DNA of 43,005 bases from Clostridia bacterium (GTDB taxonomy: Bacteria; Bacillota; Clostridia; Christensenellales; Aristaeellaceae): NCBI GenBank assembly GCA_045617085.1, contig JAZLHZ010000066.1, positions 1-43,005 on the forward strand, written 5' to 3'. This document shows positions 1-43,005 of this stretch, one piece after another (position 1 is the first letter of the stretch; every line of letters begins with the position of its first letter). The notes under the pieces are model-generated. The model saw only the letters and a list, made by a program, of their open reading frames with translations, ran no database searches and had not been told where the DNA came from. The position numbers were made by a program, and so were the translations under genes.

Positions 1-1122
1 CTCATCGGTGAAGTGCCACATGCCGCCCTCGGGGCCGTAGCAGCCGGCGATACCGTACAGGCCGGTGCCGGGAACGACTTCCTCGGTGGCGTAGAAGATA
101 TCCAACATCTTGCAGATCTCTTCGATATGTTCACTCTGGGCGTTGATGGCGAAGCCGCCGCAGGCGCCGGTCAGCTGGCCGATGACGACCTGTTCATCGT
201 CATATTCGGAGGTCAGGGGAGCCATGACATTGAGGTCGACATGTCCGCTGGGGAAGTCTGCCTCAACGAGAGAGTGGGCGGTGCCGTCCATGAATACGGT
301 CAGACCTTCCTGAGCCAGGGAGAGCTGGGTGGTGCCGTCAAGGGTCAGATACTCCTCGTGGAGCAGACCTTCGGCGTACAGGCGATGCATGTATTCCAGA
401 TACAGCTTGTACTGATCGGAGATACGGTTGTAGACCACCTTGCCGGTACCGTCATCCTCGAAATCGGGAGCACGGCCGGGGCCGAAGGCGGAGAACATCC
501 AAGGCTCAAAGTAGTTGGCGGCATACAGGCCGACGACCAGAGGAGCGGCGCCGTCATTGGCTTCCTTCAGAGCCTTCAGGGTCTCATAGAACTCCTCGGT
601 GGTAGTGGGAACGGCAAGGCCGTTGGCTTCCAGAATGTCCTCGCGGTAGTACACACGAGCCTGTGTGCAGGTGGCGGAGACTTCGATGCTGGGCAGCTGG
701 TACATGGCACCGTTGACCTCGGTGACGGCCTTTCTGGCATCGGGATAGTCCTCGAAGGTCTGAACCAGATTGGGCATCAGGTCAAGGTAATCGGTATAAT
801 CCACGAACATGTTGCCGAGGATGCCGTAGTCGTTGATGTAGGTGCCGTCCAGTCTCTCATGGAACAGATCCGGCCACTCGCCGGCAGCCATGAAGACGGG
901 GAGGGATTCGGATTCCACGTTGATCCAGTTGACGTGGATGCCGGTGACCTCTTCAAGGGTGGTCCAGGTCAGGCGGGGAGTCTCAACATCACGTCCGGTG
1001 ATTGCGAGCACGCCGTTGATGGTGAGGGGCTCGGAGACGATGGGGTACTCCGCAGCCGAGGCGACGGTGAACATGCCGAGAACCAGCATGAGCGCCAGAA
1101 GCAGGGAAACGAGCTTACGCAT
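1..1122 (-). CDS. ABC transporter extracellular solute-binding protein (sugar/oligosaccharide type); first 374 codons, 3' end lies beyond the window start
   Basis: Absent from the ORF track because it is open at the window edge. Minus-strand ATG at 1122 has AAGGAGG (1131-1137) upstream. It translates MRKLVSLLLALMLVLGMFTVASAAEYPIVSEPLTINGV.. (signal peptide). I translated about 115 codons from the start plus the last 20 (..LYGIAGCYGPEGGMWHFTDE) with no stop. It lies directly downstream of two sugar ABC permease genes. ORF 13..1584(+) is its antisense shadow. Confidence 0.7.
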   Translation of the reverse strand, partial: MRKLVSLLLALMLVLGMFTVASAAEYPIVSEPLTINGVLAITGRDVETPRLTWTTLEEVTGIHVNWINVESESLPVFMAAGEWPDLFHERLDGTYINDYGILGNMFVDYTDYLDLMPNLVQTFEDYPDARKAVTEVNGAMYQLPSIEVSATCTQARVYYREDILEANGLAVPTTTEEFYETLKALKEANDGAAPLVVGLYAANYFEPWMFSAFGPGRAPDFEDDGTGKVVYNRISDQYKLYLEYMHRLYAEGLLHEEYLTLDGTTQLSLAQEGLTVFMDGTAHSLVEADFPSGHVDLNVMAPLTSEYDDEQVVIGQLTGACGGFAINAQSEHIEEICKMLDIFYATEEVVPGTGLYGIAGCYGPEGGMWHFTDE

Positions 1123-1179
1123 GGGGTTGTCCTCCTTATAATATCTGATAAGGCAGTATGCCTTTATCGACGGTGTTTG

Positions 1180-2073
1180 TCAGCCCTTGACGGAGCCGAT
1201 CATGATGCCCTGTGCGAAATACTTTTGCAGGAAGGGATACAGCACCATGACAGGCAGCGACGAGACGACGATGACGGCGTACTTGATGAGCTCCTTCAGC
1301 TTGAACTGCTCGGCAGCATATTCGTCGCCGCCGCCGGACATCATGTCGGAGCTGGCCTGTTCCAGTACCAGAATGCGGCGCAGCATCAGCTGCAGGGGCT
1401 TGTACTCGTTGGTGTTGATGTAGATCATGGCGTTGAAGTAAGAGTTCCAATGTCCGACGGCAAAATACAGCACCATGACGCCCAGCAGGGCCTGAGACAG
1501 GGGCATAACGATCTGAAGGAATGTCCGCAGCGGCGAGCTTCCGTCTATGGCGGCGGCTTCCTCCAGCTCTATGGGCAGCGATGAAAAGAATGTGCGGCAG
1601 ATAATGCAGTTGTAGGTGCTGAAGGCGCCCAGGATCACCAGCACGACGGGATTATTGTACAGGTTGAGGCTCTTGACCAGCAGGAATGTGGGGATCATGC
1701 CGCCGCTGAAATACATCGTGAACATGAACAGGAACATGAACAGGTTTCTGCCGGGCATCTCGCTCTTGGAGAGGGAGTAGCCAGCCGGGATGGTCACAAT
1801 GATATTGATGAGTGTGCCGACAATGGTATAGATGAGGGTATTGCGGTAGCCGATGAGAATGTCCTGCTCCTGAAAGACCCGCTTATAGCCCATCAGCGTA
1901 AAGCCCCGGGGCAGCAGTATGACGTTTCCGGCGCCGATCTCGGTGGGGGAACTGACAGAGCAGGAGATGATATAGATCAGCGGGTACAGCACGATCAGCA
2001 TCAGCAGCGTCACGATGCAGAAGTTGACAATGCCGAAAATGCGGTCACCCCGGGATTCCTTAATGCGTGACAT
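1180..2073 (-). CDS. carbohydrate ABC transporter permease (MalG/LplC-like)
   Basis: 297 aa and multi-TM. EAA loop ELEEAAAIDGSSPLRTFLQIVMPLS. GGAGGTGG lies upstream of the ATG at 2073. Confidence 0.9.
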   Translation of the reverse strand: MSRIKESRGDRIFGIVNFCIVTLLMLIVLYPLIYIISCSVSSPTEIGAGNVILLPRGFTLMGYKRVFQEQDILIGYRNTLIYTIVGTLINIIVTIPAGYSLSKSEMPGRNLFMFLFMFTMYFSGGMIPTFLLVKSLNLYNNPVVLVILGAFSTYNCIICRTFFSSLPIELEEAAAIDGSSPLRTFLQIVMPLSQALLGVMVLYFAVGHWNSYFNAMIYINTNEYKPLQLMLRRILVLEQASSDMMSGGGDEYAAEQFKLKELIKYAVIVVSSLPVMVLYPFLQKYFAQGIMIGSVKG

Positions 2074-2088
2074 CTTTTTCCACCTCCG

Positions 2089-3024
2089 TCAGAACAGGCT
2101 GGTCTCGGATACACGGCGGGACACCGTGTTGGCGAGCAGCAGCAGAATGATATTAATGACATTATTGAAGAGTCCGACGGCCGTGGAAAAGCTGTAATTG
2201 GTGTTCTGAATGCCGCGTTTGTAGACGTAGGTCGATATGACTTCGGATACACCTACATTGAGGTCATTTTGCAGCAGATAGATCTTCTCATAGCCGACGG
2301 AAGCGAGGGAGCCTATCGACATGATGAAAAGGATGGTAATGGTGGGCATAATGGTCGGGATATTGATGTGAATGATCCGTTGGATGCGGCTGGCGCCGTC
2401 AATGCGTGCAGCTTCGTGCAGCTCGGGATCGACAGCGGAAAGAGCGGAGATGTAGATGACGGCGCTCCAGCCCATGCCCTGCCATACGCCGGACCAAACG
2501 TAGATATGCCGGAACGTACCGGGCAGTGCCATGTAATAGACCCGTTCCAAGCCCAATTTCGTGCGCAGGGTATTGACTACGCCGATGGAGGGCGAGAAAA
2601 TGGAGATGATCATGCCTACCATGACCACAGTGGAGATAAAGTGAGGGGCATACAGGATAGTCTGCACGGCCTTTTTATATCTGGGGAAGCGGATCTCGTT
2701 GAGCATCAGTGCAAGTATAATGGGGATGGGGAAGCCGACTATCAGCGAATAGATCGAAATGGCAAAGGTATTCACCATCAGGTTTGAGAAGCTGTAGCTC
2801 TTGAAAAAGCTCTGAAAATGCTTCAGCCCGACCCAGCGGCTGCCCATGATGCCCAGAGCACCTTTATAGTCCTTGAAGGCGATCTGTATGCCATAGAGAG
2901 GGCCGTAATTAAATATAAGTACATAGATCACTGCCGGCAGCAGTAAAAGGTAATAGGTGCGGCATTTGATGATGCGCTTGATGAGCGGCGTTTTGCGGGG
3001 GCGGATGACAGCTGACCGATTCAC
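2089..3024 (-). CDS. carbohydrate ABC transporter permease (MalF/LplB-like)
   Basis: 311 aa. GTG start at 3024 with AAGGAGGA (3032-3039) 6-7 nt upstream. EAA loop HEAARIDGASRIQRIIHINIPTI. Multi-TM. Confidence 0.9.
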   Translation of the reverse strand: MNRSAVIRPRKTPLIKRIIKCRTYYLLLLPAVIYVLIFNYGPLYGIQIAFKDYKGALGIMGSRWVGLKHFQSFFKSYSFSNLMVNTFAISIYSLIVGFPIPIILALMLNEIRFPRYKKAVQTILYAPHFISTVVMVGMIISIFSPSIGVVNTLRTKLGLERVYYMALPGTFRHIYVWSGVWQGMGWSAVIYISALSAVDPELHEAARIDGASRIQRIIHINIPTIMPTITILFIMSIGSLASVGYEKIYLLQNDLNVGVSEVISTYVYKRGIQNTNYSFSTAVGLFNNVINIILLLLANTVSRRVSETSLF

Positions 3025-3064
3025 AATGCTTCCTCCTTATCATAATGGATGTATTACACGAAAA

Positions 3065-3093
3065 AGTATATATAAAACAGTGGGTTTCGTCAA
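3065..3093 (-). promoter_or_regulatory. putative sigma-A promoter of the ABC transporter operon
   Basis: Minus strand reads TTGACG (3093-3088), 17 nt, TATACT (3070-3065), about 40 nt upstream of the GTG at 3024. Confidence 0.45.
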
Positions 3094-3134
3094 GAATAAT
3101 GATTTGCATTGGGTAGAAAAAGGTGCAAAAAAAG

Positions 3135-3160
3135 TGTAATCGTCAAAAATATGTAATCGT
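3135..3160 (+). promoter_or_regulatory. direct repeat TGTAATCGT x2 (17-bp period), candidate regulator binding site
   Basis: Exact 9-mers at 3135-3143 and 3152-3160, ending 4 nt upstream of the -35 of the regulator/GH78 promoter. An inverted partial copy (GTGTAAT on the minus strand, plus 3051-3057) lies near the transporter promoter. Confidence 0.35.
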
Positions 3161-3164
3161 GGTG

Positions 3165-3193
3165 TTGATTTTTGAAAAATGATTTGCTATAAT
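3165..3193 (+). promoter_or_regulatory. putative sigma-A promoter of the AraC-GH78-beta-helix operon
   Basis: TTGATT (3165-3170), 17 nt, TATAAT (3188-3193), with an extended -10 TGc at 3185-3187. Confidence 0.55.
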
Positions 3194-3228
3194 AGACGAG
3201 TAGAACTCTGTTACAAAAGGAGCCTCCT

Positions 3229-5040
3229 ATGAAAATCATACGTCCGCCCAAATATCTGACCCGTCTGATCTGTACCTGTTTGCTGCTTTCACTGCTGCCG
3301 TGTGTCCTGCTGCTGGGCATGACGGTAGTCAATTCGTATGGTAGTATGCAGACGATGAATGAGGAATACTATTGGGAAATTACGGATTCCTTTATGCGGT
3401 ATGCGGATGACGAACTGGCGGCTATGCGAGGTATGGCGACCCGGCTTAGTGTGGATTCCAAGCAGAACATCGGCACCAATGCGGCGTTGAACTTCGAGAT
3501 CGGTTCTTCGAACTACTATTACTGGATGGCGGCAAAAGAACTGCCGGAGTATGCCCGTACATACGGCTACAATGCGGCCCTCTATCTGGAGGAGTCCGGT
3601 GAACTTTTGTACAGCACCCGCAAATATAATTCCTTTGCATCCTTTTATGCAGATATGAACAAAGGAAACAAAACGGTGCCGCCGGAGGTCGAGACGTTCT
3701 TTGATATGGATATGGCGGGAATAAGGTTTGCCTCGATCGATAACAAGCTGCTGGTGGGTGTGCCTTCCTATGTGGGTTCTGTCAAGAACAGCGTGTTGGT
3801 GGTATTTATATTGGAAGGCTCCTGGGCGGATGCAGGGAATTTTGCCGGTGCCGGTGCAGCCTGTTCCCAGTTCCGCATCTATAATGACGATGGCGGACTG
3901 ATGTTGACCAGCGGAGAAGAATTGAGTATTGAAGAGGCGGATTTTTCAATTCCTGAAAGAGACGGAGAGGTGAAACGCCTTTCTTCCGGTAAGAATTGGT
4001 ACACTGTTTACATGCGCAGCAGTCCATCACAGAAACTGAAGTTTGTCACGATCGTGCCCTTTGACAATCTGGAGATCAGCATGTATCGCTTCTATACCAC
4101 GATGAAGCTGACATTCGCTCTGGAGATTCTGCTGGTACTGCTGTTGGGCGTGTGTATGGTGTATATTAATTACCTGCCTGTGCGCAGATTTTCGAGGGAA
4201 GTGCCCGGGAGCGGAGATGGTGACGAGTTCGGCGGTGCAGCCGAGTACATTAAAGACCTGCACTCCGATCTGTCCGAGCAGAAGATTCTTTTGATGGATT
4301 ATCTGATGAACAATCTGATCGGCGGAGCGTCGGTACCGGAGGAGATCCTGACAAGAGCGCATATCGAGAAGACCAACAACTGCTGTGTTATGGTGTTGTT
4401 TGACCGCAGCGTGAATACTGTGGATCGGACAGCGTTGTCGAAGCTGCTGTGGGAAGATTTCGGAGTGACGGCATTCGTTACCGATATTCTGGGCAGCAAC
4501 CGCATGGTCATTCTGTGCCTGATCAAGGATAATGATATTTCATCTGCAGAACATGCAGTCAGGGAATGGATGACCACACATGTGGCATATCCCATCGAGC
4601 TGAAGGTGGGACCCGTGGTGGGCATGGATGCCATTCACGATTCATATACGGCATGCCTGCCGGTGGAAGCAAATGATGAGGGCAGTGATGTCCGAATACT
4701 GAAGCTGAAAAACGAGGTGCTGGCATATATCGACGATGTGTATACCGATGCCGGTCTCAGCCAAGTAAGCATTGCCGACAGGTTCGGCATATCGACCTAC
4801 TCACTCAGTCGCCTGTTCAAAAATCATGTGGGCATCGGATTCTCGGAATATGTGTCCGGCAAGCGGCTGGATATGGCAAAAACATTGCTTCTGACCACCG
4901 ATCTGAATGTCGGCGAAATTGCCGGACAGGTTGGAATTCCCAATGCAAACTATTTTTCAAGACTGTTCAAGACCAACACGGGAGTATCCCCGATGCAATA
5001 CCGACACAGCGAAAAGAATGAGGAGGATGGAATCAAATGA
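3229..5040 (+). CDS. membrane-anchored AraC/XylS-family transcriptional regulator with an extracytoplasmic sensor region
   Basis: 603 aa. Hydrophobic segments near residues 12-33 and about 290-315 bracket a roughly 260-aa loop. C-terminal double HTH: LSQVSIADRFGISTYSLSRLFKNHVG..VGEIAGQVGIPNANYFSRLFKTNTGVSPMQYR. AGGAGC RBS. Confidence 0.85.
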   Translation: MKIIRPPKYLTRLICTCLLLSLLPCVLLLGMTVVNSYGSMQTMNEEYYWEITDSFMRYADDELAAMRGMATRLSVDSKQNIGTNAALNFEIGSSNYYYWMAAKELPEYARTYGYNAALYLEESGELLYSTRKYNSFASFYADMNKGNKTVPPEVETFFDMDMAGIRFASIDNKLLVGVPSYVGSVKNSVLVVFILEGSWADAGNFAGAGAACSQFRIYNDDGGLMLTSGEELSIEEADFSIPERDGEVKRLSSGKNWYTVYMRSSPSQKLKFVTIVPFDNLEISMYRFYTTMKLTFALEILLVLLLGVCMVYINYLPVRRFSREVPGSGDGDEFGGAAEYIKDLHSDLSEQKILLMDYLMNNLIGGASVPEEILTRAHIEKTNNCCVMVLFDRSVNTVDRTALSKLLWEDFGVTAFVTDILGSNRMVILCLIKDNDISSAEHAVREWMTTHVAYPIELKVGPVVGMDAIHDSYTACLPVEANDEGSDVRILKLKNEVLAYIDDVYTDAGLSQVSIADRFGISTYSLSRLFKNHVGIGFSEYVSGKRLDMAKTLLLTTDLNVGEIAGQVGIPNANYFSRLFKTNTGVSPMQYRHSEKNEEDGIK

Positions 5041-7142
5041 ATCTGAAACAGGCAAAATGGATCGGCTGCCGGGACTATACGGGCTCGCCGATGTTTGAAA
5101 AGAAGCTTATTATCGAAAAGATGCCGGACTCGGCGGTCATGGAAATCAGCGGTCTGGGCTTCTATGTGCTTTCCGTCAACGGGAAAAGGGTGGGGGATGC
5201 GTTGCTTCAGCCGGCATTTTCCACTTATGACAAGACGGTGTACTACAATGTACTCGACCTGAAGGACTACCTGAGCGAGGGTGAAAACGTCTTCCGGGTG
5301 GAATTGGGCAACGGCTGGTACAACGAGGAGCAGGCCAATGCCTGGCGTTTTGAGCAGGCGACATGGCGGGACAAGCCCAAGTTCATCTGCGAACTGAAGC
5401 TGGACGGTGAGACGGCGCTGGTGTCGGATCGGAGCTGGAAGTGCGGCAGCAGTCAGCGGTCATTCAACTCGCTGCGCTGCGGCGAGACGATCGACCACCG
5501 GATCGTACCGGTGCTCGACCGGGACGCCTCCGTGGTATTGCCGCCGATGGGCGATTTGAAGGAGCAGACGATACCGCCGATCCGGGTGCGGCGCAGGATC
5601 GAGCCGAAAGAAGTGCTGTGGCATCATGAGGGTGTGCGGACCTATGACTTCGGTGTCAACCTGTCCGGCGACGTGGAGATCCGTGCGAGGGGCAGCCGGG
5701 GCGCAAAGATCACCGTTATCATGTGCGAGCAGATCATGGATGACGGCGGTGCGGTCATGGAGCGCATTGGCGAGCATGTATATTCCAAGCGCTTTCAGGA
5801 GGACGAATTCATCCTCTCCGGCGAGGGCGAGGAGGTCTTCAGCGGCGAGTTCAGCTATAAGGGCTTCCGGTATGCGAGGGTGTGGTACTCCGGCGAGGTT
5901 GAAATTCTGGACGTCTGTGCCCGTCAGTTCCATACCGATCTGCCTGCGGCGGGCGGCATCACCACCGACTATGCGCCCGTACAGCAGCTGCATGATGCGT
6001 GTGTGCAGTCGACACTGACCAACTTCCACCATATGCCTACGGACTGTCCTCACCGGGAGAAGAACGGCTGGACCGGCGATGCGCAGCTTTCCTGCGAGCA
6101 GATGCTGTTCAATCTGGATATGTTTCCGGCGTATGACAAGTGGCTGGACGACATTGCGGACTGCCAGAAGCCCTGCGGCATGATCCCCGCCATTGCGCCC
6201 ACGAGCCTGTGGGGATACAAGGAGTGCAGCGGGATCAGCTGGGATCTGGCGCTGTTCGAGCTTCCGTGGCAGATGTACCGGTATTCCGGTGAGGTCAGGT
6301 GGCTGGAAAAATGGTACGGCAACATGCGCCGCTATATCGATTATATGGAGGCAACGGCGGTAGACCACGTCAGCGTGATCGGCTTGGACGATTGGGTCCC
6401 GGATGAGCGGACGCACGCCATTCCGAGGAACGCATTGCTGACAGGCTGCGCCTACCGGGCGGCGACGATCTATCTTGAGGCGGCAAGGCTGCTGGAAAAG
6501 AAGGAAGATATTTCCCGTGCCGAACATCTGAAATCGGATATCAAAGAGGCGTTTGAAAAGAATTTCTGCGGCAGCGATTACGGCAGCTCCACATATCTGG
6601 GCATGGTGCTGATGTACGGCCTGGCGAAGGATCCGCAGGCCGCCGCCGCAAGGCTCAACGAGGTCATTATCGGAGAGAACTACCACATCACCGGCGGTAT
6701 CTTCGGCTCCAAGTACATTTTGAACGCCCTGACGGAGAACGGATACTTTGACACCGCATGGAAGATCGCCGACAATGAAGAGGCACCCGGCTGGCGGTTC
6801 ATGCTGACCCGGACCGGCGGCAGCACGCTGGGCGAGGGCTGGCGGGGCGGCTCGTCGAGAAACCATCACATGTTCTCGGAGATCGGCGCCTGGTTCTACA
6901 AGGCGCTGGCGGGCATCAATATCACAGAGCCCGGTTTCCGGCAGGTGGACATCGTGCCGCACATTCCCGAAACGGTCCGCACCTTCAGCGCATGGCATGA
7001 TACGCCCTGCGGAAGACTGATTGTCGGCTGGGATGAGAATGAGCTCACCGTGACGGTGCCCGAAGGCGTGAAGGCGCATCTCGTGTTTGACGGGATCGAG
7101 AAGGATATTTCTGCACAGACTATAAAGATACGGAGGAAATGA
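5037..7142 (+). CDS. alpha-L-rhamnosidase (GH78 family)
   Basis: 701 aa. Hallmark six-hairpin region MPTDCPHREKNGWTGDAQLS (GH78 consensus DCPxRxExxGWxGD). No signal peptide. ATGA start/stop overlap with the AraC gene. Confidence 0.85.
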   Translation: MNLKQAKWIGCRDYTGSPMFEKKLIIEKMPDSAVMEISGLGFYVLSVNGKRVGDALLQPAFSTYDKTVYYNVLDLKDYLSEGENVFRVELGNGWYNEEQANAWRFEQATWRDKPKFICELKLDGETALVSDRSWKCGSSQRSFNSLRCGETIDHRIVPVLDRDASVVLPPMGDLKEQTIPPIRVRRRIEPKEVLWHHEGVRTYDFGVNLSGDVEIRARGSRGAKITVIMCEQIMDDGGAVMERIGEHVYSKRFQEDEFILSGEGEEVFSGEFSYKGFRYARVWYSGEVEILDVCARQFHTDLPAAGGITTDYAPVQQLHDACVQSTLTNFHHMPTDCPHREKNGWTGDAQLSCEQMLFNLDMFPAYDKWLDDIADCQKPCGMIPAIAPTSLWGYKECSGISWDLALFELPWQMYRYSGEVRWLEKWYGNMRRYIDYMEATAVDHVSVIGLDDWVPDERTHAIPRNALLTGCAYRAATIYLEAARLLEKKEDISRAEHLKSDIKEAFEKNFCGSDYGSSTYLGMVLMYGLAKDPQAAAARLNEVIIGENYHITGGIFGSKYILNALTENGYFDTAWKIADNEEAPGWRFMLTRTGGSTLGEGWRGGSSRNHHMFSEIGAWFYKALAGINITEPGFRQVDIVPHIPETVRTFSAWHDTPCGRLIVGWDENELTVTVPEGVKAHLVFDGIEKDISAQTIKIRRK

Positions 7143-8236
7143 CCATGGCAGAATTCGGAATCAACGTATTCGACTTCGGCGCAAAGGGCGACGGCATCAC
7201 CGATGATACCGCTGCCATTCAGAGCGCCATCAACTATGCCGCCAAGAGAGGCGGCGGAAGGATACTTTTCCCCTATACGCCGGACGGCTACCGCATCGCT
7301 TCGCCGGGCATTGAGGAATATGAGGGCAGACAGGTGCGTGCACAGCTGATCATCCCGCCGGGAAGGCACAACATCTGCCTGATGGGCGAGATGCCCTGCT
7401 GCCTGCTGTACACCTATCAGGTGCGGCCGCTGGACTCCGTCAAGTCCAACTTCACGCCGACCTATATTGACGACATGGGCCGCATCAATACCTTCCTGTT
7501 TTCCGACTGGGAGGCGCCCGAGGAGCATGATCCCAAGGCCCGTCCGTGGTCGATACTTGCCGCTCCCGAGGGAGATTCCTGCAAGGGACACTTCTCCTGC
7601 CGGATGTTCTCCATCGCCAATCTGGAGTTCCGGGCGAAAATGACGAAGGAAAAGATGTATCCCACGCAGGGCGCCGTCAACCTGCAGAACGTGTCCCGCT
7701 GCAATGTATCCGACAGCCAGTTCTGCCTTGGCCTGAACGTGGGCGATACGGTACTGAATCTGGAGCTGCAGCCCAACCCCTGCCACGTAGTGGGCTTCAT
7801 GGGCCCCGGCGATCAGAACGACAACGTGGTGATCCGCAATTGCGCTGCTCAGGGCTTCAAGTACGGCTTCGTGCTGGGCGAGCATGTGGTGGCGGACTAT
7901 CTGTATGTGCATAACAATGAGGAGGCCATCGTGTTCCACGACTGCTCCCACTTGTCGGTCATCAACCATGTGGTGGCGCAGCACAATACCTGCATTCTGT
8001 CCACCACGAGGGGCACGATGCTGGGCCACGAGCCAGGCCCCTGCAACGTCATCGTCGGGTCGGTCAACTTCGAGGACGGCCATCGCCTGAAGCCCGTCGT
8101 GTCTCAGATGAAGTACGGTATCTATGACCCCGAGGAGCGGCTGACCGGCGAGCTGTGCTGGCACGAGCCCTGGGGCGACAAGGAATTCCCCGTCGTCGGT
8201 GCAAGCAAGATGAAGGTAAGAGTGTTCGGCGAGTAA
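7139..8236 (+). CDS. right-handed beta-helix glycoside hydrolase / pectate-lyase-superfamily protein (GH28-related)
   Basis: 365 aa. N-terminus FGINVFDFGAKGDGITDDTAAIQSAINYAAKRGGGRILFP is typical of Pectate_lyase_3 / GH28-related proteins. No signal peptide. ATGA overlap with the GH78 gene. Confidence 0.65.
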   Translation: MTMAEFGINVFDFGAKGDGITDDTAAIQSAINYAAKRGGGRILFPYTPDGYRIASPGIEEYEGRQVRAQLIIPPGRHNICLMGEMPCCLLYTYQVRPLDSVKSNFTPTYIDDMGRINTFLFSDWEAPEEHDPKARPWSILAAPEGDSCKGHFSCRMFSIANLEFRAKMTKEKMYPTQGAVNLQNVSRCNVSDSQFCLGLNVGDTVLNLELQPNPCHVVGFMGPGDQNDNVVIRNCAAQGFKYGFVLGEHVVADYLYVHNNEEAIVFHDCSHLSVINHVVAQHNTCILSTTRGTMLGHEPGPCNVIVGSVNFEDGHRLKPVVSQMKYGIYDPEERLTGELCWHEPWGDKEFPVVGASKMKVRVFGE

Positions 8237-8249
8237 TCATCAACGCAAA

Positions 8250-8283
8250 CAGTCCCGTTCTTTCTGATGAAAGAACGGGACTG
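8250..8283. terminator. bidirectional intrinsic terminator hairpin between convergent genes
   Basis: Perfect 15-bp stem cagtcccgttctttc / gaaagaacgggactg with loop tgat, followed by taatttatat on the plus strand. Confidence 0.7.
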
Positions 8284-8308
8284 TAATTTATATCTGATCG
8301 TGATCTGC

Positions 8309-8923
8309 TCAGATATTGAGCAGGGTGGAGACTCCGGAGCAGATCCTGCTGACGAGTCCTGCAACGTCGGAAGTCATGCCGCCGAATACGCTTTCAACGG
8401 CTGCCAGCGTATATTCCACGTTGCGGTTGCTGCTGCCGCCCCGGAACCTGCCGGTACGGATGAGCTCGTCGATGTAGCTCTGCGCCCTGCTGTTGATCTG
8501 GCCTGTGGTGCCCTTCGGGAGAGCGGATTTGACGATATCGATGGTCAGGGCCACCGAGACCTTGACGATCTTCTGATCGGAGGTGTAGTATCCGCACTGA
8601 CAATCGTGGATGGTGTTGAGGGTATTGCCGAGGGGAACCGTGGCGCCCAGTACCATGCGGACGAAATTCTCCAGCGGGGTGGCCAGCTGACTGTAGACAT
8701 TGGCGGGCTGGTCGGTCAGATCGATGCGGCCGTCCACGATCTCACGGATGGCCTTGTCGAGCTCGTCCTCTTCCGTACCGTTTTCGGAGGAATACTCCGT
8801 CATGTCGATCCGCTTGGAGAGAACGTCATTGATGGAGGGGACATCCTCCTCCGCCAGTGCAGCAGAGGTAAGGCACAGCGCCAGCACCAGGAGCAGGGAA
8901 AGCAGTTTCTTGATATTTTTCAT
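8309..8923 (-). CDS. secreted hypothetical protein (204 aa)
   Basis: Internal ATG at 8923 of track ORF 8309..9373, with AAGAGG upstream. N-terminus MKNIKKLLSLLLVLALCLTSAALA/EE is signal-peptide-like. The upstream part of the track ORF overlaps gnd out of frame and is Arg/His-rich junk. Confidence 0.6.
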   Translation of the reverse strand: MKNIKKLLSLLLVLALCLTSAALAEEDVPSINDVLSKRIDMTEYSSENGTEEDELDKAIREIVDGRIDLTDQPANVYSQLATPLENFVRMVLGATVPLGNTLNTIHDCQCGYYTSDQKIVKVSVALTIDIVKSALPKGTTGQINSRAQSYIDELIRTGRFRGGSSNRNVEYTLAAVESVFGGMTSDVAGLVSRICSGVSTLLNI

Positions 8924-9036
8924 TCGGAAGACCTCTTTTCTGATGTTATTCGGGATACATCTCTTTATACGAGGTTTCCGGGGAAAAGGATATTCAATGA
9001 TCGGGGTTTTGATAACAATTAATTGCTGATTACTGA

Positions 9037-10419
9037 TCATTCCATCCATTCCGTATGATACGCTTTGCCTGTGTCGTCGTCGCTGCGCTGATAGGTGTGC
9101 GAGCCGAAGCAGTCCCGCTGCGCCTGGATCAGGTTGGCGCCGGAGCGCTCCAGCCGCATGCCGTCGAAGTAGGCCAGAGCGGAGGACAGCGCCGGGACGG
9201 GGATGCCGTTCATTACGGCAAAGGCGCAGATGTTCCGCATGCCGCCGATGCTTTCCCGGAGCTCTTCGGCGATGGCGGGATCCGCCAACAGGGAGTCGGG
9301 CTTTTTGCTGCCGTTGTATGCGGCTGAGATCTGATGCAGCAGTTTGCTGCGGATGATGCAGCCGCCCTGCCATATTTCGGCGATGGCGTGCAGGTCCGCA
9401 TCCGTGGCGGAGGAGATCAGCGAGAAGCCCTGCGCATAGGCAATGACTCTGCCGCAGAACAGCGCCTTTTCAAGGTCGTCCGTGTCAACGGCGCCGTTGA
9501 CGGGAGCTGCGGGATAGACCGCTGCCATCTGCCTGCGGGAAGCGAGGTTTGCGGAAAGGCAGCGGGCCAGCACTGCCTCGGTGATCAGCGTCAGGGGCTG
9601 AGCATAGTTCAGCGCTGCTTCCGAAGCCCATTTGCCGGTGCCCTTCTGGCTGGCGGTATCCAGCACATGATCGATCAGGTCATCTCCGGTCAGCTCGTCC
9701 TTCTTTTTCAGTATTTTGCAGGTGATGTCGAGAAGGTAGCTCGAAAGCCTGCCGTTTCCCGCCTGTGCAAAGAAGGCGGCGATTTCGGCATTCGTTTTCC
9801 CTGCCGTGCGCAGGATCAGATACACCTCGGCGATGAGCTGCATATCACCGTATTCGATGCCGTTGTGCACCATCTTGACGAAGTGGCCGGTGCCTCTGCT
9901 GCCCATATAGGCGCAGCAGGGGCCGTTTTCTGCTTTGGCACAGACGGCGGTGAGTATCGGTGCCAGCTCCCGATAAGCTTCGATCTCTCCGCCGGGCATG
10001 AGGCAGGGCCCGTTCAGGGCGCCCTCGCTGCCGCCGGAAACGCCCATACCGACAAAACGGAGACCCTTTTCCCGAAGCAGGGCGTACCTGCGCTCGGTAT
10101 CGAGGTAGTTGGAGTTGCCGCCGTCAATGACGATATCGTCCTTCTCCAGCAGAGAAAGCAGCTTTTCCAGCATCTCGTCCACGGGGGAACCGGCGGTGAT
10201 CATCAGCCAGATCTTCCTCGGCGTTTCGAGGGAGGCGACGAACTCCGCAAGGCTGTATGTGTCGCTGATGCGAGGAGAATATCCTTTTTCAATGAACTCT
10301 TTGACATATTTTTCCGGCTCGATATTGTAGACCGAGACGGAGAAGCCCTTCGAGGCGATGTTGCGGGCGATGTTGCCGCCCATCACGCCCAGACCGATGA
10401 CGCCGATATCGTTTTTCAT
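9037..10419 (-). CDS. gnd: 6-phosphogluconate dehydrogenase (decarboxylating)
   Basis: 460 aa. N-terminal Rossmann motif IGVIGLGVMGGNIARNIASKGF and full-length family-like sequence. GAGGTG RBS overlaps the upstream stop. Confidence 0.9.
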   Translation of the reverse strand: MKNDIGVIGLGVMGGNIARNIASKGFSVSVYNIEPEKYVKEFIEKGYSPRISDTYSLAEFVASLETPRKIWLMITAGSPVDEMLEKLLSLLEKDDIVIDGGNSNYLDTERRYALLREKGLRFVGMGVSGGSEGALNGPCLMPGGEIEAYRELAPILTAVCAKAENGPCCAYMGSRGTGHFVKMVHNGIEYGDMQLIAEVYLILRTAGKTNAEIAAFFAQAGNGRLSSYLLDITCKILKKKDELTGDDLIDHVLDTASQKGTGKWASEAALNYAQPLTLITEAVLARCLSANLASRRQMAAVYPAAPVNGAVDTDDLEKALFCGRVIAYAQGFSLISSATDADLHAIAEIWQGGCIIRSKLLHQISAAYNGSKKPDSLLADPAIAEELRESIGGMRNICAFAVMNGIPVPALSSALAYFDGMRLERSGANLIQAQRDCFGSHTYQRSDDDTGKAYHTEWME

Positions 10420-10422
10420 GCT

Positions 10423-11475
10423 TCACCTCACGACACGGGCATTGCCGTTCCAGATGCTCCATACCTGCTTTTCGTCCGAGGGCGTGGCGTAGTCCTCCAG
10501 CGTCGTGACCGCCAGCGCACCGGTAGCCCAGCCGAACTGCAGGCACTTTTCGCTGTCCCAGCCGTTTAGCAGTCCGTACAGCAGACCGCCGACAAAGCCG
10601 TCGCCGCCGCCGATGCGGTCCAGCACCGGGATTTCCCTCGAAGCAGCCACATAGAAATCGCCGTCCCTGCACAGCAAAGCGCCCCACCGGTGGGTGTTGG
10701 CATTGATGACCTGGCGCAGGGTCGTGGCATAGACCTTCGTGTTGGGGAAACGCTTGCGTACCTCGGCCAGCATGTCCCGGAAGGAGCTTTCGTCCAGACT
10801 GCTGTTGACAGCGGGCCCCTCGATGCCCAGCGCCAGCTGATAGTCCACCTCATTGCCGATCAGGATGTCCGACAGTGAGGCGATCTCCGTGAATGCCTCC
10901 CGCAGCTCCTTCTGGCGGTTCTTCCAGAAGGATTCCCGGTAGTTGAGGTCAAAGCTCACGAGGGTGCCGCTCTTCTTTGCCCGCCGGGCCAGCTCCACAC
11001 AGCACTTGGAGGTGCTTTCGGAGATGGCGGCAAACAGGCCGGACATGTGCAGGCAGCGCACGCCGTCCACGTCGAACAGCGTATCGAGGTCGAAATCGGA
11101 GGCACTGGTCTGTGCGCCCACCTCGCCGGCACGGTCGTTCCATACGTGCGGCGCCCGCACGCCGTAGCCGGTATCCGCCATGTTGATCTGATGACGGTAG
11201 CCCCAGGGTCCGCCTTGCGGCACGTCTCTTCCCTCGTATTCGATATTCCTGCGGCGCAGCTCGCCCTTGATGAAGGCGGACATGGGACAGCCCTCGACAA
11301 AGGCCGTCAGCGCCTTGGTGCGCAGTCCCAGACTGGCGGATACGTTCAGTACATTGCTTTCGGCACTGGTCGCCTGCAGCGTGTAGGTCTTTTCCATGCC
11401 CACCGGCGCATGATTGGCGGGGGTCATGCGCAGTCCCATGCTGGTGACTGCGATCAGGTCATACTTTTTGCTCAT
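10423..11475 (-). CDS. PfkB-family sugar kinase, 2-dehydro-3-deoxygluconokinase-like
   Basis: Start moved to the ATG at 11475 (MSKKYDLIAV..), preceded by AGGAGG. C-terminal PfkB signature DRIGGGDGFVGGLLYG. Confidence 0.8.
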   Translation of the reverse strand: MSKKYDLIAVTSMGLRMTPANHAPVGMEKTYTLQATSAESNVLNVSASLGLRTKALTAFVEGCPMSAFIKGELRRRNIEYEGRDVPQGGPWGYRHQINMADTGYGVRAPHVWNDRAGEVGAQTSASDFDLDTLFDVDGVRCLHMSGLFAAISESTSKCCVELARRAKKSGTLVSFDLNYRESFWKNRQKELREAFTEIASLSDILIGNEVDYQLALGIEGPAVNSSLDESSFRDMLAEVRKRFPNTKVYATTLRQVINANTHRWGALLCRDGDFYVAASREIPVLDRIGGGDGFVGGLLYGLLNGWDSEKCLQFGWATGALAVTTLEDYATPSDEKQVWSIWNGNARVVR

Positions 11476-11495
11476 GCGGAAACCTCCTGTTGAAA

Positions 11496-11590
11496 CGAAC
11501 ATACGGTTAAATTATACAAGAACACCTGTTTGCTATTTACAAGAACACTTGTTCTGTGGTATAATACATACAAAAAGAACAGATGTGCGA
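11496..11590. promoter_or_regulatory. divergent promoter region with four tandem GAACA-N2-TGTTC-like (LexA/Cheo-type) boxes
   Basis: Boxes: cGAACAtacgGTTa (11496-11509), aGAACAccTGTTTg (11519-11532), aGAACActTGTTCt (11542-11555, perfect 6-2-6 palindrome), aGAACAgaTGTGCg (11576-11589). Plus promoter: TTACAA (11537-42), 17 nt, TATAAT (11560-65) with TGg. Minus promoter -10 TATAAT is plus 11511-11516, preceded by TG. Confidence 0.5.
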
Positions 11591-11604
11591 AATGAGGGAG
11601 CAAC

Positions 11605-11844
11605 GTGATCGAGCGGATCTATGTGACGGTGTATGCGGTGTTTGACGAGCGGGGAAACATGCGCCCCAGCAGTCTGGTATGGAAGGGTGAAAAGCGGTAT
11701 ATGATCGATAAGGTGACGGAGCTGCGCCGTATGCGGGAAATGGACCGCTATACGGTGATCATCGGCGGGAAGCAGCGCTACCTTTTTTTCGAGACGAAGA
11801 TCCGCCGCTGGTATGTCGAGCGCGCCTTATCAGTTGTTTGCTGA
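11605..11844 (+). CDS. small basic hypothetical protein (79 aa)
   Basis: GTG start with GAGGGAG 5 nt upstream, downstream of the boxed promoter. No TM segment. About 17 K/R versus about 10 D/E. The last 86 nt overlap the convergent 5'-nucleotidase gene. Confidence 0.45.
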   Translation: MIERIYVTVYAVFDERGNMRPSSLVWKGEKRYMIDKVTELRRMREMDRYTVIIGGKQRYLFFETKIRRWYVERALSVVC

Positions 11845-13696
11845 CCTGTACGATAAAGAGGATGATCACTACGAGCAGCAGCAGGATGCCGAGAATGAGC
11901 CATACGTAATGGGAGGGATGGCTCAGCAGGTGGACAAGGTTCCAGCAGCTGTCGACGACTTTTCTGCCGAGGGGCTGTGCATATTTTTCGGGGATCTTTC
12001 CGCCGTGGGAGGCGGTATAGTCGGCGATGGCGACCCAGGCCTTGAGCTCCTCGCCGTCTGCGGTGATGGCGGCGTCGGGCAGGTCATCAATGGGGTCTCC
12101 GTTCTTATCCTTCAGCTCGATGCGGATGAGGCCGTAGGAGAAGCTCTTGACGGCGGCCAGCATCCGGGCGGAATACAGGTCGCTGACCACGCAGTAGAGC
12201 TTGCCCTTTTCTGGGGCGATCCGTTCGCCGTCCTTTTCCAGATACAGGTCGCTGACCATGTTGAGGAGCGTGCGGTGGGGATTGAAGGTGAAGTTGAGGC
12301 CGGAGGTATGCAGGCGGGCGTAGGTCAGGAAATCCGACAGGGACGCATCGATCTCGGCGATGGTGCGCAGCTCGTCGGCATTGACATAGACCGCCAGCAG
12401 GGGATAGCCCACCACGCCGTCAAAGCCCTTGCCGAGGGAATACATATTGAAGGTGTCGGCGGTGGTGACATCGCCGGGGTACAGGGTGTCCCGGATGACG
12501 CCCGCCGGGGCGATCGTCACGTCGGGAATGATCTCGCCGTCGGTGAACAGCGGCACTGCATACATGAAGGCGTCCGCAATGTATTCGCCGAGGTTGTTTT
12601 CCTCGTGCAGACCGTAGCTGTCGTCCACGGTGGCGAACTTCACATCGTTGACGGCCAGCACCTGATCGGTGGTATAGCCGAAGCGGGAAAGGTATTCTTT
12701 GTCGATAAGATCGGCATATCCGTTCAGCACCCCGACGAGGTCCGGATCCTCCTCGATGTCGGCGCCGAGGCGTTTGACCTCGTATTCGTCCAAGCTCCAG
12801 CGTCCGTCCGGTCCTTGGGTGAGGGAGAGGAGCCCCGCATTCTCGGCATACTCGCCGAAGGAGACGACGTAAGTATTGCCGACGATCTTCGGTTCGGTCA
12901 ATACGGTGTGGGTGTGGCCGCTGATGATAAGGTCCAGCTCCGGCACGGCGGCGGCCAGCAGCTCATCTTCGGACTTGTCCGGGTCGGGATCGGTGCCGCT
13001 GTGAGAGAGGCAGACGATCATGTCTGCATTTTCATTTGCCTTGATTTGGGCAACGGTGCGCTGCACGGCCTCGATCTGGTCGGTAAAGCCCACCTCGCAG
13101 ACGGGGGTGTCCTCCAGACTGCTCTTGCCGAACACACCCAATACGGCGATGTTTACGCCGTTTTTTTCGATCATGGCATAGTCGCTGCCGCCTGCATCCG
13201 CAAAGGCGTCCCGGATGAGGCCGCCGTCTCCGGTGCAGACGGAAAAGTCGATGTTGCATTCCACCAGCGCAGGCGTCGGATAGCCGCACTCCATGGCGGC
13301 ATGCAGCATGTTGGCAAGTCCGTCCGAGCCGTAGTCGAACTCGTGATTGCCGAAGGTCACGGCGTCATAGCCCATGTAGCTCAGCAGGCTCAGCTCCAGC
13401 GCATGGCTCTCGTACAGCGCCTGATACAGCGTGCCCATGGAGAAGTCGCCCGCATCCAACAGCAGAAGGTCGGGATCCTTTTCCCGCTGCTCCCGGATCA
13501 GTGTGCTCAGCCGGGCGAGTCCGCCTTCGTGAACGGGCTCATCGTCACGCAGATACTGAAAGCCCGAAAGATGGGAATGGATGTCGTGCGTGGCGATGAC
13601 GGATACGTGTTTGGGTTCGCCTTCGCCCAGACAGAAACCGAAGGACAACAGGGACAGGACGAGACAGAAGCAGAAAAAGCGCTTGAAAGACTTCAT
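11759..13696 (-). CDS. bifunctional metallophosphatase / 5'-nucleotidase with signal peptide and C-terminal membrane anchor
   Basis: Start moved to the ATG at 13696 (MKSFKRFFCFCLVLSLLSFG..), preceded by GGAGGAA. Motifs ATHDIHSH, LLLDAGDFSMGT, GNHEFDYG, ISGHTH. C-terminal hydrophobic stretch WLILGILLLLVVIILFIV followed by a basic tail. Confidence 0.85.
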   Translation of the reverse strand: MKSFKRFFCFCLVLSLLSFGFCLGEGEPKHVSVIATHDIHSHLSGFQYLRDDEPVHEGGLARLSTLIREQREKDPDLLLLDAGDFSMGTLYQALYESHALELSLLSYMGYDAVTFGNHEFDYGSDGLANMLHAAMECGYPTPALVECNIDFSVCTGDGGLIRDAFADAGGSDYAMIEKNGVNIAVLGVFGKSSLEDTPVCEVGFTDQIEAVQRTVAQIKANENADMIVCLSHSGTDPDPDKSEDELLAAAVPELDLIISGHTHTVLTEPKIVGNTYVVSFGEYAENAGLLSLTQGPDGRWSLDEYEVKRLGADIEEDPDLVGVLNGYADLIDKEYLSRFGYTTDQVLAVNDVKFATVDDSYGLHEENNLGEYIADAFMYAVPLFTDGEIIPDVTIAPAGVIRDTLYPGDVTTADTFNMYSLGKGFDGVVGYPLLAVYVNADELRTIAEIDASLSDFLTYARLHTSGLNFTFNPHRTLLNMVSDLYLEKDGERIAPEKGKLYCVVSDLYSARMLAAVKSFSYGLIRIELKDKNGDPIDDLPDAAITADGEELKAWVAIADYTASHGGKIPEKYAQPLGRKVVDSCWNLVHLLSHPSHYVWLILGILLLLVVIILFIVQVSKQLIRRARHTSGGSSSRKKGSAASRR

Positions 13697-13727
13697 GGCA
13701 ATTCCTCCCCGAATACAGTTTAAACAT

Positions 13728-13756
13728 ATTATACGGTATAAAAGAAAAGTTTTCAA
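13728..13756 (-). promoter_or_regulatory. putative sigma-A promoter of the 5'-nucleotidase gene
   Basis: Minus strand reads TTGAAA (13756-13751), 17 nt, TATAAT (13733-13728). Confidence 0.55.
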
Positions 13757-13805
13757 GCACTGCGGCAATTATTGCAGGAGATAAATCGATTTCTTCCGAA
13801 AACAG

Positions 13806-13834
13806 TTGAAAAATGTGACGGCGTATGCTATAAT
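13806..13834 (+). promoter_or_regulatory. putative sigma-A promoter of galM
   Basis: TTGAAA (13806-13811), 17 nt, TATAAT (13829-13834), with TGc extended -10. Confidence 0.6.
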
Positions 13835-13865
13835 ATGCGCAAAAGCTATTTGGAGGATAAAAGCA

Positions 13866-14924
13866 ATGAGCATTACATCCCGTTCCTTCGGTCATCTGCC
13901 CTGCGGCAGCGAGGCGATGCTGTATACCCTGACCAATAAGTCCGGCGCCAGCGTTTCCATCACCAACTACGGCGGCATTCTGGTCAGCATCATGGTTCCC
14001 GACAAGGCGGGCAAGCTCGGCGACGTGCTGCTGGGCTACAGCTGCGTGGAGAACTACAACCCCAACCCCGGCTATATCGGCGCCCTCATCGGCCGGTACG
14101 GCAACCGCATCCATGACGGCAAGTTCACCTTCCACGGTCAGGAGATCCAGCTGGCAAAGAACTCCGGCGGTCAGCACCTGCACGGCGGCGAGAAGGGTTT
14201 CAACCTCAGGCTGTGGGATGCCGAGATCAAGGAAGGCGACGGCGAGGACTTCCTGATCCTCAAGATCTTCAGCCCCGACGGCGAGGAGAACTACCCCGGC
14301 AACCTGAACGTCACCGTGACCTACTCCTTCAATGATAAGAACGAGCTGGGTCTGCATTACGAGGCAGTATCCGACAAGGACACCATCCTCAACATGACCA
14401 ACCATGCCTACTTCAACCTCGAGGGCGAAGACTACGGCACCGTGACCGCACACACGCTGGCCATCTATGCCGACCGCTTTACGCCCATGGATGAGAAGAG
14501 CATTCCCACCGGCGAGCTGAAGAACGTCGAGGGCACCGTGTTCGATCTGAGGAACGGCAAGCTCCTGTCCGACGGCTTCAAGTACGACAAGGAGGATCAG
14601 CAGCTGATCTACGGTCAGGGCTACGACCACAACTTCGTCCTGAACGGCGAGGGCATGAAGAAGGCGGCATATCTCACCGCTCCCGTGTCCGGCAGAGCCA
14701 TGACCGTCTATACCGACAAGCCCGGCGTGCAGCTGTATACCGGCAATATGATCAAGTGCCTCAAGCCCGGTAAGTGCGGCAGAATGTACGGCGTGCGGGA
14801 TGCCCTGTGCCTGGAGACCCAGTATTTCCCGGACACCCCCAACAATCCGCAGTTCGGCAGCTGTGAGCTGAAGGCGGGAGAAAAGTACGATTTCACCACT
14901 ATCTATGCATTCTCCGTAAAGTAA
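13866..14924 (+). CDS. galM: aldose 1-epimerase (galactose mutarotase)
   Basis: Start moved to the ATG at 13866 (MSITSRSFG..), preceded by GGAGGA. Motifs GRYGNRIHDGKFTFHGQEIQLAKNSGGQHLHGGEKGF are typical of mutarotases. Confidence 0.9.
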   Translation: MSITSRSFGHLPCGSEAMLYTLTNKSGASVSITNYGGILVSIMVPDKAGKLGDVLLGYSCVENYNPNPGYIGALIGRYGNRIHDGKFTFHGQEIQLAKNSGGQHLHGGEKGFNLRLWDAEIKEGDGEDFLILKIFSPDGEENYPGNLNVTVTYSFNDKNELGLHYEAVSDKDTILNMTNHAYFNLEGEDYGTVTAHTLAIYADRFTPMDEKSIPTGELKNVEGTVFDLRNGKLLSDGFKYDKEDQQLIYGQGYDHNFVLNGEGMKKAAYLTAPVSGRAMTVYTDKPGVQLYTGNMIKCLKPGKCGRMYGVRDALCLETQYFPDTPNNPQFGSCELKAGEKYDFTTIYAFSVK

Positions 14925-14952
14925 GGCTTCGGAACAAATTATTTACAATTAT

Positions 14953-14991
14953 AAGCGCCGTTTGCATAAAAAAAGCTTGCAAATGGCGCTT
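14953..14991 (+). terminator. hairpin downstream of galM (possible terminator)
   Basis: 14-nt arms aagcgccgtttgca / tgcaaatggcgctt with one mismatch and an A-rich loop. The trailing T-run is weak (tttgatgg). It overlaps the next promoter's -35. Confidence 0.45.
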
Positions 14992-15005
14992 TGATGGTGT
15001 ATAAT
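14977..15005 (+). promoter_or_regulatory. putative sigma-A promoter of the PrsA-like gene
   Basis: TTGCAA (14977-14982), 17 nt, TATAAT (15000-15005). Confidence 0.5.
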
Positions 15006-15056
15006 AACCATTGTGTATTATCTGCACTATATATATTTTGAAAGGATGTTATCCCT

Positions 15057-16469
15057 ATGAGCAAGAAGCTTGTGAAGGCCGCCGCTCTGGTGCTGGCTCT
15101 GATGCTGGTCCTGTCCGGCTGCAGCCTCGTCGTGGTCAACGAGGAGCGTGACAATGCGGAGGTAGTCGCAACCGTCAACGATACCAAGATCACCAAGGGT
15201 GAGGTCATGCCCACCTATAACTACCTGAAGGATTACTATTCCTACATGTATTATTACTACTTCGGCAATTCTGATATCTCCTCCCAGCTGGAGGGCATTC
15301 GTGACGAGGCCGTTGAGTCCCACATCAACAAGGAGATCGTTCTGCAGAAGGCTGCCGAGCTGGGCCTGAATGAGCTGAGCGAGGAAGATCTGGCCGCCAT
15401 CGCAGAGGACAAGGATGCCGCCATCGAGGAGTACATCACCGATTACGCCGAGGCCGCCAACGCCGCAGAGCTGGAAGGCGATGCCAAGCAGCAGGCCGTG
15501 CTGGAGTACCTGGGCACCACCGTCGAAGAGATCGAGCAGAGCATGACCGATACCCGCATCATCGAAAAGGTGCGTGAGAACGTCATCGCCGATGTCGAGG
15601 TCACCGATGAGGAGCTGCAGGCTGCTTACGACGAGAAGGTCGCCGCCGACGAAGAGAACTTCACCGCCAGCAGCTACAACTACGAGATGGGCCGCACCAA
15701 CGGCAGCGCCGTATACTGGAATCCCGAAGGCTATCGCCTCGTAAAGCATGTTGAGCTGAGCTATACCGACGAGCAGAAGCAGCAGCTGAATGCCATCAAC
15801 AACGAGCTGGATCAGATCGCCGAGGAGCTTGAGGCTCTGGAAACCGCCGCCGAGGAGCCTGCTGAAGAGGCAACCGAGGAGACCGAAGAAGTCGCTGAAG
15901 AAGAAAAGGCCGAAGAAGAGACTGAGGAGACCGCAGAGGCCGCCGAAGAAGCTGAAGAAGAGGCCGAGCCCGAAGAGGCTCCCAAGACCAAGGAAGAGCT
16001 TGAAGCCCGCAAGGCTGAGCTTGAGGCCGAGCTGGAGAAGCTGAATGCCGACATCCTGGATTCCTTCAAGGAAGTCACCGACGCCGTATATGAGCAGATG
16101 GAGCAGAGCGATGATTTCGACGCCATGATCCAGATGTATAACGAGGATCCCGGCATGTTCAACGACGCCACCAAGGACGGCTACTATGTAAGCGAGAACT
16201 CCGTGCTGTGGGATCCTGCCTTCACCGAGGCAGCCATGAAGCTGGAGAAGGTCGGCGACATTTCCGACATCGTGATGAGCAGCGCAGGCCTGCACATCAT
16301 CCGCTATGAGGCCGATGTAACTGCCGGTGCCGTTCCCTTTGACGAGGTCAAGGATACTCTCGCCGAGGAGAAGCTGGCCCAGAAGCAGGATGCGACCTAT
16401 GACGCAGCCTACGATTCCTGGTATGCTGCTGCCAAGATCACCAAGAACCCCGGCAAGCTGGCCGACTAA
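15057..16469 (+). CDS. PrsA/SurA-type peptidyl-prolyl isomerase lipoprotein (foldase) with a long acidic insert
   Basis: 470 aa. Lipobox LVLSGC. C-terminal parvulin-like region GDISDIVMSSAGLHIIRYE. Glu/Ala-rich insert of about 70 aa. Confidence 0.8.
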   Translation: MSKKLVKAAALVLALMLVLSGCSLVVVNEERDNAEVVATVNDTKITKGEVMPTYNYLKDYYSYMYYYYFGNSDISSQLEGIRDEAVESHINKEIVLQKAAELGLNELSEEDLAAIAEDKDAAIEEYITDYAEAANAAELEGDAKQQAVLEYLGTTVEEIEQSMTDTRIIEKVRENVIADVEVTDEELQAAYDEKVAADEENFTASSYNYEMGRTNGSAVYWNPEGYRLVKHVELSYTDEQKQQLNAINNELDQIAEELEALETAAEEPAEEATEETEEVAEEEKAEEETEETAEAAEEAEEEAEPEEAPKTKEELEARKAELEAELEKLNADILDSFKEVTDAVYEQMEQSDDFDAMIQMYNEDPGMFNDATKDGYYVSENSVLWDPAFTEAAMKLEKVGDISDIVMSSAGLHIIRYEADVTAGAVPFDEVKDTLAEEKLAQKQDATYDAAYDSWYAAAKITKNPGKLAD

Positions 16470-16480
16470 AGATCAGGCAA

Positions 16481-16516
16481 AAAAGCTTTCCGCAGTAATG
16501 CGGAGAGCTTTTTTTA
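16481..16516 (+). terminator. rho-independent terminator of the PrsA-like gene
   Basis: Stem aaaagctttccgca / tgcggagagctttt (one G-U pair), loop gtaa, followed by a T-run through 16515. Confidence 0.75.
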
Positions 16517-16520
16517 AAAT

Positions 16521-16702
16521 TAGCAATTAGCAATTGGGCGGCGCAGCCGCCAAAGGTCCCTCTCCACCTCAGTGGAGAACGAGCGCAGCGAGTTGGGTTC
16601 GGGAGTGAATGACAGCACAGTGCGCTGTCAGAGCCGAACCCCTCTATCAGTCATTATCACGCCCTATCCGTCTCGCTATCGCTGAGCTGGGGAAGGACTG
16701 TC
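16521..16702. repeat. modular GC-rich palindromic intergenic repeat, copy R1
   Basis: Left part (16526-16583) matches the left end of R2. 16634-16702 is an inverted, roughly 85% copy of the R2 core (..gcgatagcgagacggatagggcgtgataatgactgatagagg.. on the minus strand). Hairpins at 16537-16551, 16561-16578 and a nested one at 16595-16641. Confidence 0.7.
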
Positions 16703-16762
16703 TGTCAGATTGTAAACAAATGTGAATATTTCTCAAAAACACTTTTCTTATCAACGGGAATA

Positions 16763-16771
16763 TGGTATAAT
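16763..16771 (+). promoter_or_regulatory. extended -10 element (TGgTATAAT) upstream of the ten-gene operon
   Basis: TGgTATAAT at 16763-16771, 58 nt upstream of the ATG at 16829. No good -35 is seen. Confidence 0.4.
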
Positions 16772-16828
16772 GTATTAAATTGCTATAGGTATATACAAAC
16801 GGAGATTTACGGGGGCGAATGAAAGACT

Positions 16829-17926
16829 ATGAACGCAAAAAAGAAGATCGCAGCGGCGGCCGTGATTGCAGCGGTCTGTGTGACGATGTCGTCATGCAGC
16901 CTGCTTCCCGAAGAGGAGACCTTCGGCTATGCGCCGGTGGTTTCGGAATATGAACGGGTGGAGCTGAAGAGTGCCGAGTGCACCCGGGGCGACATGGCGC
17001 TGACGAAGACCATCAGCTGTACATACGTGCCGGTGCGTACCGAATATCTGAAGTTCGGCGTCAGCGGTGTAAATTATGACGAGGTGTTCGTAGATGTCGG
17101 CGACAGCGTGGAGGAAGGCCAGCTGCTGGCGCAGCTGCGGCTGGACAGCATTCCGGACAGCATCGCATCTGTGGAGCGAAGCATTGAAGAATACCGCATG
17201 AAGCTGAAACACAACGAGGAGAACCGCCAGCTGGCGCTGAAACGTCAGGAGCTGCGCCGGGAGAGCATGACCGGCGAGGATTATGACGAGGCGGTCCGGC
17301 TCATCAACGAGAGCTACGACGACAACGCCGCAAGCATCAACGACAGCATCGACATCCTCAACCTGCGTCTGGAAGCTTACAACAGGGATCTGACGAACCG
17401 CCAGCTCATCGCACCGATGAACGGCACCGTCACCTATATCAAGAAGATGCAGACCTATGATGTGAGCACCATCGGCGAAAAGATGATGAGCGTGGCTGAC
17501 TCCACGATGTCGCTGTTCCGGGCGCAGACCGAATTCTGGGATCACTTTACTCCCGGCGATCAGTACACCATCACCGCCAACAAGAGCGAGTATGAGGCGA
17601 CCGTGATGTCCGAGGAAGAGCTGGGTCTTAAGGCGGAGGTCAAGGAACCGGGCCAGAAGGGGTATGTGTATTTTGCCCTGAACGAGCCGACCTTTGAACT
17701 GGAGGACAACGACAAGGGTACGCTGGTGCTGGTGCTGGATACCAGAGAAAACGTGCTGATGGTGCCTGAAGCCGCCATTGCCGAGATCAACGGCAGCTCC
17801 GTCGTCTACTTCCAGGACGAGAACGGACTGCGTCAGTATAAAAACGTGACCACGGGTCTTACGGCGAACAAGTTTGTGGAAATCATCGATGGACTCAGCG
17901 AAGGCGAATCCGTCGTCGCAGAGTAA
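16829..17926 (+). CDS. HlyD/MFP-type periplasmic adaptor lipoprotein, paralogue 1
   Basis: 365 aa. Signal peptide plus lipobox TMSSC. Split lipoyl-like halves (VDVGDSVEEGQLLAQL .. LIAPMNGTVTYI) flank a coiled-coil region. C-terminal beta-barrel-like VLMVPEAAI..VVYFQD...VEIIDGLSEGESVV. Confidence 0.8.
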   Translation: MNAKKKIAAAAVIAAVCVTMSSCSLLPEEETFGYAPVVSEYERVELKSAECTRGDMALTKTISCTYVPVRTEYLKFGVSGVNYDEVFVDVGDSVEEGQLLAQLRLDSIPDSIASVERSIEEYRMKLKHNEENRQLALKRQELRRESMTGEDYDEAVRLINESYDDNAASINDSIDILNLRLEAYNRDLTNRQLIAPMNGTVTYIKKMQTYDVSTIGEKMMSVADSTMSLFRAQTEFWDHFTPGDQYTITANKSEYEATVMSEEELGLKAEVKEPGQKGYVYFALNEPTFELEDNDKGTLVLVLDTRENVLMVPEAAIAEINGSSVVYFQDENGLRQYKNVTTGLTANKFVEIIDGLSEGESVVAE

Positions 17927-17937
17927 GCGGAGGGCGT

Positions 17938-19047
17938 ATGAGCAATAAAAAAAGGATCTGTGCATTTCTGCTGCTGACGGCAGTGCTGCTTTCGGGCTGT
18001 AATACGGCACAAAATACGGAAGAGGTGCCCTCGCTGATGGAGCCCGTGGGCGTCAAGGTGGATACCGCCGTCGTGGAAAAGGGCAGCTTCTGTACCAGAC
18101 AGATGTATGAAGGCTCCGTTGTCGCCAAAGCGGAGGAGCTGGCTTTTGAGATCGACGGAACGCTGGGCAGCGTCGATATCTATCAGGGCCAATGGGTTGA
18201 AGAAGGACAGCCCCTGTTCTATATCGATCAGGAGGACCTTCAGGAGAGTATCGATGAAGTGATGGACGACATTGCGTATACCGAAAAGGACGGCGAGTAT
18301 ACCGATGCGATGACGATGCTGGATATCGAGCAGCTGGAGCTGGAACTGGAAAAGCTCTGCGCCGCAAATCCCAAAGACGATGCGGCCATCGAGTCCAAGC
18401 AGCTGGATATCGAGCAGACAAGACTGAAGCTCAAGCAGAGCGTCGAGCTGAGAAACGTCACGCTGGACAAGTACAATGCCACGCTGGAGACCCTAAAGAC
18501 CGACTACGGCAAAAACGTGATCTGTGCGCCTTTCTCCGGCAACGTGTTCTATGAGAGCCTGACCGAGGGTACCAGAGTCAAGGCGGACAAGCCGGTAGCC
18601 TATATTGCAAATCCCAACAATTATACGCTGATCGTGGATGCCTACATCTCCGAGCAGAAGCTGGAGGGCATGAAGTATTACGGCCAGATCGGCGGTTCGC
18701 AGTTCGAGCTGCAGCATATCCCGATGGATCAGGACGAAATGAGCTCCATCATCCTCTCCGGCGAGAGCCTGACGACCGAGTTCAGGATCCTGGGTACCGA
18801 GGACGAGCTGAGCGAGGTCACCGCCGGTATGTACGGCGTGCTGTTCACCGAGTTCAACTTCGTGGAGGATACCCTGTACATTCCGATGCTGGCCGTGTAC
18901 ACCGCAGGAAGCACCCGGTATGTATATATGGTGAACGAGGACGGCAGCCGTACCCGCAGAGATATCAAGGTCGGCAAAAACAACGGCATCGTGATCGAGG
19001 TGCTGGAAGGTCTGGAGGAAGGAGATGAGGTCTATGTCAAGGAATAA
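17938..19047 (+). CDS. HlyD/MFP-type adaptor lipoprotein, paralogue 2
   Basis: 369 aa. GGAGGG RBS. Canonical lipobox LLSGC. Motifs QWVEEGQPLFYID .. coiled coil .. ICAPFSGNVFY .. TLYIPMLAV..YVYMVNEDG..VLEGLEEGDEVYV. Confidence 0.8.
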   Translation: MSNKKRICAFLLLTAVLLSGCNTAQNTEEVPSLMEPVGVKVDTAVVEKGSFCTRQMYEGSVVAKAEELAFEIDGTLGSVDIYQGQWVEEGQPLFYIDQEDLQESIDEVMDDIAYTEKDGEYTDAMTMLDIEQLELELEKLCAANPKDDAAIESKQLDIEQTRLKLKQSVELRNVTLDKYNATLETLKTDYGKNVICAPFSGNVFYESLTEGTRVKADKPVAYIANPNNYTLIVDAYISEQKLEGMKYYGQIGGSQFELQHIPMDQDEMSSIILSGESLTTEFRILGTEDELSEVTAGMYGVLFTEFNFVEDTLYIPMLAVYTAGSTRYVYMVNEDGSRTRRDIKVGKNNGIVIEVLEGLEEGDEVYVKE

Positions 19048-20113
19048 GGTGACGGCACTGCTGCTTGCATTGCTGCTGATGATGAGCTCCTTTGCCCTTG
19101 CCGATGACAACCTCATCGCCGATGACAAGATCGAGCAGGACGAAGTCAACTATGACTCCGCCGACGTGGAATACGGCGAGTTCATCAAAACGGCGCAGGG
19201 CTCCGGCATGGAGTACTATCCGCTGGTGTATCAGGTAAAATACGAGGGCGACACTGCGGCGTATGTCAAGACGCTGGTCAAGAACGGCGAGACCGTACAG
19301 GAGGATACGCCCGTCATGCAGATCGAAGTGCTGTACGACGAGGTGCAGATGGCGGAGCTCAACATGAACCTTGACCGCACCAAGACCGCCTTTGAAGAGG
19401 GCAAGCTGGACAGAGAGCTGGCCATCAAGGAGCTGGCGGCTTCCGTCGGCGCCATGCAGGATGACTATGACCGGCGCAGTGCGGAGATCAGTCTGAAGAA
19501 GATGAAGCTGGAGCTGGAGCAGTATATCTACCGTCAGGAATATTCCATTGCCCGGCAGCAGGAAAATATCGATGAGCTGAATGAGCGCCATGCCGTGCAG
19601 TATGTGTATGCCGGCCACAGCGGCATCATTCAGGATCTGGCCTATTTCAAGGAAGAGGACAGGATCTACAACGGCACCGTGATCGCCACTATCAACAGCG
19701 ATGCGGTCATGCTGATCGCCATGAAGGATTCCCAGCTGCGCTACGGTATGAATGTTACCATCGAGACCGGCGCCAGCAAGAACCGCCAGACGGTCACCGG
19801 CCACGTGGTGGCGGCGACAGACTGTCTGCGCAACGTGACCAGCCCCTATACGCTGATCGAGGTCGATCCCTTTGAGCCGAACGACAAGTTCTCCTGGAAG
19901 GGCATCAAGGTGTTCGGTGACGTGATCTATCTGGATAATGTGCTTTTGATGAAGCGCAAGGCGGCTGTGCTGGACGGCGGCAAATATCTGGTAACGCTGC
20001 TGACCGAGGACGGCGTGACCCATAAACGGTATATGACCTGGGGACTCAACAATGCCGAGACCGTCGTCGTGCTGCAGGGCGTGGAAGCCGGCGATGTGAC
20101 GATCATTGACTAA
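19025..20113 (+). CDS. HlyD/MFP-type adaptor, paralogue 3 (signal peptide, no lipobox Cys)
   Basis: 362 aa. Overlaps the previous gene by 23 nt; an alternative ATG is at 19034. Signal peptide ..LLLMMSSFALA/DD. Motifs NGETVQEDTPVMQIE .. coiled coil .. VYAGHSGIIQDL .. VVLQGVEAGDVTII. Confidence 0.7.
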   Translation: MRSMSRNKVTALLLALLLMMSSFALADDNLIADDKIEQDEVNYDSADVEYGEFIKTAQGSGMEYYPLVYQVKYEGDTAAYVKTLVKNGETVQEDTPVMQIEVLYDEVQMAELNMNLDRTKTAFEEGKLDRELAIKELAASVGAMQDDYDRRSAEISLKKMKLELEQYIYRQEYSIARQQENIDELNERHAVQYVYAGHSGIIQDLAYFKEEDRIYNGTVIATINSDAVMLIAMKDSQLRYGMNVTIETGASKNRQTVTGHVVAATDCLRNVTSPYTLIEVDPFEPNDKFSWKGIKVFGDVIYLDNVLLMKRKAAVLDGGKYLVTLLTEDGVTHKRYMTWGLNNAETVVVLQGVEAGDVTIID

Positions 20114-20126
20114 GGAGGTGTGAGGC

Positions 20127-22928
20127 GTGCTGCGATTTGTAATCCGAAAGATGATAAGCAAGAAGTGGATGGTTCTGGCTCTGCTGATCGGCAATATCCT
20201 GCTGGTCAGTATCACCGCCTCCAACCCCATGTATACCCGTGCAGTGCTCCAGAGAACACTGCTCACCGACCTGAGCGACTACATGGCGGAAAAGAACCGG
20301 TATCCGCTGGTGATGACGCTCAAGGCGAATGCCTCCGCCAGCCGCAACCAGTACGTGCTGGACAACGATGTGTATGTCGATGAGATCCCCGGTGAATTCG
20401 GCGTACCGGCGAAAAACGTGGTCAAACGGTATTCCGTCAACGGCGATACCGAGTCCAACCTGGACAGAAACGACAGAAAGCATACCACCATCACCGTGGC
20501 GATGCTCTCCGAGATGAACGACCATATCTCCATGGTCGCAGGCACCGGTATGAGCACCGGAGCGGATGCGGACGGCATCTATGATGTTATCCTCAGCGAA
20601 AAGGGCATTGCCGAGACCAAGCTGCTGCTGGGCGAGATACTGACCTTCAACAAGCTGGTAAACAAGGACGGCGAGCCGCTGAAGGTACGTATCGCCGGTG
20701 TATTCAAGAATCGGGATGTATCCGATACCTATTGGGTGCAGTCGCCCAACAGCTACTCCACCACCGTGTTCATCGATGAAGGCGTGTTCCGTGACTGGTT
20801 CATGCAGGAGGGCTATGCCGATACCGGCGTGGAAGGCCTGTGGATCGTCATGATGGACTATAAGCAGCTGCAGGTGGAAAATGTCGATCACATGATCGAA
20901 CTGGCCACCGAGTTCCCGGATCGGTATCCCAAGTCCTCGAACATGACCGTATCCAACAACTTTATCAATAACCTGACCGAGTTCACCAAGACCGAGGCCA
21001 AGGTGCGCACCACCATCCTCGTGCTGCAGGTGCCTATCTTCGTGCTGCTGGCGGCATTCATCTTCATGGTGTCCAAGCAGATGCTGGACATGGAGCAGGC
21101 GGAGATCGCCGTGCTGAAATCCAGAGGCGCAGGCAGAGCGCAGGTCATTACCATCTACGTCATTCAGAGCCTGATCATGGCGGTGATGTCGCTGGCCATC
21201 GGTATTCCCGTGGCGGTGCTGCTGGTGCAGGTGCTGGGTGCGGCAAACGCCTTCCTGGAGTTCGTCAAGCGCTCGGCGCTGAACCCCGTGGTCACCGTGG
21301 AGACGCTGATCTATGCGGGTACGGCGGCATTCATTTCCATGTGCGCCATGGTACTGCCTGTGTTCAAGCATTCCAAGGTCACCATCGTCAATCAGAAGCA
21401 GAGAAAGCACAGAAAGAGCGATGCGCCCATATGGCAGAAGCTCTTCCTCGACGTGATCCTGCTGGGCGTTTCGATCTACGGCCTGTATTCCTTCAATAAC
21501 CAGAAGGAGTTCCTGGCACAGCGGGTGCTGGAGGGCGCTTCCCTCGACCCGATCCTGTTCCTCAGCTCCTCTCTGTTCATGCTGGGTGCCGGCATGTTTG
21601 CACTGCGTGTGCTGCCGGTCATCGTGTGGGCGATCTTCTCACTGTTCAAGAAGCAGTGGAGTCCTGCCCTGTATACCTCCTTCCTCCGTGTGCTGCGTAC
21701 CAGAAACCAGCAGGGCTTCATCATGGTGTTCCTCATCATGACCATTGCTCTGGGCGTATTTGATGCCTCGGCGGCAAGAACCATCAATAACAACGACGAG
21801 CGCAATCTGCGGTATATGACCGGTGCCGACATCAGCATGCAGGAGCATTGGGACGACAACAGCTCGGTCGTGGCGGAAGACCCCACCGTGGAGCTGGTGT
21901 TCCGTGAGCCGGACTTCGGCAAGTATACCCAGCTGGACGGCGTGGAGAGCCTGACAAGAGTTCTGGTGGAAAAGAACGGCTCCCTGAGCGTCAAGGGCGG
22001 CACGCTGAAGAACGTCATGATCATGGGCATCAACACCAAGGAGTTCGGCCAGACCGCATGGTTCGAGGACGGACTGCTGCAGAGCCACTGGTACAACTAC
22101 CTCAATGCCATGTCCCAGAAGGCGAAGGCCGTGCTGGTCTCCTCCAACTTCGCAAAGAATTACGGCTATAAGATCGGCGATGCCATTTACTACAAGGCAG
22201 GCGACAAGACCAGCGTCCGCGGCGTCATTTACGGCTTCGTGGATTACTGGCCCGGCTATGCGCCCACGACCTACTCCAAGGGCACCAACGGTCTGTACTC
22301 CGAAACCGAGAACTATCTGATCGTCGCCAACCTGTCCCAGCTTCAGGCGACCTGGGGCGTGACGCCGTATCAGGTATGGATGAAGGTCGACGATTCCAGT
22401 GCGTTCATCTATGATTACCTCAACGAGAGCCAGACGGTGCTGACCTCCTTCCACGATATCTCTTCCGAGATCGTATCTCTGAAGAACGATCCCGTCATTC
22501 AGGGCACCAACGGCATCCTGACCGTCGGCTTCATCGTCGTGCTGGTTCTGTGCTGCGTGGGCTTCCTGATCTACTGGATCCTGTCCATCAAGTCCCGTGA
22601 GCTCCAGTTCGGTATTTTCCGGGCAATGGGTATGTCCATGCGGGAGATCATTACCATGCTGATCAACGAGCATATCTTCATTTCCGGCGCAGCCATCGCC
22701 ACCGGCGCATTTGTCGGCAGGCTCACCGCAGACCTGTTTATGCCCCTGATCCAGATCGCCTATTCTTCCTCCGACAATGCGCTGCCGCTGCGGGTCATCA
22801 ATGACGCAGGCGATAATATCCGCCTTGCCGTCATCATCGGCCTCATGATCGGCGTGTGCCTGGTCGTCCTGGCCGTCATCATCAGAAAGATGAAGATCGC
22901 ACAGGCGCTGAAGCTCGGCGAAGATTAA
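20127..22928 (+). CDS. ABC transporter permease with two FtsX/MacB-type modules in one 933-aa chain
   Basis: GTG start with AAGGAGG 8 nt upstream. Two FtsX-like TM bundles (around ..LKSRGAGRAQVITIYVIQSL.. and ..FGIFRAMGMSMREIITMLINEHIF..), each preceded by a large hydrophilic, presumably extracytoplasmic, domain. Confidence 0.85.
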   Translation: MLRFVIRKMISKKWMVLALLIGNILLVSITASNPMYTRAVLQRTLLTDLSDYMAEKNRYPLVMTLKANASASRNQYVLDNDVYVDEIPGEFGVPAKNVVKRYSVNGDTESNLDRNDRKHTTITVAMLSEMNDHISMVAGTGMSTGADADGIYDVILSEKGIAETKLLLGEILTFNKLVNKDGEPLKVRIAGVFKNRDVSDTYWVQSPNSYSTTVFIDEGVFRDWFMQEGYADTGVEGLWIVMMDYKQLQVENVDHMIELATEFPDRYPKSSNMTVSNNFINNLTEFTKTEAKVRTTILVLQVPIFVLLAAFIFMVSKQMLDMEQAEIAVLKSRGAGRAQVITIYVIQSLIMAVMSLAIGIPVAVLLVQVLGAANAFLEFVKRSALNPVVTVETLIYAGTAAFISMCAMVLPVFKHSKVTIVNQKQRKHRKSDAPIWQKLFLDVILLGVSIYGLYSFNNQKEFLAQRVLEGASLDPILFLSSSLFMLGAGMFALRVLPVIVWAIFSLFKKQWSPALYTSFLRVLRTRNQQGFIMVFLIMTIALGVFDASAARTINNNDERNLRYMTGADISMQEHWDDNSSVVAEDPTVELVFREPDFGKYTQLDGVESLTRVLVEKNGSLSVKGGTLKNVMIMGINTKEFGQTAWFEDGLLQSHWYNYLNAMSQKAKAVLVSSNFAKNYGYKIGDAIYYKAGDKTSVRGVIYGFVDYWPGYAPTTYSKGTNGLYSETENYLIVANLSQLQATWGVTPYQVWMKVDDSSAFIYDYLNESQTVLTSFHDISSEIVSLKNDPVIQGTNGILTVGFIVVLVLCCVGFLIYWILSIKSRELQFGIFRAMGMSMREIITMLINEHIFISGAAIATGAFVGRLTADLFMPLIQIAYSSSDNALPLRVINDAGDNIRLAVIIGLMIGVCLVVLAVIIRKMKIAQALKLGED

Positions 22929-22955
22929 TACAAGAACAGATACGGGGGAATTGTT

Positions 22956-23912
22956 ATGCGTTCGAATTTTATGAAGGGCAATTACGGCGTGTTCATCCAC
23001 TACCTTACCAAATCCACGGTAACGGCAGAGGAATGGAACGAGCGCACGGCGGCCTTTGATGTTGAGACTTTGGCAAAGCAGCTGCACGATATCGGCGCCA
23101 AATGGATATTTCTGACCCTGGGCCAGACCTCCGGCCACTTCCCGGCACCGAATGCCACCTATGACAGCATCGCAAAGGTCACGCCTTCCAAGTGCTCCGA
23201 AAGGGACATCATTTCCGACCTGTACGATGCGCTGGAGCCCTACGGCATACGGCTGTGCCTGTATATGCCCAGTGAAGGCTGCAACTGCCCCAATTTCGGC
23301 TGGCAGTACGGCAGGAACCAGGAGACCGGCAAGAATACGGGCCTGCGGCTGGCGGAATTTCAGGTGAAGTGGGAAAGCGTGATCCGGGAATGGTCACTGC
23401 GCTGGGGAAAGAAGATCTCCGCCTGGTGGGTGGATTCCTGCTACTTTGCCGATCAGATGTACAATTTTGACGACGCTCCCAACTTCCACAGCTTTGCCGC
23501 AGCGCTGCGTGCGGGAAATGAGGATGCGCTGCTGGCGTTCAATCCCGGCGTGCTGCTGCCGGTGGAAAGCATCACCGATGAGGATGACTACACCGCAGGA
23601 GAATTGAGCACATTCCTTCCCACCGGCTTTGACAGGTTCCCCATCGAGGTCAAGTTCAAGACCGGCAACGTGCCGGTACAGAAGCTGGAGAATATCCAGT
23701 TCCAGCTGCTGTGCTCGCTGGGCAAGGACTGGGGACATCTGTCCGTCAACAAGGAGCCCCGCTTCCCCGATGCACTGGCAGCAGCGTACACGAGGTACAT
23801 CCTCGACATGGGCGGCGCCATGACGTGGGAAGTCCCCTGCAAGTATGACGGAACGATCTATGAACCCTTTATCAGGCAATTGTCTCTGGTAAAACAAGAA
23901 ATGCAGAAGTAA
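22956..23912 (+). CDS. cytoplasmic alpha-L-fucosidase-like (GH29-fold-like) protein; family assignment tentative
   Basis: 318 aa with no signal peptide. NYGVFIHY.., GAKWIFLTLGQ.., RDIISDLYDALEPYGIRLCLYMPSEG, WWVDSCY and GGAMTWEVP follow the order of GH29 catalytic-domain landmarks. The HHDGF-type motif is absent. Confidence 0.45.
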   Translation: MRSNFMKGNYGVFIHYLTKSTVTAEEWNERTAAFDVETLAKQLHDIGAKWIFLTLGQTSGHFPAPNATYDSIAKVTPSKCSERDIISDLYDALEPYGIRLCLYMPSEGCNCPNFGWQYGRNQETGKNTGLRLAEFQVKWESVIREWSLRWGKKISAWWVDSCYFADQMYNFDDAPNFHSFAAALRAGNEDALLAFNPGVLLPVESITDEDDYTAGELSTFLPTGFDRFPIEVKFKTGNVPVQKLENIQFQLLCSLGKDWGHLSVNKEPRFPDALAAAYTRYILDMGGAMTWEVPCKYDGTIYEPFIRQLSLVKQEMQK

Positions 23913-23937
23913 TACCGAATAGTTAGAGGTACCGGCG

Positions 23938-24618
23938 ATGAGCGACAATATTATTGTAACCAACGGCGTTTGCCGCAGCTTCCCGACCCAGAGCGGCGAC
24001 TTCTGGGCGCTGAAGGACATCAATGTGGAGATCCCCACCGGCAAGCTGACGATCCTGAAGGGCAAGTCCGGTTCGGGCAAGACCACGCTGATGAACATCC
24101 TCGGTGCGCTGGACAAGCCCACCAAGGGCAGCGTATTGTTTGACGGGAAGGATATCACGAAGCTGGACGAGAACTCCAGAGCCAGACTGCGCAGGATCGA
24201 CATCGGTTTCATTTTCCAGTCCATTGCACTGATCCCGATGATGAGCGCCATTGAAAACGTGGACTATGCCCTGCGTCTGACACGATATAAGGGCGACAGA
24301 GTGGAGCGGGCGATGGAATGTCTGAAGCTGGTCGGTCTGGGCGCCCGTGCGGATCATCTGCCGCAGGAGATGTCCGGCGGCGAGCAGCAGCGTGTCGCCA
24401 TTGCCAGAGCCGTGGCGCATCGGCCGAAGGTGCTTTTCGCCGATGAACCCACCGGCGCACTGGATACCGTGACCGGTCTTGCCGTCATGAAGATATTCCG
24501 TGAGCTCACCGAGAAGGAGGGCGTGACCATCGTCATGACCACCCACGACGTGGGACTGATGGAGCTGGGCGACAAGGTGTATCAGCTGGAAGGCGGTGAA
24601 CTGACAGATGGAGAATAA
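23938..24618 (+). CDS. ABC transporter ATP-binding protein (MacB/LolD-type NBD), subunit 1
   Basis: 226 aa. Walker A GKSGSGKT, Q-loop FIFQS, signature MSGGEQQR, Walker B VLFADEPTGALD, H-loop TTHD. Confidence 0.9.
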   Translation: MSDNIIVTNGVCRSFPTQSGDFWALKDINVEIPTGKLTILKGKSGSGKTTLMNILGALDKPTKGSVLFDGKDITKLDENSRARLRRIDIGFIFQSIALIPMMSAIENVDYALRLTRYKGDRVERAMECLKLVGLGARADHLPQEMSGGEQQRVAIARAVAHRPKVLFADEPTGALDTVTGLAVMKIFRELTEKEGVTIVMTTHDVGLMELGDKVYQLEGGELTDGE

Positions 24619-25525
24619 CGAACCTATCATCATCTGTGACAATCTGGTCAAGATCTACAAGACAAAGGATATCGAGGTACTGGCACTGCAGGGTCTGGAA
24701 ATCACCATTGACCGGGGCGAGCTGATGGCCATCATCGGCAACAGCGGCTCGGGCAAGAGTACCTTCCTCAACATGATCGGCGGTCTGGACAGACCTTCTG
24801 CCGGCAAGCTGATCGTGGACGGGAAGGACCTGTTCAAGCTGAACGAGCGGCAGTTGGTGGACTACAAGCGCAATACCGTCGGCTTCGTGTGGCAGAACAA
24901 TGCAAGAAACCTGCTGCCCTACCTCACCGCATGGCAGAATGTCCAGATGCCCATGCTGTTTGAGAGCAGCGCAAAGAAGAAAAAGGAGCGGGCGCTGGAG
25001 CTGCTGGAAATGGTGGGCATGAGCCACAGAAAGAACAGCAGACTGAGCCAGCTCTCCGGCGGCGAACAGCAGCGTATCGCCATCGCCATCGCACTGGCGA
25101 ACAACCCGAAGATCCTGCTGGCCGACGAGCCCACCGGCGCAGTTGACCCCAATACCGCCAAGTACATTTTGGACATGTTCCGGGATATCAATAAGAATAC
25201 CGGCCTGACCATCGTCATCGTTACCCATGACCGACTGCTGGCCAAGAAGGTCAACCGTGTTGCCGCCATCCGTGACGGAAAGATCAGCTCCGAGCGCATC
25301 ATGAAGCAAAGCTATATCGACCGTCTGGACGATATCAACGTGTTCACAGAGCAGGAAGAGGTGCAGGACGAGTTTGCCATCCTCGACCGCGCCGGACGTG
25401 TGCAGATCCCCAGAGACACCCTTGAAAAGATGGGCATCAGCGGCAACAAGGTCAAGATGGATATTCAGGACGACCGGATCATTATCAGCAAGCCCGCCGA
25501 TCAGGAGAAGGCACAGGACGCATGA
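24608..25525 (+). CDS. ABC transporter ATP-binding protein, subunit 2, with a C-terminal AbrB/SpoVT-like extension
   Basis: 305 aa. Walker A GNSGSGKS, signature LSGGEQQR, Walker B ILLADEPTGAVD, H-loop VTHD. An extra roughly 75-aa tail contains GRVQIPRDTLEKMGISGNKVKMDIQDDRIIISKP. Overlaps the previous gene by 11 nt. Confidence 0.9.
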   Translation: MENNEPIIICDNLVKIYKTKDIEVLALQGLEITIDRGELMAIIGNSGSGKSTFLNMIGGLDRPSAGKLIVDGKDLFKLNERQLVDYKRNTVGFVWQNNARNLLPYLTAWQNVQMPMLFESSAKKKKERALELLEMVGMSHRKNSRLSQLSGGEQQRIAIAIALANNPKILLADEPTGAVDPNTAKYILDMFRDINKNTGLTIVIVTHDRLLAKKVNRVAAIRDGKISSERIMKQSYIDRLDDINVFTEQEEVQDEFAILDRAGRVQIPRDTLEKMGISGNKVKMDIQDDRIIISKPADQEKAQDA

Positions 25526-26028
25526 GCCAGACGATGTACGACTACTTTGCCCAGCTGCTGGGATACGTGTTCTCGGTGCTGGCACTGCTGATCGTCGGCA
25601 ATGCGCTGTTTATCACGCTGCGGGACAACCGGCGTGCCAGAAAACTGCGGGAGCAGGGTATGGAATACATCGGCAGACTGGTGACCGCAGACGGAACGCA
25701 GGCGTACGAGCTGACGAGGAGCAATCTGCTGGGCTCGTCCCGCAAGGCGGATGTCCGCATCCGGCATTGCAGGGACATCCGGCGGCGGCATCTGCTGCTG
25801 GATTACAGGGAGGACCTCGACGCATTCGTACTGAAGGGCATCGGCAATGCCTCGTTTGATGCGCCGAGCGCCGACGGCATCGGCGCCTTCCTCGACGGCA
25901 ATCTGAACAACACGTTCTCGATCGGCGGCATGACGCTGCGGCTGGAGCTGTACGGCAGCGGGCGGGAGCATTATGAGGTGCTCCATTCCGATCCGGAGGA
26001 CGACGAATACGATTCACTTTTTAATTAA
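25522..26028 (+). CDS. membrane-anchored FHA-like protein (FhaB/FipA-like architecture, divergent pocket residues)
   Basis: 168 aa. N-terminal TM LLGYVFSVLALLIVGNALFI. FHA-like core LLGSSRKADVRIRHCRDIRRRHLLL..GIGNASF..FSIGGMTLRLEL. ATGA overlap with the preceding ATPase gene. Sits upstream of FtsW/PBP, as in known FHA-SEDS-bPBP clusters. Confidence 0.6.
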   Translation: MSQTMYDYFAQLLGYVFSVLALLIVGNALFITLRDNRRARKLREQGMEYIGRLVTADGTQAYELTRSNLLGSSRKADVRIRHCRDIRRRHLLLDYREDLDAFVLKGIGNASFDAPSADGIGAFLDGNLNNTFSIGGMTLRLELYGSGREHYEVLHSDPEDDEYDSLFN

Positions 26029-26043
26029 TTCAGGGGGGAAAAA

Positions 26044-27327
26044 ATGAAGGCAGGCGGGAGCAAAAGAAAGGGAACTGGCAGCAGGCTGCAAATGCTGTTC
26101 GTCATTTTGTTTCAGCTGCTCGGCATGGCATTGCTGGTGCTGAAGCGGATACCGGTGCCGACGGGCCTGTGGCTCACGGCAGTGTGTCTGCCCGTGGTGA
26201 CGTATGGGCTGAACCGGCTCCCGAAAAAGCTGCGGCTCGATAAGACGCTCCTTAATATGGTGTTGTTCCTGTGCTCCGTCAGTATCATCCTGCTGTTCGG
26301 TGTGACGAGAAATACTGTTCCACTGGACTATATGCAGGCGATATTTGCCCTAATCGGCATTGTCGCCATGTTCGTTGTGTTCAGCTTCATGAAATATTTC
26401 CGGGAGTGGGGCAAGCTGTCGGTATTGCTGTTTGTCGTGTCCGTACTGGCACTGATCGCCCCCAGATTTACCGGATCGGTCAACGGCGCCTACAACTGGA
26501 TCAAGCTTCGTATCGGCGGAAGTGTCTTGACGCTGCAGCCCTCGGAGTTTGTCAAGCAGGCGCTGATCCTAATTTTGGCATACTGCTTCTCCGGGGAGAA
26601 GTGGAGCCTCCGGATCCTCGGTATTGCCGCAGCTGTTATTTTCTGCGGCATACTTGCCATTCAGGGAGATTTCGGCGCACTGCTTCTGTACTTCGTGGTC
26701 ACGCTTGCCATGTACTATGCCTCCACCGGTAATCTGCTGGTTACCGGGGCAGGCATCGGCTGCGGACTGGCGGCAGCCGTGGGCGCATACTTCCTCAGCG
26801 AAAATGTCAGGAACCGGGTGATGATATGGCTCGACCCGTGGAGCCACTATAACGACAAGGGCTATCAGTTGGTGCAGTCGTTGATCGCCATCGCCAGCGG
26901 CGGCCTGTTCGGCATGGGTCTGGGCAGCGGCAGTCCCCGTGTGGTGCCGCTGTATGATACGGACTTCGTGTTTTCTTCGATCTGTGAGCAGCTGGGTCTG
27001 GTGTTTGCGCTGGCGGTCATGGCGGTATACTTCGTCATCGTGATGCGGGGCATGTCCATCTCCGTCAACAGCCGCACTCCGTTCTATTGCCTGGCGGCGC
27101 TGGGCGAATCGGTGCTGATCGGCGCACAGGCGATGCTCATCATCGGCGGCAACGTGCAGCTGCTCCCGCTGACCGGCGTGACGCTGCCCTTTGTGGCCAG
27201 CGGCGGCTCGTCTCTGGTGGCATCCTTCTGCGGCATTGGCATATTGGAGGCAGCGGCATCAATCAACCGGTGTGATGATATGGCAGACAAAAAGCGCCAG
27301 AAGGAGAGAAAGGGCGGTGCGATATGA
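26044..27327 (+). CDS. FtsW/RodA/SpoVE-family (SEDS) peptidoglycan glycosyltransferase
   Basis: 427 aa and polytopic. Hallmark C-terminal motif LLPLTGVTLPFVASGGSSLV. GGGGGGA RBS. Confidence 0.9.
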   Translation: MKAGGSKRKGTGSRLQMLFVILFQLLGMALLVLKRIPVPTGLWLTAVCLPVVTYGLNRLPKKLRLDKTLLNMVLFLCSVSIILLFGVTRNTVPLDYMQAIFALIGIVAMFVVFSFMKYFREWGKLSVLLFVVSVLALIAPRFTGSVNGAYNWIKLRIGGSVLTLQPSEFVKQALILILAYCFSGEKWSLRILGIAAAVIFCGILAIQGDFGALLLYFVVTLAMYYASTGNLLVTGAGIGCGLAAAVGAYFLSENVRNRVMIWLDPWSHYNDKGYQLVQSLIAIASGGLFGMGLGSGSPRVVPLYDTDFVFSSICEQLGLVFALAVMAVYFVIVMRGMSISVNSRTPFYCLAALGESVLIGAQAMLIIGGNVQLLPLTGVTLPFVASGGSSLVASFCGIGILEAAASINRCDDMADKKRQKERKGGAI

Positions 27328-28721
27328 AAGAATTCAGAAGACATGTCGTCGTCATCCGTCTTATCCTGCTGCTGGTGTTCATCGGCATGGGCATCCGCCT
27401 GTTCGATACCGTCTATTCTCAGGGCTCCCGATGGCTCGCCAGCAAGCACAATACCCGCCTCTCCGTTGCCAAGGAGCAGGTGGTCATGGGCAGCATCACC
27501 GACTGCAACGGCGTGACACTGGCGTATGACGATGCGCTGGGCATCCGCTGCTACAGCGAGAACAACGCCATCCGCTACGCCACGGCGCAGACCGTCGGCG
27601 ATGTCAGCAGCTTCTCCGGCACCGGCGTACAGACCTTCCATGCGGGCACGCTGCTGGGCTTTTCCGGCTCCATCATCGACCGCACGTGGGAGCTGTATAA
27701 GGGCAAATCGAAGCAGGGCGACAATATCCAGCTCACGGTCAATGCAGACCTCTGTGCGGATATCGCAGGAGCATTCCCCTACGGCGTGAAGGGTGCCGTG
27801 ACGCTGATCAATTACAAGACCGGCGAGATCCTGGCCATGGTGTCTATGCCGACCTATGACCCGGCAAACCTCAGTCTGCCGGTGGAGGATACGGCGTATA
27901 TGAACAAGTGCCTTCAGGGCCTGTATACGCCCGGCTCGGTATTCAAGCTGGTGACGCTGACCTCGGCACTGGAAAACCTTACCGGTGTGCTGAGCGAGGT
28001 TTATACCTGCGAGGGTACCAAGCAGTTCGGCAGCGGCAACGTCACCTGCATGAGCGGCAACGAACATCACGGCACACTGACGCTGCGGGAGGCGCTGACG
28101 AGGAGCTGCAACATCAGCTTTGCCCAGATCGGATATGAGCTGGGCAGCGAGAACCTCGTCAAGACCGCCAAGACGCTGGGCTTCAATGACAACTTCATAT
28201 TTGCGGATATCAAACTGTACAATTCGGAAATACAGACGGATATCAATAATGTCTACGATCTGGCATGGACGGCAGTGGGACAGGGCAAAACGCTCGTGAC
28301 CCCCATGCACATGGCGCTGATCGTCTCTGCCATCGCCAATGACGGCGTGATGCCCTCGCCCAAGCTCATCAAACAGGTGACGGGCTCCACCGGCATCCAG
28401 CGCCCGCACAAGAGCGACGGCGCATACGGCACGGTCATGTCCTCCGGTACGGCTTCCATCATAAAGGAGTACATGCGGGACGTGGTCGAGTACGGCACCG
28501 GCACCCGGGCACAGGTGAACGGCTACCGGGTCTGCGGCAAGACCGGTTCGGCAGAGGTCAGCGACGACAAAAACGTGAATACCAACGCCTGGTTCGTGGG
28601 CTTTATCGACGATGAGCGCATGCCCTACGCAGTGTCCGTTGTACTGGAAGGCGCAGGCTCCGGCGGCTACCACGCCGCAGAACTGGCGTCAAATGCGCTG
28701 TACTACGCAACAACATACTAA
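27324..28721 (+). CDS. class B penicillin-binding protein (PBP2/PbpA-like transpeptidase)
   Basis: 465 aa. N-terminal TM. SxxK (PGSVFKL), SxN (RSCNISF), KTG (GKTGSAE). ATGA overlap with the SEDS gene. Confidence 0.9.
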   Translation: MKEFRRHVVVIRLILLLVFIGMGIRLFDTVYSQGSRWLASKHNTRLSVAKEQVVMGSITDCNGVTLAYDDALGIRCYSENNAIRYATAQTVGDVSSFSGTGVQTFHAGTLLGFSGSIIDRTWELYKGKSKQGDNIQLTVNADLCADIAGAFPYGVKGAVTLINYKTGEILAMVSMPTYDPANLSLPVEDTAYMNKCLQGLYTPGSVFKLVTLTSALENLTGVLSEVYTCEGTKQFGSGNVTCMSGNEHHGTLTLREALTRSCNISFAQIGYELGSENLVKTAKTLGFNDNFIFADIKLYNSEIQTDINNVYDLAWTAVGQGKTLVTPMHMALIVSAIANDGVMPSPKLIKQVTGSTGIQRPHKSDGAYGTVMSSGTASIIKEYMRDVVEYGTGTRAQVNGYRVCGKTGSAEVSDDKNVNTNAWFVGFIDDERMPYAVSVVLEGAGSGGYHAAELASNALYYATTY

Positions 28722-28722
28722 A

Positions 28723-28835
28723 CAGTGAGCAGTTGGGCGGCGCAGCCGTCCCAAAGTCCTTCCCCACATCAGTGGGGAAGGTGCCGAGCGATAGCGAGGC
28801 GGATGGGGCGTGATAAGTACTGGTAGAGGTGTTCT
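28723..28835. repeat. modular GC-rich palindromic intergenic repeat, copy R2 (most compact unit)
   Basis: Starts 2 nt after the PBP stop. Hairpins at 28735-28751 and 28758-28781. It shares exact blocks with R3: a 19-mer gtactggtagaggtgttct (28817-28835 = 35667-35685) and a 15-mer cagtgagcagttggg (28723-28737 = reverse complement of 35780-35794). Confidence 0.7.
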
Positions 28836-28892
28836 ACTGAAGTAATGCAGTTGTTTTTTCGACTATATAAATAATTAAGAGGAGATACTACT

Positions 28893-29849
28893 ATGGAACG
28901 CAGCGAAATCAAGGTACTGGCGGAGAAGGTCAAGGTGAATATCCAGAAGGTCATGGTCGGCAAGAGCGACACCATCGAGCTGATGCTCTGTGCAATGATC
29001 GCCAAGGGTCACGTACTGCTGGAGGATGTGCCCGGCACCGGCAAGACCGTCATGGCGAAATCACTGGCGAAGTCGCTGGACTGCGAATTTTCGAGGATCC
29101 AGTTCACGCCCGACCTGCTGCCCTCCGATGTCACCGGTCTTTCGATCTACAATGCCCAGAAGGGCGAGTTCGAGTTCAAGGCGGGTCCCGTGTTTACGAA
29201 CATCCTGCTGGCGGACGAGATCAACCGTGCCACGCCCAGGACCCAGTCCGCACTGCTGGAGTGCATGGAGGAGCGTCAGGTGACCAATGACGGCATCACC
29301 AGAAAGCTGGAGGAGCCGTTCCTCGTCATCGCCACCCAAAATCCGCTGGAGACGCAGGGCACATTCCCGCTGCCCGAAGCTCAGCTGGACCGTTTCCTGA
29401 TGAAGCTGAAGCCCGGCTATCCCACCACCGAAGAGGCCATGGCGATACTTGACCGCTTTATCGAGGACAATCCGCTGGATGAGCTGTCTCCCTGCGCCCT
29501 TGCACAGGACGTCAGAGACGCCCAGAAGCTGTTCTCCGGCGCCTACGTTTCCGAGCCCGTCAGAAGGTACATGGTGCAGCTGGTCGAGAAGACCAGAGAG
29601 ATGCCGCAGGTGCAGACCGGCGTCAGCCCCAGAGGTCTGCTGGCACTGCTGCGGGCCTGTCAGGCGATGGCAGTCATCAAGGGCAGAGACTTCGTCACGC
29701 CCGACGACGTGAAGCTGCTAGCCGTGCCCGTATTGGCACACCGCATCATCGTCTCCGGCGTGTACGGCAGAACGTCCAAGAGCGAGGAGATCGTACAGGA
29801 GGCACTGAAGCAGATATCCGCCCCGGTAGAGTCCTGCGAGAGGACGTGA
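28893..29849 (+). CDS. MoxR-family AAA+ ATPase
   Basis: 318 aa. Walker A VPGTGKTV, Walker B ILLADEINRA, and IQFTPDLLPSDVTG typical of MoxR. AAGAGGAG RBS. Confidence 0.9.
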   Translation: MERSEIKVLAEKVKVNIQKVMVGKSDTIELMLCAMIAKGHVLLEDVPGTGKTVMAKSLAKSLDCEFSRIQFTPDLLPSDVTGLSIYNAQKGEFEFKAGPVFTNILLADEINRATPRTQSALLECMEERQVTNDGITRKLEEPFLVIATQNPLETQGTFPLPEAQLDRFLMKLKPGYPTTEEAMAILDRFIEDNPLDELSPCALAQDVRDAQKLFSGAYVSEPVRRYMVQLVEKTREMPQVQTGVSPRGLLALLRACQAMAVIKGRDFVTPDDVKLLAVPVLAHRIIVSGVYGRTSKSEEIVQEALKQISAPVESCERT

Positions 29850-29853
29850 GCGG

Positions 29854-30948
29854 ATGGCAATTTGGATACTCTGCTCGGCAGGACTGATCGTCCTCGTTCA
29901 GCTGATCCTGTTTACCCTGTTTAATTTCAGGGGACTGACTTATACGAGAAGCTTCTCCGAAAGAGCGGTCTCCGAGGGCGAGCACGTGAAGCTGGTGGAG
30001 GTCATCCGCAACCGGAAGCTCCTGCCCGTGCCGTGGGTCCGGGCCGAATCGAGGATATCGAGATTTCTCAAGTTCGGCGCAGGCACCCGGGAGGACAAGG
30101 AGGACGACCGGGAGATCGATGCGGATATGTACCATAAATCCGTGTTCTACCTCGGTCCGTTCAGCCAGATTACCCGCCGCCACGACGTGACCTGCCTCAA
30201 AAGAGGCCACTATGCCGCAGGCAGCGTGGCGCTCACCGCAGGCGACGTGCTGGCGCTGAACGTCAATACCAGACAGTTCCAAAGCGATTGCGAGATCGAT
30301 GTGTATCCGTCCCTGCTCTCCGATGACGAGCTGGATCCCACCTCGACCCGCTGGCAGGGCGAGCTGGCGGTCAAGCGCTGGATCATGCCGGACCCGTTCC
30401 TTGTCTCGGGCATCCGGGACTATCGTGCAGGCGATCCTATGCGGGACATCCACTGGGGCGCCACGGCAAGAACGGGCGAGCTTCAGGTCAAGGTCAGGGA
30501 TTATACCGCCGACCCCAGAATGCTGGTGGTGCTGAACGTGCAGGCCTCCGAAGAGCAGTGGGGCGACCTGATGGACTATGAACAGGCAGGCATCGAATAC
30601 GGCATCCGTGCGGCGGCAACGCTGTGCAAGCGTGCGCTGGATGCAGGCGTCGAGGCGGGCTTTGCCTCCAATGCCTGCTACCTCGGCGAGAAGAACACCG
30701 GAAAGACCGTCTATGTCACGTCCCAGCGTTCCGACGGTCAGATGGAAGTGATACTGACCGCCATGGCGAGGCTGGAGATCCACCGGGAGGTCAACTTCCC
30801 CCTGTTCCTCGAAAGCCTGTGCGTGGGTACCAATGTGGATATTCTCGTCATGTCCCTGTACGACAGCGAGCAGATACAGGCAAGACTGCAGATGCTCCGC
30901 AGCGCAGGCAACAGCGTGACATTTATGAAGCTGAATACGATCAAGTGA
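29854..30948 (+). CDS. DUF58 domain protein (MoxR partner, vWA-like)
   Basis: 364 aa. N-terminal TM. Signature YRAGDPMRDIHWGATARTGELQVKVRDY. Confidence 0.85.
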   Translation: MAIWILCSAGLIVLVQLILFTLFNFRGLTYTRSFSERAVSEGEHVKLVEVIRNRKLLPVPWVRAESRISRFLKFGAGTREDKEDDREIDADMYHKSVFYLGPFSQITRRHDVTCLKRGHYAAGSVALTAGDVLALNVNTRQFQSDCEIDVYPSLLSDDELDPTSTRWQGELAVKRWIMPDPFLVSGIRDYRAGDPMRDIHWGATARTGELQVKVRDYTADPRMLVVLNVQASEEQWGDLMDYEQAGIEYGIRAAATLCKRALDAGVEAGFASNACYLGEKNTGKTVYVTSQRSDGQMEVILTAMARLEIHREVNFPLFLESLCVGTNVDILVMSLYDSEQIQARLQMLRSAGNSVTFMKLNTIK

Positions 30949-30955
30949 GGCGCCA

Positions 30956-32341
30956 ATGAAAAAAGCACTGAAAAAACTGTTAGACGCCGTCTATTTTGCG
31001 CTGTGTTATGCGCCGGTGGCGCTGCTTCTGGGCTATCTCACCGAAGGCGACGGCTTTGAACTGCTGCTGTACAGCCTTGCGACGATCCCGGTGGCCTTCG
31101 TGATCTCGCTGCTGCCCGGCACACTGGGCGGCAAAAAGAAGCAGCAGGACGTGTTTACCGAGCGCCGTGCCTCTGCCGATCCCGACCCGGACAGAAGTCT
31201 GCGCCGGGATACGCACGAGGATGAGGTGCGCCAGATCACATTCCCTCTGCGGGCGGTGATCTGCGGCATCCTGATGCTGGCGATATTCCTGTACATGATC
31301 GTTTATTATACCGCCTATCTTCAGAGCGAATGGCCGCAGCGTATCATTCAGTCGGCGGTGCCTGCCGCCATGCTGCCTCTGGCGCTGCGCTTTTGTGCGC
31401 TGGGACAGAGCAGTGACGGAAAGAACGCCATTGCGGGCATAGTAATCTATCTCGTGGCGGGCATCGTGGGCATCGGTGTTCAGTCCAAGCTGTATACCAC
31501 GGTGATCGCACTGGCTGCCGGCGCCTTTATCATCACGACCCTGTGGATCGTGAACAATCGGGCGATGCGTCAGGCATCGGCATCCCGTCAGGGCGTGAAG
31601 CCGCCGAAGCAGCTGGTCCGGCGCAACCGTGTCATACTGTGCGTGATCGTGGTGCTGACGGTGCTGATCGCCGAGTTCGGCTGGCTGAAGGAAAAGGCGC
31701 AGTGGCTGTTCCAAAACGCCGTATACTGGATCATAAAGATCATCAACTTCATTACCGACCTGTTTATGGGCGGTCAGGAGGCTTCCTCCTCCGGCGGTGG
31801 CGGCGGAATGGATATGATGGATATGTCCGCCCTCGGCCCGGTGAAGACATCGGCATTCTGGGACAAGCTGACGTATGTGGCGTATGTCGTTGCGGCGATC
31901 GGCGCATTGTTGCTGCTGTATTGGTTCCTGAGGAACATCTATCGTCTGTGTAAAACGCTGGGCGCCGCCATCGGCAAATGGCTGAATCGGTTTGCCCATT
32001 CCGTCGGCGAGGACTACAGCGACGAGCAGGAGAGCCTGCTGAGCTGGGGCAATGTCCAGAAGGAAATGTCCGAAAATATCCGGAAACGGGTCAAAACCAT
32101 GTTCGCCCGGGACAAAAAGTGGGAGGACATGGATGCGGATGAGAAGGCACGCTTTATCGTAAGGGTGCTGTACCGGCGGGCAAAGATCAAGGCCGACCCC
32201 AGAACGATCCGTGAGATCATTCCCCAATTCGGAACCGAACACCCCGATGAAATCGTCAGAATGTATGAGACCGCCAGATATTCCGCCGCTTCTCCCGATG
32301 CGGCGCTGATCGAGCGGCTCAGAAAAGAGAACCGGGTCTGA
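30956..32341 (+). CDS. polytopic membrane protein with a DUF4129-like C-terminal domain
   Basis: 461 aa with several TM segments and a Gly/Ser/Met linker. The C-terminal region KARFIVRVLYRRAKI..IVRMYETARYSAASPD resembles DUF4129, the usual third member of MoxR-DUF58 operons. Confidence 0.6.
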   Translation: MKKALKKLLDAVYFALCYAPVALLLGYLTEGDGFELLLYSLATIPVAFVISLLPGTLGGKKKQQDVFTERRASADPDPDRSLRRDTHEDEVRQITFPLRAVICGILMLAIFLYMIVYYTAYLQSEWPQRIIQSAVPAAMLPLALRFCALGQSSDGKNAIAGIVIYLVAGIVGIGVQSKLYTTVIALAAGAFIITTLWIVNNRAMRQASASRQGVKPPKQLVRRNRVILCVIVVLTVLIAEFGWLKEKAQWLFQNAVYWIIKIINFITDLFMGGQEASSSGGGGGMDMMDMSALGPVKTSAFWDKLTYVAYVVAAIGALLLLYWFLRNIYRLCKTLGAAIGKWLNRFAHSVGEDYSDEQESLLSWGNVQKEMSENIRKRVKTMFARDKKWEDMDADEKARFIVRVLYRRAKIKADPRTIREIIPQFGTEHPDEIVRMYETARYSAASPDAALIERLRKENRV

Positions 32342-34206
32342 TGAACGATACACTGAAACTGAAGATCACCAACCTGCCCACGTCGCCGGGCTGCTACCTG
32401 ATGAAGGACGCCGGGGGCAAGATCATCTATGTGGGCAAGGCGAAAAACCTGAAAAACAGGGTGAGTCAGTACTTCCACAACGGCTACCATGCGCCGAAGG
32501 TGCAGGCGATGGTGGATAAGGTCGAGGACTTCGACATCGTGCTGGTGGATAACGAGCTGGAAGCGCTGATCCTGGAGTGCAACCTGATCAAGCGGCATAT
32601 GCCGTGGTACAACATTCTTTTGAAGGACGACAAGCAGTACCCGTATATCCGCATCGACATGAACGAGCCGTTCCCGCTGACGGAGCTGGTGAGAAAGCCG
32701 GAAAAGGACAACGCCCGGTACTTCGGCCCCTTTATGAGCGCCACCACGGTGCGGGAGATGCTGGACGTCATCCGTACCGAATTTCCGATGCGCACCTGCA
32801 CGATGCAGTTGGAAGAGGGCAAGGCGCAGCGTCCCTGCGTGCATTACGAGATCGGCAGATGTATGGGCCCCTGTACCGGCGAGGTAAAGAGCGAGGACTA
32901 CAAGGCCGTCATGCAGGAGGTCATCCGCTTTCTGGAGGGCGACAGCCGGGGCGTGATCCGCACGCTGACCGACAAAATGAAGCAGGCCGCCGCCGAGATG
33001 AACTATGAACGGGCGGCGCTGTACCGGGACCGCATCAACGCCGTCAACACCGTCATGGAGAAGCAGAAGGCGCTGATCGTCGGCGGTGCAGATCAGGATA
33101 TCCTGTGCCTGCTGCCCTGCGGCGACGACATGCTGATCGAAGCGCTGACGGTAAGGGGCGGTAAGCTGATCGGCTCCAGAACACATGTGCTGGAGCGGTG
33201 CAGCGACGAGGCGCAGGAAAAGGTCATGCTGGAATTCATGATCCAGTACTACGGCGAGGGAAATCTCCCGCCGAAGGAGATCATGGTCAGCGTGAAGCCC
33301 GAAGAGGACGAGACACTGACACAGCTGCTGACCGAACAGAAGGGGACAAAGGTAAGCATCCTTCTGCCGCAGCGGGGCGAGAAGCACAAGCTCCTCGAAA
33401 TGGCAATGAAGAACGCCAAGGACGCTTCCGACAAGCGGCTGAAGGCGCTGGAAAACAGAAGACAAAAGACACTGGGCGCATTGGAGGAGCTGCAGCTGGT
33501 GCTGGGCATGGACGTATTGCCCATGCGCATCGAGGGCTACGACATCTCCAACACACAGGGCACCAGCTCGGTGGCGTCCATGGTAGTCATGAAGGGCGGC
33601 AAGCCCTCCAATCGGGACTACCGGTATTTCAAAATTCGTACCGTGGACGGTCCCAACGACTTTGCCTCGATGCACGAGGTCATCACGAGGCGGTTGAGCC
33701 ACGGGCTGCGGGAGATCGAAGAGCGGAAGGCTGCCGGGCAGGATCTGGTCGGCGGACGTTTTTCCGAGCTGCCGGACGTGATACTGATCGACGGCGGCAG
33801 AGGCCAGCTCAAGTATGCGCAGGACGCCATGCATGCGCTGGGACTGACGATCCCGATGTTTGCGCTGGCGGAACGGATCGACGAGATCTATCTGCCGGGC
33901 GAAAACGATTCGATCTATCTGGATCGGCATTCCGAGGCGCTGCACCTCATCCAGCATCTGAGAGACGAGGCGCACCGGTTTGCCATCTCCCATCACCGTT
34001 CTCTTCGGGGCGCAGCGGCGCTCAAATCGAGATTGGACAGCATTGAGGGCATCGGTCCGGTGCGGAAAAAGGCGATACTGAAGCACTTTGAGACGATGGA
34101 AGCGCTGGAAAAGGCGGGTATTCGGGAGCTGTGCGAGGTGGAAGGCATCGCCGAACATACCGCACAGGTCATTTATGATGCCCTGCACGGCGATAAACAG
34201 GAATAA
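32341..34206 (+). CDS. uvrC: excinuclease ABC subunit C
   Basis: 621 aa. GIY-YIG N-terminus GCYLMKDAGGKIIYVGKAKNLKNRVSQYF, central and endonuclease V-like regions, C-terminal HhH (IEGIGPVRKKAILKHF). 1-nt TGATG overlap with the previous gene. Confidence 0.95.
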   Translation: MNDTLKLKITNLPTSPGCYLMKDAGGKIIYVGKAKNLKNRVSQYFHNGYHAPKVQAMVDKVEDFDIVLVDNELEALILECNLIKRHMPWYNILLKDDKQYPYIRIDMNEPFPLTELVRKPEKDNARYFGPFMSATTVREMLDVIRTEFPMRTCTMQLEEGKAQRPCVHYEIGRCMGPCTGEVKSEDYKAVMQEVIRFLEGDSRGVIRTLTDKMKQAAAEMNYERAALYRDRINAVNTVMEKQKALIVGGADQDILCLLPCGDDMLIEALTVRGGKLIGSRTHVLERCSDEAQEKVMLEFMIQYYGEGNLPPKEIMVSVKPEEDETLTQLLTEQKGTKVSILLPQRGEKHKLLEMAMKNAKDASDKRLKALENRRQKTLGALEELQLVLGMDVLPMRIEGYDISNTQGTSSVASMVVMKGGKPSNRDYRYFKIRTVDGPNDFASMHEVITRRLSHGLREIEERKAAGQDLVGGRFSELPDVILIDGGRGQLKYAQDAMHALGLTIPMFALAERIDEIYLPGENDSIYLDRHSEALHLIQHLRDEAHRFAISHHRSLRGAAALKSRLDSIEGIGPVRKKAILKHFETMEALEKAGIRELCEVEGIAEHTAQVIYDALHGDKQE

Positions 34207-34221
34207 ACGGAGGACAAACAG

Positions 34222-35526
34222 ATGAAGCTGACGATGACGGCAACCGGAGATTCCATACTGATCCAGGGTATCCCCGAGGGCGGTTATGAGGGCTATGACG
34301 AGCTGGTGGATTGGATCGCCAAGGGCGATGCAAAGTTTGCCAATCTGGAAATGTGCGTTACGGATTACGATACCTATGCTTCCACCTATTGCGGCGGCAC
34401 GTGGATCAACGCCAGACCCGAGATCCTCGATCAGCTGAAGGGCTTCGGTTATGACTTCCTGGGCTATGCCAACAATCATGCGATGGACTACGGCCCCGAC
34501 GGATGTCTGGAGACCATTGAACATGCGAAAGCGCGGGGCTTCAAGATAGCCGGTGCAGGCAAGACGCTGACCGAGGCTTCCGAAGCGGTATACAAGACCT
34601 GCAAGGGCGGCAGAGTGGCGTTTCTCGCCATGACCTCGTCTTTTGACGATTCCGCAAGAGCAGGTTATCCTTCCAAGGGCGTGAAGGGCCGTCCCGGACT
34701 GAACGGTCTGCGCATCAGCAAAAAGCTGATATTGAACGAAGCACACTACAACGCCATGCGGGAGATCGCTGCCGTCACGAAGCTGAACGGCTCCAAAGAC
34801 AACTCCCGGGCAAACGGCTTCACTCCCGCACTGCCGGAGGGCGTATTCGAGTTCGACGGCCTCTCGCTGAAGCTCAGTGAGGACGGGACCGAAGCCAAGG
34901 TGACCTCCTGCAACAAGAAAGACCTGAACCGCATGCTGAGCGCCATCAAAGATGCAAAGAACATTGCCGACTACGTGGTGATCATGTTCCACAGCCATCA
35001 GATCAAGGCGGACAGATCCTGCGACCCCGACGATTTTGCCATCGAGTTCGCCCATGCCTGCATCGATGCGGGCGCGGACGTCATTATCGGCAACGGCACG
35101 CATTCTTTCAAACCCATTGAGATTTATAACGGCAAGCCTATCTTCTATTCCATGGGCAATTTCTGCTATCAGTCCAACGTGCTGGAGCATTCTCCCGCCG
35201 ATTTCGGAGAGAAGTATAACCTTGACGGGCTTTCCGATGTACAGGCTTATGCAGCCAGAAACAAAGGCTGGACAACGGGTCTGCATACCAAGATCGAGAA
35301 TTTCCGCACCTATATCCCGCTGATCGAGTTTGAGGACGGCAAACTGACGAATCTGACCCTCAAGCCCGTGCATCTGGGCTTTGAAAAGCCCAGAACCTTC
35401 AAGGGCATTCCGTACCCGGCGAAGGGCGAGAAGGCAAAGGAGATCTACGAAATCCTGAGAGACATTTCCGCACTGCGGGGAACAAAGATCACCTTCGACG
35501 GCGAACTGATGCACGTTGAAATATAA
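34222..35526 (+). CDS. CapA-family (PGA_cap) metallophosphatase-like protein
   Basis: 434 aa. Landmarks GDSIL.., ANLEMCVT, YANNHAMDYG, VVIMFHSHQ, IIGNGTHSFKPIEIYNGKPIFYSMGNF. Confidence 0.8.
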   Translation: MKLTMTATGDSILIQGIPEGGYEGYDELVDWIAKGDAKFANLEMCVTDYDTYASTYCGGTWINARPEILDQLKGFGYDFLGYANNHAMDYGPDGCLETIEHAKARGFKIAGAGKTLTEASEAVYKTCKGGRVAFLAMTSSFDDSARAGYPSKGVKGRPGLNGLRISKKLILNEAHYNAMREIAAVTKLNGSKDNSRANGFTPALPEGVFEFDGLSLKLSEDGTEAKVTSCNKKDLNRMLSAIKDAKNIADYVVIMFHSHQIKADRSCDPDDFAIEFAHACIDAGADVIIGNGTHSFKPIEIYNGKPIFYSMGNFCYQSNVLEHSPADFGEKYNLDGLSDVQAYAARNKGWTTGLHTKIENFRTYIPLIEFEDGKLTNLTLKPVHLGFEKPRTFKGIPYPAKGEKAKEIYEILRDISALRGTKITFDGELMHVEI

Positions 35527-35530
35527 ATCT

Positions 35531-35795
35531 TTTCCCTCATCAGAGGGAATGAGCGAACCCTGACTGAGCCGCAGCGATAAGGGCGGCAAACGCAGCAGGC
35601 TGAGTAGTCCTTCCCCACCTCAGTGGGGAAGGTGGCGTCCAACGGACGCCGGATAGGGCATGATAGGTACTGGTAGAGGTGTTCTGCCAACAAAGCTTCC
35701 TTTATCAGCCCTACCCACCGCCTGCGGCGGTCCCCCCTTCCCAGTGAGCTGGGAAGGGACTATTGGGCGGCTCCGCCGCCCCAACTGCTCACTGA
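35531..35795. repeat. modular GC-rich palindromic intergenic repeat, copy R3 (largest, six hairpins)
   Basis: Starts 5 nt after the capA stop. Hairpins at 35532-35549, 35609-35632, 35634-35650, 35717-35731, 35735-35758 and 35765-35781. 35606-35685 is a direct copy of the R2 core. 35741-35795 is an inverted copy of the R2 left end. Confidence 0.7.
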
Positions 35796-35814
35796 ATAAC
35801 GAAAAGAGGTCATC

Positions 35815-37371
35815 GTGAAAAAACTATCGAAAATCGTCCTGACATGTATCGTCTTCCTGCTGATTGCCGCTTCCGCACAGGCGGAGGACGGAACGCTTCG
35901 GGTATATCTCAAATCCTTCGGCAGCATTGCGGAGCTGGATATGCGGCTGGACGGCAGCTATTCCGTGAACGACGAGATTTACTTTGACGAAGGCACCGGC
36001 GTGAAGGCTCTGCAGAAGGACGGCAAGGTATGGCTCCGCTGCGGCCCTGTCGGCATCTGCACCGGCGATTCCGTGACGCTGGACATGCACGAGAGCACCG
36101 GCGGCATCGTGATCGACGGCAGGCAGTATGTCGGCTCTCTGAAGCTGACGGCTTCGGAAACGGGACTGGTCCCGATATTATATATCGACATCGAGGAATA
36201 TGTCAAGGGTGTAATCCCCTATGAAATGAGCGACAGCTTCCCCATCGAGGCGCTGAAGGCGCAGGCGGTGGCGGCAAGAACGTATGCCCTGTACAAGCGT
36301 TCCGTCCGTGCAGACAAAACGTATGACGTGGTGGATACGGCGGGCGATCAGGTATTCCGGGGCACAAGAAGTGAGTATGTCCATGCCGCCGAAGCGGGTG
36401 AAGCGACGAAAGGCATCGCCGGGTCGTACAACGGAGCGTATGCCCTGTGCTACTTTACCGCCAGCAACGGCGGCAGGGTCGCACTTCCTTCCGACACGCT
36501 GGACGCTTCGGACATGTTCTATCAGATCAAGGAAGACCCCTATGACTATGCCAACCCCGACAGCGCCGTCCGCACGCTGGCGTTTATGCGGGACATGACC
36601 GATGCCCCCGAAAAGCTGAAAGCGGCACTGGCAAAGGACGGCGGCGAGGCGGCATATATCCGCAGCGTTGCGGCGGTCGCACCGGTCAATGCGGAAAATG
36701 AGCGGTATACGCAGCTGCGGTTTGACTATGTGCTGAGGACATATACGGATATCACTGTTTTTGACCTGAGAAGTCATCCGGAAGACCTTCTGACCGGGAA
36801 AAAGCTGCACAAATACGGCACTTTGAAGGCGCCGCTGTACCGGGACTGCGAGACGGATATCCCGGTATACGACTTCATCAAGCGGGAGCTGGGCCTCTCC
36901 ATCAACCCGTCCGATACCGAGCTGGTCAGCGTGACGGAGGATGAGGAGCTCATCATCATCAAGCTCCGCCGTTTCGGCCACGGCGTCGGCATGAGCCAGT
37001 GCGGCGCACAGTATATGGCGGGCGAATACGGCATGAAGTATGAGGATATTCTTGCCTTCTACTATCCCGGCGTGACATTTGAAGCGCACGAGTTCACTAC
37101 GGCAATCGCACAGACGGCGGTCGTGCCCGCCGATGTCAAGCTCGTCCCCGAGGCAGGCGAAACCATGGCAAGCATCAAGCTCGCCAACAACGCCAGTACA
37201 CTGAACATGCGTCAGGGTCCCTCCACCGACACGGCAGTGCTGTGCTCGCTTGCCAACGGCACAGAGGTCGCCGTCATGGGTATCGAGGGCGAATGGGCGC
37301 ATATCCGCACCGGTGTGGCGGAGGGCTATGTAAAAACGCAGTATCTGGAAATATCGGGACTGACCGAATAA
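35815..37371 (+). CDS. SpoIID/LytB-domain protein with a C-terminal SH3-like domain
   Basis: 518 aa. GTG start with AAGAGG upstream. Signal peptide ..LLIAASAQA/ED. SpoIID-like core (EEYVKGVIPYEM.., ALKAQAVAARTYAL, FGHGVGMSQCGA). C-terminal TLNMRQGPSTDTAVLCSLANGTEVAV..GEWAHIRTG..GYV is SH3_3-like. Confidence 0.8.
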   Translation: MKKLSKIVLTCIVFLLIAASAQAEDGTLRVYLKSFGSIAELDMRLDGSYSVNDEIYFDEGTGVKALQKDGKVWLRCGPVGICTGDSVTLDMHESTGGIVIDGRQYVGSLKLTASETGLVPILYIDIEEYVKGVIPYEMSDSFPIEALKAQAVAARTYALYKRSVRADKTYDVVDTAGDQVFRGTRSEYVHAAEAGEATKGIAGSYNGAYALCYFTASNGGRVALPSDTLDASDMFYQIKEDPYDYANPDSAVRTLAFMRDMTDAPEKLKAALAKDGGEAAYIRSVAAVAPVNAENERYTQLRFDYVLRTYTDITVFDLRSHPEDLLTGKKLHKYGTLKAPLYRDCETDIPVYDFIKRELGLSINPSDTELVSVTEDEELIIIKLRRFGHGVGMSQCGAQYMAGEYGMKYEDILAFYYPGVTFEAHEFTTAIAQTAVVPADVKLVPEAGETMASIKLANNASTLNMRQGPSTDTAVLCSLANGTEVAVMGIEGEWAHIRTGVAEGYVKTQYLEISGLTE

Positions 37372-37383
37372 GGAGGTCACTTT

Positions 37384-39195
37384 ATGGCTTTTGCATATTA
37401 TGATAAACACGGCACCACGGGCGTTTCCGGCCTGTGGAGCGTATTTGCGGGCAATACCATCGTTGACGGTGCGCTGCAGGATATTGAGAACACAAAGGAA
37501 GACGGCGATACCGCCGTCGGCACCTTCGAAGGCATCCGCATGAGCGCCGAGCTGAAAAAGGGCGCAGGGGATGTGTACTGCCGCCGTGACACGATAGAGA
37601 ACATCTCCGATGCTCCCGTTATCGTCAACCGCTGCATCAGCCGGTTTACGCTGGAGGGCGGCGAGTATGACGTATACACGCAGGCACACGGCTGGGAGAA
37701 CGAGTCCGAAGGCGCATGGCAGCCGCTGACCTCGATGATCGGCAGCCGCAACCGGGGCATCCGCACCTGCGAGAGCGCAGCGCCGATACTGGCGCTGTGG
37801 AACCGCCAGAACGGCAGAGGCGTGGTGTTCCACGTGTTTTCCTGCTGTGCATGGCAGCTGACCGCAGCGGTGGAGGCAGTTGGCGGCGAGCGCACCAAGG
37901 TCGTCGTGGAGGCCGGTCTTGCCGACAAGGGCCTCAACATGAAGCTGCAAAAGGGCGAGAAGGTTGAGCTTCCGCAGATCGTGTACTATACCTTCAGGGA
38001 AAAGCGGGATCTGGAATGCCGCAGGCTCCATGCGTGGTTCAATTCGGAGTACCCCAGAAAGACCGTTCCGGTGGTCTTCAACACATGGATGGCGACGTTT
38101 GACCGACTCGACCTCGAAAAGGAAATGCACATGGCAGACCTTGCCAAGGAAGCCGGAGCGGAATACTTCGTCGTGGATGCGGGCTGGTTCGGCGGCGACG
38201 GCAGATGGCACGACAATATCGGCACATGGGTCGAGAACGAGCACGGCGCATTCTACGGCAGAATGAACGAGTTGGGCGATTATGTGCGCTCCCTCGGCAT
38301 GAAGTTCGGCTTCTGGCTGGAGACCGAGCGGGCGCTGAAAGGCACGATGCTGGTCAGCGAGCATCCGGACTGGTTCTTCTTTAACGGGAAGGAATACTTC
38401 CTCGATTTCGGCAACGACGAGGCGAGGGAGTGCATTACCAAGCTGGTGTGCGGCCTGATCGACAGGCTGGGCATCGATTTCATAAAATCCGACTTCAATG
38501 CGGCGCTGTCCTATGACCCCACCGGCAGCAACTTCCTGAAGCTGCATCGGGGCCACGAGAAGTATATCGAGGCGCTGCGGGAACACCGCAAGGGCATTTA
38601 TCTGGAAAACTGCGCTTCGGGCGGACTGCGGATGGAGATGTACTCCGCCACGGTATTCGACAGCTGCTGGCTCAGCGACAACCACAGCCTGTATTACGGA
38701 CTGCGCAATTATAAGGACACGCTGAAGCGTCTGCCGCCCTGCTGCATCGAGAAATGGCCGGTGCTGAAGGATGCGGACGGGTTCATGGATTACGGAAAAG
38801 CCGAACTGCAGCGAAAGATGATCGCCTGCGACGATGCCATTTGGGGAATCGTCCGCAGCGTGGACGAGAGCTGGCTGCGCGCATTTATAATGGGCGGACC
38901 GCTGGGTTTCAGCTTCGACCTGACCAAGGTATCGCAGGAGACAAGGGACTGCTTCAAAAAGCTGGTGGAGGAGTTCAAACAGAAGAGAGACCGCTTCCTG
39001 AACGGAAAGGCGAGCCTTCTGTGCGATACCGACCGGCTCACCTCCATCGAATACGAAGCCGAAAACGGCGAAAGCCTGATCGCCACCTATGTATGGCAGG
39101 ACAGGCAGCAGACCCTGACGGTTACTGCCCATGATGACAGAGAGCTGACGATCCCGCTTCCCGGCAAGCTGAAAGCAACGCTCACAGAGGAATAA
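37384..39195 (+). CDS. GH36-like alpha-galactosidase (melibiase family)
   Basis: 603 aa. VVFNTWMATFDRLD, EYFVVDAGWF, FGFWLETE, IDFIKSDFN and LENCASGGLRME parallel the GH36 catalytic-barrel motifs (KWDMN / CSGGGGR). Confidence 0.7.
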   Translation: MAFAYYDKHGTTGVSGLWSVFAGNTIVDGALQDIENTKEDGDTAVGTFEGIRMSAELKKGAGDVYCRRDTIENISDAPVIVNRCISRFTLEGGEYDVYTQAHGWENESEGAWQPLTSMIGSRNRGIRTCESAAPILALWNRQNGRGVVFHVFSCCAWQLTAAVEAVGGERTKVVVEAGLADKGLNMKLQKGEKVELPQIVYYTFREKRDLECRRLHAWFNSEYPRKTVPVVFNTWMATFDRLDLEKEMHMADLAKEAGAEYFVVDAGWFGGDGRWHDNIGTWVENEHGAFYGRMNELGDYVRSLGMKFGFWLETERALKGTMLVSEHPDWFFFNGKEYFLDFGNDEARECITKLVCGLIDRLGIDFIKSDFNAALSYDPTGSNFLKLHRGHEKYIEALREHRKGIYLENCASGGLRMEMYSATVFDSCWLSDNHSLYYGLRNYKDTLKRLPPCCIEKWPVLKDADGFMDYGKAELQRKMIACDDAIWGIVRSVDESWLRAFIMGGPLGFSFDLTKVSQETRDCFKKLVEEFKQKRDRFLNGKASLLCDTDRLTSIEYEAENGESLIATYVWQDRQQTLTVTAHDDRELTIPLPGKLKATLTEE

Positions 39196-39197
39196 AC

Positions 39198-41462
39198 ATG
39201 CTGCTTACTCAATACATTCAACAGCTGAAAACAGATCCCGCCTTCATGGCCAACGTGACGGCCTGGCGGGAGGTACCCGCCAGAAGCGCCCGGTATGCCC
39301 CCTTTCCCGAGGGCGTGGACAAGCGCATCATCGAGGCGATGGCGCAGCGGGGCATTCACAGCCTGTATACGCATCAGGAACAGGCGGTGCGGTTTTCGAT
39401 GCAGGGAAAGGACATTGCCGTGGTCACGCCCACGGCGTCCGGCAAGACCCTGTGCTATAACCTGCCCGTACTGACGGAAATACTGAAGGACCCGACCTCG
39501 AGAGCGCTGTATCTGTTCCCCACCAAGGCGCTGTCACAGGATCAGAGCTCCGAGCTGTACGAGCTGATCGAGGCGATGCACGAGGAGATCAAGTGCTTCA
39601 CCTATGACGGAGACACCGATGCCGCAGCCCGGATGGCGATACGGCAGGCGGGTCAGATCGTCATTACCAACCCGGACATGCTCCATTCGGGCATACTGCC
39701 GCACCATACCAAGTGGGTCAAGCTGTTTGAGAACCTCAAGTATATCGTCATTGACGAGCTGCACACCTATCGGGGCATCTTCGGCAGCAACCTTGCCAAC
39801 GTGCTGCGGCGGCTCCTGCGCCTGTGTGAGTTCTACGGCTCCCGTCCGAGGTTCATCTGCTGCTCTGCCACTATCCGCAATCCGAAGGAGCTGGCGGAGA
39901 TACTGACCGAGCGCAGCATGACACTGGTAGACGACAACGGCGCACCGGCAGGACGGCGGAACGTCGTATTCTACAATCCGCCCGTCGTGAACCGACAACT
40001 GGGCATTCGGGCCAGCAGTCTTGACACCACGGTGACACTGGCGGAGGGCTTCCTGAAAAACGACATTCAGACCATCATATTCAACCGCTCCCGGGTGCAG
40101 GTCGAAGTTACCGTGCGTCGGCTCAAGGACAGCATCCATGAGGAAGCAGGCAACAGCGGACGTATCCGGGGCTACCGGGGTGGCTATCTTCCCAGCGAGC
40201 GGCGGCAGATAGAAAAGCAGCTGCGTGCAGGGCAGATCAGCACCGTGGTCTCGACCAATGCGCTGGAGCTGGGCATCGACATCGGCCAGCTGGACGTGTG
40301 CATCATCAACGGATATCCCGGTACCATCGCCAGCACCTGGCAGCAGGCAGGCCGTGCCGGACGCAGGGGCGCCGAATCGCTGATGATCCTGGTGGGCAAT
40401 TCCCAGCCCATCGACCAGTATCTGATGGCGCATCCGGACTATCTGATGGGCCAGTCGCCGGAACAGGCACTGGTGAATCCGGACAACCTGTACGTGCTGA
40501 TGGATCACATCAAGTGCGCCGCCTACGAGCTGCCCTTCAAGGAGGGCGAGGGCTTCGGCAGGGCGCAGAGCGTTGCCGAAATGCTGGAATACCTGTGCGA
40601 GGAGAAGATCCTCAACTATGTGGCGGGCAAGTACTATTGGATGGCGGAGGAGTTCCCGCAGGCGGGCATCCATCTGCGCACCGGCGGCGAGCAGAATTTC
40701 GTCATCGTGGATATCACCAATCCCGCCCATCACCGGGTCATCGGCGAGATGGACAGGTACACCGTTCCGATGCTGCTGCACCGGTATGCCATCTATTATC
40801 ACGAGGCACAGCAGTATCAGGTGGAAAAGCTGGACTTCACAGAGAAAAAGGCGTATGTGCGGGCAGTCGACGTGGATTACTATACCGATGCCGATCTGCT
40901 GATCTCGATGAAGGTGCTGGACGAGACCGACAGCCGGGACATGGGCAGTATCCGACGCTGTCAGGGCGAAGTGCTGGTCTCGTACATGACCCGCATGTTC
41001 AAGAAGATGAAGCTGGATACCGGCGAGAATCTCGGCTGGGGAAAAGTGGAGCTGCCGGAGACCGAGCTACAGACCACGGCCTGCTGGTGGGCACTGCCGG
41101 AGGATCTGGAGATCAAGTACGGCAGGGAAGCCGTGCAGGATGCGCTGGTGGGCCTGTGCCATTTGCTGCGGGCCATTGCGCCGCTGCATCTGATGTGCGA
41201 CCGCAGCGACATCGCCGTGACGTATCATGTCAAGGATACCTTTACCGATCGGCCGACCATATTCATCTATGACTGCGTGCCCGGCGGCACCGGACTTTCC
41301 GATCACGTGTATACGATGGAGAAGCAGCTGTTCATCGAGGCACTGGCCAGATTGGAAGAATGTCCCTGCGAGCACGGCTGTCCCGGCTGTGTCGGCGTCA
41401 GCGTCGGCAAGGGAACTAAGGACGTGCTGAAGGCGATCCTGCACGCGATATGTGCGGAATAA
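39198..41462 (+). CDS. mrfA: DEAD/DEAH-box helicase with C-terminal DUF1998 zinc-ribbon domain (MrfA/YprA-like)
   Basis: 754 aa. Motif I TPTASGKT, motif II VIDELH, SAT, QQAGRAGRRG. C-terminal four-Cys cluster CPCEHGCPGC. The symbol rests on architecture only. Confidence 0.8.
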   Translation: MLLTQYIQQLKTDPAFMANVTAWREVPARSARYAPFPEGVDKRIIEAMAQRGIHSLYTHQEQAVRFSMQGKDIAVVTPTASGKTLCYNLPVLTEILKDPTSRALYLFPTKALSQDQSSELYELIEAMHEEIKCFTYDGDTDAAARMAIRQAGQIVITNPDMLHSGILPHHTKWVKLFENLKYIVIDELHTYRGIFGSNLANVLRRLLRLCEFYGSRPRFICCSATIRNPKELAEILTERSMTLVDDNGAPAGRRNVVFYNPPVVNRQLGIRASSLDTTVTLAEGFLKNDIQTIIFNRSRVQVEVTVRRLKDSIHEEAGNSGRIRGYRGGYLPSERRQIEKQLRAGQISTVVSTNALELGIDIGQLDVCIINGYPGTIASTWQQAGRAGRRGAESLMILVGNSQPIDQYLMAHPDYLMGQSPEQALVNPDNLYVLMDHIKCAAYELPFKEGEGFGRAQSVAEMLEYLCEEKILNYVAGKYYWMAEEFPQAGIHLRTGGEQNFVIVDITNPAHHRVIGEMDRYTVPMLLHRYAIYYHEAQQYQVEKLDFTEKKAYVRAVDVDYYTDADLLISMKVLDETDSRDMGSIRRCQGEVLVSYMTRMFKKMKLDTGENLGWGKVELPETELQTTACWWALPEDLEIKYGREAVQDALVGLCHLLRAIAPLHLMCDRSDIAVTYHVKDTFTDRPTIFIYDCVPGGTGLSDHVYTMEKQLFIEALARLEECPCEHGCPGCVGVSVGKGTKDVLKAILHAICAE

Positions 41463-41486
41463 ACAACGGTGTACGGAAGGGCTGCT

Positions 41487-41771
41487 ATGAACATTTTGAG
41501 TTGGTTAGAAGAATGGTACAGTTCTAATTGTGATAGGAGCTGGGAGCATTTTTACGGTGTTAAAATAGAAACATTAGACAATCCGGGATGGTCTGTAAAA
41601 ATTGATTTGATGGAGACTCCACTTGAGAACAGAGCATTTGAAGTATACGAGATCGACAATGGTGACGATGATTGGATTCGTTGCTGGGTAAAAGATCACA
41701 TTTTTTATGGCGTGGGAGATCCACACAAATTAGAAAAGATAATACAGAAGTTTCAAGAATACATTGACTGA
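41487..41771 (+). CDS. small Imm53-like polymorphic-toxin immunity protein (tentative)
   Basis: 94 aa from the ATG at 41487, with GGAAGGG 6 nt upstream. LSWLEEWYSSNCDRSWEHFYGVKIETLDNPGWSVKIDL matches my recollection of the Imm53 family (W..WY...CDGDWEH.YG.KI.T.DNPGW). AT-rich gene. Confidence 0.5.
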   Translation: MNILSWLEEWYSSNCDRSWEHFYGVKIETLDNPGWSVKIDLMETPLENRAFEVYEIDNGDDDWIRCWVKDHIFYGVGDPHKLEKIIQKFQEYID

Positions 41772-41824
41772 TATTCTTTCCTGAGACGGTTGGATCCCGG
41801 TTTGTCCATCATCAAACATGAACA

Positions 41825-41861
41825 AAAGCAACAGTCGGTACGATGCTTCGGCTGTTGCTTT
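41825..41861 (+). terminator. hairpin terminator after the Imm53-like gene
   Basis: 13-nt arms aaagcaacagtcg / cggctgttgcttt (one G-U pair) with an 11-nt loop. The stem ends in TTT and the T-tail is weak. Confidence 0.5.
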
Positions 41862-41888
41862 ACTAATGAAAGGCTTATCCGGAATTGA

Positions 41889-41917
41889 TTGATTCTTTCG
41901 ATGGCTGATGTTATAAT
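41889..41917 (+). promoter_or_regulatory. strong sigma-A-type promoter of the membrane-protein gene
   Basis: TTGATT (41889-41894), 17 nt, TATAAT (41912-41917), with extended -10 TGt (41909-41911). Confidence 0.6.
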
Positions 41918-42000
41918 ACGGGCATCAAGAGGAAATGAGCGTCATGATCCGATTTCCGTTGGTGATCAAAAGAAATATTGCTGTGAAAGGCGAATGAATA

Positions 42001-42654
42001 ATGAAAGATAAAAAAACAACTGGTTTTGATTATTTGTGGTGTGCGTTATATGTATGTGCGGCATTTGCACTTGAATTACTGTTAGTGTCTATAGAAGGCA
42101 TGTTTGGGATAGACATTATTCATTTCAAAGACACACAGATGGTTATTCATTGGCTGATAACGATAACTCTTTGGCTCATTTCCGGTTTGGTGGTTATCAA
42201 AATTGCAAAGAAAACGACGGGATTTGATATATTTAGGCAGCAGGAAAGGATAAAAGGTTGGCAATGTATTGCAATTATTTTTTGTGTTATTCTGAATGTT
42301 TGGGCGAAATATTTGGATTGGAATGGCTTTAAGGTCCTTCTGGAGTGGAAATCTTTGGGACCTTGCTTGTTCTTATTTCAATATTTATACTATCTCGCAG
42401 AAGGTTTTCTTATTTCATTGGTTATTGTGTTCGGTCAATTAGCGTGCGAAAAATGGTTTAAAAATGATAGAATCCCGTATGGTGGAATAGTGCTTGGATT
42501 AACTTGGGGATTAAGCCACATCATTTCCAAAGGTAGTGTTATGATTGGTGTTTTATCGGCATTGGGTGGATTCCTATTCGGAAGTGTATATCTTTTTGTG
42601 AATAAAGACTATCGAAAGGCTATGCCAATCATTACATTGTTGTTTATGTTATAA
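42001..42654 (+). CDS. polytopic membrane protein of unknown function (possibly a degenerate CPBP/Abi-like fold)
   Basis: 217 aa with about six hydrophobic segments. The KKTTGFD motif occurs twice (residues 4-10 and 70-76). Only weak echoes of CPBP motifs (LAEGFLISL, WGLSH). AT-rich. Confidence 0.6.
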   Translation: MKDKKTTGFDYLWCALYVCAAFALELLLVSIEGMFGIDIIHFKDTQMVIHWLITITLWLISGLVVIKIAKKTTGFDIFRQQERIKGWQCIAIIFCVILNVWAKYLDWNGFKVLLEWKSLGPCLFLFQYLYYLAEGFLISLVIVFGQLACEKWFKNDRIPYGGIVLGLTWGLSHIISKGSVMIGVLSALGGFLFGSVYLFVNKDYRKAMPIITLLFML

Positions 42655-42695
42655 ATTGTAGTTTATCTGGACGTTATCAAACATGAATAAAAGGA

Positions 42696-42743
42696 CCCGG
42701 CCAAAGAGGAAAACAAGTTCCTTTTTAGCCGGGTTTCTTTTTT
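42696..42743 (+). terminator. rho-independent terminator (may serve both convergent genes)
   Basis: 16-nt arms cccggccaaagaggaa / ttcctttttagccggg (14/16 paired), loop aacaag, followed by tttcttttttg. Confidence 0.65.
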
Positions 42744-42748
42744 GTGGT

Positions 42749-43005
42749 TCAGTCTCTGTTTTTCATCAGCTCGTACATCATGATGCCTGCGGCGACGCTG
42801 GCGTTGAGGGATTCGGCGCCGCCCCGCATCGGGAGCTTGAGCTGCAGGTTTGCGGCGTTCATGCACTCCTCGCTGACGCCTCTGGCCTCGTTGCCGATGA
42901 TGAGGGCGAACTTCTCTATATCCAGCTTTGCGTCATAGAAGGGCTCGCCGTGCAGGGACGAGGCGATGACCGTATAGCCCTTTTCCCGAAGCTCCGTGAG
43001 CAACT
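42749..43005 (-). CDS. TrmH/SpoU-family RNA 2'-O-methyltransferase, C-terminal part (5' end beyond the window)
   Basis: C-terminal SPOUT knot motifs LIIGNEARGVS and LKLPMRGGAESLNASVAAGIMMYE. The reading frame is open to the window end. Confidence 0.8.
   Translation of the reverse strand, partial: LLTELREKGYTVIASSLHGEPFYDAKLDIEKFALIIGNEARGVSEECMNAANLQLKLPMRGGAESLNASVAAGIMMYELMKNRD

Follow-up and report, generated by a model that had tools for sequence, protein, structure and literature searches.

We infer LexA binding and induction at a 129-bp intergenic region between two divergent genes, located in a 43-kb stretch of DNA from an uncultured gut Clostridia bacterium (the window). The region probably contains two back-to-back promoters under a Firmicutes-type LexA operator array, which would hold a gene for a 79-amino-acid (aa) protein off until DNA damage occurs. 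Its predicted parts are a consensus site (box 3), boxes 2 and 4 with one mismatch each, and the weak box 1. As long as the DNA is undamaged, LexA dimers on boxes 3 and 4 would exclude RNA polymerase from the strong plus-strand promoter, and RecA-stimulated self-cleavage of LexA after DNA damage would free it. A polymerase-associated factor would in this way remain off until needed, as is usual for tightly held mutagenic functions.

LexA-type boxes and promoters of the divergent region

A preliminary description of this DNA had placed four LexA-type 14-mers in the region, and their coordinates and sequences proved to be exact. Compared with the Firmicutes-type LexA core GAAC-N4-GTTC, in which GTTT is tolerated, box 3 (AGAACACTTGTTCT, 11542-11555) is exact and constitutes a consensus LexA/Cheo box with a perfect 6-2-6 palindrome. 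Box 2 (AGAACACCTGTTTG, 11519-11532), a GTTT variant, and box 4 (AGAACAGATGTGCG, 11576-11589) have one core mismatch each, while box 1 (CGAACATACGGTTA, 11496-11509) has two (GGTT for GTTC) and represents a weak or auxiliary site. The GAACA motifs start at 11497, 11520, 11543 and 11577, giving a spacing of 23, 23 and 34 bp. Box 3 is the single exact occurrence of GAAC-N4-GTTC in the 43 kb. The degenerate pattern used earlier (AGAACANNTGTTY) fits boxes 2 and 3 without mismatch and box 4 with one. LexA operators of Clostridioides difficile take the forms GAAC-N4-GTTT and GAAC-N4-GTTC, and the GTTT form is reported at lexA and recA (PMC4234289); box 2 has this same form, in line with the clostridial GTTT variant mentioned in the preliminary description.

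To score the boxes independently of the window, a 16-nt LexA-box matrix was used that had been trained on nine sites in other genomes and on none from the window. Among the approximately 43,000 window positions scanned, box 3 ranked first (18.9 bits), box 4 second (13.2 bits) and box 2 third (10.8 bits). Box 1 ranked ninth (8.1 bits), a score level that was also attained inside genes elsewhere in the window. The observation of four LexA-type boxes is confirmed; boxes 2, 3 and 4 are the best three matrix matches, and box 1 is weak. Since the intergenic DNA is AT rich (38% G+C versus 56% for the window), the 129 bp itself was also shuffled with its dinucleotides preserved. In 20,000 such shuffles, the top box score was matched seven times and the second-best score once; the third-best score and the sum of four nonoverlapping sites were reached in none of them. 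The 16-nt direct repeat that had been described for boxes 2 and 3 is real and belongs to a 23-bp tandem unit (11515-11537 and 11538-11560) that contains both boxes. Boxes 2 and 3 arose within this tandem duplication (11515-11560), and one copy of its TACAAG contributes to the minus-strand −10 context, whereas the other provides the plus-strand −35.

The intergenic region extends from 11476 to 11604. It is bordered by the ATG of a kinase gene at 11475, with a CAGGAGG ribosome-binding site, and by the GTG start of the 79-aa open reading frame (ORF) at 11605, which is preceded by GAGGGAG. The promoter that drives the 79-aa gene was called by a promoter scan on the plus strand as TTTACA-18-(TG)TATAAT (11536-11565), with 11 of 12 matches and a TG. 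It is equivalent to the TTACAA-17-TATAAT promoter proposed earlier, except that the scan prefers the form TTTACA-18-TGgTATAAT; the placement of box 3 in the spacer and of box 4 downstream was retained. More precisely, box 3 lies between the −35 and −10 elements and box 4 covers roughly +5 to +18 relative to the plus-strand start. On the minus strand, a perfect TATAAT at 11511-11516, read from the sequence, is the probable −10 of the promoter of the kinase-gnd operon. Box 2 lies immediately upstream of this −10, as had been claimed, and thereby inside the spacer of the minus promoter; box 1 covers the position at which the minus transcript is predicted to start. The −35 is poor, however, and the scan of the region did not call this promoter. 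In addition, the TG abuts the minus-strand TATAAT directly, so that no canonical TGnTATAAT is formed. We consider the minus promoter only moderately convincing. Overlap with core promoter elements or the transcription start, as expected of LexA operators, was thus found for boxes 2, 3 and 4.

Conservation could be followed between two haplotypes, namely, the window and the L001 type (L001 to L007); contigs from four DNA runs contained no haplotype beyond the latter. Fourfold-degenerate sites of the kinase gene diverge by 30% from L001 versus 11% for the intergenic region. Only 1 of the 32 box-core positions differs, namely, the one at which box 4 already departs from the core sequence. Boxes 1 and 2 agree with L001 at 14/14 positions each, and the core of box 3 is retained in L001 to L007. 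Box 4 reads AGAACACATGTACG in L001, with differences confined to the spacer and to the mismatched position. The plus promoter is likewise retained in L001, and the minus-strand −10 is AATAAT there. Among the sequencing runs searched, the region was present in DNA runs from gut metagenomes only and in none of the RNA runs.

The 79-aa gene and its protein family

The 79-aa gene (11605-11844, plus strand) encodes a short, divergent member of a family of small all-beta proteins. Neither an exact look-up of the protein nor comparison with Pfam and NCBIfam gave a match (NCBIfam hits at E ≤ 10 were noise), and a word-indexed search returned a single match, a 92%-identical relative in the same synteny. 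An exhaustive HMMER search recovered 233 representative clusters at E ≤ 1e-3. The members are small (75 to 120 aa), apart from two that reach about 200 aa; these two (P0014, 205 aa; P0023, 195 aa) contain two tandem copies of the domain each. The family follows the pattern KVYV.V.A.F..DG...P....WEDG..Y.IDRV ... RYT..I.G...YLFFE ... RWFVE, in which W69 and P21 are invariant and R48, Y49 and W26 nearly so. The window copy lacks two loops of the longer members. Compared with L001, 12 of the 20 substitutions in the gene fall on third codon positions, and 10 codons with synonymous changes stand against 7 with nonsynonymous ones, a pattern that is expected of a coding gene. The ORF is a genuine gene, and the all-beta family to which it belongs is conserved. 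An AlphaFold2 model built from 46 sequences predicted a six-stranded all-beta fold (pLDDT of 92). A Foldseek comparison with solved structures gave nothing significant (best E value of 0.14, with a weak resemblance to Sac7d/SH3-like folds), and a profile search of PDB sequences with the family found none.

A convergent 5′-nucleotidase/metallophosphoesterase gene (11759-13768, minus strand) overlaps the 79-aa gene by 86 bp (11759-11844). The nucleotidase ends in a membrane anchor with a 27-aa basic tail; the opposite DNA strand here codes for the C-terminal half of the small protein, which is conserved. The same overlap is present in L001. As there is no terminator between the two genes, induced transcription of the 79-aa gene would read antisense into the nucleotidase gene.

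The genomic context of the family was surveyed in a genome scan that yielded 80 family loci, mostly from Oscillospiraceae, Ruminococcaceae, Lachnospiraceae and other Clostridia; neighboring ORFs were clustered and then assigned by Pfam. One cluster of apparent neighbors (c13) consisted of antisense artifacts and was dropped. A Y-family polymerase with IMS domains was present in 53 of the 80 loci; a pair of HTH_3 and Peptidase_M78 genes was carried by many loci. In the typical layout, three plus-strand genes (for an XRE helix-turn-helix protein, an M78 ImmA/IrrE peptidase and the family protein) are divergent from the polymerase gene on the minus strand. The family gene directly follows the polymerase gene in four loci. 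SRAP, Ku/ligase and recA were each found near it in a few loci, and ORFs comprising only a LexA DNA-binding domain adjoin it in about a dozen. Look-ups for short-form members gave one example each of the family gene followed by the polymerase, the polymerase followed by the family gene, Ku with ATP-ligase divergent from the family gene with SRAP, and an orphan among housekeeping genes. The window copy is also an orphan and has no adjacent polymerase, LexA, SRAP or peptidase gene.

Aravind, Anand and Iyer (2013, PMC3765255) described standalone ImuB-C domains together with DinB, LexA, SRAP, Ku/ligase and a DUF955 peptidase, and Timinskas and Venclovas (2019, PMC6511836) reported their coupling to YqjH-type polymerases in Clostridia. 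The homologues of the 79-aa protein have the corresponding neighbors (DinB-type polymerase, LexA, SRAP, Ku/ATP-ligase and DUF955/M78), and the family shows the features of ImuB-C, that is, about 80 to 100 aa, mainly beta structure, a conserved C-terminal Trp with basic residues and no catalytic motif. By this match to the published description in neighbors, size, beta content and C-terminal Trp, the family most likely represents standalone ImuB-C.

The divergent arrangement of the polymerase gene with the XRE, M78 and family genes recurs as a module (L012, L039, L045, L050, L051, L068, L074, L088 and about 40 more loci), and LexA boxes are lacking in most of them. The module has the look of a counterpart of DdrO/IrrE, in which a damage response would be controlled by a protease and independently of LexA. 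In two metagenome-assembled genomes of Ruminococcaceae (L014 and L015, region of about 5983-7387), the family gene is followed after about 160 bp by recA, and no LexA-like box was found upstream of recA or nearby. The recA gene of L015 was therefore unusable as a clade reference for the motif. This absence hints at control of recA by the XRE/peptidase module in these two genomes. At the polymerase promoter of seven other loci (L041, L073, L084, L072, L067, L083 and L038), mostly near 4885-4908, the box has the variant form CAAC-AAGT-GTTC. Beside the family gene, most of these loci have a small ORF limited to the LexA DNA-binding domain; its product could be a paralogue whose half-site specificity is altered.

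Distribution of the boxes and competing readings

The 16.4 kb upstream of family genes contained 6 exact GAAC-N4-GTTC sites and the remaining 716 kb contained 11, corresponding to an approximately 24-fold enrichment. Several of these 11 background sites fall in promoters of polymerase-family operons, which brings the promoter sites of the polymerase-family module to at least 10 among the 17 exact ones. In Lachnospiraceae NSJ-143, which was outside the matrix training, AAGAACAAATATTCGT is located 60 bp upstream of an operon in which the family gene follows the polymerase. Polymerase promoters beside a family gene scored at least 12 bits in 13 of 54 cases, compared to 2.5% of random 360-bp windows, a count that is partly circular since 6 of those loci had provided training sites. 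The training sites mostly read AGAAC-N4-GTTCT and have the same flanks as the window boxes. Tandem boxes were also observed at family modules, with spacings of 24 to 25 bp (L052 and L078), 21 bp (L147), 34 bp (L054) and 64 bp (L030). These data bear out the assignment of the window boxes to the Firmicutes LexA (Cheo) type, as the same boxes precede the 79-aa family in other Clostridia. No box was found upstream of the family members of L138, L142 and L144, of most modules of the XRE/M78 type, or in three of the four short-form contexts. Box-less members are thus common, and LexA control would be limited to a subset of the family; a damage-response gene with the same site at its orthologues was found for about one-quarter of the modules. 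The earlier proposal that the 79-aa ORF is an SOS gene is credible, since its family resides in translesion-polymerase and repair neighborhoods with the same boxes upstream in other Clostridia.

The minus-strand operon begins with a PfkB-family sugar-acid kinase gene (10423-11475), which matched Pfam PfkB and, below the cutoff, the NCBIfam model of a 2-keto-3-deoxygluconate (KDG) kinase-like protein. It is followed by gnd (9037-10419), encoding a decarboxylating 6-phosphogluconate dehydrogenase (Pfam 6PGD and NAD_binding_2; NCBIfam gnd equivalog with 572 bits). The last gene (8309-8923), which was called in L001 too, encodes a 204-aa protein with a signal or lipoprotein-like N terminus (MKNIKKLLSLLLVLALCLTSAALA). 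Adjacent PfkB kinase and gnd genes were found in many metagenome orthologues (L091 to L123) with various G+C backgrounds. This adjacency suggests a conserved pair of a sugar-acid (gluconate-type) kinase and 6-phosphogluconate dehydrogenase, in which the kinase is no classical GntK. The promoters of 30 metagenomic kinase orthologues (55 to 63% identity, many still paired with gnd) contained neither a LexA-like site nor any common motif; the maximum score was 8.3 bits, and most scores were below 3 bits. From this we conclude that the boxes belong to the small gene and not to sugar-acid metabolism.

Elsewhere, the window encodes an MrfA-type DEAD-box helicase with an MZB zinc domain (39198-41462) and uvrC (32341-34206). 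No LexA-like box was detected at the helicase or uvrC promoter, and a matrix match at 33179 lies inside uvrC. The window encodes no lexA and no recA.

The preliminary description had suggested that SOS control may extend to the kinase-gnd-secreted-protein operon. The position of boxes 2 and 1 over its −10 and start speaks for this extension; the box-less orthologues, the weakness of box 1 and the moderate quality of the minus promoter speak against it. Because boxes 2 and 1 cover the sole credible −10 and start of the operon, LexA could co-repress it by promoter sharing, or the two boxes could mainly increase LexA occupancy on the array. Judged by its geometry, co-repression of the kinase-gnd operon by boxes 2 and 1 has about an even chance. 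In a more far-reaching form of this idea, the shared array would place the entry into the oxidative pentose-phosphate pathway (PfkB sugar-acid kinase, gnd and secreted protein) under direct SOS control. DNA damage would then increase the supply of NADPH and ribose-5-phosphate together with an orphan ImuB-C-like factor, which would serve in trans a polymerase whose gene lies elsewhere. We regard this form as rather doubtful.

The same observations bear on the strongest rival of the shared array, namely, that LexA controls the 79-aa gene only, with no SOS regulation of any consequence for the kinase-gnd operon; boxes 1 and 2 would then be auxiliary sites or leftovers of the 23-bp duplication. 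Such a restricted control would agree with the kinase orthologues devoid of LexA-like boxes, with the score of box 1 at the level seen inside other window genes, with boxes 2 and 3 being copies within a tandem unit and with a minus promoter that escaped the scan. It does not readily explain why boxes 1 and 2 are conserved at 14/14 positions in the second haplotype at a neutral divergence of about 30%, or why box 2 abuts the sole good −10 of the kinase operon in the 129 bp. Moreover, the GTTT variant of box 2 is a functional type of clostridial operator. Restriction of LexA to the small gene is a tentative alternative that we take seriously, albeit short of an even chance.

Instead of the housekeeping LexA, the protein that binds the sites could be a paralogue resembling LexA, or a different winged-helix repressor of LexA-like specificity, encoded elsewhere in the genome. 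ORFs comprising only the LexA DNA-binding domain, as well as XRE/M78 pairs, accompany the family in many genomes, and the variant box occurs in loci that carry LexA-domain-only ORFs. However, no such regulator is encoded near the site within the window, and the window boxes fit the canonical core and not the variant. A paralogue is therefore unlikely. It is even less probable that the boxes serve a metabolic repressor (GntR, LacI or KdgR-like) acting on the sugar-acid kinase/gnd operon. This possibility was suggested by the KDG-kinase-like enzyme and its pairing with gnd, and by an ACAAG-N4-CTTGT palindrome, read from the sequence, that overlaps box 3. Enrichment of the motif at sugar-acid genes, which had been named as the sign of a metabolic repressor, was absent from the 30 kinase orthologue promoters, which carry no related motif. 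No regulator gene adjoins the operon, and the motif matches sites at translesion-polymerase promoters; the metabolic reading was rejected after the scan of the kinase orthologue promoters. Finally, a chance cluster of boxes with no regulatory role, as might be favored in promoter DNA of 38% G+C in a window of 56%, is hardly credible in view of the conserved box cores and of a summed score that none of the 20,000 dinucleotide shuffles of the same 129 bp reached.

Significance and relation to known systems

The array in front of the 79-aa gene is a concrete candidate for an SOS operator in a lineage of uncultured gut Clostridia. In addition, a previously unannotated ORF is now linked to a widespread family that accompanies mutagenic polymerases and for which Pfam and NCBIfam have no model. 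If the family is ImuB-C, its loci would be compact models for the licensing of translesion synthesis in anaerobes of the gut, also when antibiotics cause the damage. Co-repression of kinase/gnd, if true, would be a modest case of the SOS response reaching central metabolism by promoter sharing.

The lexA-yneA divergent region of Bacillus subtilis contains three LexA boxes, and its small gene encodes an SOS-induced cell division inhibitor with a LysM domain. Both regions thus have several Cheo boxes in one short divergent stretch next to a small gene, which is SOS induced in B. subtilis and predicted to be so in the window. The partner in B. subtilis is lexA itself; the window instead combines a metabolic operon with a small gene tied to translesion synthesis.

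Like the 79-aa family, for which LexA control is predicted in a subset, the YolD/UmuD′ accessory subunits of Y-family polymerases (PMC6511836) are small beta-rich proteins that are co-encoded with a mutagenic polymerase and controlled by LexA. Unlike these subunits, the window protein and three long-form members of the family gave no match to Pfam YolD (PF08863) or S24, and the predicted fold has no significant PDB neighbor. The resemblance to standalone ImuB-C as described (PMC3765255) comprises the small size, the all-beta structure, the invariant C-terminal Trp, the conserved basic residues and the frequent occurrence in Clostridia. It extends to the neighborhood of DinB/YqjH-type polymerases, LexA, SRAP, Ku/ligase and M78 (DUF955). 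One example of standalone ImuB-C is the damage-induced lexA-imuB-C-polY operon of Geobacter sulfurreducens (PMC3765255; PMC6511836). The window copy differs from the described standalone ImuB-C in being an orphan and in being shortened by two missing loops.

With the LexA (DinR) operators of Firmicutes, including those of C. difficile lexA, recA and uvrB (PMC4234289), the window boxes share the core, the palindrome, the placement relative to −35, −10 and +1, and the presence of more than one site per promoter. They differ in that four predicted sites are spread over two divergent promoters and in that the flanks are A...T (AGAAC-N4-GTTCT) instead of C...G, as is also the case at Y-family polymerase promoters of Clostridia. 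Neither the type and placement of the sites nor the class of gene that they would regulate is of a new kind, and a LexA array in front of a small damage gene is fairly ordinary. What is new is the family assignment of the unannotated 79-aa ORF, the presence of Cheo boxes, often in tandem, upstream of this family in a subset of Clostridia, and the unusually dense four-site array that is common to a small gene and a metabolic operon.
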